From: Cupriavidus necator
GTDB taxonomy: Bacteria > Pseudomonadota > Gammaproteobacteria > Burkholderiales > Burkholderiaceae
Length of the DNA: 32,000 nt
NCBI RefSeq assembly: GCF_016127575.1
Contig: NZ_CP066018.1
Location: 3,150,001 to 3,182,000 of the forward strand
Direction: 5' to 3'
Part shown: one piece after another, positions 1 to 32,000 of the stretch
How the letters are laid out: every line of letters begins with the position of its first letter
Position numbering within the stretch: position 1 is the stretch's first letter
The notes under the pieces: model-generated
Databases searched by the model: none
What the model was told of the DNA's origin: nothing
Seen by the model: the letters and a program-made list of their open reading frames with translations, nothing else
Position numbers and translations under genes: made by a program

Positions 1-373
1 CTTTGCCAGCATTCGCAAGGCACTGTGTCTGTTCGTATATGAAGCCGGCATGAAGCTGGTTGCCAACATGGGCGACATCGACCTGCAAGCTCTCAAGAAC
101 AATATCAACCTGTTGGCAAAGCTTGAAATCAACGCCACTGCCGGGAAGATCAGCCTCAAGGCAAAGGAAGTGCTGCTCGACGGCGGTGGCAGCTACATCA
201 AGCTGAACGAAGGCGGCATTGAGAACGGCACCAATGGCGGGTGGATCGTGCACGCGGCCAGCAAGAACCTGACCGGTCCCAGCAGTCTTCCGGTGGAGCT
301 AAAGGCGAGGCAAGTCTGCCTGGAATGCCTGCTCAAGGCGGCCGCACGCAATGCCGCCGTGGTTCCTCGATAA
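1..373 (+). CDS. vgrG: VgrG-family type VI secretion spike protein, C-terminal end (5' partial, enters from the left edge)
   Basis: Frame 2 is open from base 2 to the stop at 371-373. The translated tail (FVYEAGMKLVANMGDIDLQALKNNINLLAKLEINATAGKISLKAKEVLLDGGGSYIKLNEGGIE) shows the repetitive beta-helix-like periodicity of VgrG C-terminal regions. A DUF4123 adaptor gene, the canonical vgrG neighbour, starts 21 nt downstream. Confidence 0.75.
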   Translation, partial: FASIRKALCLFVYEAGMKLVANMGDIDLQALKNNINLLAKLEINATAGKISLKAKEVLLDGGGSYIKLNEGGIENGTNGGWIVHAASKNLTGPSSLPVELKARQVCLECLLKAAARNAAVVPR

Positions 374-394
374 ATAACCAGGAACAGCAGCTCG

Positions 395-967
395 ATGACA
401 GAAGAAGAAAGCGTAGTTCATATCTACGTGCTGGCCGATGGCGCCGTGCATCCGACTCGCATTGGTGCATTGCTGCGCGAATCGGGCGCCGATTTTCGAA
501 ATGTGTATGCCGGCCTGCCCGAAGCCGATGCCGGCGACGCCTGCCTGTTCCTGGCGCGGGTGGACGATCCCAAAGCACCCTGGCTGGCGCAATTCGACGC
601 GATGGATTTGCGGGCGCCATGCTTCACGCTCATCTGGAGCCGCGTGGACATTGACCGCCTCGCCCGTCATTTGCATCAGTTTCTCGTTGCGGACATTGGC
701 GAAGGCATGACCGCCCTGATTCGCTACTACGACCCGCGCAACCTGCTGGTGACGATGGAAGTCTGGGGCGACGACATCGTGGAGCGGATCATGCAACCCA
801 TTCAGCAATGGAAATACCGCGGCTACAGCGAGGAATGGCAGTGCATTGACGGGCCGATGGAGGGCGAGAGCACGCAGGATACGCCGCTTTCCATCCAGCT
901 TAGCCAGGAGCAACTGGACCGACTGCGGAACACTGCGAGCCGGATCAGTTGCTCGCGGCGCTCGTAG
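395..967 (+). CDS. DUF4123-family T6SS adaptor/chaperone (N-terminal part; reading frame appears broken near 937)
   Basis: The translation carries DUF4123 hallmarks: VLADGA near the N-terminus and HLHQFLVADIGEGMTALIRYYDPRNL (the hLr-fl...lRyyDPR motif). It sits directly after vgrG. The ORF ends at 967 while a second frame, open from 904, continues to 1254. Confidence 0.75.
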   Translation: MTEEESVVHIYVLADGAVHPTRIGALLRESGADFRNVYAGLPEADAGDACLFLARVDDPKAPWLAQFDAMDLRAPCFTLIWSRVDIDRLARHLHQFLVADIGEGMTALIRYYDPRNLLVTMEVWGDDIVERIMQPIQQWKYRGYSEEWQCIDGPMEGESTQDTPLSIQLSQEQLDRLRNTASRISCSRRS

Positions 968-1254
968 AGGATAGCGTGGTGGATGGGGCAGGTCCCTATC
1001 TCGCGCGCTTCATGGATTTTCTGCCCCGTTACCAGCGTGCCGCCGAGTGGGGGCTGACAGAGCCAGCGGATCGAATGTACTTCTGCGAACTCTCGTACCG
1101 ATACGGCCGCGACTTCGACGCCCACGATGAAATGCGACGCGCCTTGGAAGAGCGTGCTCGTTCCGGGCAAGCCATGATCGCCTGCGCGGATGGGGTGCAT
1201 CCATCCGTCTGGGAGCAGTTGGCGAAAAATGCGAACCGGGAGGTCAACGCATGA
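949..1254 (+). pseudogene. Probable displaced C-terminal continuation of the DUF4123 protein (or a separate overlapping 101-aa ORF)
   Basis: Frame 1 is open from 904 and overlaps the end of the 395-967 ORF. Splicing the frames at about 935-939 (gcg/gag sharing one g) gives a continuous ...LRNTA-EPDQLLAALVEDS... protein of about 286 aa, a normal length for DUF4123 proteins. The listed start is a TTG with no obvious RBS. Its stop overlaps the next gene start (ATGA at 1251-1254). Confidence 0.45.
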
Positions 1255-1874
1255 AATCCTTGTTCATGTCGGCCTTGATGGCGGTATGCCTCGCGATTCT
1301 GCCAGGCTGCAATCAAAGCTCCGTTGTTGGCACTCTCCCAAACGACGATCCTGACGCCCTGATGTCAGGCGATGTTGAGGGCCTGAACTACACCCCTTAC
1401 TACGTTCACACCTTCAACATAGCGGGGCACGACAACGGCATCGGAGGCGGCGGGCCAAACATTGTTCCGGTAAGACCCGACTATATACCGACAGAGAGCG
1501 GTGGCGCCTGCTGTGGCACGTTTCCGGTCCGCTGGCGGCCAGGGCTAAAGGTCACGGTCCGCTGGATCGCCAACAAGAAACTTGATGGGCACGCATGGGG
1601 TTCCTGGTACAAGGCTGAGGCGGAAATTCCCGAATATGGCACAACCACTTATGGCATGTGGGTCATTTTCCTGCCAGGAGATCGCGTCAAGGTCATGGTT
1701 ATGGATGGAAATGCAAACGGCTACAACAGGGTAAGGGCTCGGCCTGCTGACGACGATCCTTACGTGGCAGTCGGGCGGGTGGACGACGAAGCGAATCGTG
1801 AGGAAGAGGCAGCGCGCTTAGTGAGATTCGGCGAGGTAATTAAGGCGGACCCATCAATCGGAGGGTTGAAGTAA
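1251..1874 (+). CDS. DUF3304-family T6SS-associated lipoprotein
   Basis: The signal peptide has a lipobox (AILPGC). The Gly run followed by ACCGTFPVRWRPGLKVTVRW matches the DUF3304 signature (CC...P..WrPGl.v.V.W). There is an ATGA start/stop overlap with the preceding ORF. Confidence 0.8.
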   Translation: MKSLFMSALMAVCLAILPGCNQSSVVGTLPNDDPDALMSGDVEGLNYTPYYVHTFNIAGHDNGIGGGGPNIVPVRPDYIPTESGGACCGTFPVRWRPGLKVTVRWIANKKLDGHAWGSWYKAEAEIPEYGTTTYGMWVIFLPGDRVKVMVMDGNANGYNRVRARPADDDPYVAVGRVDDEANREEEAARLVRFGEVIKADPSIGGLK

Positions 1875-2370
1875 TGAACGTATTGCGTTGGCCGGAGAAA
1901 ATGCCAGAGGGCGGCCTGCTTTCGCCCGCGCCATTGAGGACCCGCACGGCAAATGCGACCTGATCGAGTTGTTTTATCTCGTCATGAGCCTTGGGTTCAT
2001 GGGCCGCTATCGGGTGGAAACCGGGGGAGACCGGCAGCATGAGCATATCCGGCAGAAGCTCTACGAACTATTGAAGTCACAACGTCCGCCGGTGCGGGAT
2101 GCACTATCCGGCGATCTGGAAGTCTCCAAAGAACGGAACTTCCGGCCGCTGTGGGGTATTCCAGTCTGGATGGCAGTCACCGCATACGCGCTTGCGGCTC
2201 TTGTCGCTTTTGGATATTTCAAATATCAACTATCGACCCGCGCGCACGAAGTCGCGCGGGAGATCGAGGCGATTGGGGACGCGGCGGCGTCAGCGCTGCC
2301 CCGGTCACTACCCCCACAAGATGTCAAGGTTGGCGGCAGCGAAACGGGAGATGGCAGTCGCAAGCAGTGA
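1870..2370 (+). pseudogene. tssL: tssL/dotU (type VI secretion membrane-complex protein) 5'-truncated fragment
   Basis: The translation contains the DotU/TssL core motif (CDLIELFYLVMSLGFMGRYRV) followed by the single C-terminal TM helix (IPVWMAVTAYALAALVAFGYF). The frame only opens at 1870, immediately after the DUF3304 stop. The N-terminal part normally found before this motif (I estimate roughly 90-100 residues) is absent, and the only start available is a TTG at 1888. Confidence 0.6.
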
Positions 2371-2522
2371 TTGCCTGCGAACAGGTTGGGGGGGGCGGCC
2401 CCGCTTGAGCCGACATCGAAGCACTGGGCCCGCGGCGGGCTCGAATTTGCTGAAACGCAATAAATTGTCACTTTTGCCAAGTTGCGGCATTTGGGTGATT
2501 CCCGCCGTAAGAGAGATGGCTT

Positions 2523-2550
2523 AAAGTGCCGTGGCCTTTATCGGCACTTT
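2523..2550. promoter_or_regulatory. Perfect 9-bp inverted repeat AAAGTGCCG-N10-CGGCACTTT upstream of the M48 peptidase gene
   Basis: Read directly: aaagtgccg (2523-2531) and cggcacttt (2542-2550), ending 27 nt before the ATG at 2577. It could be an operator or a 5'-UTR hairpin. Confidence 0.35.
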
Positions 2551-2576
2551 CCGAGCTACCCACCAAGAACAACATC

Positions 2577-3338
2577 ATGAAAGCATCTCTCTCGCTCGCT
2601 TCCTGCGCCATGGCGGCCGCACTGCTGGCCGGCTGTTCCGGCGGCATGCCCACCAATCTCGATGGCGTGATGAGCGCCGGCACTTCGCTGGCCAAGGCTG
2701 CCACGCTGTCCGATGCCGACGTCAAGAGCCTGTCCGACCAGGCCTGCGCTGAATCGGACAAGACCAACAAGATCGCCGCTGCCAACACCACCTACAGCAA
2801 GCGCCTGGTCAAGATCATGAGCGGGCTGAAGAACAGCGACGTGCCCAACGTCAACGCCAAGGTCTACATGACCAAGGACGTCAACGCCTGGGCCATGGCC
2901 AATGGCTGCGTGCGTGTCTACAGCGGCCTGATGGACATGATGACCGACGATGAAGTGCGCGGCGTGCTGGGCCATGAGCTGGGCCACGTGGCGCTGGGCC
3001 ACACCAAGAAGGCCATGCAGGTCGCCTACACCGCCACGGCCGCACGCGGCGCGGCGGCAGCTGCCGGCAACGGCGCGGTGGCGGCACTGTCGCAGTCGCA
3101 ACTGGGCGAACTGGGCGAGAAGCTGATCAACGCGCAGTTCTCGCAGTCGCAGGAAAGCGCGGCGGATGACTATTCCTTCGACCTGCTGACCAAGAACAAG
3201 GCCAACACGCGTGGCCTGGTGACGGCGTTCCAGAAACTGGCCAAGCTGGACGGCGGCAAGTCCGGCATGTTCTCGTCGCACCCGGGCTCGGAAGACCGCG
3301 CCAAGCATATCGAGCAGCGCATCAGCAAGGCTTCGTAA
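2577..3338 (+). CDS. M48-family zinc metallopeptidase lipoprotein
   Basis: HELGHVALGH is an HExxH zinc motif. The N-terminus MKASLSLASCAMAAALLAGCSGG is a lipoprotein signal with a lipobox. I chose the ATG at 2577 rather than the ORF-track start at 2526 because the signal peptide begins there. Confidence 0.9.
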   Translation: MKASLSLASCAMAAALLAGCSGGMPTNLDGVMSAGTSLAKAATLSDADVKSLSDQACAESDKTNKIAAANTTYSKRLVKIMSGLKNSDVPNVNAKVYMTKDVNAWAMANGCVRVYSGLMDMMTDDEVRGVLGHELGHVALGHTKKAMQVAYTATAARGAAAAAGNGAVAALSQSQLGELGEKLINAQFSQSQESAADDYSFDLLTKNKANTRGLVTAFQKLAKLDGGKSGMFSSHPGSEDRAKHIEQRISKAS

Positions 3339-3353
3339 GCGGCCTGCGCAAGC

Positions 3354-3396
3354 AAAAAGCCGCCCGCACCGGTCATGCCGGTGCGGGCGGTTTTGC
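3354..3396. terminator. Bidirectional rho-independent terminator between convergent M48 and usp genes
   Basis: A 13-bp GC-rich stem (ccgcccgcaccgg / ccggtgcgggcgg, 3360-3372 and 3378-3390) has a 5-nt loop. It is flanked by aaaaag on the left and ttttgctttg on the right. Confidence 0.8.
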
Positions 3397-3421
3397 TTTG
3401 CTGGCGCTGTGCGCCCGGGGG

Positions 3422-3856
3422 TCAGCGGTAGACGATCACCGGGATGTCGGTATGCGTCAGCACCTTCTGCGTCTCGCTGCCCAGCAGCAGGCCGGACAAC
3501 CCGCGCCGGCCATGAGATGCCATGAAGATCACGTCGCAGCCATGGCGCTCGGCCGCGTCGATGATGCCCAGGTAGGGCACCGCAAAGGTCGACATATCGG
3601 CGTCGAAGGTCACGCCCGCCGCCGTGGCCAGGTTCTCGACCTCTTTCAGATACAGCTTGGCCTGGTTCTCGATGCGGTCCTTGAAGGCCTGCGGGGCTTC
3701 GACCACGATTTCGCTGAACGGCGTGTAGGGGTACTCCTCCAGGCAGACATAGGCCGTGATGCGCGCGCCGATGGCCTTGGCGAGCTCCAGCCCGCCGTTG
3801 ATGGCTTTCTTGGAGAGTTCCGAGCCGTCGGTGGGTAGCAGGATATGTTGGAACAT
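3422..3856 (-). CDS. Universal stress protein (UspA family)
   Basis: The 144-aa product carries ILLPTDGSELSKKA at the N-terminus and the ATP-binding motif ASHGRRGLSGLLLGSETQKVL near the C-terminus. Confidence 0.9.
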   Translation of the reverse strand: MFQHILLPTDGSELSKKAINGGLELAKAIGARITAYVCLEEYPYTPFSEIVVEAPQAFKDRIENQAKLYLKEVENLATAAGVTFDADMSTFAVPYLGIIDAAERHGCDVIFMASHGRRGLSGLLLGSETQKVLTHTDIPVIVYR

Positions 3857-3974
3857 GCGGGGCTCCTTTTCTGACTAGGGATCGGGGCAGGGCAGCCAGC
3901 TGGCATCGGCGGATGCCGGGGCGCCGGTAAGCGCCTGTCACGAATCCATTGTAGTCAGTGTGCCGAGAAGGGCA

Positions 3975-3988
3975 TTGCGCGGAATCAA
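3975..3988. promoter_or_regulatory. Weak FNR/Anr-like box (TTGCG-N4-ATCAA) upstream of the usp gene
   Basis: ttgcgcggaatcaa matches 8 of 10 positions of the TTGAT-N4-ATCAA consensus, with the right half-site perfect. It is centred about 125 nt upstream of the usp start codon. Confidence 0.2.
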
Positions 3989-4030
3989 TTGCAATAAAAG
4001 CGTCTCAGCACACCGGCAGGCGCCTATCCT

Positions 4031-5026
4031 TCAGTCCGCCAGGACCTCGGCGACCGGCGTGGGGGCTGCGGCCTGTTCGGCCCGGCGCCAGTAGGACGGG
4101 TTGCCGTAGGTGTTCTTCAGGTGATCGATAAACAGCCGCACCCGCAGCGGCAGGTGCTTGCGCTGTGGAAACACCGCATGGATGCCGATCGGCGGCGCCT
4201 GGAACTCGTCCAGCACCGTCACCAGCCGCCCGCTGGCGATCTCGCTGCCGACCTCCCACCAGGAGCGCCAGGCCAGCCCGTTGCCTTGCAGGCACCACTC
4301 ATGCAGCACCGCGCCGTCGCTGCATTCCATGGTGCCGCCGACCTTGACCGTGACCGCGCGGCCTTCCTCCTGGAACACCCAGCCACGCTGCACATTGGCG
4401 CTGGCGCCAAAGGCAAGGCAGTTGTGGCGCTGCAGGTCTTCCGGCGCCATAGGGCGCCCGGCGCGCGCCAGGTACTCGGGCGAGGCCACCACCACGCGGC
4501 GCGTTTCGGCCAGCCGGATCGATACCAGGCTGGAGTCGGGCAGGTCGCCCAGGCGGATGGCGCAGTCGAAGCCTTCATTGACCAGGTCGACCACGCGGTC
4601 AGACAGGTCCAGCGTGATCGACACATCCGGATGCGACTCAATAAACAGTGGCACCAGCGGCGCCACGTGCTTGCGGCCGTAGCCCGCCGGGGCGGTCACG
4701 CGCAGGTGCCCGCTGGCCTTGACCCCGCCCGCCGAGACGCTGGCCTCGGCATTGTGCAGGTCGTTCAGGATGCGCTGGCAGTCTTCCAGGAAGGCAGAGC
4801 CTTCAAAGGTCAGGCTGATCTTGCGCGTGGTCCGTACCAGCAGCTTGACGCCCAGGCGCTCCTCCAGCGCGTCGATGCGCCGCCCGATGATGGCCGGCGC
4901 CACGCCTTCAGCCGCCGCCGCTGCGGAAAGGCTGCCGCGCGACGCGACGGATACAAAGGTCTCCAGTTGTTTGAAGTGGTCCACAAATGTTTGCCTGATG
5001 TGCCTGCGGTGTGCCGGCACGGTCAC
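4031..5026 (-). CDS. LysR-family transcriptional regulator
   Basis: The N-terminal wHTH (FKQLETFVSVASRGSLSAAAAAEGVAPAIIGRRIDALEERLGVKLLVRTTRKISLTFEG) is followed by a LysR substrate-binding domain. It has a GTG start at 5026 and is divergent from the HAD-aceB genes. Confidence 0.9.
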   Translation of the reverse strand: MTVPAHRRHIRQTFVDHFKQLETFVSVASRGSLSAAAAAEGVAPAIIGRRIDALEERLGVKLLVRTTRKISLTFEGSAFLEDCQRILNDLHNAEASVSAGGVKASGHLRVTAPAGYGRKHVAPLVPLFIESHPDVSITLDLSDRVVDLVNEGFDCAIRLGDLPDSSLVSIRLAETRRVVVASPEYLARAGRPMAPEDLQRHNCLAFGASANVQRGWVFQEEGRAVTVKVGGTMECSDGAVLHEWCLQGNGLAWRSWWEVGSEIASGRLVTVLDEFQAPPIGIHAVFPQRKHLPLRVRLFIDHLKNTYGNPSYWRRAEQAAAPTPVAEVLAD

Positions 5027-5144
5027 GCAAGCGGTGGCGTTGCGTCCATATGGCCGGCAGTGAGGAGGATTTGGTGCGGAGTTTTGTTTTAGTCAGCCAA
5101 GATTAGTTGCCTAAAAGTAAAAGATCAAGTGACCCGCGACCACT

Positions 5145-5172
5145 TTGCCGCACTGCAGCGTCTCCCTACAAT
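5145..5172 (+). promoter_or_regulatory. Candidate sigma70 promoter for HAD-aceB (-35 TTGCCG, 16-nt spacer, -10 TACAAT)
   Basis: TTGCCG lies at 5145-5150 and TACAAT at 5167-5172. The same two hexamers, with shared flanks, recur upstream of aceA. Confidence 0.4.
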
Positions 5173-5265
5173 TCGATGCATTCAATGGTGTACAGAGCCA
5201 CGCAGCTGTGGTCTGCTCGTCCATCCACCCAGTCGCCCGTACCGTTGCAGGTTGCCCAGGCCCTC

Positions 5266-5967
5266 ATGAACAAGATCCGCGCAGTCGTCTTCGATGCCTA
5301 TGGCACGCTGTTCGACGTGTATTCCGTCACCGCGCGCGCGGAACAACTGTTCCCGGGCCGCGGCGAGGCGCTGGCGCTGCTGTGGCGGGACCGGCAGATC
5401 GACTACACGCGCATCCGCACCATGGCCGCCCCCGATGGCTCGCGCTACAAGCCGTTCTGGGCGATCACCGTGGACGCGCTGCGCTACGCCGCCGAGCGCC
5501 TGAACCTGACACTGGATGAAGCCGCCGAGGCGCAGCTGCTCAAGGAATACGCGTGCCTGTCCGCGTTCCCGGAGAACCTGGGAGCGCTCAAGCGCCTGCG
5601 CCGCGCCGGGCTGCCGCTGGGCATCCTGTCCAACGGCAATGCCGAGATGCTGGACATCTCGGTCAAGAGCTCCGGCATGCATGGCCTGTTCGACCACGTG
5701 CTGTCGGTGGACGCCGTGCGCCAGTACAAGACCGCGCCGGCCGCCTACGCGCTGGGGCCGCAAGCCTTCAGCCTGCCCGCCGAAGAGATGCTCTTTGTCT
5801 CGTCCAACGGCTGGGACGCCTGCGGCGCCACGTGGTTCGGCTACACCACGTTCTGGATCAACCGTGCCGGCCATCCGGCGGAGCGGCTCGACGTAGCCCC
5901 CTCCGGCACCGGGCACGACATGAACGACCTGCTTGAATTCGTCCGCGTCCGTGGCGTGGCGGTGTAG
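5266..5967 (+). CDS. Haloacid dehalogenase type II (HAD superfamily hydrolase)
   Basis: HAD motif I (VVFDAYGTLFDV), the LSNG motif and FVSSNGWDACGATWFGY are typical of L-2-haloacid dehalogenase-like proteins. I chose the ATG at 5266 (MNKIRAVVFD); the ORF-track TTG at 5107 would add 53 residues with no family counterpart. Confidence 0.85.
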   Translation: MNKIRAVVFDAYGTLFDVYSVTARAEQLFPGRGEALALLWRDRQIDYTRIRTMAAPDGSRYKPFWAITVDALRYAAERLNLTLDEAAEAQLLKEYACLSAFPENLGALKRLRRAGLPLGILSNGNAEMLDISVKSSGMHGLFDHVLSVDAVRQYKTAPAAYALGPQAFSLPAEEMLFVSSNGWDACGATWFGYTTFWINRAGHPAERLDVAPSGTGHDMNDLLEFVRVRGVAV

Positions 5968-6017
5968 CAGGGTCCCTTCAACCAAGCCTTACCGCTATCG
6001 ATCACAGGAGAAGACTG

Positions 6018-7604
6018 ATGGCTATCACGCTGCCCGCGGGCATGAAGATTACCGGCGAGATCCTGCCGGCCTACGAAGATATCCTCACGCCGGAAGCCCT
6101 GGCCCTGGTAGACAAGCTGCACCGCGCCTTTGAGCCGCGCCGTCAGGAACTGCTGGCCGCGCGCGTGGAACGCGCCAAGCGCCTGGACGCCGGTGAGATC
6201 CCCGACTTCCTGCCGGAAACCAAGAGCATCCGCGAAGGCGACTGGAAGGTTGCCCCGATCCCCCAGGCCCTGGAATGCCGCCGCGTGGAAATCACCGGCC
6301 CGGTCGAGGCCAAGATGGTCATCAACGCCTTCAACTCGGGCGCTGACAGCTACATGACCGACTTCGAGGATTCCAACACCCCCAACTGGCACAACCAGCT
6401 GCAGGGCCAGGTCAACCTGAAGGCCGCCGTGCGCCGCACGCTGACCCTGGAATCCAAGGGCAAGCAATACAAGCTGAACGACAAGATCGCCACCCTGCAA
6501 GTGCGTCCGCGCGGCTGGCACCTGGACGAGAAGCACGTCACCATCGACGGCAAGCGCATCTCGGGCGGCATCTTCGACTTCGCGCTGTTCCTGTTCCACA
6601 ACGCCCGCGAGCAGATCGCCCGCGGCGCCGGCCCGTTCTTCTACCTGCCCAAGATGGAAAGCCATCTGGAAGCGCGCCTGTGGAACGACATCTTCGTGAT
6701 GGCGCAGAACGAGATCGGCCTGCCGCAAGGCACCATCAAGGCCACCGTGCTGATCGAAACGATCCTGGCGGCGTTCGAGATGGACGAAATCCTGTATGAA
6801 CTGCGCGAGCACAGCGCTGGCCTGAACGCCGGCCGCTGGGACTACATCTTCTCGTGCATCAAGAAGTTCAAGAACGACAAGGACTTCTGCCTGGCCGACC
6901 GCGCCAAGGTCACGATGACCGCGCCGTTCATGCGTGCCTACGCGCTGCTGCTGCTCAAGACCTGCCACCACCGCGGCGCTCCCGCCATGGGCGGCATGAG
7001 CGCGCTGATCCCGATCAAGAACGATCCGGAGAAGAACGCCATCGCCATGGAAGGCATCATCAGCGACAAGCGCCGCGATGCCACCGACGGCTACGACGGC
7101 GGCTGGGTTGCCCACCCGGGCCTGGTCGAGCCGGCCATGAAGGAATTCGTGGCAGTGCTGGGCGACAAGCCCAACCAGTTCGGCAAGCAACGCCCCGACG
7201 TGCAAGTGAAGGGCGCCGACCTGCTCGACTTCAAGCCGGAAACGCCGATCACCGAGCATGGCCTGCGCATGAACATCAACGTCGGCATCCACTACCTGGG
7301 CGCCTGGCTGGATGGCAACGGCTGCGTGCCGATCCACAACCTGATGGAAGATGCTGCTACTGCCGAGATCTCGCGCTCGCAGGTGTGGCAGTGGATCCGC
7401 TCGCCGAAGGGCAAGCTGGAAGACGGCACCAAGGTGACGGCCGAGCTGGTGCGCAAGCTGATTCCGGAAGAGCTGGCGAAGGTGAAGGCACTGGTGGGTG
7501 GCGATACCAAGACCTATGACCGGGCTGCCGAGATTTTTGAGCAGATGTCTACGTCGGAGGATTTTGCTGAGTTTCTGACGCTGCCGCTGTATGAGGAAGT
7601 TTAA
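6018..7604 (+). CDS. aceB: Malate synthase A
   Basis: The 528-aa product shows malate synthase A features: DFEDSNTPNW, YLPKMESHLEARLWNDIF, LIETILAAFEMDEILYELREHSAGLNAGRWDYIFS and RDATDGYDGGWVAHPGL. An RBS (aggaga) lies before the ATG. Confidence 0.97.
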   Translation: MAITLPAGMKITGEILPAYEDILTPEALALVDKLHRAFEPRRQELLAARVERAKRLDAGEIPDFLPETKSIREGDWKVAPIPQALECRRVEITGPVEAKMVINAFNSGADSYMTDFEDSNTPNWHNQLQGQVNLKAAVRRTLTLESKGKQYKLNDKIATLQVRPRGWHLDEKHVTIDGKRISGGIFDFALFLFHNAREQIARGAGPFFYLPKMESHLEARLWNDIFVMAQNEIGLPQGTIKATVLIETILAAFEMDEILYELREHSAGLNAGRWDYIFSCIKKFKNDKDFCLADRAKVTMTAPFMRAYALLLLKTCHHRGAPAMGGMSALIPIKNDPEKNAIAMEGIISDKRRDATDGYDGGWVAHPGLVEPAMKEFVAVLGDKPNQFGKQRPDVQVKGADLLDFKPETPITEHGLRMNINVGIHYLGAWLDGNGCVPIHNLMEDAATAEISRSQVWQWIRSPKGKLEDGTKVTAELVRKLIPEELAKVKALVGGDTKTYDRAAEIFEQMSTSEDFAEFLTLPLYEEV

Positions 7605-7627
7605 GCGGGTAGGGTGCTAGCAGGATG

Positions 7628-7660
7628 AAAAAACCGCAGCTTTGGCTGCGGTTTTTTCTT
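7628..7660 (+). terminator. Rho-independent terminator after aceB
   Basis: In aaaaaaccgcagc-tttg-gctgcggtttttt, a 7-bp core stem (7634-7640 and 7645-7651) is extended by A/T pairs. It is followed by a T run. Confidence 0.85.
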
Positions 7661-7863
7661 TTGGGATGCCGATCGAGTGTCCACTCAACTGTTGGAGTCG
7701 TTCAGGAAGGCGGTCACTCACTGGCACAGCCTCCAAATGTGCGCAGAACGTAAGCCTTCTGCGTCGAAGCCGCCAACTTACGGGCGCTGGATGACGGGGG
7801 CCACACGCATCGCTTGCGCACTACAATGCTCCTGTACAGGCGGCGTCCTGAGGGAGTCTCCAG

Positions 7864-8712
7864 ATGACCGACAGCAGCGTGAAATCCAATCTTCGCAATA
7901 CGTGGGAGTCGGCAGCACCCGGCTGGGCGAAGTGGGAGCATGTGTTTGCCACCAATCTTTCGGGCGCCACGGACACGCTCATCGATATGGCCGGTATCCG
8001 GCCGGGCATGCGCGTTCTCGATCTGGCCTGCGGTGCCGGCAGCCAGAGCATCCAGGCAGCGATGCGTGTGGGTGCCGGCGGCGAAGTGGTCGCCAGTGAT
8101 ATATCGGGCACCATGCTGGAGCATGTCCGCCGAAATGCCGCTCGTGCCGGTCTTCAGAATATCGAAACGCTGGAATGCGCAGTAGACGAATTGGACGAGA
8201 CACTGGCGCCGTTCGACGCGGCGATGTGTCGATTGGGATTGATGCTTTTCCCGTCACCTGGTGAGGCATTGGAATCTGTCCGACGCGTACTCAAGCCTGG
8301 CGCGCGTTTCGCGGCGCTAGTCTTCACGACGCCGGCCAACAATCCCTTTATGGCCCAGCCGATGGCGATCCTTCTACGCCACGCGGGCAAGTCTCCGCCC
8401 GCCCCCGGACAACCTGGAATCTTCGCACTGGGAGGCGATGGCGTGATGGAACGCCTGATGAACGACAGCGGTCTTGGCGATGTGAAAACACAGCATGTTC
8501 GAGCGCAGCTCGTCTTGCCGAGCGCGTCCGATGCTCTGCAACTGATGCAGGAAGCCGCCGGGGCATACCGGGCTGTGGTAGCGGACCTCGACGTCGCGGC
8601 GAGATTGAGGGCCTGGAACGAGGTTTATGAATGCCTTAAGCAGTTCGACGTCGGTGAAGGCTTCAAGACCGAGCTTGAACTCATCATCGGATCAGGCGCC
8701 AAGCCAGGATAG
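7864..8712 (+). CDS. Class I SAM-dependent methyltransferase
   Basis: VLDLACGAGSQS is SAM-binding motif I. The downstream FDAAMCRLGLMLF and LKPGARFAALVF match motifs II/III. An RBS (gggag) precedes the ATG. Confidence 0.85.
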   Translation: MTDSSVKSNLRNTWESAAPGWAKWEHVFATNLSGATDTLIDMAGIRPGMRVLDLACGAGSQSIQAAMRVGAGGEVVASDISGTMLEHVRRNAARAGLQNIETLECAVDELDETLAPFDAAMCRLGLMLFPSPGEALESVRRVLKPGARFAALVFTTPANNPFMAQPMAILLRHAGKSPPAPGQPGIFALGGDGVMERLMNDSGLGDVKTQHVRAQLVLPSASDALQLMQEAAGAYRAVVADLDVAARLRAWNEVYECLKQFDVGEGFKTELELIIGSGAKPG

Positions 8713-8789
8713 TTTTCGCCCGTTGGAGACTGAGGGTCGCCTACGGGCTTAATCGCGTCGCCTCATGCGCGACACGGTACGACCGGAAC

Positions 8790-8818
8790 GGGACCGCAAC
8801 GGCGCCGTTCCCGGTCCC
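8790..8818. terminator. GC-rich hairpin between convergent methyltransferase and dienelactone hydrolase genes
   Basis: gggaccg (8790-8796) pairs with cggtccc (8812-8818). The pair encloses the perfect palindrome aacggcgccgtt. There is no clear U tract. Confidence 0.35.
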
Positions 8819-8846
8819 GCCGGACGGAGCGTGGTTGCGGCGCAGG

Positions 8847-9542
8847 CTATGGCATAGCCTGGAAGAATGAAAGCGTCCGGGCATTGGCCCGTTCGGCGGC
8901 GTCGGCGACATAGTGGACGCCCTGGTTTCGCGCGAAGGCGTGCATGCAGCCGGGATACGTGTATATCTCGACATTGGGCTTGTCCGACAGCGCCGCGACG
9001 ATCCGCGCCCGCGCTTCCGGCGGCACGAATTCATCTTCCTCGGCGATATGCATCAGCAGCGGCGTGGTGAACGTCGCGGCCTCGCCGAGATGCTTGTCGA
9101 TGCCGACGCCGTAGTAGGAGACAGCCGCTTCGGCATTGGTGCGGACTGCGGTCAGGAATGCCAGCAGTCCGCCAAGGCAGTAGCCGACCGTGCCCACGCC
9201 GCTGGTAATGCCGTCCAGCCGCCGCGTGAACTGGATGGTCGCATCCAGGTCGCCCACGCCCGCATCGACATCGAAGGCCTGGTAGAGCGCCAGGGCCTTC
9301 TGCCATTCCGCATCGCTCTTGTCGGTGAGTTCGACGTTCGGCTGCTGGCGCCAGTAGAGATCCGGGCAGATGGCGGTGAAACCGTGTTGCGCGAAATGAT
9401 CGCAGGTGGCACGCATGTCGTCGTTGATGCCGAAGATCTCCTGGATCACCACAATGGCCTTGCCGTTGGCCGCTGATGTCGGCCTGGCAAGGTAGGCCCG
9501 GAAGTTGCCGTCCGCTACGTCGATCGATGTGTACTCGCCCAT
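8847..9542 (-). CDS. Dienelactone hydrolase family protein
   Basis: The alpha/beta fold has the Cys nucleophile elbow GYCLGG, and the C-terminal HAF supplies the His. The start at 9542 (MGEYTSIDV) is preceded by an AGGAGG RBS. The 19-codon upstream extension in the ORF track is unsupported. Confidence 0.85.
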   Translation of the reverse strand: MGEYTSIDVADGNFRAYLARPTSAANGKAIVVIQEIFGINDDMRATCDHFAQHGFTAICPDLYWRQQPNVELTDKSDAEWQKALALYQAFDVDAGVGDLDATIQFTRRLDGITSGVGTVGYCLGGLLAFLTAVRTNAEAAVSYYGVGIDKHLGEAATFTTPLLMHIAEEDEFVPPEARARIVAALSDKPNVEIYTYPGCMHAFARNQGVHYVADAAERANARTLSFFQAMP

Positions 9543-9606
9543 GATGCCTCCTGTTATGCGGGGGTTTTGCCCATGCGGGCAGCCGTCAATGTAGCGCAAT
9601 TCCCCG

Positions 9607-10233
9607 TCAGCGCGCGCCCAGCGCGGAGAGCAATGCGGCGGTGGTCAGGATGGCATGCGCGAACGTGGGCCCGTTGATCTCATGCGCGGCATGCAAGGCT
9701 TCCGGCGAGAATGCCGCGGTCGCGTCCCGCACCAGGGTCACATGGTAGCCAAGTTCCGCCGCGAACCGCCCCGTGGCTTCGATGCAGGTGTTCGCCAGCA
9801 AGCCCACCAGGACGACCTGCCGGATGCCGTGCTGCTTGAGCTGGAAATCCAGGTCCGTGTTGGCGAAGCCGCTGCCGCCCCAGTGCTCATGGACAATCAC
9901 GTCGCCGGCCATGGGGCGGAAATCAGGATGCCAGTCTCCGCCCCAGGTGCCTTCGGCAAAGACCTGCGCGCGGCTGGCACCGAGCTGGTAGGGGCTGGCG
10001 TGCTGCCAGCCGAGATGCTCGTCCGGGCGGGCGCGATGGTGCGGCACGTAGAACACCTGTATGCCGCGCGAACGCGCCGCGCTGGTCACCGCACGCAGAT
10101 TTGCCAGCGTCCCGAGTTTGTCCGCCACCGGCTTGGCCAGGCCGTTCAGCTTGCCGCCTTCGCTCAGGAAATCGTTGTACGGATCCACCAGCAGAAGCCC
10201 GGTGGACTCGCTGGTGTAGGCGGGGCCTGTCAT
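9607..10233 (-). CDS. Isochorismatase-family cysteine hydrolase
   Basis: LLLVDPYNDF supplies the catalytic Asp and VLVGLLANTCIEATGR the Cys nucleophile. The start at 10233 (MTGPAYTSE) is preceded by a GGGAGGA RBS. Confidence 0.85.
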   Translation of the reverse strand: MTGPAYTSESTGLLLVDPYNDFLSEGGKLNGLAKPVADKLGTLANLRAVTSAARSRGIQVFYVPHHRARPDEHLGWQHASPYQLGASRAQVFAEGTWGGDWHPDFRPMAGDVIVHEHWGGSGFANTDLDFQLKQHGIRQVVLVGLLANTCIEATGRFAAELGYHVTLVRDATAAFSPEALHAAHEINGPTFAHAILTTAALLSALGAR

Positions 10234-10277
10234 GATCGTCCTCCCTGGCACTGGCAATCGTGCCTCTGCGACACTGG

Positions 10278-11099
10278 TCAGCGTTGCACGAACGCCAGCA
10301 GATCGTTGTTGATGAGATCCGGATGGGTCGTGCACATGCCATGCGCCAGGCCCTTGTAGACCTTCAGGGTGCCGTTGCGCAGCAGCTCCGCGCTCAACGG
10401 GGCCGAGGCCCCGATGGGCACGATCTGGTCGTCGTCGCCGTGCATGACCAGCACCGGCACGTCGATTGCCTTCAGGTCTTCGGTGAAGTCGGTTTCCGAG
10501 AACGCCTTGATGCAATCGTATTGGGCCTTGACCCCGCCCATCATGCCCTGTCGCCACCAGTTGTCCTTCACGCCTTCCGAGACCTTGGCGCCGTCGCGGT
10601 TGTAGCCATAGAAGGGCACCGGCACTTCCTTGTAGAACTGGGCGCGGTCGGTGGCTACCCGCTCGCGAAAGCCGTCAAACACCTCCACCGGCAAGCCCCC
10701 CGGATTGGCGTCCGTCTTGACCATGATCGGCGGTACGGCACCGATCAGGACCGCCTTGGCCACGCGCCCGGCGCCATGCTTCGCGACATAGCGTGCCACT
10801 TCACCTCCGCCAGTCGAGTGGCCGACATGGACAGCGTCCTTCAGGTCGAGGTGCGCAACGAGCGCGGCCACGTCGGCGGCGTAGGTGTCCATCTCATTGC
10901 CGATGGCGGTCTGGGTGGAGCGGCCGTGGCCGCGGCGATCGTGCGCAATGACCCGGAACCCCCTGGCCAGGAAGAAATGAAGCTGGGCATCCCAGTCGTC
11001 GGCGGTCAGGGGCCAGCCGTGATGAAAGACGATTGGTTGCCCCGCGCCCCAGTCCTTGAAGTAGATCTCGGTCCCGTCCCTGGTTGTAATCGTTCCCAT
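10278..11099 (-). CDS. Alpha/beta hydrolase (non-haem chloroperoxidase / arylesterase-like)
   Basis: The N-terminus [27 protein letters not shown], the nucleophile elbow GHSTGG, and HGDDDQIVP plus GLAHGM (acid/His) fit this family. The start at 11099 (MGTITT) matches the family N-terminus. Confidence 0.9.
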
Positions 11100-11360
11100 G
11101 GCTTGCTCCGTCTGAAGGGGATTGGAAAGCCCGCGGCGGCTCGAGGACCCGATGTGTGCGATCGTCGCCAGCCTGTGCGCTGGCGGCATGGCAGCCTGCT
11201 TCACGGTCGGCAACCATCGCGGTGACGGCCATTATTCTCCTGGACTCTGGCCAGACGCTACGTAAAATCGGCAAATCGGATGGTGCCTGCCGAGCCTGCG
11301 CCAGGTGTCAGCCATCCCGCCGCAGGGCACTCCAATTCACTTGAGCGCAAGAGGGTGACG

Positions 11361-12317
11361 ATGACCAACGCCAGCTATGCGGAGTTTGATGAATTCGAAG
11401 CGTCACTGTATGGCGTAAACGGCCGGTACATGCTGCGCTCGGCGCAGCGACGGGACTGGCGCCTGCGTGTGCTCGAGCTGAATGGCGTTGCCTTGATGGC
11501 CGGACAGGAAGGCGCCGCGACGATCTACAGTGGTGCAGGCATGCCGGGATGCTTCAACCTGTTCCTGCCGCTGAGCGGACATGAATGCACGGTGGTCGAC
11601 GGGCGCCGGTTCGACCGCCATGCAATCGGCTGGATGGCGCCGGACCGCATGTTCCATATCGACGCCAGCCGCCCGGCAAGCTGGATGACAATCTCCATGC
11701 CATGCGAGCTCGTCTGCCGGTGGATGGCGACATACGCAGACAATGCCGACTTGTCATTGCTCGCCCGCAATCTTGTCCTGACCGGCGGTCCAAGCTTGGG
11801 CGCCCTGCTTGCGCTGACCCAGCGCCTGCTCTTCATCGATGATCGCCAGCCTGCCCAACTGCATCACCCGGCTGGCGAGCAGACCGCACGCAGCGAACTC
11901 CTCCGGCTCGCGTTCAACACCCTGCTGCCGCTAGCCGCGCGTAGCACCGACACTGCCAGGCACCAGAATCACCGGCGCATCCTGAGCCAGGCCATGGACT
12001 TGCTGGCAGCGGCGCGGCACACGCCCATCCTGCTTGAAGATCTGTGCGCAGCTACCAGTGCCTCGGAACGTACCATTCGCAACGTGTTCAACCGGTACGT
12101 CGGCATCAGCCCCCACCGGTACCTGGTGCTCCACCGCTTGCACCACGCGCGCCAGGCGCTGAAGCATGCCAAGGCAGGCGAGACGGTCACGAGCATCTGT
12201 ATGCGCTTCGGGGTCTGGGACATCGGCCGGTTCGCCATGCAGTACCGCCGGCTGTTCGGCGTGCTGCCCAGCCAGACGCTGCGCGCGTCGCATCTCGGCA
12301 TGCAGGCGCCACACTAG
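11361..12317 (+). CDS. AraC-family transcriptional regulator
   Basis: The C-terminal double HTH reads LEDLCAATSASERTIRNVFNRYVGISPHRYLVLHRLHHARQAL...ICMRFGVWDIGRFAMQYRRLFGVLPS. I chose the ATG at 11361 (MTNASYAEF); the track start at 11280 overlaps the divergent promoter region. Confidence 0.85.
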   Translation: MTNASYAEFDEFEASLYGVNGRYMLRSAQRRDWRLRVLELNGVALMAGQEGAATIYSGAGMPGCFNLFLPLSGHECTVVDGRRFDRHAIGWMAPDRMFHIDASRPASWMTISMPCELVCRWMATYADNADLSLLARNLVLTGGPSLGALLALTQRLLFIDDRQPAQLHHPAGEQTARSELLRLAFNTLLPLAARSTDTARHQNHRRILSQAMDLLAAARHTPILLEDLCAATSASERTIRNVFNRYVGISPHRYLVLHRLHHARQALKHAKAGETVTSICMRFGVWDIGRFAMQYRRLFGVLPSQTLRASHLGMQAPH

Positions 12318-12492
12318 GCCGATGCCCGGCCTGGGTGCCTACTCGAAGAACATCTCGAAGACCTGCGTGCGCAAAACCACTGGATGGCCGCATCGCGGTG
12401 GTAGCCCGATCCCATTTTTATTGACCGACTCTGGCCGGTTTCTGACGATCATCCCATCCGTGCCCGGCCTGCCTCCGGCAACTGAAAGAGCG

Positions 12493-12507
12493 TTTCACAT
12501 TGTGGAA
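12493..12507. promoter_or_regulatory. aceA-upstream operator candidate, site 1 (TTTCACATTGTGGAA, 15-bp imperfect palindrome)
   Basis: Read directly: 7-bp arms flank a central T, and one arm pair is mismatched. Thirteen of 15 positions match site 2, and the right-hand CACATTGYGGAATTT is shared. Confidence 0.5.
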
Positions 12508-12555
12508 TTTGCTCCGGCTTTCCCCCGGCGCTATCTTTCGTTCCTTGAAAATGCT

Positions 12556-12570
12556 TTCCACATTGCGGAA
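12556..12570. promoter_or_regulatory. aceA-upstream operator candidate, site 2 (TTCCACATTGCGGAA)
   Basis: This is the same 15-bp palindromic motif. Its centre lies 63 bp (six helical turns) from the site 1 centre. The two sites together imply a perfect palindromic consensus TTCCACATTGTGGAA. Confidence 0.5.
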
Positions 12571-12615
12571 TTTAGTGTTTATCTCATTGAAAAATAAGGA
12601 AAAATCAACTCTTAT

Positions 12616-12629
12616 GTCTTATATAAGAC
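12616..12629. promoter_or_regulatory. Perfect 14-bp palindrome GTCTTATATAAGAC abutting the candidate aceA -35
   Basis: Read directly. It is preceded by a half-site-like tcttat. It has the GT-(AT-rich)-AC architecture seen in many GntR-type operators. It ends 1 nt into the CTTTGCCGC block shared with the HAD-aceB promoter. Confidence 0.45.
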
Positions 12630-12630
12630 T

Positions 12631-12661
12631 TTGCCGCGACGCATCAAGAACGCCCTACAAT
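12631..12661 (+). promoter_or_regulatory. Candidate aceA promoter (-35 TTGCCG, -10 TACAAT)
   Basis: TTGCCG lies at 12631-12636 and TACAAT at 12656-12661. The spacer is 19 nt, which is long for sigma70, so the -35 assignment is uncertain. The predicted leader is about 75-80 nt. Confidence 0.35.
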
Positions 12662-12741
12662 GAACCCACGCTGCTCGCCTCGACATCCGCCAGCACACTC
12701 AACTATTTTTTTCAAACGCGCTTTCTTCTTAGGAAATTCCC

Positions 12742-14322
12742 ATGGCCCAGTATCAAGACGACATCAAGGCAGTTGCCGGTTTGAAAGAGAACCACGGCAG
12801 CGCGTGGAATGCCATCAATCCCGAGTATGCCGCCCGCATGCGTGCCCAGAACAAGTTCAAGACTGGCCTGGACATCGCCAAGTACACTGCCAAGATCATG
12901 CGCGCCGACATGGCCGCCTACGATGCCGACTCGTCGAAGTACACCCAGTCGCTGGGCTGCTGGCACGGCTTCATCGGGCAGCAGAAGATGATCTCCATCA
13001 AGAAGCACTTCAACAGCACCGAGCGTCGCTACCTTTACCTGTCCGGCTGGATGGTGGCCGCGCTGCGCTCTGAGTTCGGCCCGCTGCCGGACCAGTCGAT
13101 GCACGAAAAAACCTCCGTCAGCGCGCTGATCCGCGAGCTGTACACCTTCCTGCGCCAGGCCGACGCCCGTGAGCTGGGCGGCCTGTTCCGCGAGCTGGAC
13201 GCTGCCCAGGGCCCTGCCAAGGCCGCCATCCAGGCGAAGATCGACAACCACGTCACCCACGTCGTGCCCATCATCGCGGACATCGACGCGGGTTTCGGCA
13301 ACGCCGAAGCAACGTACCTGCTGGCCAAGCAGTTCATCGAAGCGGGCGCATGCTGCATCCAGATCGAAAACCAGGTGTCCGACGAGAAGCAGTGCGGCCA
13401 CCAGGATGGCAAGGTCACCGTGCCGCATGAGGACTTCCTGGCCAAGATCCGCGCCATCCGCTACGCCTTCCTGGAACTGGGCGTGGACGACGGCATCATC
13501 GTGGCCCGTACTGATTCGCTGGGTGCCGGCCTGACCAAGCAGATCGCCGTGACCAACACGCCGGGCGACCTGGGCGACCAGTACAATTCCTTCCTCGATT
13601 GCGAGGAGTTGTCGGCCGACCAACTGGGCAATGGTGACGTCATCATCAAGCGCGACGGCAAGCTGCTGCGTCCCAAGCGCCTGCCCAGCAACCTGTTCCA
13701 GTTCCGCGCCGGCACGGGCGAAGCGCGTTGCGTACTGGATTGCGTCACCGCACTGCAAAACGGCGCTGACCTGCTGTGGATCGAAACCGAAAAGCCGCAT
13801 ATCGCCCAGATCGGCGGCATGGTCAGCGAGATTCGCAAGGTCATCCCGAACGCCAAGCTGGTGTACAACAACAGCCCGTCGTTCAACTGGACCCTGAACT
13901 TCCGCCAGCAGGCGTATGACGCGATGAAGGCCGCGGGCAAGGATGTGTCGGCATATGACCGCGCCCAGCTGATGAGCGTGGAATACGATCAGACCGAACT
14001 GGCGAAGCTCGCCGACGAAAAGATCCGGACCTTCCAGGCCGACGCGTCGCGCGAAGCAGGTATCTTCCACCACCTGATTACGCTGCCGACCTACCACACC
14101 GCCGCGCTGTCGACCGACAACCTGGCCAAGGAATACTTCGGCGACCAGGGCATGCTGGGTTATGTGGCTGGCGTGCAGCGTAAGGAAATCCGTCAGGGCA
14201 TCGCCTGCGTCAAGCACCAGAACATGTCCGGCTCGGACATCGGCGACGACCACAAGGAGTATTTCAGCGGCGAAGCGGCCCTGAAAGCGGCGGGTAAAGA
14301 CAACACCATGAACCAGTTCTGA
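12742..14322 (+). CDS. aceA: Isocitrate lyase (long, about 526-aa form)
   Basis: The active-site signature is EKQCGHQDGK, a KKCGH-type loop. IIADIDAGFGNAEATYLLAKQFIEAGACCIQIENQ matches the ICL/PEP mutase fold. The long proteobacterial ICL length class is inferred from the 526-aa product size. Confidence 0.97.
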   Translation: MAQYQDDIKAVAGLKENHGSAWNAINPEYAARMRAQNKFKTGLDIAKYTAKIMRADMAAYDADSSKYTQSLGCWHGFIGQQKMISIKKHFNSTERRYLYLSGWMVAALRSEFGPLPDQSMHEKTSVSALIRELYTFLRQADARELGGLFRELDAAQGPAKAAIQAKIDNHVTHVVPIIADIDAGFGNAEATYLLAKQFIEAGACCIQIENQVSDEKQCGHQDGKVTVPHEDFLAKIRAIRYAFLELGVDDGIIVARTDSLGAGLTKQIAVTNTPGDLGDQYNSFLDCEELSADQLGNGDVIIKRDGKLLRPKRLPSNLFQFRAGTGEARCVLDCVTALQNGADLLWIETEKPHIAQIGGMVSEIRKVIPNAKLVYNNSPSFNWTLNFRQQAYDAMKAAGKDVSAYDRAQLMSVEYDQTELAKLADEKIRTFQADASREAGIFHHLITLPTYHTAALSTDNLAKEYFGDQGMLGYVAGVQRKEIRQGIACVKHQNMSGSDIGDDHKEYFSGEAALKAAGKDNTMNQF

Positions 14323-14341
14323 TACCAGTAATACCCCAAGC

Positions 14342-14374
14342 AAAACGCCAACCGATACGGGTTGGCGTTTTTTT
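14342..14374. terminator. Rho-independent terminator after aceA
   Basis: In aaaacgccaacc-gatacg-ggttggcgttttttt, an 8-bp GC stem is followed by a T7 run. The A run on the left makes it potentially bidirectional. Confidence 0.85.
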
Positions 14375-14455
14375 GTCCGGCGAGATCGCTCGCGGGGTTC
14401 TCATCAAACATATTCTTGTGCGCTTCCATGCAGAAGCTGTACGTGTGGCTTGAAA

Positions 14456-15751
14456 TCAGCGTGCTGGGTTGAGACGCGGATGCGTCTCCTCTCCCCAGTG
14501 ATACAGTACAAGGCCAGACAGTCCCATCGCGATGGCGACGAACCAGAATGCACTCTCGACGCGGCCACCGAGCGCTGCAGCTGCGCCCAGGCAGAGCGCG
14601 CCGATGCCATACCCGAGGTCGCGCCAGAAGCGGTAGATGCCAATGGCAGACGCCCGCCAACTGGGGTGTGCGATGTCGGCTACCGCAGCGCTCAGATTGG
14701 GGTACAACATCGCCATGCCCAGCCCGGTCACGGCGGCCGAGGTGCTCCACCAAACCGAGCCGCTGCCTAGCGGCAGCAGGGCCACGCCAGCGCCACACAC
14801 CCACATACCCCCGACATTGAGGCGCTGACGGCCGACCTTGTCCGAGAATCTACCGGTGAATAGCTGGGCACCGCCCCAGGTAAAGCCGTAGACACCCACT
14901 ATCCAGCCAATGCCGGGCAGGCTCACTCCCTGCTGGTGCAGGTAGATGGGAAACAAGGCCCAAACCAGCGCGTCAACGAACTTCTCCACTAGCCCGGCCT
15001 GGCAGAGCGCGGCCATTCGACGGTCGCGCCAACTCATCAGGACGAACATCTCGCTGCTCGATGGTTGCTCGCTTACGCCCGGCGGGTAGCGTGGGTGAAG
15101 CACTGTCGCGGATGTGCCGGCGGTGTGGCGTTTGACCTCAGCCCGGGCCCAGGGCAGCGTCTCCATCACCACCAGCCAGGCGAGCAATGTCGCCAGCCCA
15201 ATGACGACAGCGCCGAACCACAGCAATCCTTCGCGCGGACCCGAGATGGAAGCCGCATAGCCCGTGACCACTCCTGCCACGGCGACACCCACGTAGCCAG
15301 AGAATTCGTTCAGCCCGATAACCAGGCCGCGCTGGTCGGCTCGCGTAATGTCGAGCTTGGCCGTCTGGGTCATTGACCAGGTCAGGCCCTGATTCACACC
15401 GAGCAAGGTAGTTGCCAGGACAATCCAGTTCCACGATGGCGCGAAATAGATAAGCAGCGGAATCGGTAGCGCTACAAGCCATCCGATGAGCAGCACTCGT
15501 TTGCGGCCGATGTGCTCCGCCAGGCGACCCGCAACGAAGTTCATAGCACCCTTGACGAAGCCGAATGCCACGACGAAGGCCACCAGTAGCATGAACGACC
15601 CACGTGGCACGCCGAACTCGGTCTCGGCGAGCGCCGGTACAACGTTGCGCATCATGCCAATGGTCATGCCTACGAACAGCACCTGCAGCAGTTGCTGCAG
15701 AATCTGGCCAAGATTGGCACGTATGCCGAAGTCAATCGAGAGCGGCTTCAA
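14456..15751 (-). CDS. MFS transporter
   Basis: The 431-aa hydrophobic product has about 12 predicted helices. The MFS loop 2-3 motif reads GRLAEHIGRKRVLL and is repeated in the second half as GRFSDKVGRQR. The start overlaps the upstream gene stop (ATGA at 15748-15751). Confidence 0.9.
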   Translation of the reverse strand: MKPLSIDFGIRANLGQILQQLLQVLFVGMTIGMMRNVVPALAETEFGVPRGSFMLLVAFVVAFGFVKGAMNFVAGRLAEHIGRKRVLLIGWLVALPIPLLIYFAPSWNWIVLATTLLGVNQGLTWSMTQTAKLDITRADQRGLVIGLNEFSGYVGVAVAGVVTGYAASISGPREGLLWFGAVVIGLATLLAWLVVMETLPWARAEVKRHTAGTSATVLHPRYPPGVSEQPSSSEMFVLMSWRDRRMAALCQAGLVEKFVDALVWALFPIYLHQQGVSLPGIGWIVGVYGFTWGGAQLFTGRFSDKVGRQRLNVGGMWVCGAGVALLPLGSGSVWWSTSAAVTGLGMAMLYPNLSAAVADIAHPSWRASAIGIYRFWRDLGYGIGALCLGAAAALGGRVESAFWFVAIAMGLSGLVLYHWGEETHPRLNPAR

Positions 15752-16125
15752 TCGCGCGCACCTTCGGGCTTAATGCCACGCAGATTGACCTCTATGATGC
15801 GAGCCATGTTCTCCGGTTGCTGCGGGATGTCGGCAACCACCGCATCGACAAAGGCATCGCGCGACATTGCGAGCATCGGGTTGAAGCGTTTCTCGAACCC
15901 GATGGTCGATGCAGGCTTGCCAGAAAGGCCTGCGCCGCAGGCGCTGCCGGCTTGATGTCCAGGATAAATCTCAAGCTCGGCAGGGAGATTCAACAGCTTG
16001 CGATGCAAGCTATCGTGCAGTCGGGCGGCCATTTCGCGTTCTCTCCCGGCCAGGTCCGGCCGGCCGGCACATCCAAAGAAATAGGAAAAGGCGGCGTTTT
16101 CAGTGGGACGTTGGCGGAAGAACAT
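15748..16125 (-). pseudogene. MBL-fold hydrolase (persulfide-dioxygenase-like family) with a large in-frame internal deletion
   Basis: The 125-aa product joins a family-typical N-terminus (MFFRQRPTENAAFSYFFGCAG) directly to a family-typical C-terminal region (RPDLAG...LHDSLHRKLLNLPAELEIYPGHQAGSACGAGLSGKPASTIGFEKRFNPML). No HxHxDH metal-binding motif is present anywhere. An RBS (aggaaa) precedes the ATG at 16125. Confidence 0.65.
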
Positions 16126-16199
16126 GACGGTTTCCTGTGTCTGGACACTGGCGCCTAGTCGGCCCGCGCTTTCCGTGCCATGACATCCGTCTCCTTGCC

Positions 16200-16853
16200 C
16201 TATGCCTCGATGGGCAGCCCGTGAGCGCGCCACTCGGCCACGCCATCAGTCAGGTGGAAGGCGCGATAGCCCTTCTTGCGCAGGAACTCGACAGCGTCCT
16301 TGGCCATCAGGCAGAAGGGGCCGCGGCAGTACGCGACAACGGGCATGTCTTTGGGCAGCTCGGCAAGCCGCTTCCTGAGTTCGTCGAGTGGCAGGGAGCG
16401 AGCATGCGGCAAGTGGGCCGTGGCGAACTCCTCTGCTGGGCGCACATCGAGAACCAGCACTTCTCCGGCCCTGGCCTTCTTCAAGATGGCAGCACGGTCG
16501 AATCCTTCGAGGTCGTCGCCATGCCCGATGATTGACGCCAGGGCCACCTGCAATTCCACTAGCCGCTCCTCGGCCGCTGAACGAAGCGTTACCCAGAGGT
16601 CGGCCACGCTGGTGCTGGCCAGGCGGTACTGGACGTACTTCCCATCCTTGCGGGTCTCGACGAGACGAGCCTGGCGCAGCTCCTTGAGATGAGCGCTGGC
16701 GAGCTTCACGCTGATTTCTGCCTGGGCGGCCAGAACCTCGACGGTTTTCTCACCCTGGCACATAAGCTCGATAAGCTCCAGACGTTTCGGGCTGGCTACG
16801 GCTTTCCCGATGCGCGCGACCTGCTCGTACAGGTGGTTCTTTAACGTTCTCAT
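16200..16853 (-). CDS. ArsR/SmtB-family regulator fused to a rhodanese domain
   Basis: The N-terminal wHTH reads ASPKRLELIELMCQGEKTVEVLAAQAEISVKLASAHLKELRQARLVETRKDGKYVQYRL. The C-terminal rhodanese has the active-site loop YCRGPFC. Confidence 0.9.
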   Translation of the reverse strand: MRTLKNHLYEQVARIGKAVASPKRLELIELMCQGEKTVEVLAAQAEISVKLASAHLKELRQARLVETRKDGKYVQYRLASTSVADLWVTLRSAAEERLVELQVALASIIGHGDDLEGFDRAAILKKARAGEVLVLDVRPAEEFATAHLPHARSLPLDELRKRLAELPKDMPVVAYCRGPFCLMAKDAVEFLRKKGYRAFHLTDGVAEWRAHGLPIEA

Positions 16854-16882
16854 TTTTTCATTCTATGGAACGTTAGAATGAA
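16842..16882. promoter_or_regulatory. Nested inverted repeats at the arsR-rhodanese start (candidate autoregulatory operator)
   Basis: TTCATTCTA (16857-16865) and TAGAATGAA (16874-16882) are perfect 9-bp arms with an 8-nt spacer. TAACGTTC (16842-16849) and GAACGTTA (16868-16875) form a second, interleaved repeat. The region spans the ATG at 16853. Confidence 0.5.
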
Positions 16883-16960
16883 TGGCAAGCTCTGTGTGGA
16901 AGGAGCCTCTCTCTGGGAGGCTGTTTGACAGCGGTTGCCAGCGGTAGCTTCATGCCTCAG

Positions 16961-17308
16961 TCAGACCAGCACGTGACGTGTCTCTAGAAAGAAGCGCTGA
17001 ATCTCTTGTTCAATCTCCGGATCGATCATTCTGACCGGCCGGTTTCCGTTCGGGCAGGCAAGCCTTGGGGTCGTTCCAAACAAGCGACAAATCAACGGGC
17101 GCTCCGAATACACGCTGCATCCCTTGGTATCAAGGTGAGGGCAACTCAGGTTTGCCAGCGCCGTTTCGTGCTCGGCATCGCTTTTGACGGGAAGCCTCGA
17201 CATTTCCTCCGTTGAGGTTGTCACAGGACCACAACAGTCATGACATCCAGGGGTGCACTCAAATGTGGGAATTCGTGAGCGAAGAAATCTGATCTTTTGA
17301 CTATTCAT
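16961..17308 (-). CDS. YkgJ-family (UPF0153) cysteine-cluster protein
   Basis: The CxxxCxxCC motif (CTPGCHDCC) is followed by CPHLDTKGCSVYSERPLICRLFG, the typical second Cys cluster. By eye this gene has lower GC than its neighbours. Confidence 0.8.
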   Translation of the reverse strand: MNSQKIRFLRSRIPTFECTPGCHDCCGPVTTSTEEMSRLPVKSDAEHETALANLSCPHLDTKGCSVYSERPLICRLFGTTPRLACPNGNRPVRMIDPEIEQEIQRFFLETRHVLV

Positions 17309-17397
17309 TGGTGCGGTTATCAGAAAGTCGGTCAGGAGCTGGCCGAGGTAGGATGCGCGCTACATTCAACCCAACTGTGCGCCGCGATCTAGTTCAA

Positions 17398-17562
17398 CTA
17401 ACGTGCCCCCGGCGGTAGTCTGAGGAATTCCGACGCCTCTTGCATAGCGCTCTCGGCCAGCTCACGGGCTTCCTCGCCGCCGCCGGGCGTCATCAGGCCG
17501 GCCAGTGCTGCATAGAGCAAGTGGATCAGGTCCACGGCACGGTGATACTGTTCGTCGCTCAT
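17398..17562 (-). CDS. Speculative 54-aa ORF (not in the ORF track)
   Basis: Manual translation gives MSDEQYHRAVDLIHLLYAALAGLMTPGGGEEARELAESAMQEASEFLRLPPGAR. The ATG is preceded by gagggaaagag, which looks like an RBS. It fills the gap between the DUF1275 gene and ykgJ on the same strand. No family was recognised. Confidence 0.25.
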   Translation of the reverse strand: MSDEQYHRAVDLIHLLYAALAGLMTPGGGEEARELAESAMQEASEFLRLPPGAR

Positions 17563-17659
17563 CTCTTTCCCTCTACGAGGCCATCGAGCCGTGTCGTCAG
17601 CTCAGGCCGGGACCTTGCTGTGGGACTGGCCGATGGCCGCGCCTGATCGGGCCGCCGTT

Positions 17660-18820
17660 TCATGTGCCTCCCCGCCCAGACAGATGCTGCACAAGCCAGA
17701 TCATTGCCGACACCGCTGCACCGGCCCAGAGCGTCACGATCACCAGCGCCGCAACGTGGCTGACGGGGCGGTGGGCGGATGCCGCGGCCGCCGCGCGATG
17801 CTGGCGCATTACCGCGACCGGAATCCACCGTATTGCCAGCAACAAGCCCAGCGGCACCACCACCACGTCATCCAGATAGCCGAGCACCGGAATGAAATCG
17901 GGAAACAGGTCAATGGGCGACAAGGCATAGGCGGCGACCGGCAAGGCCAGTGCTTTCGCATACCATGGCGTGCGGGGATCTTGCGCGGCCAGCCACACGG
18001 CGTGCACATCTTCCTTGACTGCGCGAGCCCAACGCCGGGAACGTGCGATCAAATGAGCCAGAAGATCCCGGCGCCACAAATGCAGACGCACATCGTCCAG
18101 CACCGGAACCGCAGCGAGGGCAAGCAACAGGGTTGCCAGCGCAAGTGTGGCGCTGAACCCGACGTGCTTGAACCCCAGGGCGCCAATGACGCCGCCGGCA
18201 AAGAACAATACGACGAGTGTGATGAGTACCTGCAGCTTATGCCGATTGGCGAGCACCGGCGGCTTGCTCGAATCGGCCCTGGACAGGTTCCAATAGAACA
18301 GCTTGCCCAGTTCGATACCGATGTCGGTGACCATGCCGGTCACGTGCGTGGTGCGGATCTCGGCATTCGACAGCTTGGTGACCATGGCATTTTGCAAGCC
18401 CATGATGAAACAGAGCACCATGACTGTTGCCGGCACGAACAACCATTCGTGGTGTTCGAGATTGCTGCCTAGCAGGCCAAAACACACCAACAACAAGGCT
18501 TCCAGCATGAGCGGCAATGCGTATTCGCTATGCAGTCGCTCGCGCCGGGCCCAGTTGATCAGTACCGCTGAGCAGGCGGCGCCCGCCAGGAACGACAGCA
18601 AGGCCCCAAGGCCGTCCAACATCAGCCAGAAACTGCCAAGCGCCAGGTTGTCGGCCATGGCGGACACAACGCCCGACATGTGCGAGGTGTACTGCTGCAC
18701 GGCCAGGAAGCCGCCTGCGTTGGTTGCTCCGGCCACAAACGCCAGGTAGCAGGCCAGTTGCCGATTGCTGCCGGGACTGCGCTCCTTCCCAGTCAGCTTG
18801 CGCAAGTACAGGATAGGCAT
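17660..18820 (-). CDS. Membrane protein fusing a DUF1275 (YoaK-like) domain to a C-terminal DUF1232 (YkvA-like) domain
   Basis: The two DUF1275 half-repeats are AGATNAGGFLAVQQYTSHMSGVVSAMADNLALG and MGLQNAMVTKLSNAEIRTTHVTGMVTDIGIELG. The C-terminal DUF1232 motif is YALSPIDLFPDFIPVLGYLDDVVVVPLG. I chose the start at 18820 (MPILYL) because the track start at 18916 would overlap the upstream gene by 56 nt. No good RBS was seen. Confidence 0.8.
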   Translation of the reverse strand: MPILYLRKLTGKERSPGSNRQLACYLAFVAGATNAGGFLAVQQYTSHMSGVVSAMADNLALGSFWLMLDGLGALLSFLAGAACSAVLINWARRERLHSEYALPLMLEALLLVCFGLLGSNLEHHEWLFVPATVMVLCFIMGLQNAMVTKLSNAEIRTTHVTGMVTDIGIELGKLFYWNLSRADSSKPPVLANRHKLQVLITLVVLFFAGGVIGALGFKHVGFSATLALATLLLALAAVPVLDDVRLHLWRRDLLAHLIARSRRWARAVKEDVHAVWLAAQDPRTPWYAKALALPVAAYALSPIDLFPDFIPVLGYLDDVVVVPLGLLLAIRWIPVAVMRQHRAAAAASAHRPVSHVAALVIVTLWAGAAVSAMIWLVQHLSGRGGT

Positions 18821-18860
18821 GGTTGCGTTGGTAAGGAGGCTTGCGCGGGGGAGGGCGGTG

Positions 18861-19691
18861 TCAATACCGGAGCTGCGGTCTTGCCAGCTTCGACCAGGCC
18901 GCACGATCCGACGCAAGGCGCTCGCCGCGTTTCAGGCGGCGAGCGGCCGCGGTCAGGCTTAGCGAATGCGCGGTTTCCAGGATGCGCGCTCGTGCAATCA
19001 GCGCGTCCAGGGAGGGCAGCTTGTGCGCCCCCTTCCAGGCAAACAGCGTGTAGTTGGAACTGTCTTCGGAAAGAGAAATCGACATCGACTGGCCGAACGC
19101 GGTGCTGACTTCCTCCAGGTAAAGCGGGATATCGGGATCGCTTTCGAGAAAATTCGCGACCAGCACGCCGGTATCGGCCAGGCGGGCATGACAGGCGGCA
19201 TAGAAGTCTGCCGTCCCCAGCTGCACCGGCATGCCATCGGCCAGAAACCCGTCCACCAGGATCACGTCCGGTCGCGCATCCTGGTTCGCAACATAGTCGG
19301 CGCCATCTGCGCAAACCACCTCAAGTCGTTCGTCGTCCGGCGGGATCTGGAATTGCTCGCGCAGGGCGATGACCGCCGGATTAATTTCAATTGCCACGAT
19401 CTTGGTGTTGGGCAGATGCCGGTAGCAGTACTTGGCAAGCGAACCGCCACCCAGGCCGATCATTGAGATCCTGGCCGGGACTGGGTGCAACAACAGGAAT
19501 CCCATCATCGTCCGGGTATAGCCCAGCACGAGCTTGTCGGGATCCTTGCGCGACATGAAGCTCTGGGTCGCGAGCGCGTCGAAATGCAGGGACAGGGCGT
19601 GCTGGGTTTCCAACACCTTGGGCGTACCGTCGTGGCTCGCCTCGGCAAGGAACTTCAGGTAGGCGTCGAACGAGGTGCGGTCGGCATGCAT
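18861..19691 (-). CDS. Spermidine-synthase-like (class I methyltransferase fold) protein
   Basis: The Gly-rich nucleotide-binding motif is ISMIGLGGGSLAKY. The acidic motifs are VAIEINPAVI and DVILVDGF. The length (276 aa) and layout fit the aminopropyltransferase-like family. Confidence 0.8.
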   Translation of the reverse strand: MHADRTSFDAYLKFLAEASHDGTPKVLETQHALSLHFDALATQSFMSRKDPDKLVLGYTRTMMGFLLLHPVPARISMIGLGGGSLAKYCYRHLPNTKIVAIEINPAVIALREQFQIPPDDERLEVVCADGADYVANQDARPDVILVDGFLADGMPVQLGTADFYAACHARLADTGVLVANFLESDPDIPLYLEEVSTAFGQSMSISLSEDSSNYTLFAWKGAHKLPSLDALIARARILETAHSLSLTAAARRLKRGERLASDRAAWSKLARPQLRY

Positions 19692-19705
19692 AGCTCAGGA
19701 TTCCA

Positions 19706-19990
19706 TCAAAGCGCCTTGGGAAGCGCCTCTCCCCGCAACAATGCCGCGATGGTGACGACAGCGGCGGCTTCGTCCGCTCCGTCCGCCTGGATGCGGATGT
19801 GCGTTCCCACCCGGGCGGACAGGCGCATGACCTCCATCACGCGCTTGGCGTTTGCAACCCAGGGGCCACTGGTAAGCAGGATCTCGCACTCAAATTGATT
19901 GGCCGTGAAAGCCAGCCGTGCGGAATTCCGCCCTTGAAATGCATTCCCGGCAGTTACCGCTATCGTCACTTCTACCACTGCGCCCCTCAT
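19706..19990 (-). CDS. HPr-fold protein lacking both canonical phosphorylation sites
   Basis: The product aligns without gaps to E. coli HPr (recalled from memory) across EVTI...NAFQGRNSARLA...TSGPWVANAKRV...IQADGADE. His15 is replaced by Gln, Arg17 is kept, and Ser46 is replaced by Asn. The start at 19990 (MRGAVVEV) gives the HPr-like length of 94 aa. The alternative ATG at 20047 would add 19 residues. Confidence 0.7.
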   Translation of the reverse strand: MRGAVVEVTIAVTAGNAFQGRNSARLAFTANQFECEILLTSGPWVANAKRVMEVMRLSARVGTHIRIQADGADEAAAVVTIAALLRGEALPKAL

Positions 19991-20059
19991 CAAAAAGTTG
20001 TGCCCCCTGAAGACTCGTTTGCGCGGGACCGCGCGCCCTGCCAGCATCTACTAAGACAT

Positions 20060-20124
20060 GCCGGCGCATCTTGGAGATGTATACTATTATAATTCCATTA
20101 TTATATGATGACATTGTTAGACGC
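20060..20124. promoter_or_regulatory. AT-rich divergent promoter/operator region between the HPr-like operon and RHH gene 1
   Basis: This short AT-rich patch interrupts otherwise GC-rich DNA. TATAAT lies on the plus strand at 20088-20093. TATAAT lies on the minus strand at 20086-20091 and at 20100-20105. An imperfect inverted repeat, TATTATAAT-tcc-ATTATTATA (20085-20105), matches at 8 of 9 positions. Confidence 0.5.
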
Positions 20125-20328
20125 ATGGAATCCAAGACTGCCCGCCTGACCGTATTGATCGATCCGGAGAAGAAAAAGGCCTTTGAGGCGCTCTGCGCCG
20201 CCCAGGACCAGACGCCATCCCAAGTCGTTCGCCAGATGATTCGCGACTATTTGCAGCAGTACGAGGTGGACTACGCCACCCGGCCGACGCTTGGAGCGCC
20301 AAGGTCAGTGGCGAAGGAACGCGGGTGA
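20125..20328 (+). CDS. Ribbon-helix-helix (CopG/Arc-like) DNA-binding protein, paralog 1
   Basis: The N-terminus of the 67-aa product fits the RHH pattern of a beta strand followed by two helices: MESKTARLTVLIDPEKKKAFEALCAAQDQTPSQVVRQMIRDYL. It is about 66% identical over the first 50 residues to the ORF at 27602-27877. Confidence 0.75.
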   Translation: MESKTARLTVLIDPEKKKAFEALCAAQDQTPSQVVRQMIRDYLQQYEVDYATRPTLGAPRSVAKERG

Positions 20329-20346
20329 TGCAGGAAGGGGCCAGCC

Positions 20347-20382
20347 GGTGCCCACGCTCAGGTGCACACCTCAGGTGCACAC
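20347..20382. repeat. Short tandem direct repeats in the convergent gap between RHH gene 1 and the small-subunit gene
   Basis: CTCAGGTGCACAC is perfectly duplicated in tandem (20357-20369 and 20370-20382). A degenerate third copy, ggtgcccacgctca, starts at 20347. Each unit contains the palindrome GTGCAC. Confidence 0.7.
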
Positions 20383-20404
20383 CGCTGTTGCCAGGGCCGG
20401 ATCA

Positions 20405-20929
20405 CTAGCGTCTTGTGGCACCGGTCTGCCGGACGGCGCTTAGTATTGCGCGCAGGATCTCTATCGGCGGCGGTGGACAGCCCGGCACCGTTATGTCTAC
20501 CGGGATGACATTGGCGACGCGGCCGCAGCTCGCATAGCTCTCCCCGAAGATCCCGCCAGTACAGCCACAGTCGCCTATCGCCACCACCAGTTTCGGCTCC
20601 GGGGTTGCCGCATAGGTGCGCAGCAGGGCCTCTTCCATATGACGCGAAACGGGTCCCGTCACCAGGAGCATGTCGGCATGGCGCGGGCTTGCGACGAACT
20701 TGATGCCCAGGCCTTCGATGTTGTAGTAAGGATTGCCGAGTGCGTGGATTTCCAGTTCGCAGCCATTGCAGGAGCCTGCGTCGACCTGCCGGATCGTCAG
20801 CGCCTGCCCGAGAATGTCGAGCAGCTCCCGGTGGATGCGCTGGATGGAGGCGGCCTCGTCCGCCGCGCCGCGCGGAGCAGGCTCAGTAACGATGCCGGTA
20901 TGTGCGATCTGCCTGAGGATTTTCCACAT
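20405..20929 (-). CDS. NuoB/HycG/HyfI-like small subunit with [4Fe-4S] ligands retained
   Basis: The cluster-binding cysteines are present: DAGSCNGCE, IGDCGCTGG and VPGCPPPP. The ATG at 20927-20929 overlaps the large-subunit stop by 1 nt (TGATG), implying translational coupling. Confidence 0.9.
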   Translation of the reverse strand: MWKILRQIAHTGIVTEPAPRGAADEAASIQRIHRELLDILGQALTIRQVDAGSCNGCELEIHALGNPYYNIEGLGIKFVASPRHADMLLVTGPVSRHMEEALLRTYAATPEPKLVVAIGDCGCTGGIFGESYASCGRVANVIPVDITVPGCPPPPIEILRAILSAVRQTGATRR

Positions 20930-22479
20930 CAGAGATCGTGCCCCGAATAGCTGAGGTTGAAGGATTTGTTGATCAGCGGAAAGTCCGGCACGATGTTCCC
21001 GATGATGGCATGCTCCAGCACCGGCCAGTTCTGCCACGACGGGTCGTGGCAATGGCAGCGCAGAATGCGGCTGTCATCGGCAAGGTCGAGCGCGACCAGG
21101 ACTTCGCCACGCCAGCCCTCCACCCATCCGACCCCGATGGCGGCGCCGGCGGGCGCTTGCGGAACGATTCGCGTGGCACCCTCCGGCAGGCCTGCACAGA
21201 TGGCACGGATCAGTCGCAGCGACTCCAGCACCTCATCGAAGCGCACCGCCACCCGGGCGGCGACATCGCCGCCGCGGTGCGTGGCCATCTTCACGGCGAC
21301 GCTATCGTAGGGCCGCCAGGCATGGTCGCAGCGCAGGTCCGCGGCGCAACCGCTGGCACGTCCGGCCAGGCCGGTAAGCCCAAGCCGGGCGGCAAGCTGC
21401 GGCGTGACGCAGCCTGCTCCAAGAAATCGGTCCTGCAGGCCCGCATGTTCGTCGTACACCGCACGCAGCACGCGTACTTCCCGCTCGATGTGACCGCACT
21501 GCTGTTCCAGGCGCTCAGCCATGGCTGGTGCCAGGTCTTGCGCAACGCCGCCCGGTACCACGGCGTCCATCATCAGCCGGTGACCGAAAGCCTCTGCGGA
21601 CAACCGCTGCCAGTCTTCGCGCAGGCGCGAGAATTGCGCCAGGCCGAAGGCCAGCCCCGCGTCATTGCCCAGCGCCCCCAGGTCACCCAGGTGATTGGCC
21701 ACCCGCTCACGCTCGAGCATCAGGGCGCGCAGCCAGTCCGCCCGCGGTGGAGGCGCGCAGCGCCAGGCGGACTCCAGCGCCATGCAATAGGCCCAGGCAT
21801 AGGCCACGGTGGAATCGCCCGAGACCCGGCCGGCCAACCGGTAGCCCTCGGGCGGCGCCAGTTCGGTGAAACGCCGCTCGATGCCCTTGTGGGTGTAGCC
21901 CAGGTGTTCCTCCAGCCGCAGCACCTTCTCGCCGACCACCGAAAAGCGGAAGTGGCCGGGTTCGATGATGCCGGCATGCACCGGCCCGACCGCGATCTCG
22001 TGCACGCCGTCGCCCTCCACGCGCACGAAAGGATAGTTGGCAGGCAATATGCCGCCGGTGGCCGCACCCGCCGGCGCGCCGCCTTGCAGCGGCCGCGCCC
22101 CTGCCGGCCACAGGCCGTGGTCCAGCCAGGGCCGGCCATCGCGGCTGTCCTGCACGGGGATACCCACCAGGTCGGTCATGGCACGTTGCATCCGGCCCGC
22201 GCATGGGAATACGCCGGCCAGGTCCGGCACGGCGGGCGCGACGCCATCCAGTCGCAGTTCGAGCCACATCAGCCCCCGCGCCGCGGCGTATGTGACGCAT
22301 GCCGTCAACGTGCCGCCGATGGCACTCCGATCAACGCCCCACAGCGCAACGAGGCGCCCGCCAGCGTCCGCCACCGCGCGGGCCGTGACCGACCAGCCGT
22401 CTGGATCGACCCGGCCATGCCAGACTGGCAGCGGCGCGGGCAACCGCTCCAGGTTGAGGCCGGGATCGGACAGAGTCAT
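20929..22479 (-). CDS. HycE/HyfG-like (NuoC-NuoD fusion) large-subunit homolog lacking all four [NiFe]-binding cysteines
   Basis: The conserved core reads GPVHAGIIEPGHFRF...EEHLGYTHKGIE. Where group 4 hydrogenases have R-x-C-G-x-C-x-x-x-H, this protein reads RVSGDSTVAY (codons at 21811-21822 read TCG GGC GAT TCC = SGDS). Where they have D-P-C-x-x-C-x-x-R at the C-terminus, it reads NLSYSGHDL. The start at 22479 (MTLSDPG) has a GGGAG RBS and lies 4 nt after the hyfF-like stop. Confidence 0.9.
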   Translation of the reverse strand: MTLSDPGLNLERLPAPLPVWHGRVDPDGWSVTARAVADAGGRLVALWGVDRSAIGGTLTACVTYAAARGLMWLELRLDGVAPAVPDLAGVFPCAGRMQRAMTDLVGIPVQDSRDGRPWLDHGLWPAGARPLQGGAPAGAATGGILPANYPFVRVEGDGVHEIAVGPVHAGIIEPGHFRFSVVGEKVLRLEEHLGYTHKGIERRFTELAPPEGYRLAGRVSGDSTVAYAWAYCMALESAWRCAPPPRADWLRALMLERERVANHLGDLGALGNDAGLAFGLAQFSRLREDWQRLSAEAFGHRLMMDAVVPGGVAQDLAPAMAERLEQQCGHIEREVRVLRAVYDEHAGLQDRFLGAGCVTPQLAARLGLTGLAGRASGCAADLRCDHAWRPYDSVAVKMATHRGGDVAARVAVRFDEVLESLRLIRAICAGLPEGATRIVPQAPAGAAIGVGWVEGWRGEVLVALDLADDSRILRCHCHDPSWQNWPVLEHAIIGNIVPDFPLINKSFNLSYSGHDL

Positions 22480-22483
22480 CGGT

Positions 22484-23938
22484 TCAGCTCCCAAGCATTG
22501 CGGCTGCCTGCCGGTACCAGGTGTCGAGATAGGGCGGAACATAGAGGCCCAGCATCAGCCCCAGGGCGAGGTGCGTGAACACCGGGACCAGCGCTGGCGG
22601 ATGCGCCAGCGGCATGAGCGTGGTGTCGCCGAAGACCATCGGCTGCACCCGGCTGAACACCGCGGCGAACGCCAGCCCAAGTGCCAACAGCAGGAAGGGC
22701 GTGGCCCACGGCTGTTCGCGCATGGCGGTGGTGACGATCAGGAACTCGCTGGCAAAGACCCCGAACGGGGGCATGCCCAGGATGGCGAGCACTCCTACCA
22801 TCAGGCCCCAGCCGACCGTGGGACTGACACGGATCAACCCGCGAATATCGTCCATGACTTGCGTGCCCGCCTTCTGCGCGGCGTGGCCGACGGCGAAGAA
22901 GATCGCTGACTTGACCAGCGAATGCACCGTCATGTGCAGCAGGCCGGCATAGCTGGCGATCGGCCCGCCCATGCCGAAGGCGAAGGTCATCATGCCCATG
23001 TGCTCGATGGACGAATACGCGAACATGCGCTTGATGTCGCGTTGCCGGATCAGGAAGAAGACAGCCGCGACCACCGATAGCAGGCCGAACCCCATCATCA
23101 GGCGGCCGGTCAGATGGTTGCCAAGCGCCGCATCGGTCAGCACCTTGCAGCGCAGCACGGCATAGAGCGCCACATTGAGCAGCAGGCCGGAGAGCACGGC
23201 GGATACCGGGGTTGGCCCCTCGGCGTGGGCATCGGGCAGCCAGTTGTGCAGTGGGACCAGGCCGACCTTGGTGCCATAGCCGATAAACAGGAAGGCAAAC
23301 GCCAGCGTGATGATGTTGGGATCGAGCTGGCGCTTGACCGCGTCCAGGTTGGTCCACAGCAGGGCCCCGCCCTCCGGGCCGATGACCTGCTCGGCGGCCA
23401 TGTACAGCAGCACCGTACCGAACAGCGCCTGGGCAATCCCCACCCCGCACAGGATGAAGTACTTCCAGGCGGCCTCGAGGCTCGCGGCGGTGCGGTAGAC
23501 GCTGACCAGCAGCACCGTGGTCAGCGTGGCGGCCTCCATCGCAACCCACACGATACCCATATTGTTGGTCGTCAGCGCCAGCAGCATGGTGAAGGTGAAG
23601 AGCTGGTACATGCTGTGGTACAGACGCAGCCGCGGCGGCGTCATCTTGCCGTGGTCGTGCTCCACCCGCATGTACGGCCGCGAAAAAATCGAGGTGGTCA
23701 GCCCCACGAACGCGGTCAGCGCAACCAGGAAGACGTTCAGGGCATCGATGTAGAACTCCCGGTCCCATGCCAGCATGGGACCATCGGCGACGATTTGCGC
23801 CGTCAGCACGCAGGCGGCGAGGAATGTGCCCAGGCTGAAGGCGACATTGATGTCGCGGGCGCGCTCGCGATGTCCCGTCAGCGCCAGCACCAGCCCGCCG
23901 GCAAGCGGAAATCCAAGCAGAAAGGCCAGCGCGGTCAA
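22484..23938 (-). CDS. hyfF: HyfF-like (NuoN/Mrp antiporter-like) membrane subunit
   Basis: The 484-aa polytopic protein carries antiporter-like motifs (GYGTKVGLVPLHNWLPDAHAEGPTPVSA, MFAYSSIEHMG, HSLVKSAIFF). The TTG start at 23938 is supported by a strong AAGGAGGA RBS 6 nt upstream. Confidence 0.9.
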   Translation of the reverse strand: MTALAFLLGFPLAGGLVLALTGHRERARDINVAFSLGTFLAACVLTAQIVADGPMLAWDREFYIDALNVFLVALTAFVGLTTSIFSRPYMRVEHDHGKMTPPRLRLYHSMYQLFTFTMLLALTTNNMGIVWVAMEAATLTTVLLVSVYRTAASLEAAWKYFILCGVGIAQALFGTVLLYMAAEQVIGPEGGALLWTNLDAVKRQLDPNIITLAFAFLFIGYGTKVGLVPLHNWLPDAHAEGPTPVSAVLSGLLLNVALYAVLRCKVLTDAALGNHLTGRLMMGFGLLSVVAAVFFLIRQRDIKRMFAYSSIEHMGMMTFAFGMGGPIASYAGLLHMTVHSLVKSAIFFAVGHAAQKAGTQVMDDIRGLIRVSPTVGWGLMVGVLAILGMPPFGVFASEFLIVTTAMREQPWATPFLLLALGLAFAAVFSRVQPMVFGDTTLMPLAHPPALVPVFTHLALGLMLGLYVPPYLDTWYRQAAAMLGS

Positions 23939-23939
23939 C

Positions 23940-24599
23940 TCAATCCTCCTTCAGCTTCTCAAGGTGACGGATGTCCAGGCTGTCGAACTGCTCGCGGATC
24001 TGGAACATGAACACGCCCAGGATCAGCACGCCGATCAGCACATCCAGCGCGATGCCCAGCTCGACCACCATCGGCATGCCATAGGTCGCGGCGGTGGCCG
24101 CAAAGAAGAGGCCGTTCTCCATCGCCAGGAAGCCGATGACCTGCGGCACCGCCTTGGAGCGCGTGATCATCATCAGGAAGGACAGCAGCACGCAGGCCAG
24201 CGCAATGCCCAGCGTGCCGCTGGCGAGCTTCAGCGACAGCCGCGAGATCGGCATGGTGAGGTTGAAGGCGAAGATCACGACCAGGATGCCGATCAGCATC
24301 GTGGTGGGAATGTTGATCAGCGTCTCGACGTCCCTGCGGATCCGGAGACGATCGATCACGCGGTGCAGCAGATAAGGGATGAGCAACGCCTTGAGGATCG
24401 CGGTCAGGCCGGCCGACAGGTAGAGGTGCGGCTGGCCCGTCACGTAGCCGACGATAGCCGTGGCCAAGGCCAGGGTCGCACCCTGCAGCGTGAACAAGTT
24501 GATCAGCGACAGGATCCGTCGTTGCGAGATCATGGCGAAGGCGAGGATCAACAGCACCGCGCCGAGCAGGTTGACAAACTGGGTGAGGAGTACGGTCAC
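23940..24599 (-). CDS. hyfE: HyfE-like (NuoK-related) membrane subunit
   Basis: The 219-aa hydrophobic protein sits in the hyfE position between the hyfC-like and hyfF-like genes. It has a GTG start with a GGAGG RBS. Confidence 0.85.
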   Translation of the reverse strand: MTVLLTQFVNLLGAVLLILAFAMISQRRILSLINLFTLQGATLALATAIVGYVTGQPHLYLSAGLTAILKALLIPYLLHRVIDRLRIRRDVETLINIPTTMLIGILVVIFAFNLTMPISRLSLKLASGTLGIALACVLLSFLMMITRSKAVPQVIGFLAMENGLFFAATAATYGMPMVVELGIALDVLIGVLILGVFMFQIREQFDSLDIRHLEKLKED

Positions 24600-24618
24600 T
24601 GGACTGGCCTCCGGGGGT

Positions 24619-25566
24619 TCAGCGTGCCAGCAGCAAGTGGACCAGCATGCCGATCACCGCCAGCAGAAAGGCGGTGGCCAGGAACTCCGGCACGCGGAAG
24701 ATGCGCATCTTGGCGCTCGCCGTCTCCAGCGCCGCCAGCAGGATCCCGCCCACCATGAGCTTGAACAGCAGCGCGGGCAGCGCCAGCAGCATGGCCAGGG
24801 GAGCTTGCGCTTCTGCAACGCCCCATGGGAAAAACAGCGCCAGGCCGATGCAGGAATAGGCGAACAGCTTCAGGCTTGCCGCCCACTCAAGGAGGGCCAG
24901 ATGCCGCCCCGAATATTCCAGGATCAGCGCCTCGTGGATCATCGTCAGCTCGAGGTGGGTGGCGGGATTGTCGACCGGTATGCGGGCGTTCTCGGCCAGG
25001 GAGACCATGGTGAACGCCACGCCGGCAAACGCCAGGCCGGGATAGATGGCCAGGTCCCGGTGAGCAATCGTCTCGACGATGGTGGTGAGCGAGGTCGACT
25101 TGGAGACCAGCGAGGCGGAGAACAGCACCATCAGCAGCGCCGGTTCCGCCAGGAAGCCGATCAGCATCTCGCGCCGCGCTCCCAGGGTCCCGAAAGCGGT
25201 GCCGACGTCCATCGCCGCCAGCGAGATGAAAACCCGCGCCAGCGCGAACAGGCCGACCAGGGCAATCGCGTCGGCGGCCGGTGCCAGTGGCAGATCGGTG
25301 GACACGGTCGGGACGATCGAGCAAGCCAGCGCCATGCAGCCGAACACCACGTAAGGCGTGGCGCGGAACAGCGGCGAGGCATTGTCCGCGACCACCGAGT
25401 CCTTGTTGAACAGCTTGTGCAGCATGCGATAGGGCTGCCAGAGGCTGGGTGCCGACTTGTTCTGCAGCCAGGCCCGCCACTGATTGACCCAGCCGGTCAG
25501 CAGCGGCGCCAGCGCGATCGAAATCACGATCTCAAGCAGCTGTGACAGGATCCCGGTCAGGTTCAT
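24619..25566 (-). CDS. hyfC: HyfC/HycD-like (NuoH-related) membrane subunit
   Basis: The 315-aa product reads APLLTGWVNQWRAWLQNKSAPSLWQPYRMLHKLFNK and ENARIPVDNPATHLELTMIHEALILEYSG, both typical of HycD/NuoH-type subunits. Confidence 0.9.
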   Translation of the reverse strand: MNLTGILSQLLEIVISIALAPLLTGWVNQWRAWLQNKSAPSLWQPYRMLHKLFNKDSVVADNASPLFRATPYVVFGCMALACSIVPTVSTDLPLAPAADAIALVGLFALARVFISLAAMDVGTAFGTLGARREMLIGFLAEPALLMVLFSASLVSKSTSLTTIVETIAHRDLAIYPGLAFAGVAFTMVSLAENARIPVDNPATHLELTMIHEALILEYSGRHLALLEWAASLKLFAYSCIGLALFFPWGVAEAQAPLAMLLALPALLFKLMVGGILLAALETASAKMRIFRVPEFLATAFLLAVIGMLVHLLLAR

Positions 25567-25576
25567 GCGGCCCTCT

Positions 25577-27598
25577 TCACATCACGGCCAGCAGCGTGGC
25601 GGCCAGGGTCAGGAAGCTGTACAGCAGGTAAACCGAGATGCGTCCCTGTTGCATCAGGCCGATCAGCCGGGCCAGGTACGACGCCAGATCGATCACGGGG
25701 ACATACATCCAGCGCCAAAAATGATCCGCCACTGTGACCCGGTAGTGCGGCTGCTCATCGAATGGCGTCGGCAGGTCGCGGCGCATCAGGAAAAACGGCT
25801 CAAAGATCTGGCGGATCGGCTGCCCGAACCCCTCGGCAGTGTCCTGCATGCGCGCGGTGCCCCAGGGAAAGCCGCAAGCCCAGGGCGGGCTGCGGCGAAG
25901 CCGACCGTGGTACAAGCGGCGCACCAGCAGGTAGGCGAGCGCAACGCTGGCCAGGATGCCTGACAGGAAAATAACCGGCCCGTAGCTGGCCTGGGCCAGG
26001 CCATTCGGCGCCAGCAGCCAGCTGCTGGCCGCGGTCCGGGCGCCGAGTCCGCTCGCCACCAGTTGCTGCGTCACCGGATCGATCAACTGGACGAATTGCG
26101 TCGGCAGCAGGCCAAGCGCGATGCAGCCCAGCGCCAGCCACAGCATGCCCGCGCGCTCCCAACGGCCGGCGTCGTGCGCGTTGACCAGTCTGGGCTCACG
26201 GGGCTGGCCGAGGAAGATCACGCCGAAGAACTTGACCATGGTGTAACCGGCCAGTGCCGCCACCAGCGCAATCAGCGCGGCGACCACCGGGATCAGCATG
26301 GTCAGTATCGGTTCCGGCAGACCAGGCGTGAACAGGAAGCTCTGCAGCAGCAGCCACTCCGAGACGAAACCGCCAAGCGGCGGCAGCCCGGCGCTGGCCA
26401 GCACGCCCAGCAGTGTCAGCCAGCCCACCCATGGCATGTAGCGAATCAGTCCGCCTAGCTTGCCCAGGCTTCTCTCGGTGGTGGCATGCAGCACGCTACC
26501 GGTTCCCAGAAAAAGCAGGCTTTTGAAGAATGCATGGCTGGCGACATGGTAGAGCGCGGCCGTCAGGGCGAGGGCGGCCATCGGCTTCATGCCGTAGGCC
26601 GAGAACAGCAGTGTCAGCCCCATGGCAACGAAGAGCAGGCCCATGTTCTCGATCGACGAATAAGCCAGCAGCCGCTTCATGTCGGTCTGAACAGCTGCGA
26701 AGACCACGCCGAACAGCGCGGTGGCCAATCCAATCGCCAGCAGCAATCCGCCCCACCACCACAGGCGCATCGGCAGCAGGTCGAAAGATACGCGCAACAG
26801 GCCGTAGATGGCAGTGTTGAGCATGACGCCGCTCATCATTGCCGATACCGGTGACGGCGCGGCCGGATGCGCCTCCGGCAGCCAGATGTGCAGAGGCAGG
26901 ATGCCGGCCTTGGCGCCGAATCCGAACAACGCGAGCAGGAAACCGGCGGAGGCCCAGAACGGCGTCAGCGCCTGGGCGCGCATGTTGGCAAACGTATAGT
27001 CGCCGGTATTGGCCTGCAGCACGCCAAAGCACAGCAGAATCGCAATCGCCCCGATGCGCGCCATCGTGATGTAGAGATAGCCGGCGGCGCGCACTTCGGC
27101 GATGCGGTGGTTGGCGGTCACCAGGAAGAATGAAGCCAGCGCCATGGTTTCCCACATCACCATGAACGAGTAGGCGTCGTCGGCCAGGATCACCCCGGCC
27201 ATGCTGGCAAGAAACAGGTGGTATTCAAGACAAAGCAGGCCTGGCGGCGTACCTTCGCCCGTGCGGAAGTAGCCAGCCGCAAACGTGGAGATGCCAGCCG
27301 CCGCTCCCCCCATTACCATCAGGAAGTAGGCGGACAGGCTGTCGAGCCGGACGTGGAACGGCAGCGATGGCAGGCCAATGGGCAGCACGGCTGCCTCGGG
27401 CGTGCCGGACACAGCGTGCAGCGCCAGGCTGAACAGCGCAAGCCCTAGCAGTCCCCCGATGGGGAACAGCACGTGGGATACCAGGGCAAACCGATGCAGC
27501 GCCAGGACCCCTGCCACGCCGATAAGCAGCCAGGCCCCAACCACAACAAGCATCCAGTCGAGATGGAGCCATTGCGTGAGAGGGGGCACGGTGCTCAT
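25577..27598 (-). CDS. hyfB: HyfB-like (NuoL/Mrp antiporter-like) membrane subunit
   Basis: The 673-aa polytopic protein reads WETMALASFFLV, GFGAKAGILPLHIWLPEAHPAAPSPVSA, LLAYSSIENMG and HAFFKSLLFLGTG. The C-terminal extension is typical of HyfB. Its ATG lies 3 nt after the RHH gene stop. Confidence 0.92.
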   Translation of the reverse strand: MSTVPPLTQWLHLDWMLVVVGAWLLIGVAGVLALHRFALVSHVLFPIGGLLGLALFSLALHAVSGTPEAAVLPIGLPSLPFHVRLDSLSAYFLMVMGGAAAGISTFAAGYFRTGEGTPPGLLCLEYHLFLASMAGVILADDAYSFMVMWETMALASFFLVTANHRIAEVRAAGYLYITMARIGAIAILLCFGVLQANTGDYTFANMRAQALTPFWASAGFLLALFGFGAKAGILPLHIWLPEAHPAAPSPVSAMMSGVMLNTAIYGLLRVSFDLLPMRLWWWGGLLLAIGLATALFGVVFAAVQTDMKRLLAYSSIENMGLLFVAMGLTLLFSAYGMKPMAALALTAALYHVASHAFFKSLLFLGTGSVLHATTERSLGKLGGLIRYMPWVGWLTLLGVLASAGLPPLGGFVSEWLLLQSFLFTPGLPEPILTMLIPVVAALIALVAALAGYTMVKFFGVIFLGQPREPRLVNAHDAGRWERAGMLWLALGCIALGLLPTQFVQLIDPVTQQLVASGLGARTAASSWLLAPNGLAQASYGPVIFLSGILASVALAYLLVRRLYHGRLRRSPPWACGFPWGTARMQDTAEGFGQPIRQIFEPFFLMRRDLPTPFDEQPHYRVTVADHFWRWMYVPVIDLASYLARLIGLMQQGRISVYLLYSFLTLAATLLAVM

Positions 27599-27601
27599 GG
27601 A

Positions 27602-27877
27602 TCAGGCTCCACGACGGGTCGTACGGCGCTTGGCAGGAGGTGCCGCGTCGCGCCGCGACGACGCGCCGACCGGTGGCCTCTCTTTGCCCTTGGCTTCCGC
27701 CTTGTCCGTGCCTACGCCGCTGGGCACGTACTGGACGCCATGCTGGGCCAGGTAGTCGCGGATAAGCCGCCGTATCACCTGCGAGGCAGTCAGATCCTGT
27801 TGTGCGCAGAGGCGCTCGAAGGCGGCCTTCTTGTTGGGATCGATGAGCAACGTAAGCCGAGCGGTCTTTTGCTCCAT
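27602..27877 (-). CDS. Ribbon-helix-helix DNA-binding protein, paralog 2, first gene of the hyf-like operon, with a basic Pro/Ala-rich tail
   Basis: The RHH core is MEQKTARLTLLIDPNKKAAFERLCAQQDLTASQVIRRLIRDYL. It is followed by ...KAEAKGKERPPVGASSRRDAAPPAKRRTTRRGA. The stop at 27602-27604 is followed after 3 nt by the hyfB-like ATG, and the hyfB RBS (ggag) lies inside the tail coding sequence. Confidence 0.8.
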   Translation of the reverse strand: MEQKTARLTLLIDPNKKAAFERLCAQQDLTASQVIRRLIRDYLAQHGVQYVPSGVGTDKAEAKGKERPPVGASSRRDAAPPAKRRTTRRGA

Positions 27878-27916
27878 GGGATCCTCAAGATGGCAATACG
27901 ATGATTACATGAATCA

Positions 27917-27930
27917 CATCATAGATGATG
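27917..27930. promoter_or_regulatory. Inverted repeat CATCAT-ag-ATGATG upstream of RHH paralog 2 (candidate operator)
   Basis: Read directly in the AT-richer patch 40-53 nt upstream of the start at 27877. A TATGATG element also occurs upstream of RHH paralog 1 (20103-20110 region). Confidence 0.35.
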
Positions 27931-28172
27931 GCCATGCGAATCAAAAGGCCTGGACGCTGCCATTCCTTTACTCGCTGCAACCAGGGCAAATACACTGGAC
28001 GGCGTCGCACATTCGTCGCTGGCGTTTCCTGCTGTCAGCCTAGTGCATGCGGCGCTGCAGCATCCCGCTGTCGCCGGTGCGCAATTCTCCCAATGCGGTC
28101 AGCGCCATCGAGTTTCTCGTTCCGCGTGTGCTAGGCTGAAGGCGAAATCCTGCCGCCCACGCGGAGACACCA

Positions 28173-28751
28173 ATGGTCGAAGCTTCCGAACTGAAGTCGG
28201 GCATGGTCATCATGCTTGAAGGTGAACTTCATAGCGTTACCAGCGCCGGGTACCACGCCGGCGGCGGCCAACAGGGGAGCGCAGTTTTCGCCAAGTTCAA
28301 GAGCCTTAAGACTGGCCACATCAAGGAGTTGCGGTTACACCCGGGCAACAAGCTCGAAGAGGTCGCGCTTGATCACCAGGAGATGGAATATCTGTACACC
28401 GATGGTGACGCCTTTTTCTTCATGAATCCCGACACCTTCGAGCAGATCAGTTTTCCTGCGGAAACCATGGGCGCATACCAGAAGTTTCTTCGTCCCAATA
28501 TGCGAATCCCGGTGCAGCTTTATGAGGGCGAGCCAGTCACCATCGCATTCCCCCCTGCGGTCGAGGTAACCATCATGTCCACGCCGCCGGGCCTGCACGA
28601 GCATGAATCCTCTACCTTCAAGGCTGCCACGCTGGAGAACGGCATGGAAGTTCTCGTTCCTCAGTTCGTCAAGGAAGGGGACACGGTGCGAATCGAGGTC
28701 GCTTCAGGAAAATATTTGGAGCGGATAAGGCGAGGGACGCGAAAGGCGTGA
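28173..28751 (+). CDS. Elongation factor P family paralog (EF-P/YeiP-like) with a Gly/Gln-rich loop lacking Lys/Arg
   Basis: The 192-aa product has EF-P family landmarks: SELKSGMVIMLEG, YLYTDGDAFFFMNPDTFEQISF, STPPGL and ATLENGMEVLVPQFVKEGDTVRIEVASGKYLERI. The domain I loop reads YHAGGGQQGSAVFAKF where EF-P has KPGKGQAF and YeiP has SPTARGAA. An RBS (ggaga) precedes the ATG. By eye the gene has lower GC than the backbone. Confidence 0.85.
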   Translation: MVEASELKSGMVIMLEGELHSVTSAGYHAGGGQQGSAVFAKFKSLKTGHIKELRLHPGNKLEEVALDHQEMEYLYTDGDAFFFMNPDTFEQISFPAETMGAYQKFLRPNMRIPVQLYEGEPVTIAFPPAVEVTIMSTPPGLHEHESSTFKAATLENGMEVLVPQFVKEGDTVRIEVASGKYLERIRRGTRKA

Positions 28752-29049
28752 CTCCGGTGCCGCGCGACTCCCTGCATGCGCAGCGCCGCGTACAGTTCCG
28801 GCGGGACGGGGGCGGCAGCGTCGGCAGTACCGCATTCGGCACCTGATAGCCATCAGCGACAAAAGGCTTGGCGCGTAAGCGCGGCGATGCTTCCGTCGCC
28901 TTGGTTCTACGGTCCTCTTGCCTCCTTCCGGACGGCTTCGTCGTAGCGTGTTCTTTGTCATGCCGGGCTGTCAGCCCAGTCCTATATTTGACACAGTGCC
29001 AATCGTGCTGCGCGACGCACCGCGATGATTTCGCTAACAGGAGGGCAAG

Positions 29050-29382
29050 ATGAACGACATCCAATCTGATTTCTCTATGCGCAAGGACGCATTGGCCCGC
29101 GACGTCGATACGCTGATGGCCGACGTTCAGGCACTTCTTCATGATGTCAAAGCCGAAACCGGCGTAGGGACCAGCCTTGAGCGCCATGCACTCAAGGCCC
29201 GGCAGCGCGCGCTGCAGGAGCGCATCGTTACGCTGCGCGAAGAAAGCCGCGCCAAAGTCTCCGAGTGGGCGACAACGACCGATCGCTACGTTCATGAGCA
29301 TCCGTGGCAAAGCATGGGTACTGTGGCCGCCATCGCGGCTACCACAGGCGCTATCGTCGCGCTGGCTGCCAGCCACCGTTAG
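29050..29382 (+). CDS. ElaB/YqjD/DUF883-family membrane-anchored, ribosome-associated stress protein
   Basis: The 110-aa product has a coiled-coil N-terminal part. The family-defining C-terminus is YVHEHPWQSMGTVAAIAATTGAIVALAASHR (the E.PWqa.G...G motif plus a TM anchor). A strong RBS (aggaggg) precedes the ATG. Confidence 0.85.
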   Translation: MNDIQSDFSMRKDALARDVDTLMADVQALLHDVKAETGVGTSLERHALKARQRALQERIVTLREESRAKVSEWATTTDRYVHEHPWQSMGTVAAIAATTGAIVALAASHR

Positions 29383-29425
29383 GTATTCGTGACTGAGGGA
29401 CCTGCACGGCAGTGACCCGTGCTGG

Positions 29426-29484
29426 TCCCGCAAGGGGCACGTGTTTTTTGCCATGCCGGCAAATGGCTACAGCCCCTTGCGGGA
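29426..29484 (+). other. Long nested hairpin downstream of the elaB-like gene
   Basis: A perfect 13-bp stem pairs TCCCGCAAGGGGC (29426-29438) with GCCCCTTGCGGGA (29472-29484). It encloses a second hairpin, TTTGCC-atgcc-GGCAAA. The first arm is followed by a T6 run (gtgttttttg), so the 5' part could also act as a weak terminator. Confidence 0.5.
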
Positions 29485-29617
29485 GCCTCGATCTAAGTGG
29501 CGACACATCTGAGCGGCAATACAACAACTGTGCCCGCCAGGTGCGATTGCCCAGACGCGCCACGCTGGACGGTCTGCTTACGTGCGACCCGCAGGATGTT
29601 TACCCAGGAGGCCAGTC

Positions 29618-30034
29618 ATGGACGGGCTGACAAAGGAAGAGTTGGCGAAGTTGGTGGCCCAAATGGACGCTGAGGAGTTGCGCATTCGTGCCGTCGCCGG
29701 AACCGCGGATTCGCCTGTTGTGGCGCCAACACAACGTGAACACCTTGATGATGGTGAAGTGGCGGACGAAAAGACTGTGCAGCGCCAGGGCGACGCGATG
29801 CTGAAACACTATCGCATGCAACTGGCTGACATTGAAGCAGCCCGGTCACGGATGAGGAGCGGCCAGTATGGCGTCTGTATTGACTGCCAGCAGGCGATCC
29901 GTTTCGCCCGCCTGCAAGCGTACCCGACCGCCACGCGCTGCACGGCATGCCAGAATCTCCACGAACACCGCCATCCCCGCCAGGCGCAGGAGACGCGCCG
30001 ACCGGCTTCCACAGATCTTTCGTCGCCGGACTGA
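29618..30034 (+). CDS. DksA/TraR-family C4 zinc-finger protein
   Basis: The C-terminal finger is GVCIDCQQAIRFARLQAYPTATRCTACQ (CxxC-N17-CxxC). It is preceded by a coiled-coil-like region with an acidic DDGEVA element. The ATG at 29618 has an AGGAGG RBS. The track start at 29582 has none. Confidence 0.85.
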   Translation: MDGLTKEELAKLVAQMDAEELRIRAVAGTADSPVVAPTQREHLDDGEVADEKTVQRQGDAMLKHYRMQLADIEAARSRMRSGQYGVCIDCQQAIRFARLQAYPTATRCTACQNLHEHRHPRQAQETRRPASTDLSSPD

Positions 30035-30035
30035 C

Positions 30036-30290
30036 TTACTCGTTCCTGAGATCAATGCCGAAGCCGCCCGCCAGTTCACAATCGATGATCCCGGCGGCGT
30101 AGGCGAAAAGCCATTCCTCTGCCTCCTCCAGCGTTGCGGGCGGGTGGGGCCAGTCCGGCGTAAAGCGGATGCCCATGTCCTCATTGCGCGTGGAGATCTG
30201 AACTCGCCCGCCTGGCTTGCCTGGCTCAATCACCTCCGGCACGAAGAGCGCAACGTGGAATCCCTTGTAAGACCGCTTTTTTTCCAGCAT
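30036..30290 (-). CDS. Hypothetical small protein (84 aa)
   Basis: The ATG at 30290 (MLEKKRSYKGFHVALF) is preceded by a GGAGG RBS. No family was recognised. Its stop (30036-30038) is 1 nt from the convergent dksA-like stop. Confidence 0.55.
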   Translation of the reverse strand: MLEKKRSYKGFHVALFVPEVIEPGKPGGRVQISTRNEDMGIRFTPDWPHPPATLEEAEEWLFAYAAGIIDCELAGGFGIDLRNE

Positions 30291-30342
30291 TTCAGCCTCC
30301 GGCAATTTACGATGTCCGTAGCTCAGCCCGAGCGCCGGACTG

Positions 30343-30356
30343 TCTTGAATTCAAGA
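30343..30356. promoter_or_regulatory. Perfect 14-bp palindrome TCTTGAATTCAAGA in the divergent intergenic region
   Basis: Read directly. It lies about 55 nt upstream of the 30290 start. Its TCTT/AAGA arms resemble those of the aceA-upstream palindrome GTCTTATATAAGAC. Confidence 0.3.
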
Positions 30357-30584
30357 TATAGCGAGGCGCGGCTAATGCCTAGTAATGCCGCGGAACCCCG
30401 GCGATCACATCGGAGCGTGCGGTTGAATTTGACCTAGACTGAAAAAGTGCCTTCGCGCGCTTCGAGGCTGGGCAATGGAGCTTCATTGGCAGCCAACTGA
30501 TGCGGGCGAATGACAATGGCACAGGCAACACACAATCATCTGCTGCCTGAACTCATGTGAATTGGTGTTCACGAAGGGGGCATC

Positions 30585-30911
30585 ATGTTGCAAGCCAGTG
30601 AAATGCAGCAACGTTTTAGTCATCTGCAGCAAACCATCAGCGAGACATCCCGGACTTGTCATGCCGATACGGGGATTCCACAAGACTTGATGAACTGGGT
30701 GGATGAGCTCGACAAGGAGTGCAAATCGGCATCGAAGGTCGTGTCTTCCAAGGATGAGGATCGGATCCGGCAGTGGGTCGATGATCTCGAACGGATCGGT
30801 GATCGTGCAGACCGCGCTTGCCAGCAGGCCGGCAGTCTCGATGCAAAGGTCAAGGATGCAGTCAGTTCGATGCATTCGGAACTTGCTGACCTGAAGCGCC
30901 AACTGCACTAA
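30585..30911 (+). CDS. Hypothetical helical protein (108 aa)
   Basis: The ORF has a gaaggggg RBS-like element before the ATG and is followed by a hairpin. The sequence is charged with a heptad-like pattern. No family was recognised. GC is lower by eye. Confidence 0.6.
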   Translation: MLQASEMQQRFSHLQQTISETSRTCHADTGIPQDLMNWVDELDKECKSASKVVSSKDEDRIRQWVDDLERIGDRADRACQQAGSLDAKVKDAVSSMHSELADLKRQLH

Positions 30912-30920
30912 CTTATCTGA

Positions 30921-30947
30921 CAGCCCCGGTCCAACCAGCCGGGGCTG
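30921..30947 (+). terminator. Hairpin after the 108-aa ORF
   Basis: CAGCCCCGG (30921-30929) pairs with CCGGGGCTG (30939-30947), a perfect 9-bp stem with a 9-nt loop. The U tract (attg) is weak. Confidence 0.45.
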
Positions 30948-31078
30948 ATTGCATGCGCCGCGGTCAAGGCGCGCACGATCTCAGTCCGCAGGCAAGGCCA
31001 GGTTGCACCTGCACCCCGCCTGCATAGGCGGCCTCCCTCAGCCCTGCAGGGCACCCAAAATCACCTCCTGCACACGCG

Positions 31079-31450
31079 CTTTCCAGGCGGATCAGCGCGC
31101 TGGAGAAGGCCATTGGCCTGCGGCTGCTGCATCGCACGATGCGCAAGGTCGAGCTGACCGAGGCCGGGCAGCTCTACTACGAGCGCTGCAAGCGCATCTG
31201 GACGAAGCACGGATCGCCCACGAGCAACCGGGGGAGATGCTGCCGCCTGGCAATGCTGGGCCTGGGCGTGGTCTTGCTGGCCGAGGAGGTGGCGGCAGAG
31301 GACGTGGCGGCCGGCCGCCTGCGCCGGATATTGCCTGGCAGGCAGACCAGGCCGACGCCGGTCTATGCGCTGACCGAAACACGCTTGCTGCCGGCAAAGA
31401 CACAGCGCTTTATCGAGTTCCTGAAGGAGCGTCTGGGCACCAAAGCGTGA
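31079..31450 (+). pseudogene. LysR-family regulator remnant (N-terminally truncated, frameshifted and internally deleted)
   Basis: The frame of the 31139 ORF read upstream gives SRRISALEKAIGLRLLHRTMRKVELTEAGQLYYERCKRI, the end of a LysR wHTH, with no start codon or first helix. After about 31200 the sensible continuation (LDEARIAHEQ) is in another frame. The ORF then ends with a LysR C-terminus (GLGVVLLAEEVAAEDVAAGRLRRILP...YALTETRLLPAKTQRFIEFLKERL). Most of the effector-binding domain is missing. Confidence 0.7.
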
Positions 31451-31457
31451 GCACACA

Positions 31458-31484
31458 GTGATTGCGCGCCGAACGCGCAATCAC
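31458..31484. terminator. Perfect 11-bp stem hairpin downstream of cusF
   Basis: GTGATTGCGCG-ccgaa-CGCGCAATCAC lies 19 nt beyond the cusF stop (31503), between cusF and the LysR remnant. Confidence 0.55.
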
Positions 31485-31502
31485 CTCCAGCGACGGTAGC
31501 CC

Positions 31503-31841
31503 TCACTTGCGCCGCATTTGCATGACCGTAGGCTTGCCATCAACGTTGTCGAACGTCACGGATACCGCCTCGCCCTCCTTGAAATCCTTCAGCGATGCGC
31601 GATCCTTGACGGGGAACGCCATGGTCATCGGTCCCATGCCGAGGTTGGCGATCGGTCCGTGCCTGAGCGTGACCTTGCCGGCCTGCGCATCGATCTTCTT
31701 GATCTCGGCTGCCACGGGTTGCGGCGCCTGCTGCGCGGGTGCGGACGGCTTCATGTCCATGCCGTCCATCGATCCCGCTGCGAATGCGGCCGGCGTGGTG
31801 GCGAAAGCCAGCGCGAGGGCGAGCGTCTTGATGGAATTCAT
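31503..31841 (-). CDS. cusF: CusF-family periplasmic Cu(I)/Ag(I)-binding protein
   Basis: A signal peptide ([24 protein letters not shown]) and a Met-rich segment (MDGMDM) are followed by the CusF fold motif [24 protein letters not shown]. The ATG overlaps the upstream cusA-like stop (ATGA). Confidence 0.85.
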
Positions 31842-32000
31842 AGTGGTTCCTTCTGAAGTGAGGGGTGTACGGAAACTGGTTGAGGTCTGGTCTGGCGCCG
31901 GCGCATCAGCAAATACACCGCCGGCACCACGAAGAGCGAAAGCAATGGCGCGGTGAGCATGCCGCCCACCATCGGCGCGGCAATGCGCTGCATGACCTCG
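31838..32000 (-). CDS. cusA: CusA-type heavy-metal RND efflux pump, C-terminal end (5' part lies beyond the right edge)
   Basis: Manual minus-strand translation from 31999 gives [53 protein letters not shown]-stop. This matches the conserved CusA/SilA C-terminus ([24 protein letters not shown]). The stop at 31838-31840 overlaps the cusF start. Confidence 0.85.

Follow-up and report, generated by a model that had tools for sequence, protein, structure and literature searches.

A window of 32,000 nucleotides from Cupriavidus necator, the whole stretch of DNA analysed here, contains a seven-gene minus-strand operon (27877 to 20405) of the Hyq/Ehr type, with the layout R-B-C-E-F-G-I, whose six structural genes determine a minimal complex-I-like membrane complex, of hydrogenase descent, with a large subunit that lacks the Ni-Fe ligands. 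The operon is of an already known kind, the hyqRBCEFGI 'endo-hydrogenase' of Azorhizobium and other rhizobia (Ng 2009, PMC2650096; 2010, PLoS One, PMC2930871; Sprecher 2012, PMC3357923), and its product is best explained, with moderate probability, as a reversible, energy-coupled oxidoreductase. The same cluster had been reported in C. necator H16 (H16_A2196-A2201) and in C. metallidurans CH34, and the cysteine loss had already been published in 2012-2013 for Hyq and Ehr.

Layout and relationships of the operon

The six tightly packed HyfB-, HyfC-, HyfE-, HyfF-, HycE/NuoCD- and NuoB-like genes described in an earlier note on this DNA are confirmed by profile matches and coordinates (Table 1; HyfB scored 906 bits with NF005086 against a cutoff of 667, and HyfF 918 bits with NF005045 against 543). 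So is their spacing, given as gaps of 1-19 nt and measured as 10, 19, 1 and 4 nt, with one junction (GAT CTC TGATG TGG) at which stop and start codons share 1 nt. What the earlier note left out was the RHH_9 regulator gene, whose stop codon precedes the hyfB ATG by 3 nt. The start taken for HyfG gives the length of its homologues, and that of a longer 537-aa ORF was not used.

Table 1. Features of the operon and its surroundings (positions within the window)
Feature	Position	Strand	Basis
Second RHH_9 paralogue, convergent with the operon end	20125..20328	+	PF19839, 5e-21
HyfI/HyqI, NuoB-like small subunit, one [4Fe-4S] site, no ferredoxin-like domain, 174 aa	20405..20929	-	PF01058, 9e-31
HyfG/HyqG, fused NuoC-NuoD / HycE-like large subunit without Ni-Fe cysteines, 516 aa	20929..22479	-	PF00329 and PF00346
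HyfF/HyqF, NuoM/N-type antiporter-like subunit, 484 aa	22484..23938	-	NF005045 hydrogenase 4 subunit F
HyfE/HyqE, small membrane subunit, 219 aa	23940..24599	-	NF008556 hydrogenase 4 membrane subunit, 4.6e-23, under the curated cutoff
HyfC/HyqC, NuoH/HycD-like subunit, 315 aa	24619..25566	-	PF00146, 2.5e-31
HyfB/HyqB, NuoL/MrpA-type antiporter-like subunit, 673 aa	25577..27598	-	NF005086 hydrogenase 4 subunit B and PF00361
Ribbon-helix-helix (RHH_9/CopG-like) protein, first operon gene, hyqR position	27602..27877	-	PF19839 RHH_9, 4.8e-23
Upstream control region (putative) with palindrome CATCATCTATGATG at 27917-27930	27878..27960	-	

The pRL11 operon of Rhizobium johnstonii matches that of C. 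necator in all six structural genes and in their order, with 42-63% identity per subunit (48% over the full length for HyfG and HyqG). The likeness to alpha-proteobacterial Hyq extends to the seven-gene order with its six structural subunits, to the fused NuoC::NuoD large subunit (c. 504-516 aa, without CxxC motifs and ending ...SYSGHDL), and to a NuoB-like protein of c. 175 aa that agrees in the placing of its four cluster cysteines and is unaccompanied by a ferredoxin-like subunit. The differences lie in the R slot, in the upstream region and in three cysteines of HyqG, each taken up below. In the 2013 work on Ehr, as cited in PMC6349859, PMC10284858 and PMC6728331, that name denotes a group-4-like subunit set without Ni-Fe motifs, reported to be phylogenetically close to group 4f hydrogenases, and the operon fits the definition as these papers relay it, in keeping with the Ehr-type assignment made earlier. 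Ehr is a loose umbrella, two distant cysteine-less members having a NuoB-like subunit with a fused 2x[4Fe-4S] module, and one of these two also an ArsR-type regulator upstream; the C. necator operon belongs to the ferredoxin-less Hyq subclade. The accompanying statement that the function of such complexes remains uncharacterised overlooked A. caulinodans hyqRBCEFGI, deletion of which changes both uptake and evolution of H2 in vivo, independently of hup/hyp.

Among better-known systems, E. coli Hyf (Hyd-4) has the same relative gene order, hyfB-C-E-F-G-I, and E. coli Hyc (Hyd-3, 7Z0S) provides the best sequence or fold matches for HyfB (HycC), HyfC (HycD) and HyfG (HycE), HycG being second to MbhJ as a match for HyfI. 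Unlike both, the C. necator complex has neither the Ni-Fe cysteines nor a C-terminal extension, and HycF/HyfH (NuoI-like), HyfA, HyfD, formate dehydrogenase (FdhF), endopeptidase (HycI) and Hyp genes were not found in the window, in agreement with the earlier reading: the larger ORFs, scanned over most of the window, gave no Pfam match to hyp, hycI, fdh or NuoI-like proteins, and no nif genes were present among the window ORFs scanned. Complex I (Nuo/Nqo) shares the homologous NuoB, NuoC, NuoD, NuoH and NuoL/M/N-like core, the absence of a Ni-Fe site, and an N2-type cluster beside a pocket at the membrane interface. It differs in possessing NuoEFG, NuoI and NuoA, which the six-subunit C. necator complex does without, and in its quinone ligands, since Nqo4 His38 and Tyr87 align with Ile172 and Gly221 of HyfG. 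The conserved GPVHAGIIEPGHFRF stretch of HyfG is hydrogenase-like.

The remodelled head and the membrane arm

How far has the catalytic site departed from that of a hydrogenase? When HyfG is aligned with E. coli HycE (phmmer, 7z0s_E, E = 1.5e-49), RVCGICGFAH falls opposite RVSGDSTVAY and DPCYSC opposite NLSYSG, bearing out the earlier claim that the four Ni-Fe cysteines are replaced by Ser, Ser, Ser and Gly (S219, S222, S510 and G513). HyfG ends three residues past NLSYSG, and so has no C-terminal extension for endopeptidase processing. The motifs RVSGD[ST] and NLSY[SA]G.D[LR] are kept across the family, and no cysteine is conserved throughout it; those conserved in alpha-proteobacterial HyqG (258/259, 491 and 497) are Gly, Ile and Leu in C. 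necator. HyfG nevertheless still folds like the large subunit of a group 4 hydrogenase and has kept most of its framework residues: its AlphaFold2 model (pLDDT 92.4) has HycE (7z0s_E) as best fold match, with a TM score of 0.92 (0.88 with NuoCD), and G165, P166, H168, E173, H176, R178, E236, E256, R259, D381, R383, R409, D499 and D515 are nearly invariant in cysteine-less members, which have also acquired a new conserved residue, Asp222. By its sequence the complex is not a canonical group 4 [NiFe] hydrogenase.

The small subunit keeps its cluster cysteines, as had been noted: the cluster ligands of MbhJ (1.5e-35) and HycG (9e-35) fall opposite HyfI C54, C57, C121 and C151, which correspond to 55, 58, 122 and 152 of Rhizobium HyqI, to which HyfI is 63% identical, making it the subunit most conserved between the alpha and beta lineages. 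HyfI thus has the cysteine ligands of one N2-type [4Fe-4S] cluster. The 2x[4Fe-4S] ferredoxin-like module is absent from all three Hyq-type loci examined (the C. necator window, Rhizobium L088 and P0126/L090), so the 'missing connecting subunit' of the earlier note is no gap peculiar to this window. The nearest cysteine-containing relative examined does carry the module; it is encoded by a separate ferredoxin-like gene in one cysteine-containing relative and fused to the NuoB-like subunit in another, as in the two distant cysteine-less relatives mentioned above.

HyfC, which links head and membrane arm, is closest to HycD (7z0s_D, 1.9e-44) and shares several acidic residues with it where the two align. 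HyfE has the same position in all loci that cover it. HyfB, for which HycC (7z0s_C, 1.4e-58) is the best match of solved structure, and HyfF have MrpA and MrpD as homologues. The expectation that these antiporter-like subunits keep their Lys/Glu helices holds for TM5 Glu, TM7 Lys (present in HyfB, whereas E. coli HycC has Leu there), TM11 His/Lys and TM12 Glu, but fails at TM8, where Lys is replaced by Asn in both. In HyfB this is so in C. necator, many family members having Lys, while in HyfF it extends across the family and to cysteine-containing relatives. The TM8 lysine is needed for activity in NuoM.

Selection and possible function

The family is widespread in Betaproteobacteria. In the species-genome collection at least 586 stretches code for a relative, 80 fetched loci share the gene order, and both order and motifs are retained in hundreds of species from two proteobacterial classes. 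Purifying selection acts on all the operon genes (dN/dS 0.04-0.24 in comparisons in which all genes aligned), confirming that the complex is maintained. Within Betaproteobacteria HyfC is the most conserved subunit (mean identity 84.5%, dN/dS c. 0.05-0.1), HyfF averages 84% identity, and HyfG is the least constrained (69.5%, dN/dS c. 0.2), although its NuoD-like part shows dN/dS of 0.12-0.15.

In the oxidoreductase that we favour, electrons would move between the single HyfI cluster and a substrate held in the remodelled pocket where HyfG, HyfI and HyfC meet. The membrane quinone pool is the likely partner on one side, and the substrate on the cytoplasmic side is converted at some site other than a canonical NiFe(CN)2CO centre. 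A charge change at the pocket might then be relayed through HyfC and HyfE to HyfB and HyfF, which would move H+ (or Na+) across the membrane. Subunit identities, the replacement of the HycE ligands, the fold matches to HycE and NuoCD, the near-invariant framework residues and Asp222, the cluster cysteines, the likeness of HyfC to HycD, the antiporter Glu and Lys residues, selection, the conserved gene order with its many relatives, and orthology with Hyq all support such a role, and the Hyq papers describe a complex of the respiratory membrane, with a quinone partner inferred and membrane-respiration phenotypes (PMC2650096, PMC2930871, PMC3357923). Counted against it are the non-conserved complex I quinone ligands, the TM8 Asn residues, the weak constraint on the 'catalytic' HyfG within Betaproteobacteria, the absence of genes for an electron donor or an input module from the operon and its neighbourhood in all the lineages examined, and the proteomes of Acidithiobacillus ferrooxidans grown on H2, in which none of the subunits was detected.

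Might the complex be a true, if non-canonical, hydrogenase? Hyq of A. caulinodans was claimed to be a bidirectional, cytoplasm-facing H2:quinone oxidoreductase that needs neither the four cysteines nor Hyp. Delta-hyqRI cultures evolved c. 10-15 times more H2 under diazotrophy, nodules of a hup hyq double mutant gave 27 umol H2 per g per h as against c. 0.3 for either single mutant, c. 80% of microaerobic H2 evolution was hyq-dependent and persisted in a nifK mutant, and mutants without the whole hup/hyp operon still recycled H2 (PMC2650096, PMC2930871, PMC3357923). The C. necator operon is orthologous and keeps the framework, including Glu173 in the IEPGHFR stretch. The earlier verdict that it 'cannot be a hydrogenase' therefore stands for the canonical NiFe site but is contradicted by the only available genetics, obtained on orthologues in which deletion alters H2 uptake and evolution, and must be read as a deduction from sequence. 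We still regard a hydrogenase as rather unlikely here, given the loss of all four ligands, the want of any family-wide HyfG cysteine or of the three in HyqG, and the in vivo, not cell-free, nature of the Hyq phenotypes. HydDB, moreover, classed the A. ferrooxidans homologue, which was not expressed on H2, as a non-hydrogenase, and the authors of the CH34 genome judged a lithotrophic role very unlikely. The operon strand of the upstream region, which differs in this from that of Hyq with its NifA/sigma-54-type promoter, gave no match to a sigma-54 promoter (TGGCAC-N5-TTGC) at up to two mismatches, and the window ORFs scanned included no nif or hyp genes. Curing of the hydrogenase megaplasmid leaves C. 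necator strains unable to oxidise H2, although H16 has the cluster on chromosome 1. Cupriavidus is not known as a genus of diazotrophs, so the recycling of nitrogenase-derived H2 cannot be the role of this operon.

It is more doubtful still that the complex is a non-redox, Mrp-like cation/proton antiporter driven by the proton-motive force, in which the hydrogenase head would be either a structural plug or a sensor, of redox state or of a metabolite, that gates transport. The loss of both catalytic ligands and ferredoxin-like input, the stronger constraint on membrane subunits than on HyfG within Betaproteobacteria, the lack of a redox partner conserved nearby, and the homology to MrpA and MrpD would suit such a device. 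Against it, HyfI has kept its four cluster cysteines and its similarity across classes, selection acts on the GPVHAGIIEPGHFRF stretch, the new pocket Asp and the NuoD-like part of HyfG, and neither HyfB nor HyfF has the TM8 Lys; known Mrp antiporters, besides, function without NuoB, NuoD or NuoH homologues.

That the operon is a functionless, decaying hyf remnant, as earlier genome papers supposed from its seeming incompleteness beside E. coli hyf, is ruled out by its intact, tightly packed reading frames and by the selection and conservation described above.

RHH genes and the upstream region

An RHH homologue adjoins hyfB in 23 of the 40 loci with enough flanking sequence, and the RHH_9 gene is itself constrained (dN/dS 0.08-0.23). 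In Rhizobium the same slot is filled by an unrelated Xre-type HTH protein, with no significant similarity to RHH_9. The c. 70 nt 5' of the RHH start are almost identical across Cupriavidus and Ralstonia loci (L001, L003), unlike the genes of the same loci, with their synonymous divergence of 0.15-0.4. The convergent RHH_9 paralogue occurs at the same place in Cupriavidus and Ralstonia loci.

Composition and affiliation of the operon

The six tightly packed minus-strand genes of Hyf type that the earlier note had described between 20405 and 27598 were recovered with both Pfam and NCBIfam models, and the short junctions reported there proved to be gaps of 10, 19, 1 and 4 nt followed, at the last junction (CTC TGATG TGG), by a 1-nt overlap. 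What had been overlooked was a seventh gene, encoding a CopG-like protein of the RHH_9 family ahead of hyfB, and the identity of the operon. An RHH homologue adjoins hyfB in 23 of the 40 homologous loci with enough flank. The lengths of homologues place the start of hyfG at 22479 rather than at the upstream ATG of a 537-aa ORF. The nearest DNA is a 1.19-Mb Cupriavidus necator plasmid record (98.3% identity across 7.5 kb). Base composition is uneven: G+C reaches 69% across hyfG and the start of hyfF (21001-23000), against 64-65% in the remaining membrane genes and about 60% in the flanking DNA, and the elevated stretch coincides with the fastest-evolving gene.

Features of the hyf-type operon and its surroundings (window positions; frequencies refer to homologous loci with enough flank)
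Feature	Position	Strand	Remarks
ArsR/SmtB-type HTH + rhodanese fusion	16200-16853	-	3.5 kb from operon
CxxCxxCC (PF03692) putative metal-binding protein	16961-17308	-	6/40 loci
DUF1275/YoaK + DUF1232 membrane protein	17660-18916	-	10/40 loci
Spermidine-synthase-like methyltransferase	18861-19691	-	15/40 loci
HPr-family protein	19706-19990	-	
Second RHH_9 paralogue	20125-20328	+	MESKTARLTVLIDPEKKKAFEALCAAQD...
Perfect 13-nt tandem duplication, CTCAGGTGCACAC	20357-20382		two copies, just past hyfI stop codon
HyfI, NuoB-like	20405-20929	-	174 aa; Oxidored_q6 as sole domain
HyfG, NuoC-NuoD fusion	20929-22479	-	516 aa (Pfam/NCBIfam)
HyfF, second antiporter-like	22484-23938	-	484 aa; NF005045, 918 bits, above cutoff
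HyfE-like membrane protein	23940-24599	-	219 aa (Pfam/NCBIfam)
HyfC, NuoH/HyfC-like	24619-25566	-	315 aa (Pfam/NCBIfam)
HyfB, antiporter-like	25577-27598	-	673 aa; NF005086, 906 bits, above cutoff (Pfam/NCBIfam)
RHH_9 (CopG-like)	27602-27877	-	stop 3 nt ahead of hyfB start
Conserved upstream stretch	27878-27960	-	about 70 nt almost identical in Cupriavidus/Ralstonia loci
Palindrome CATCATCTATGATG	27917-27930		candidate operator

The operon is of an already described type (Hyq/Ehr) and is not a discovery. The CH34 genome paper had already described this set of six genes, as hyfBCEFGI, both in C. necator H16 (H16_A2196-A2201) and in C. metallidurans CH34 (Rmet_4666-4671), regarding it as an incomplete hyf operon for which a lithotrophic role was improbable; a literature search for expression or fitness data on these two sets of loci returned a mention in that paper only. 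A small regulator gene followed by B-C-E-F-G-I is the arrangement shared by the window, hyqRBCEFGI of Azorhizobium caulinodans and pRL11 of Rhizobium johnstonii 3841, although the regulator family differs between window and Rhizobium. Identity to the Rhizobium proteins is 45% for B, 50% for C, 42% for E, 55% for F, 48% (full length) for G and 63% for I. Rhizobium HyqG (504 aa, ending ...FNCSYSGHDL) is, like the window HyfG, a fused NuoC::NuoD lacking both CxxC motifs, and its cysteine positions and length, with the cysteine positions of HyqI, nearly coincide with the numbering for A. caulinodans (Sprecher 2012, PMC3357923). Marreiros 2013 coined the term Ehr for such complexes, as cited in PMC6349859, PMC10284858 and PMC6728331; going by the definition relayed in these citing papers (subunits homologous to those of group 4, large subunit without Ni-Fe motifs), the window operon belongs here, and the earlier assignment to Ehr was right.

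With group 4 [NiFe] hydrogenases (Hyc/Hyf/Ech/Mbh) the window shares a NuoB-like subunit with one [4Fe-4S] cluster, but it lacks the four Ni-Fe cysteines (L1 RxCGxC, L2 DPCxxC) and the NuoI-like 2x[4Fe-4S] subunit (HycF/HyfH/EchF). From complex I it differs in having six subunits only, without NuoEFG or NuoI.

A head without nickel-iron ligands

Of all solved structures, the one that HyfG matches best by sequence is HycE, the large subunit of E. coli Hyd-3 (7z0s_E, E = 1.5e-49). In this alignment RVCGICGFAH of HycE pairs with RVSGDSTVAY and DPCYSC with NLSYSG, so that Ser219, Ser222, Ser510 and Gly513 stand at the four ligand positions, as the earlier note had claimed. The motifs RVSGD[ST] and KSFNLSY[SA]GHDL likewise occur in almost every one of the 120 closest protein clusters (72-98% identity). 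In a wider survey of the 150 best representatives from a library of 1.84 billion proteins, 80 were long enough to align at the four positions; the ligand cysteines were all missing in 66, all present in 11, reduced to the first in 3 and to three in 1. HyfG ends three residues past the L2 position with no C-terminal extension for an endopeptidase to cleave, which does not discriminate, because the cysteine-containing relatives sampled terminate at the same point.

The fold is predicted to be that of a hydrogenase large subunit. An AlphaFold2 model built with 73 family sequences (pLDDT 92.4, pTM 0.94) has HycE as its top structural match (TM 0.92), with E. coli NuoCD second (TM 0.88). Practically all hydrogenase framework residues are retained by the cysteine-less members (the GPVHAGIIEPGHFRF stretch, E236, E256, R259, D381, R383, R409, D499 and D515), and a conserved Asp222, the D of SGD, is an addition in them. 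No cysteine column reaches 90% conservation in the alignment of the 73 sequences. The three conserved cysteines of alpha-proteobacterial HyqG (259, 491 and 497 in Rhizobium) align with Gly, Ile503 and Leu509, and so are not general alternative ligands; judged by alignment, the residues once proposed for that role are absent from the beta-proteobacterial member analysed here.

The small subunit keeps its cluster cysteines, as had been noted earlier. Cys54, Cys57, Cys121 and Cys151 of HyfI align with the ligands of MbhJ and HycG and correspond to cysteines 55, 58, 122 and 152 of Rhizobium HyqI. Across the Hyq clade a single Fe-S cluster is retained, together with an acidic pocket that is conserved. 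No Fer4 match was found in the operon or among the window ORFs scanned, and the same ORFs gave no match to hyp, hycI, fdh or NuoI-like families, again in keeping with the earlier account. Relatives differ here: a four-cysteine relative (locus L083, 40% identity) has the same gene order with a separate 108-aa 2x[4Fe-4S] gene between G and I, and the module is fused to the NuoB-like subunit in another four-cysteine relative and in two distant cysteine-less ones. The NuoB-like subunit is bare in the window, in Rhizobium and in P0126, which belongs to the same clade; the ligands and the electron wire have therefore disappeared jointly in the Hyq members examined. P0126 itself retains the first ligand cysteine only.

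Of the membrane subunits, HyfC has HycD as its nearest match (1.9e-44) and shares several acidic residues with it within the aligned stretches. The statement that the antiporter-like subunits keep their charged helices stood for TM5 Glu, TM7 Lys, TM11 His/Lys and TM12 Glu in both HyfB and HyfF, and failed for the TM8 lysine, which is Asn in both. In HyfF this Asn (at the position of NuoM Lys265) is found family-wide, cysteine-containing relatives included; in HyfB it is confined to a Cupriavidus/Variovorax subgroup, many family members having Lys. It is accordingly a lineage trait, and we rejected it as a sign of decay.

Selection, distribution and possible function

Scanning one genome per species turned up at least 586 stretches that code for a relative. 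All 80 loci retrieved share the order B-C-E-F-G-I; among their sources are Cupriavidus, Ralstonia, Polaromonas, Variovorax, Rhodoferax, Ramlibacter, Methylibium, Accumulibacter, Sulfuritalea and Aromatoleum. Over the comparisons in which all genes aligned, the four membrane subunits had pairwise dN/dS values of 0.04-0.19, HyfI of 0.08-0.15 and HyfG of 0.16-0.24 (0.12-0.15 in its NuoD-like and 0.26-0.45 in its NuoC-like part). Low dN/dS, constant gene order and the motifs kept bear out the earlier view of a maintained complex rather than pseudogenes. What is maintained has six subunits and resembles complex I; its one N2-type cluster site, its hydrogenase-type head devoid of Ni-Fe ligands, its intact NuoH-like connector and its pair of antiporter-like subunits are all under selection. 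Relative constraint is a weak argument for a vestigial head, and we set it aside: HyfG is the least conserved subunit within Betaproteobacteria, but in the comparison of window with Rhizobium HyfI is the most conserved and HyfG average. A neighbour-joining tree groups the cysteine-containing sequences in one clade and alpha- and beta-proteobacterial Hyq in another; having no bootstrap support and an uncertain root, it speaks neither to the direction nor to the number of cysteine losses.

The breadth of the distribution in Betaproteobacteria does not fit an exclusive link with nitrogen fixation, and C. necator is not known to be a diazotroph. The operon had been described in 2010 as generally absent from non-diazotrophs (PMC2930871). 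Hyq/Ehr complexes are common in aerobic soil and water bacteria, nitrifiers, acidophiles and Mycobacterium tuberculosis, whose Rv0081-0087 genes are likewise described as Ehr homologues.

As a general picture, which implies no specific cytoplasmic substrate, we lean slightly towards a reversible, energy-coupled oxidoreductase. Electrons would move between the [4Fe-4S] cluster and a substrate held where HyfG, HyfI and HyfC meet, in the remodelled pocket; a quinone would be the likely partner on the membrane side, and the change in charge would drive, or be driven by, ion movement via HyfC/HyfE and HyfB/HyfF. Three points count against this picture: the quinone ligands of complex I are replaced (His38 and Tyr87 of Nqo4, the NuoD-like subunit of complex I, align with Ile172 and Gly221), the TM8 lysine is replaced in both antiporter-like subunits, and no donor gene lies nearby. 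All-against-all clustering of the ORFs of the 80 loci revealed no conserved redox partner (electron donor, formate dehydrogenase or ferredoxin); it yielded only syntenic housekeeping genes (ScpA, MetG) and the RHH, speE-like, DUF1275, CxxCxxCC and HPr-like genes.

That the complex is a genuine, non-canonical H2:quinone oxidoreductase seems unlikely, although the genetics of one laboratory indicate that the cysteine-free member of A. caulinodans both consumes and makes H2 (PMC2650096; PMC2930871; PMC3357923). There, deletion of hyqRI slowed diazotrophic growth and raised H2 release some 10-15-fold; nodules evolved H2 only in the hup hyq double deletion (27 umol per g per h, compared with about 0.3); at <1 uM O2 the output of H2 was very high, and about 80% of it was hyq-dependent and persisted in a nifK mutant; and mutants lacking the whole hup/hyp operon still recycled H2. 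The phenotype is published for A. caulinodans only. Against it stand sequence logic and the A. ferrooxidans homologue: the catalytic subunit of hyfBCEFGI in that organism is classed as a non-hydrogenase by HydDB, and its subunits were undetected during growth on H2. Sprecher 2012 (PMC3357923) noted the lack of both CxxC motifs in HyqG and called a Ni-Fe site 'uncertain, if not unlikely'. The claim that the complex cannot be a hydrogenase is therefore correct for the canonical Ni-Fe site; taken more widely, it is contested by the only experiments on orthologues. We consider it very doubtful that H2 is activated at a cysteine-free site without the Hyp-dependent NiFe(CN)2CO cofactor, and give as little credence to the form this might take, a centre built of Asp, Glu and His residues (e.g. 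Glu173, His176, Asp222, His514, Asp515) beside the N2-type cluster on a complex-I-like scaffold. If real, such a site would add a further, unrecognised kind of hydrogen-converting centre, distributed widely among aerobic Proteobacteria and independent of nitrogen fixation.

That the complex is an antiporter, either redox-inert or redox-gated, is improbable: NuoB-, NuoCD- and NuoH-like genes are under selection in the window, whereas the Mrp antiporter set (MrpA-G) has none of these, and all Mrp subunit models scored below their cutoffs against the window proteins. A functionless remnant is scarcely credible given the low dN/dS.

The energy-coupled oxidoreductase and the H2 reading can now be set against each other in narrower terms, since the Hyq members examined have neither Ni-Fe ligands nor a ferredoxin-like wire and the Hyq/Ehr family extends well beyond diazotrophs. 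These complexes are evolutionarily intermediate between hydrogenases and complex I, and settling the dispute over H2 would reveal either a new mode of H2 activation or a new respiratory coupling site. The window operon is a good instance of this experimentally testable question, and C. necator, a genetically tractable organism with well-defined hydrogenase-free strains, is suited to testing the role of Hyq/Ehr.

Regulatory genes and neighbourhood

The regulator slot is filled by non-homologous proteins according to lineage: RHH in the window, an Xre-type HTH in Rhizobium and an ArsR-type HTH in a distant member. Membership of a nif regulon (NifA box and sigma-54, with co-selection for N2 fixation), as in the described Hyq operons, finds no support in the window, where no TGGCAC-N5-TTGC site, even with up to two mismatches allowed, precedes the RHH gene on the coding strand, and no nif gene occurs among the ORFs scanned. 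Across the window, counts of the sigma-54 pattern were those expected by chance. A scan for sigma-70 promoters and terminators gave no more matches than shuffled sequence did, and none of use ahead of the RHH gene. The stretch immediately upstream of that gene is almost identical between the window and the Cupriavidus/Ralstonia loci despite divergence at synonymous sites, and contains the palindrome.

The second RHH_9 paralogue is convergent with the operon end and divergent from the HPr-like gene, a position kept in the Cupriavidus and Ralstonia loci; an 87-aa minus-strand ORF at 20117-20380 is merely its antisense. The HPr-family protein no longer has either phosphorylation site: aligned with Bacillus HPr, it shows Gln for His15 and Arg for Ser46. 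Burkholderia stagnalis (L082) likewise has an HPr-family gene close to its cluster. The speE-like, DUF1275 and CxxCxxCC neighbours recur with the cluster in several beta-proteobacterial genera (also loci L082, L004, L007, L075 and L079). The ArsR/SmtB-rhodanese fusion resembles sulfur- or sulfite-sensing repressors, with BigR and TsoR models below their cutoffs.

Other neighbours were seen in single loci. A beta-carbonic anhydrase gene (PF00484; L083, 7247-7837) directly follows the B-C-E-F-G-ferredoxin-I cluster of the four-cysteine relative P0170, and a succinate dehydrogenase/fumarate reductase gene set (L090, 11336-14663) is convergent with the P0126 cluster immediately past hyqI, which may be coincidence. 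Ralstonia pickettii RAL3 carries the cluster twice on one replicon, chromosome 3, each copy complete and accompanied by the same accessory genes (L003 and L058; HyfG 89% and 90% identical to the window protein in the locus scan). On plasmid 3 of Variovorax sp. PBL-E5 (L081, 16563-19159), the end of a second complex-I-like cluster, with genes for a 4Fe-4S binding protein, a NuoC-annotated large subunit and a proton-conducting membrane subunit, lies about 3.4 kb from the Hyq-type cluster, the two being separated by a universal stress protein gene.
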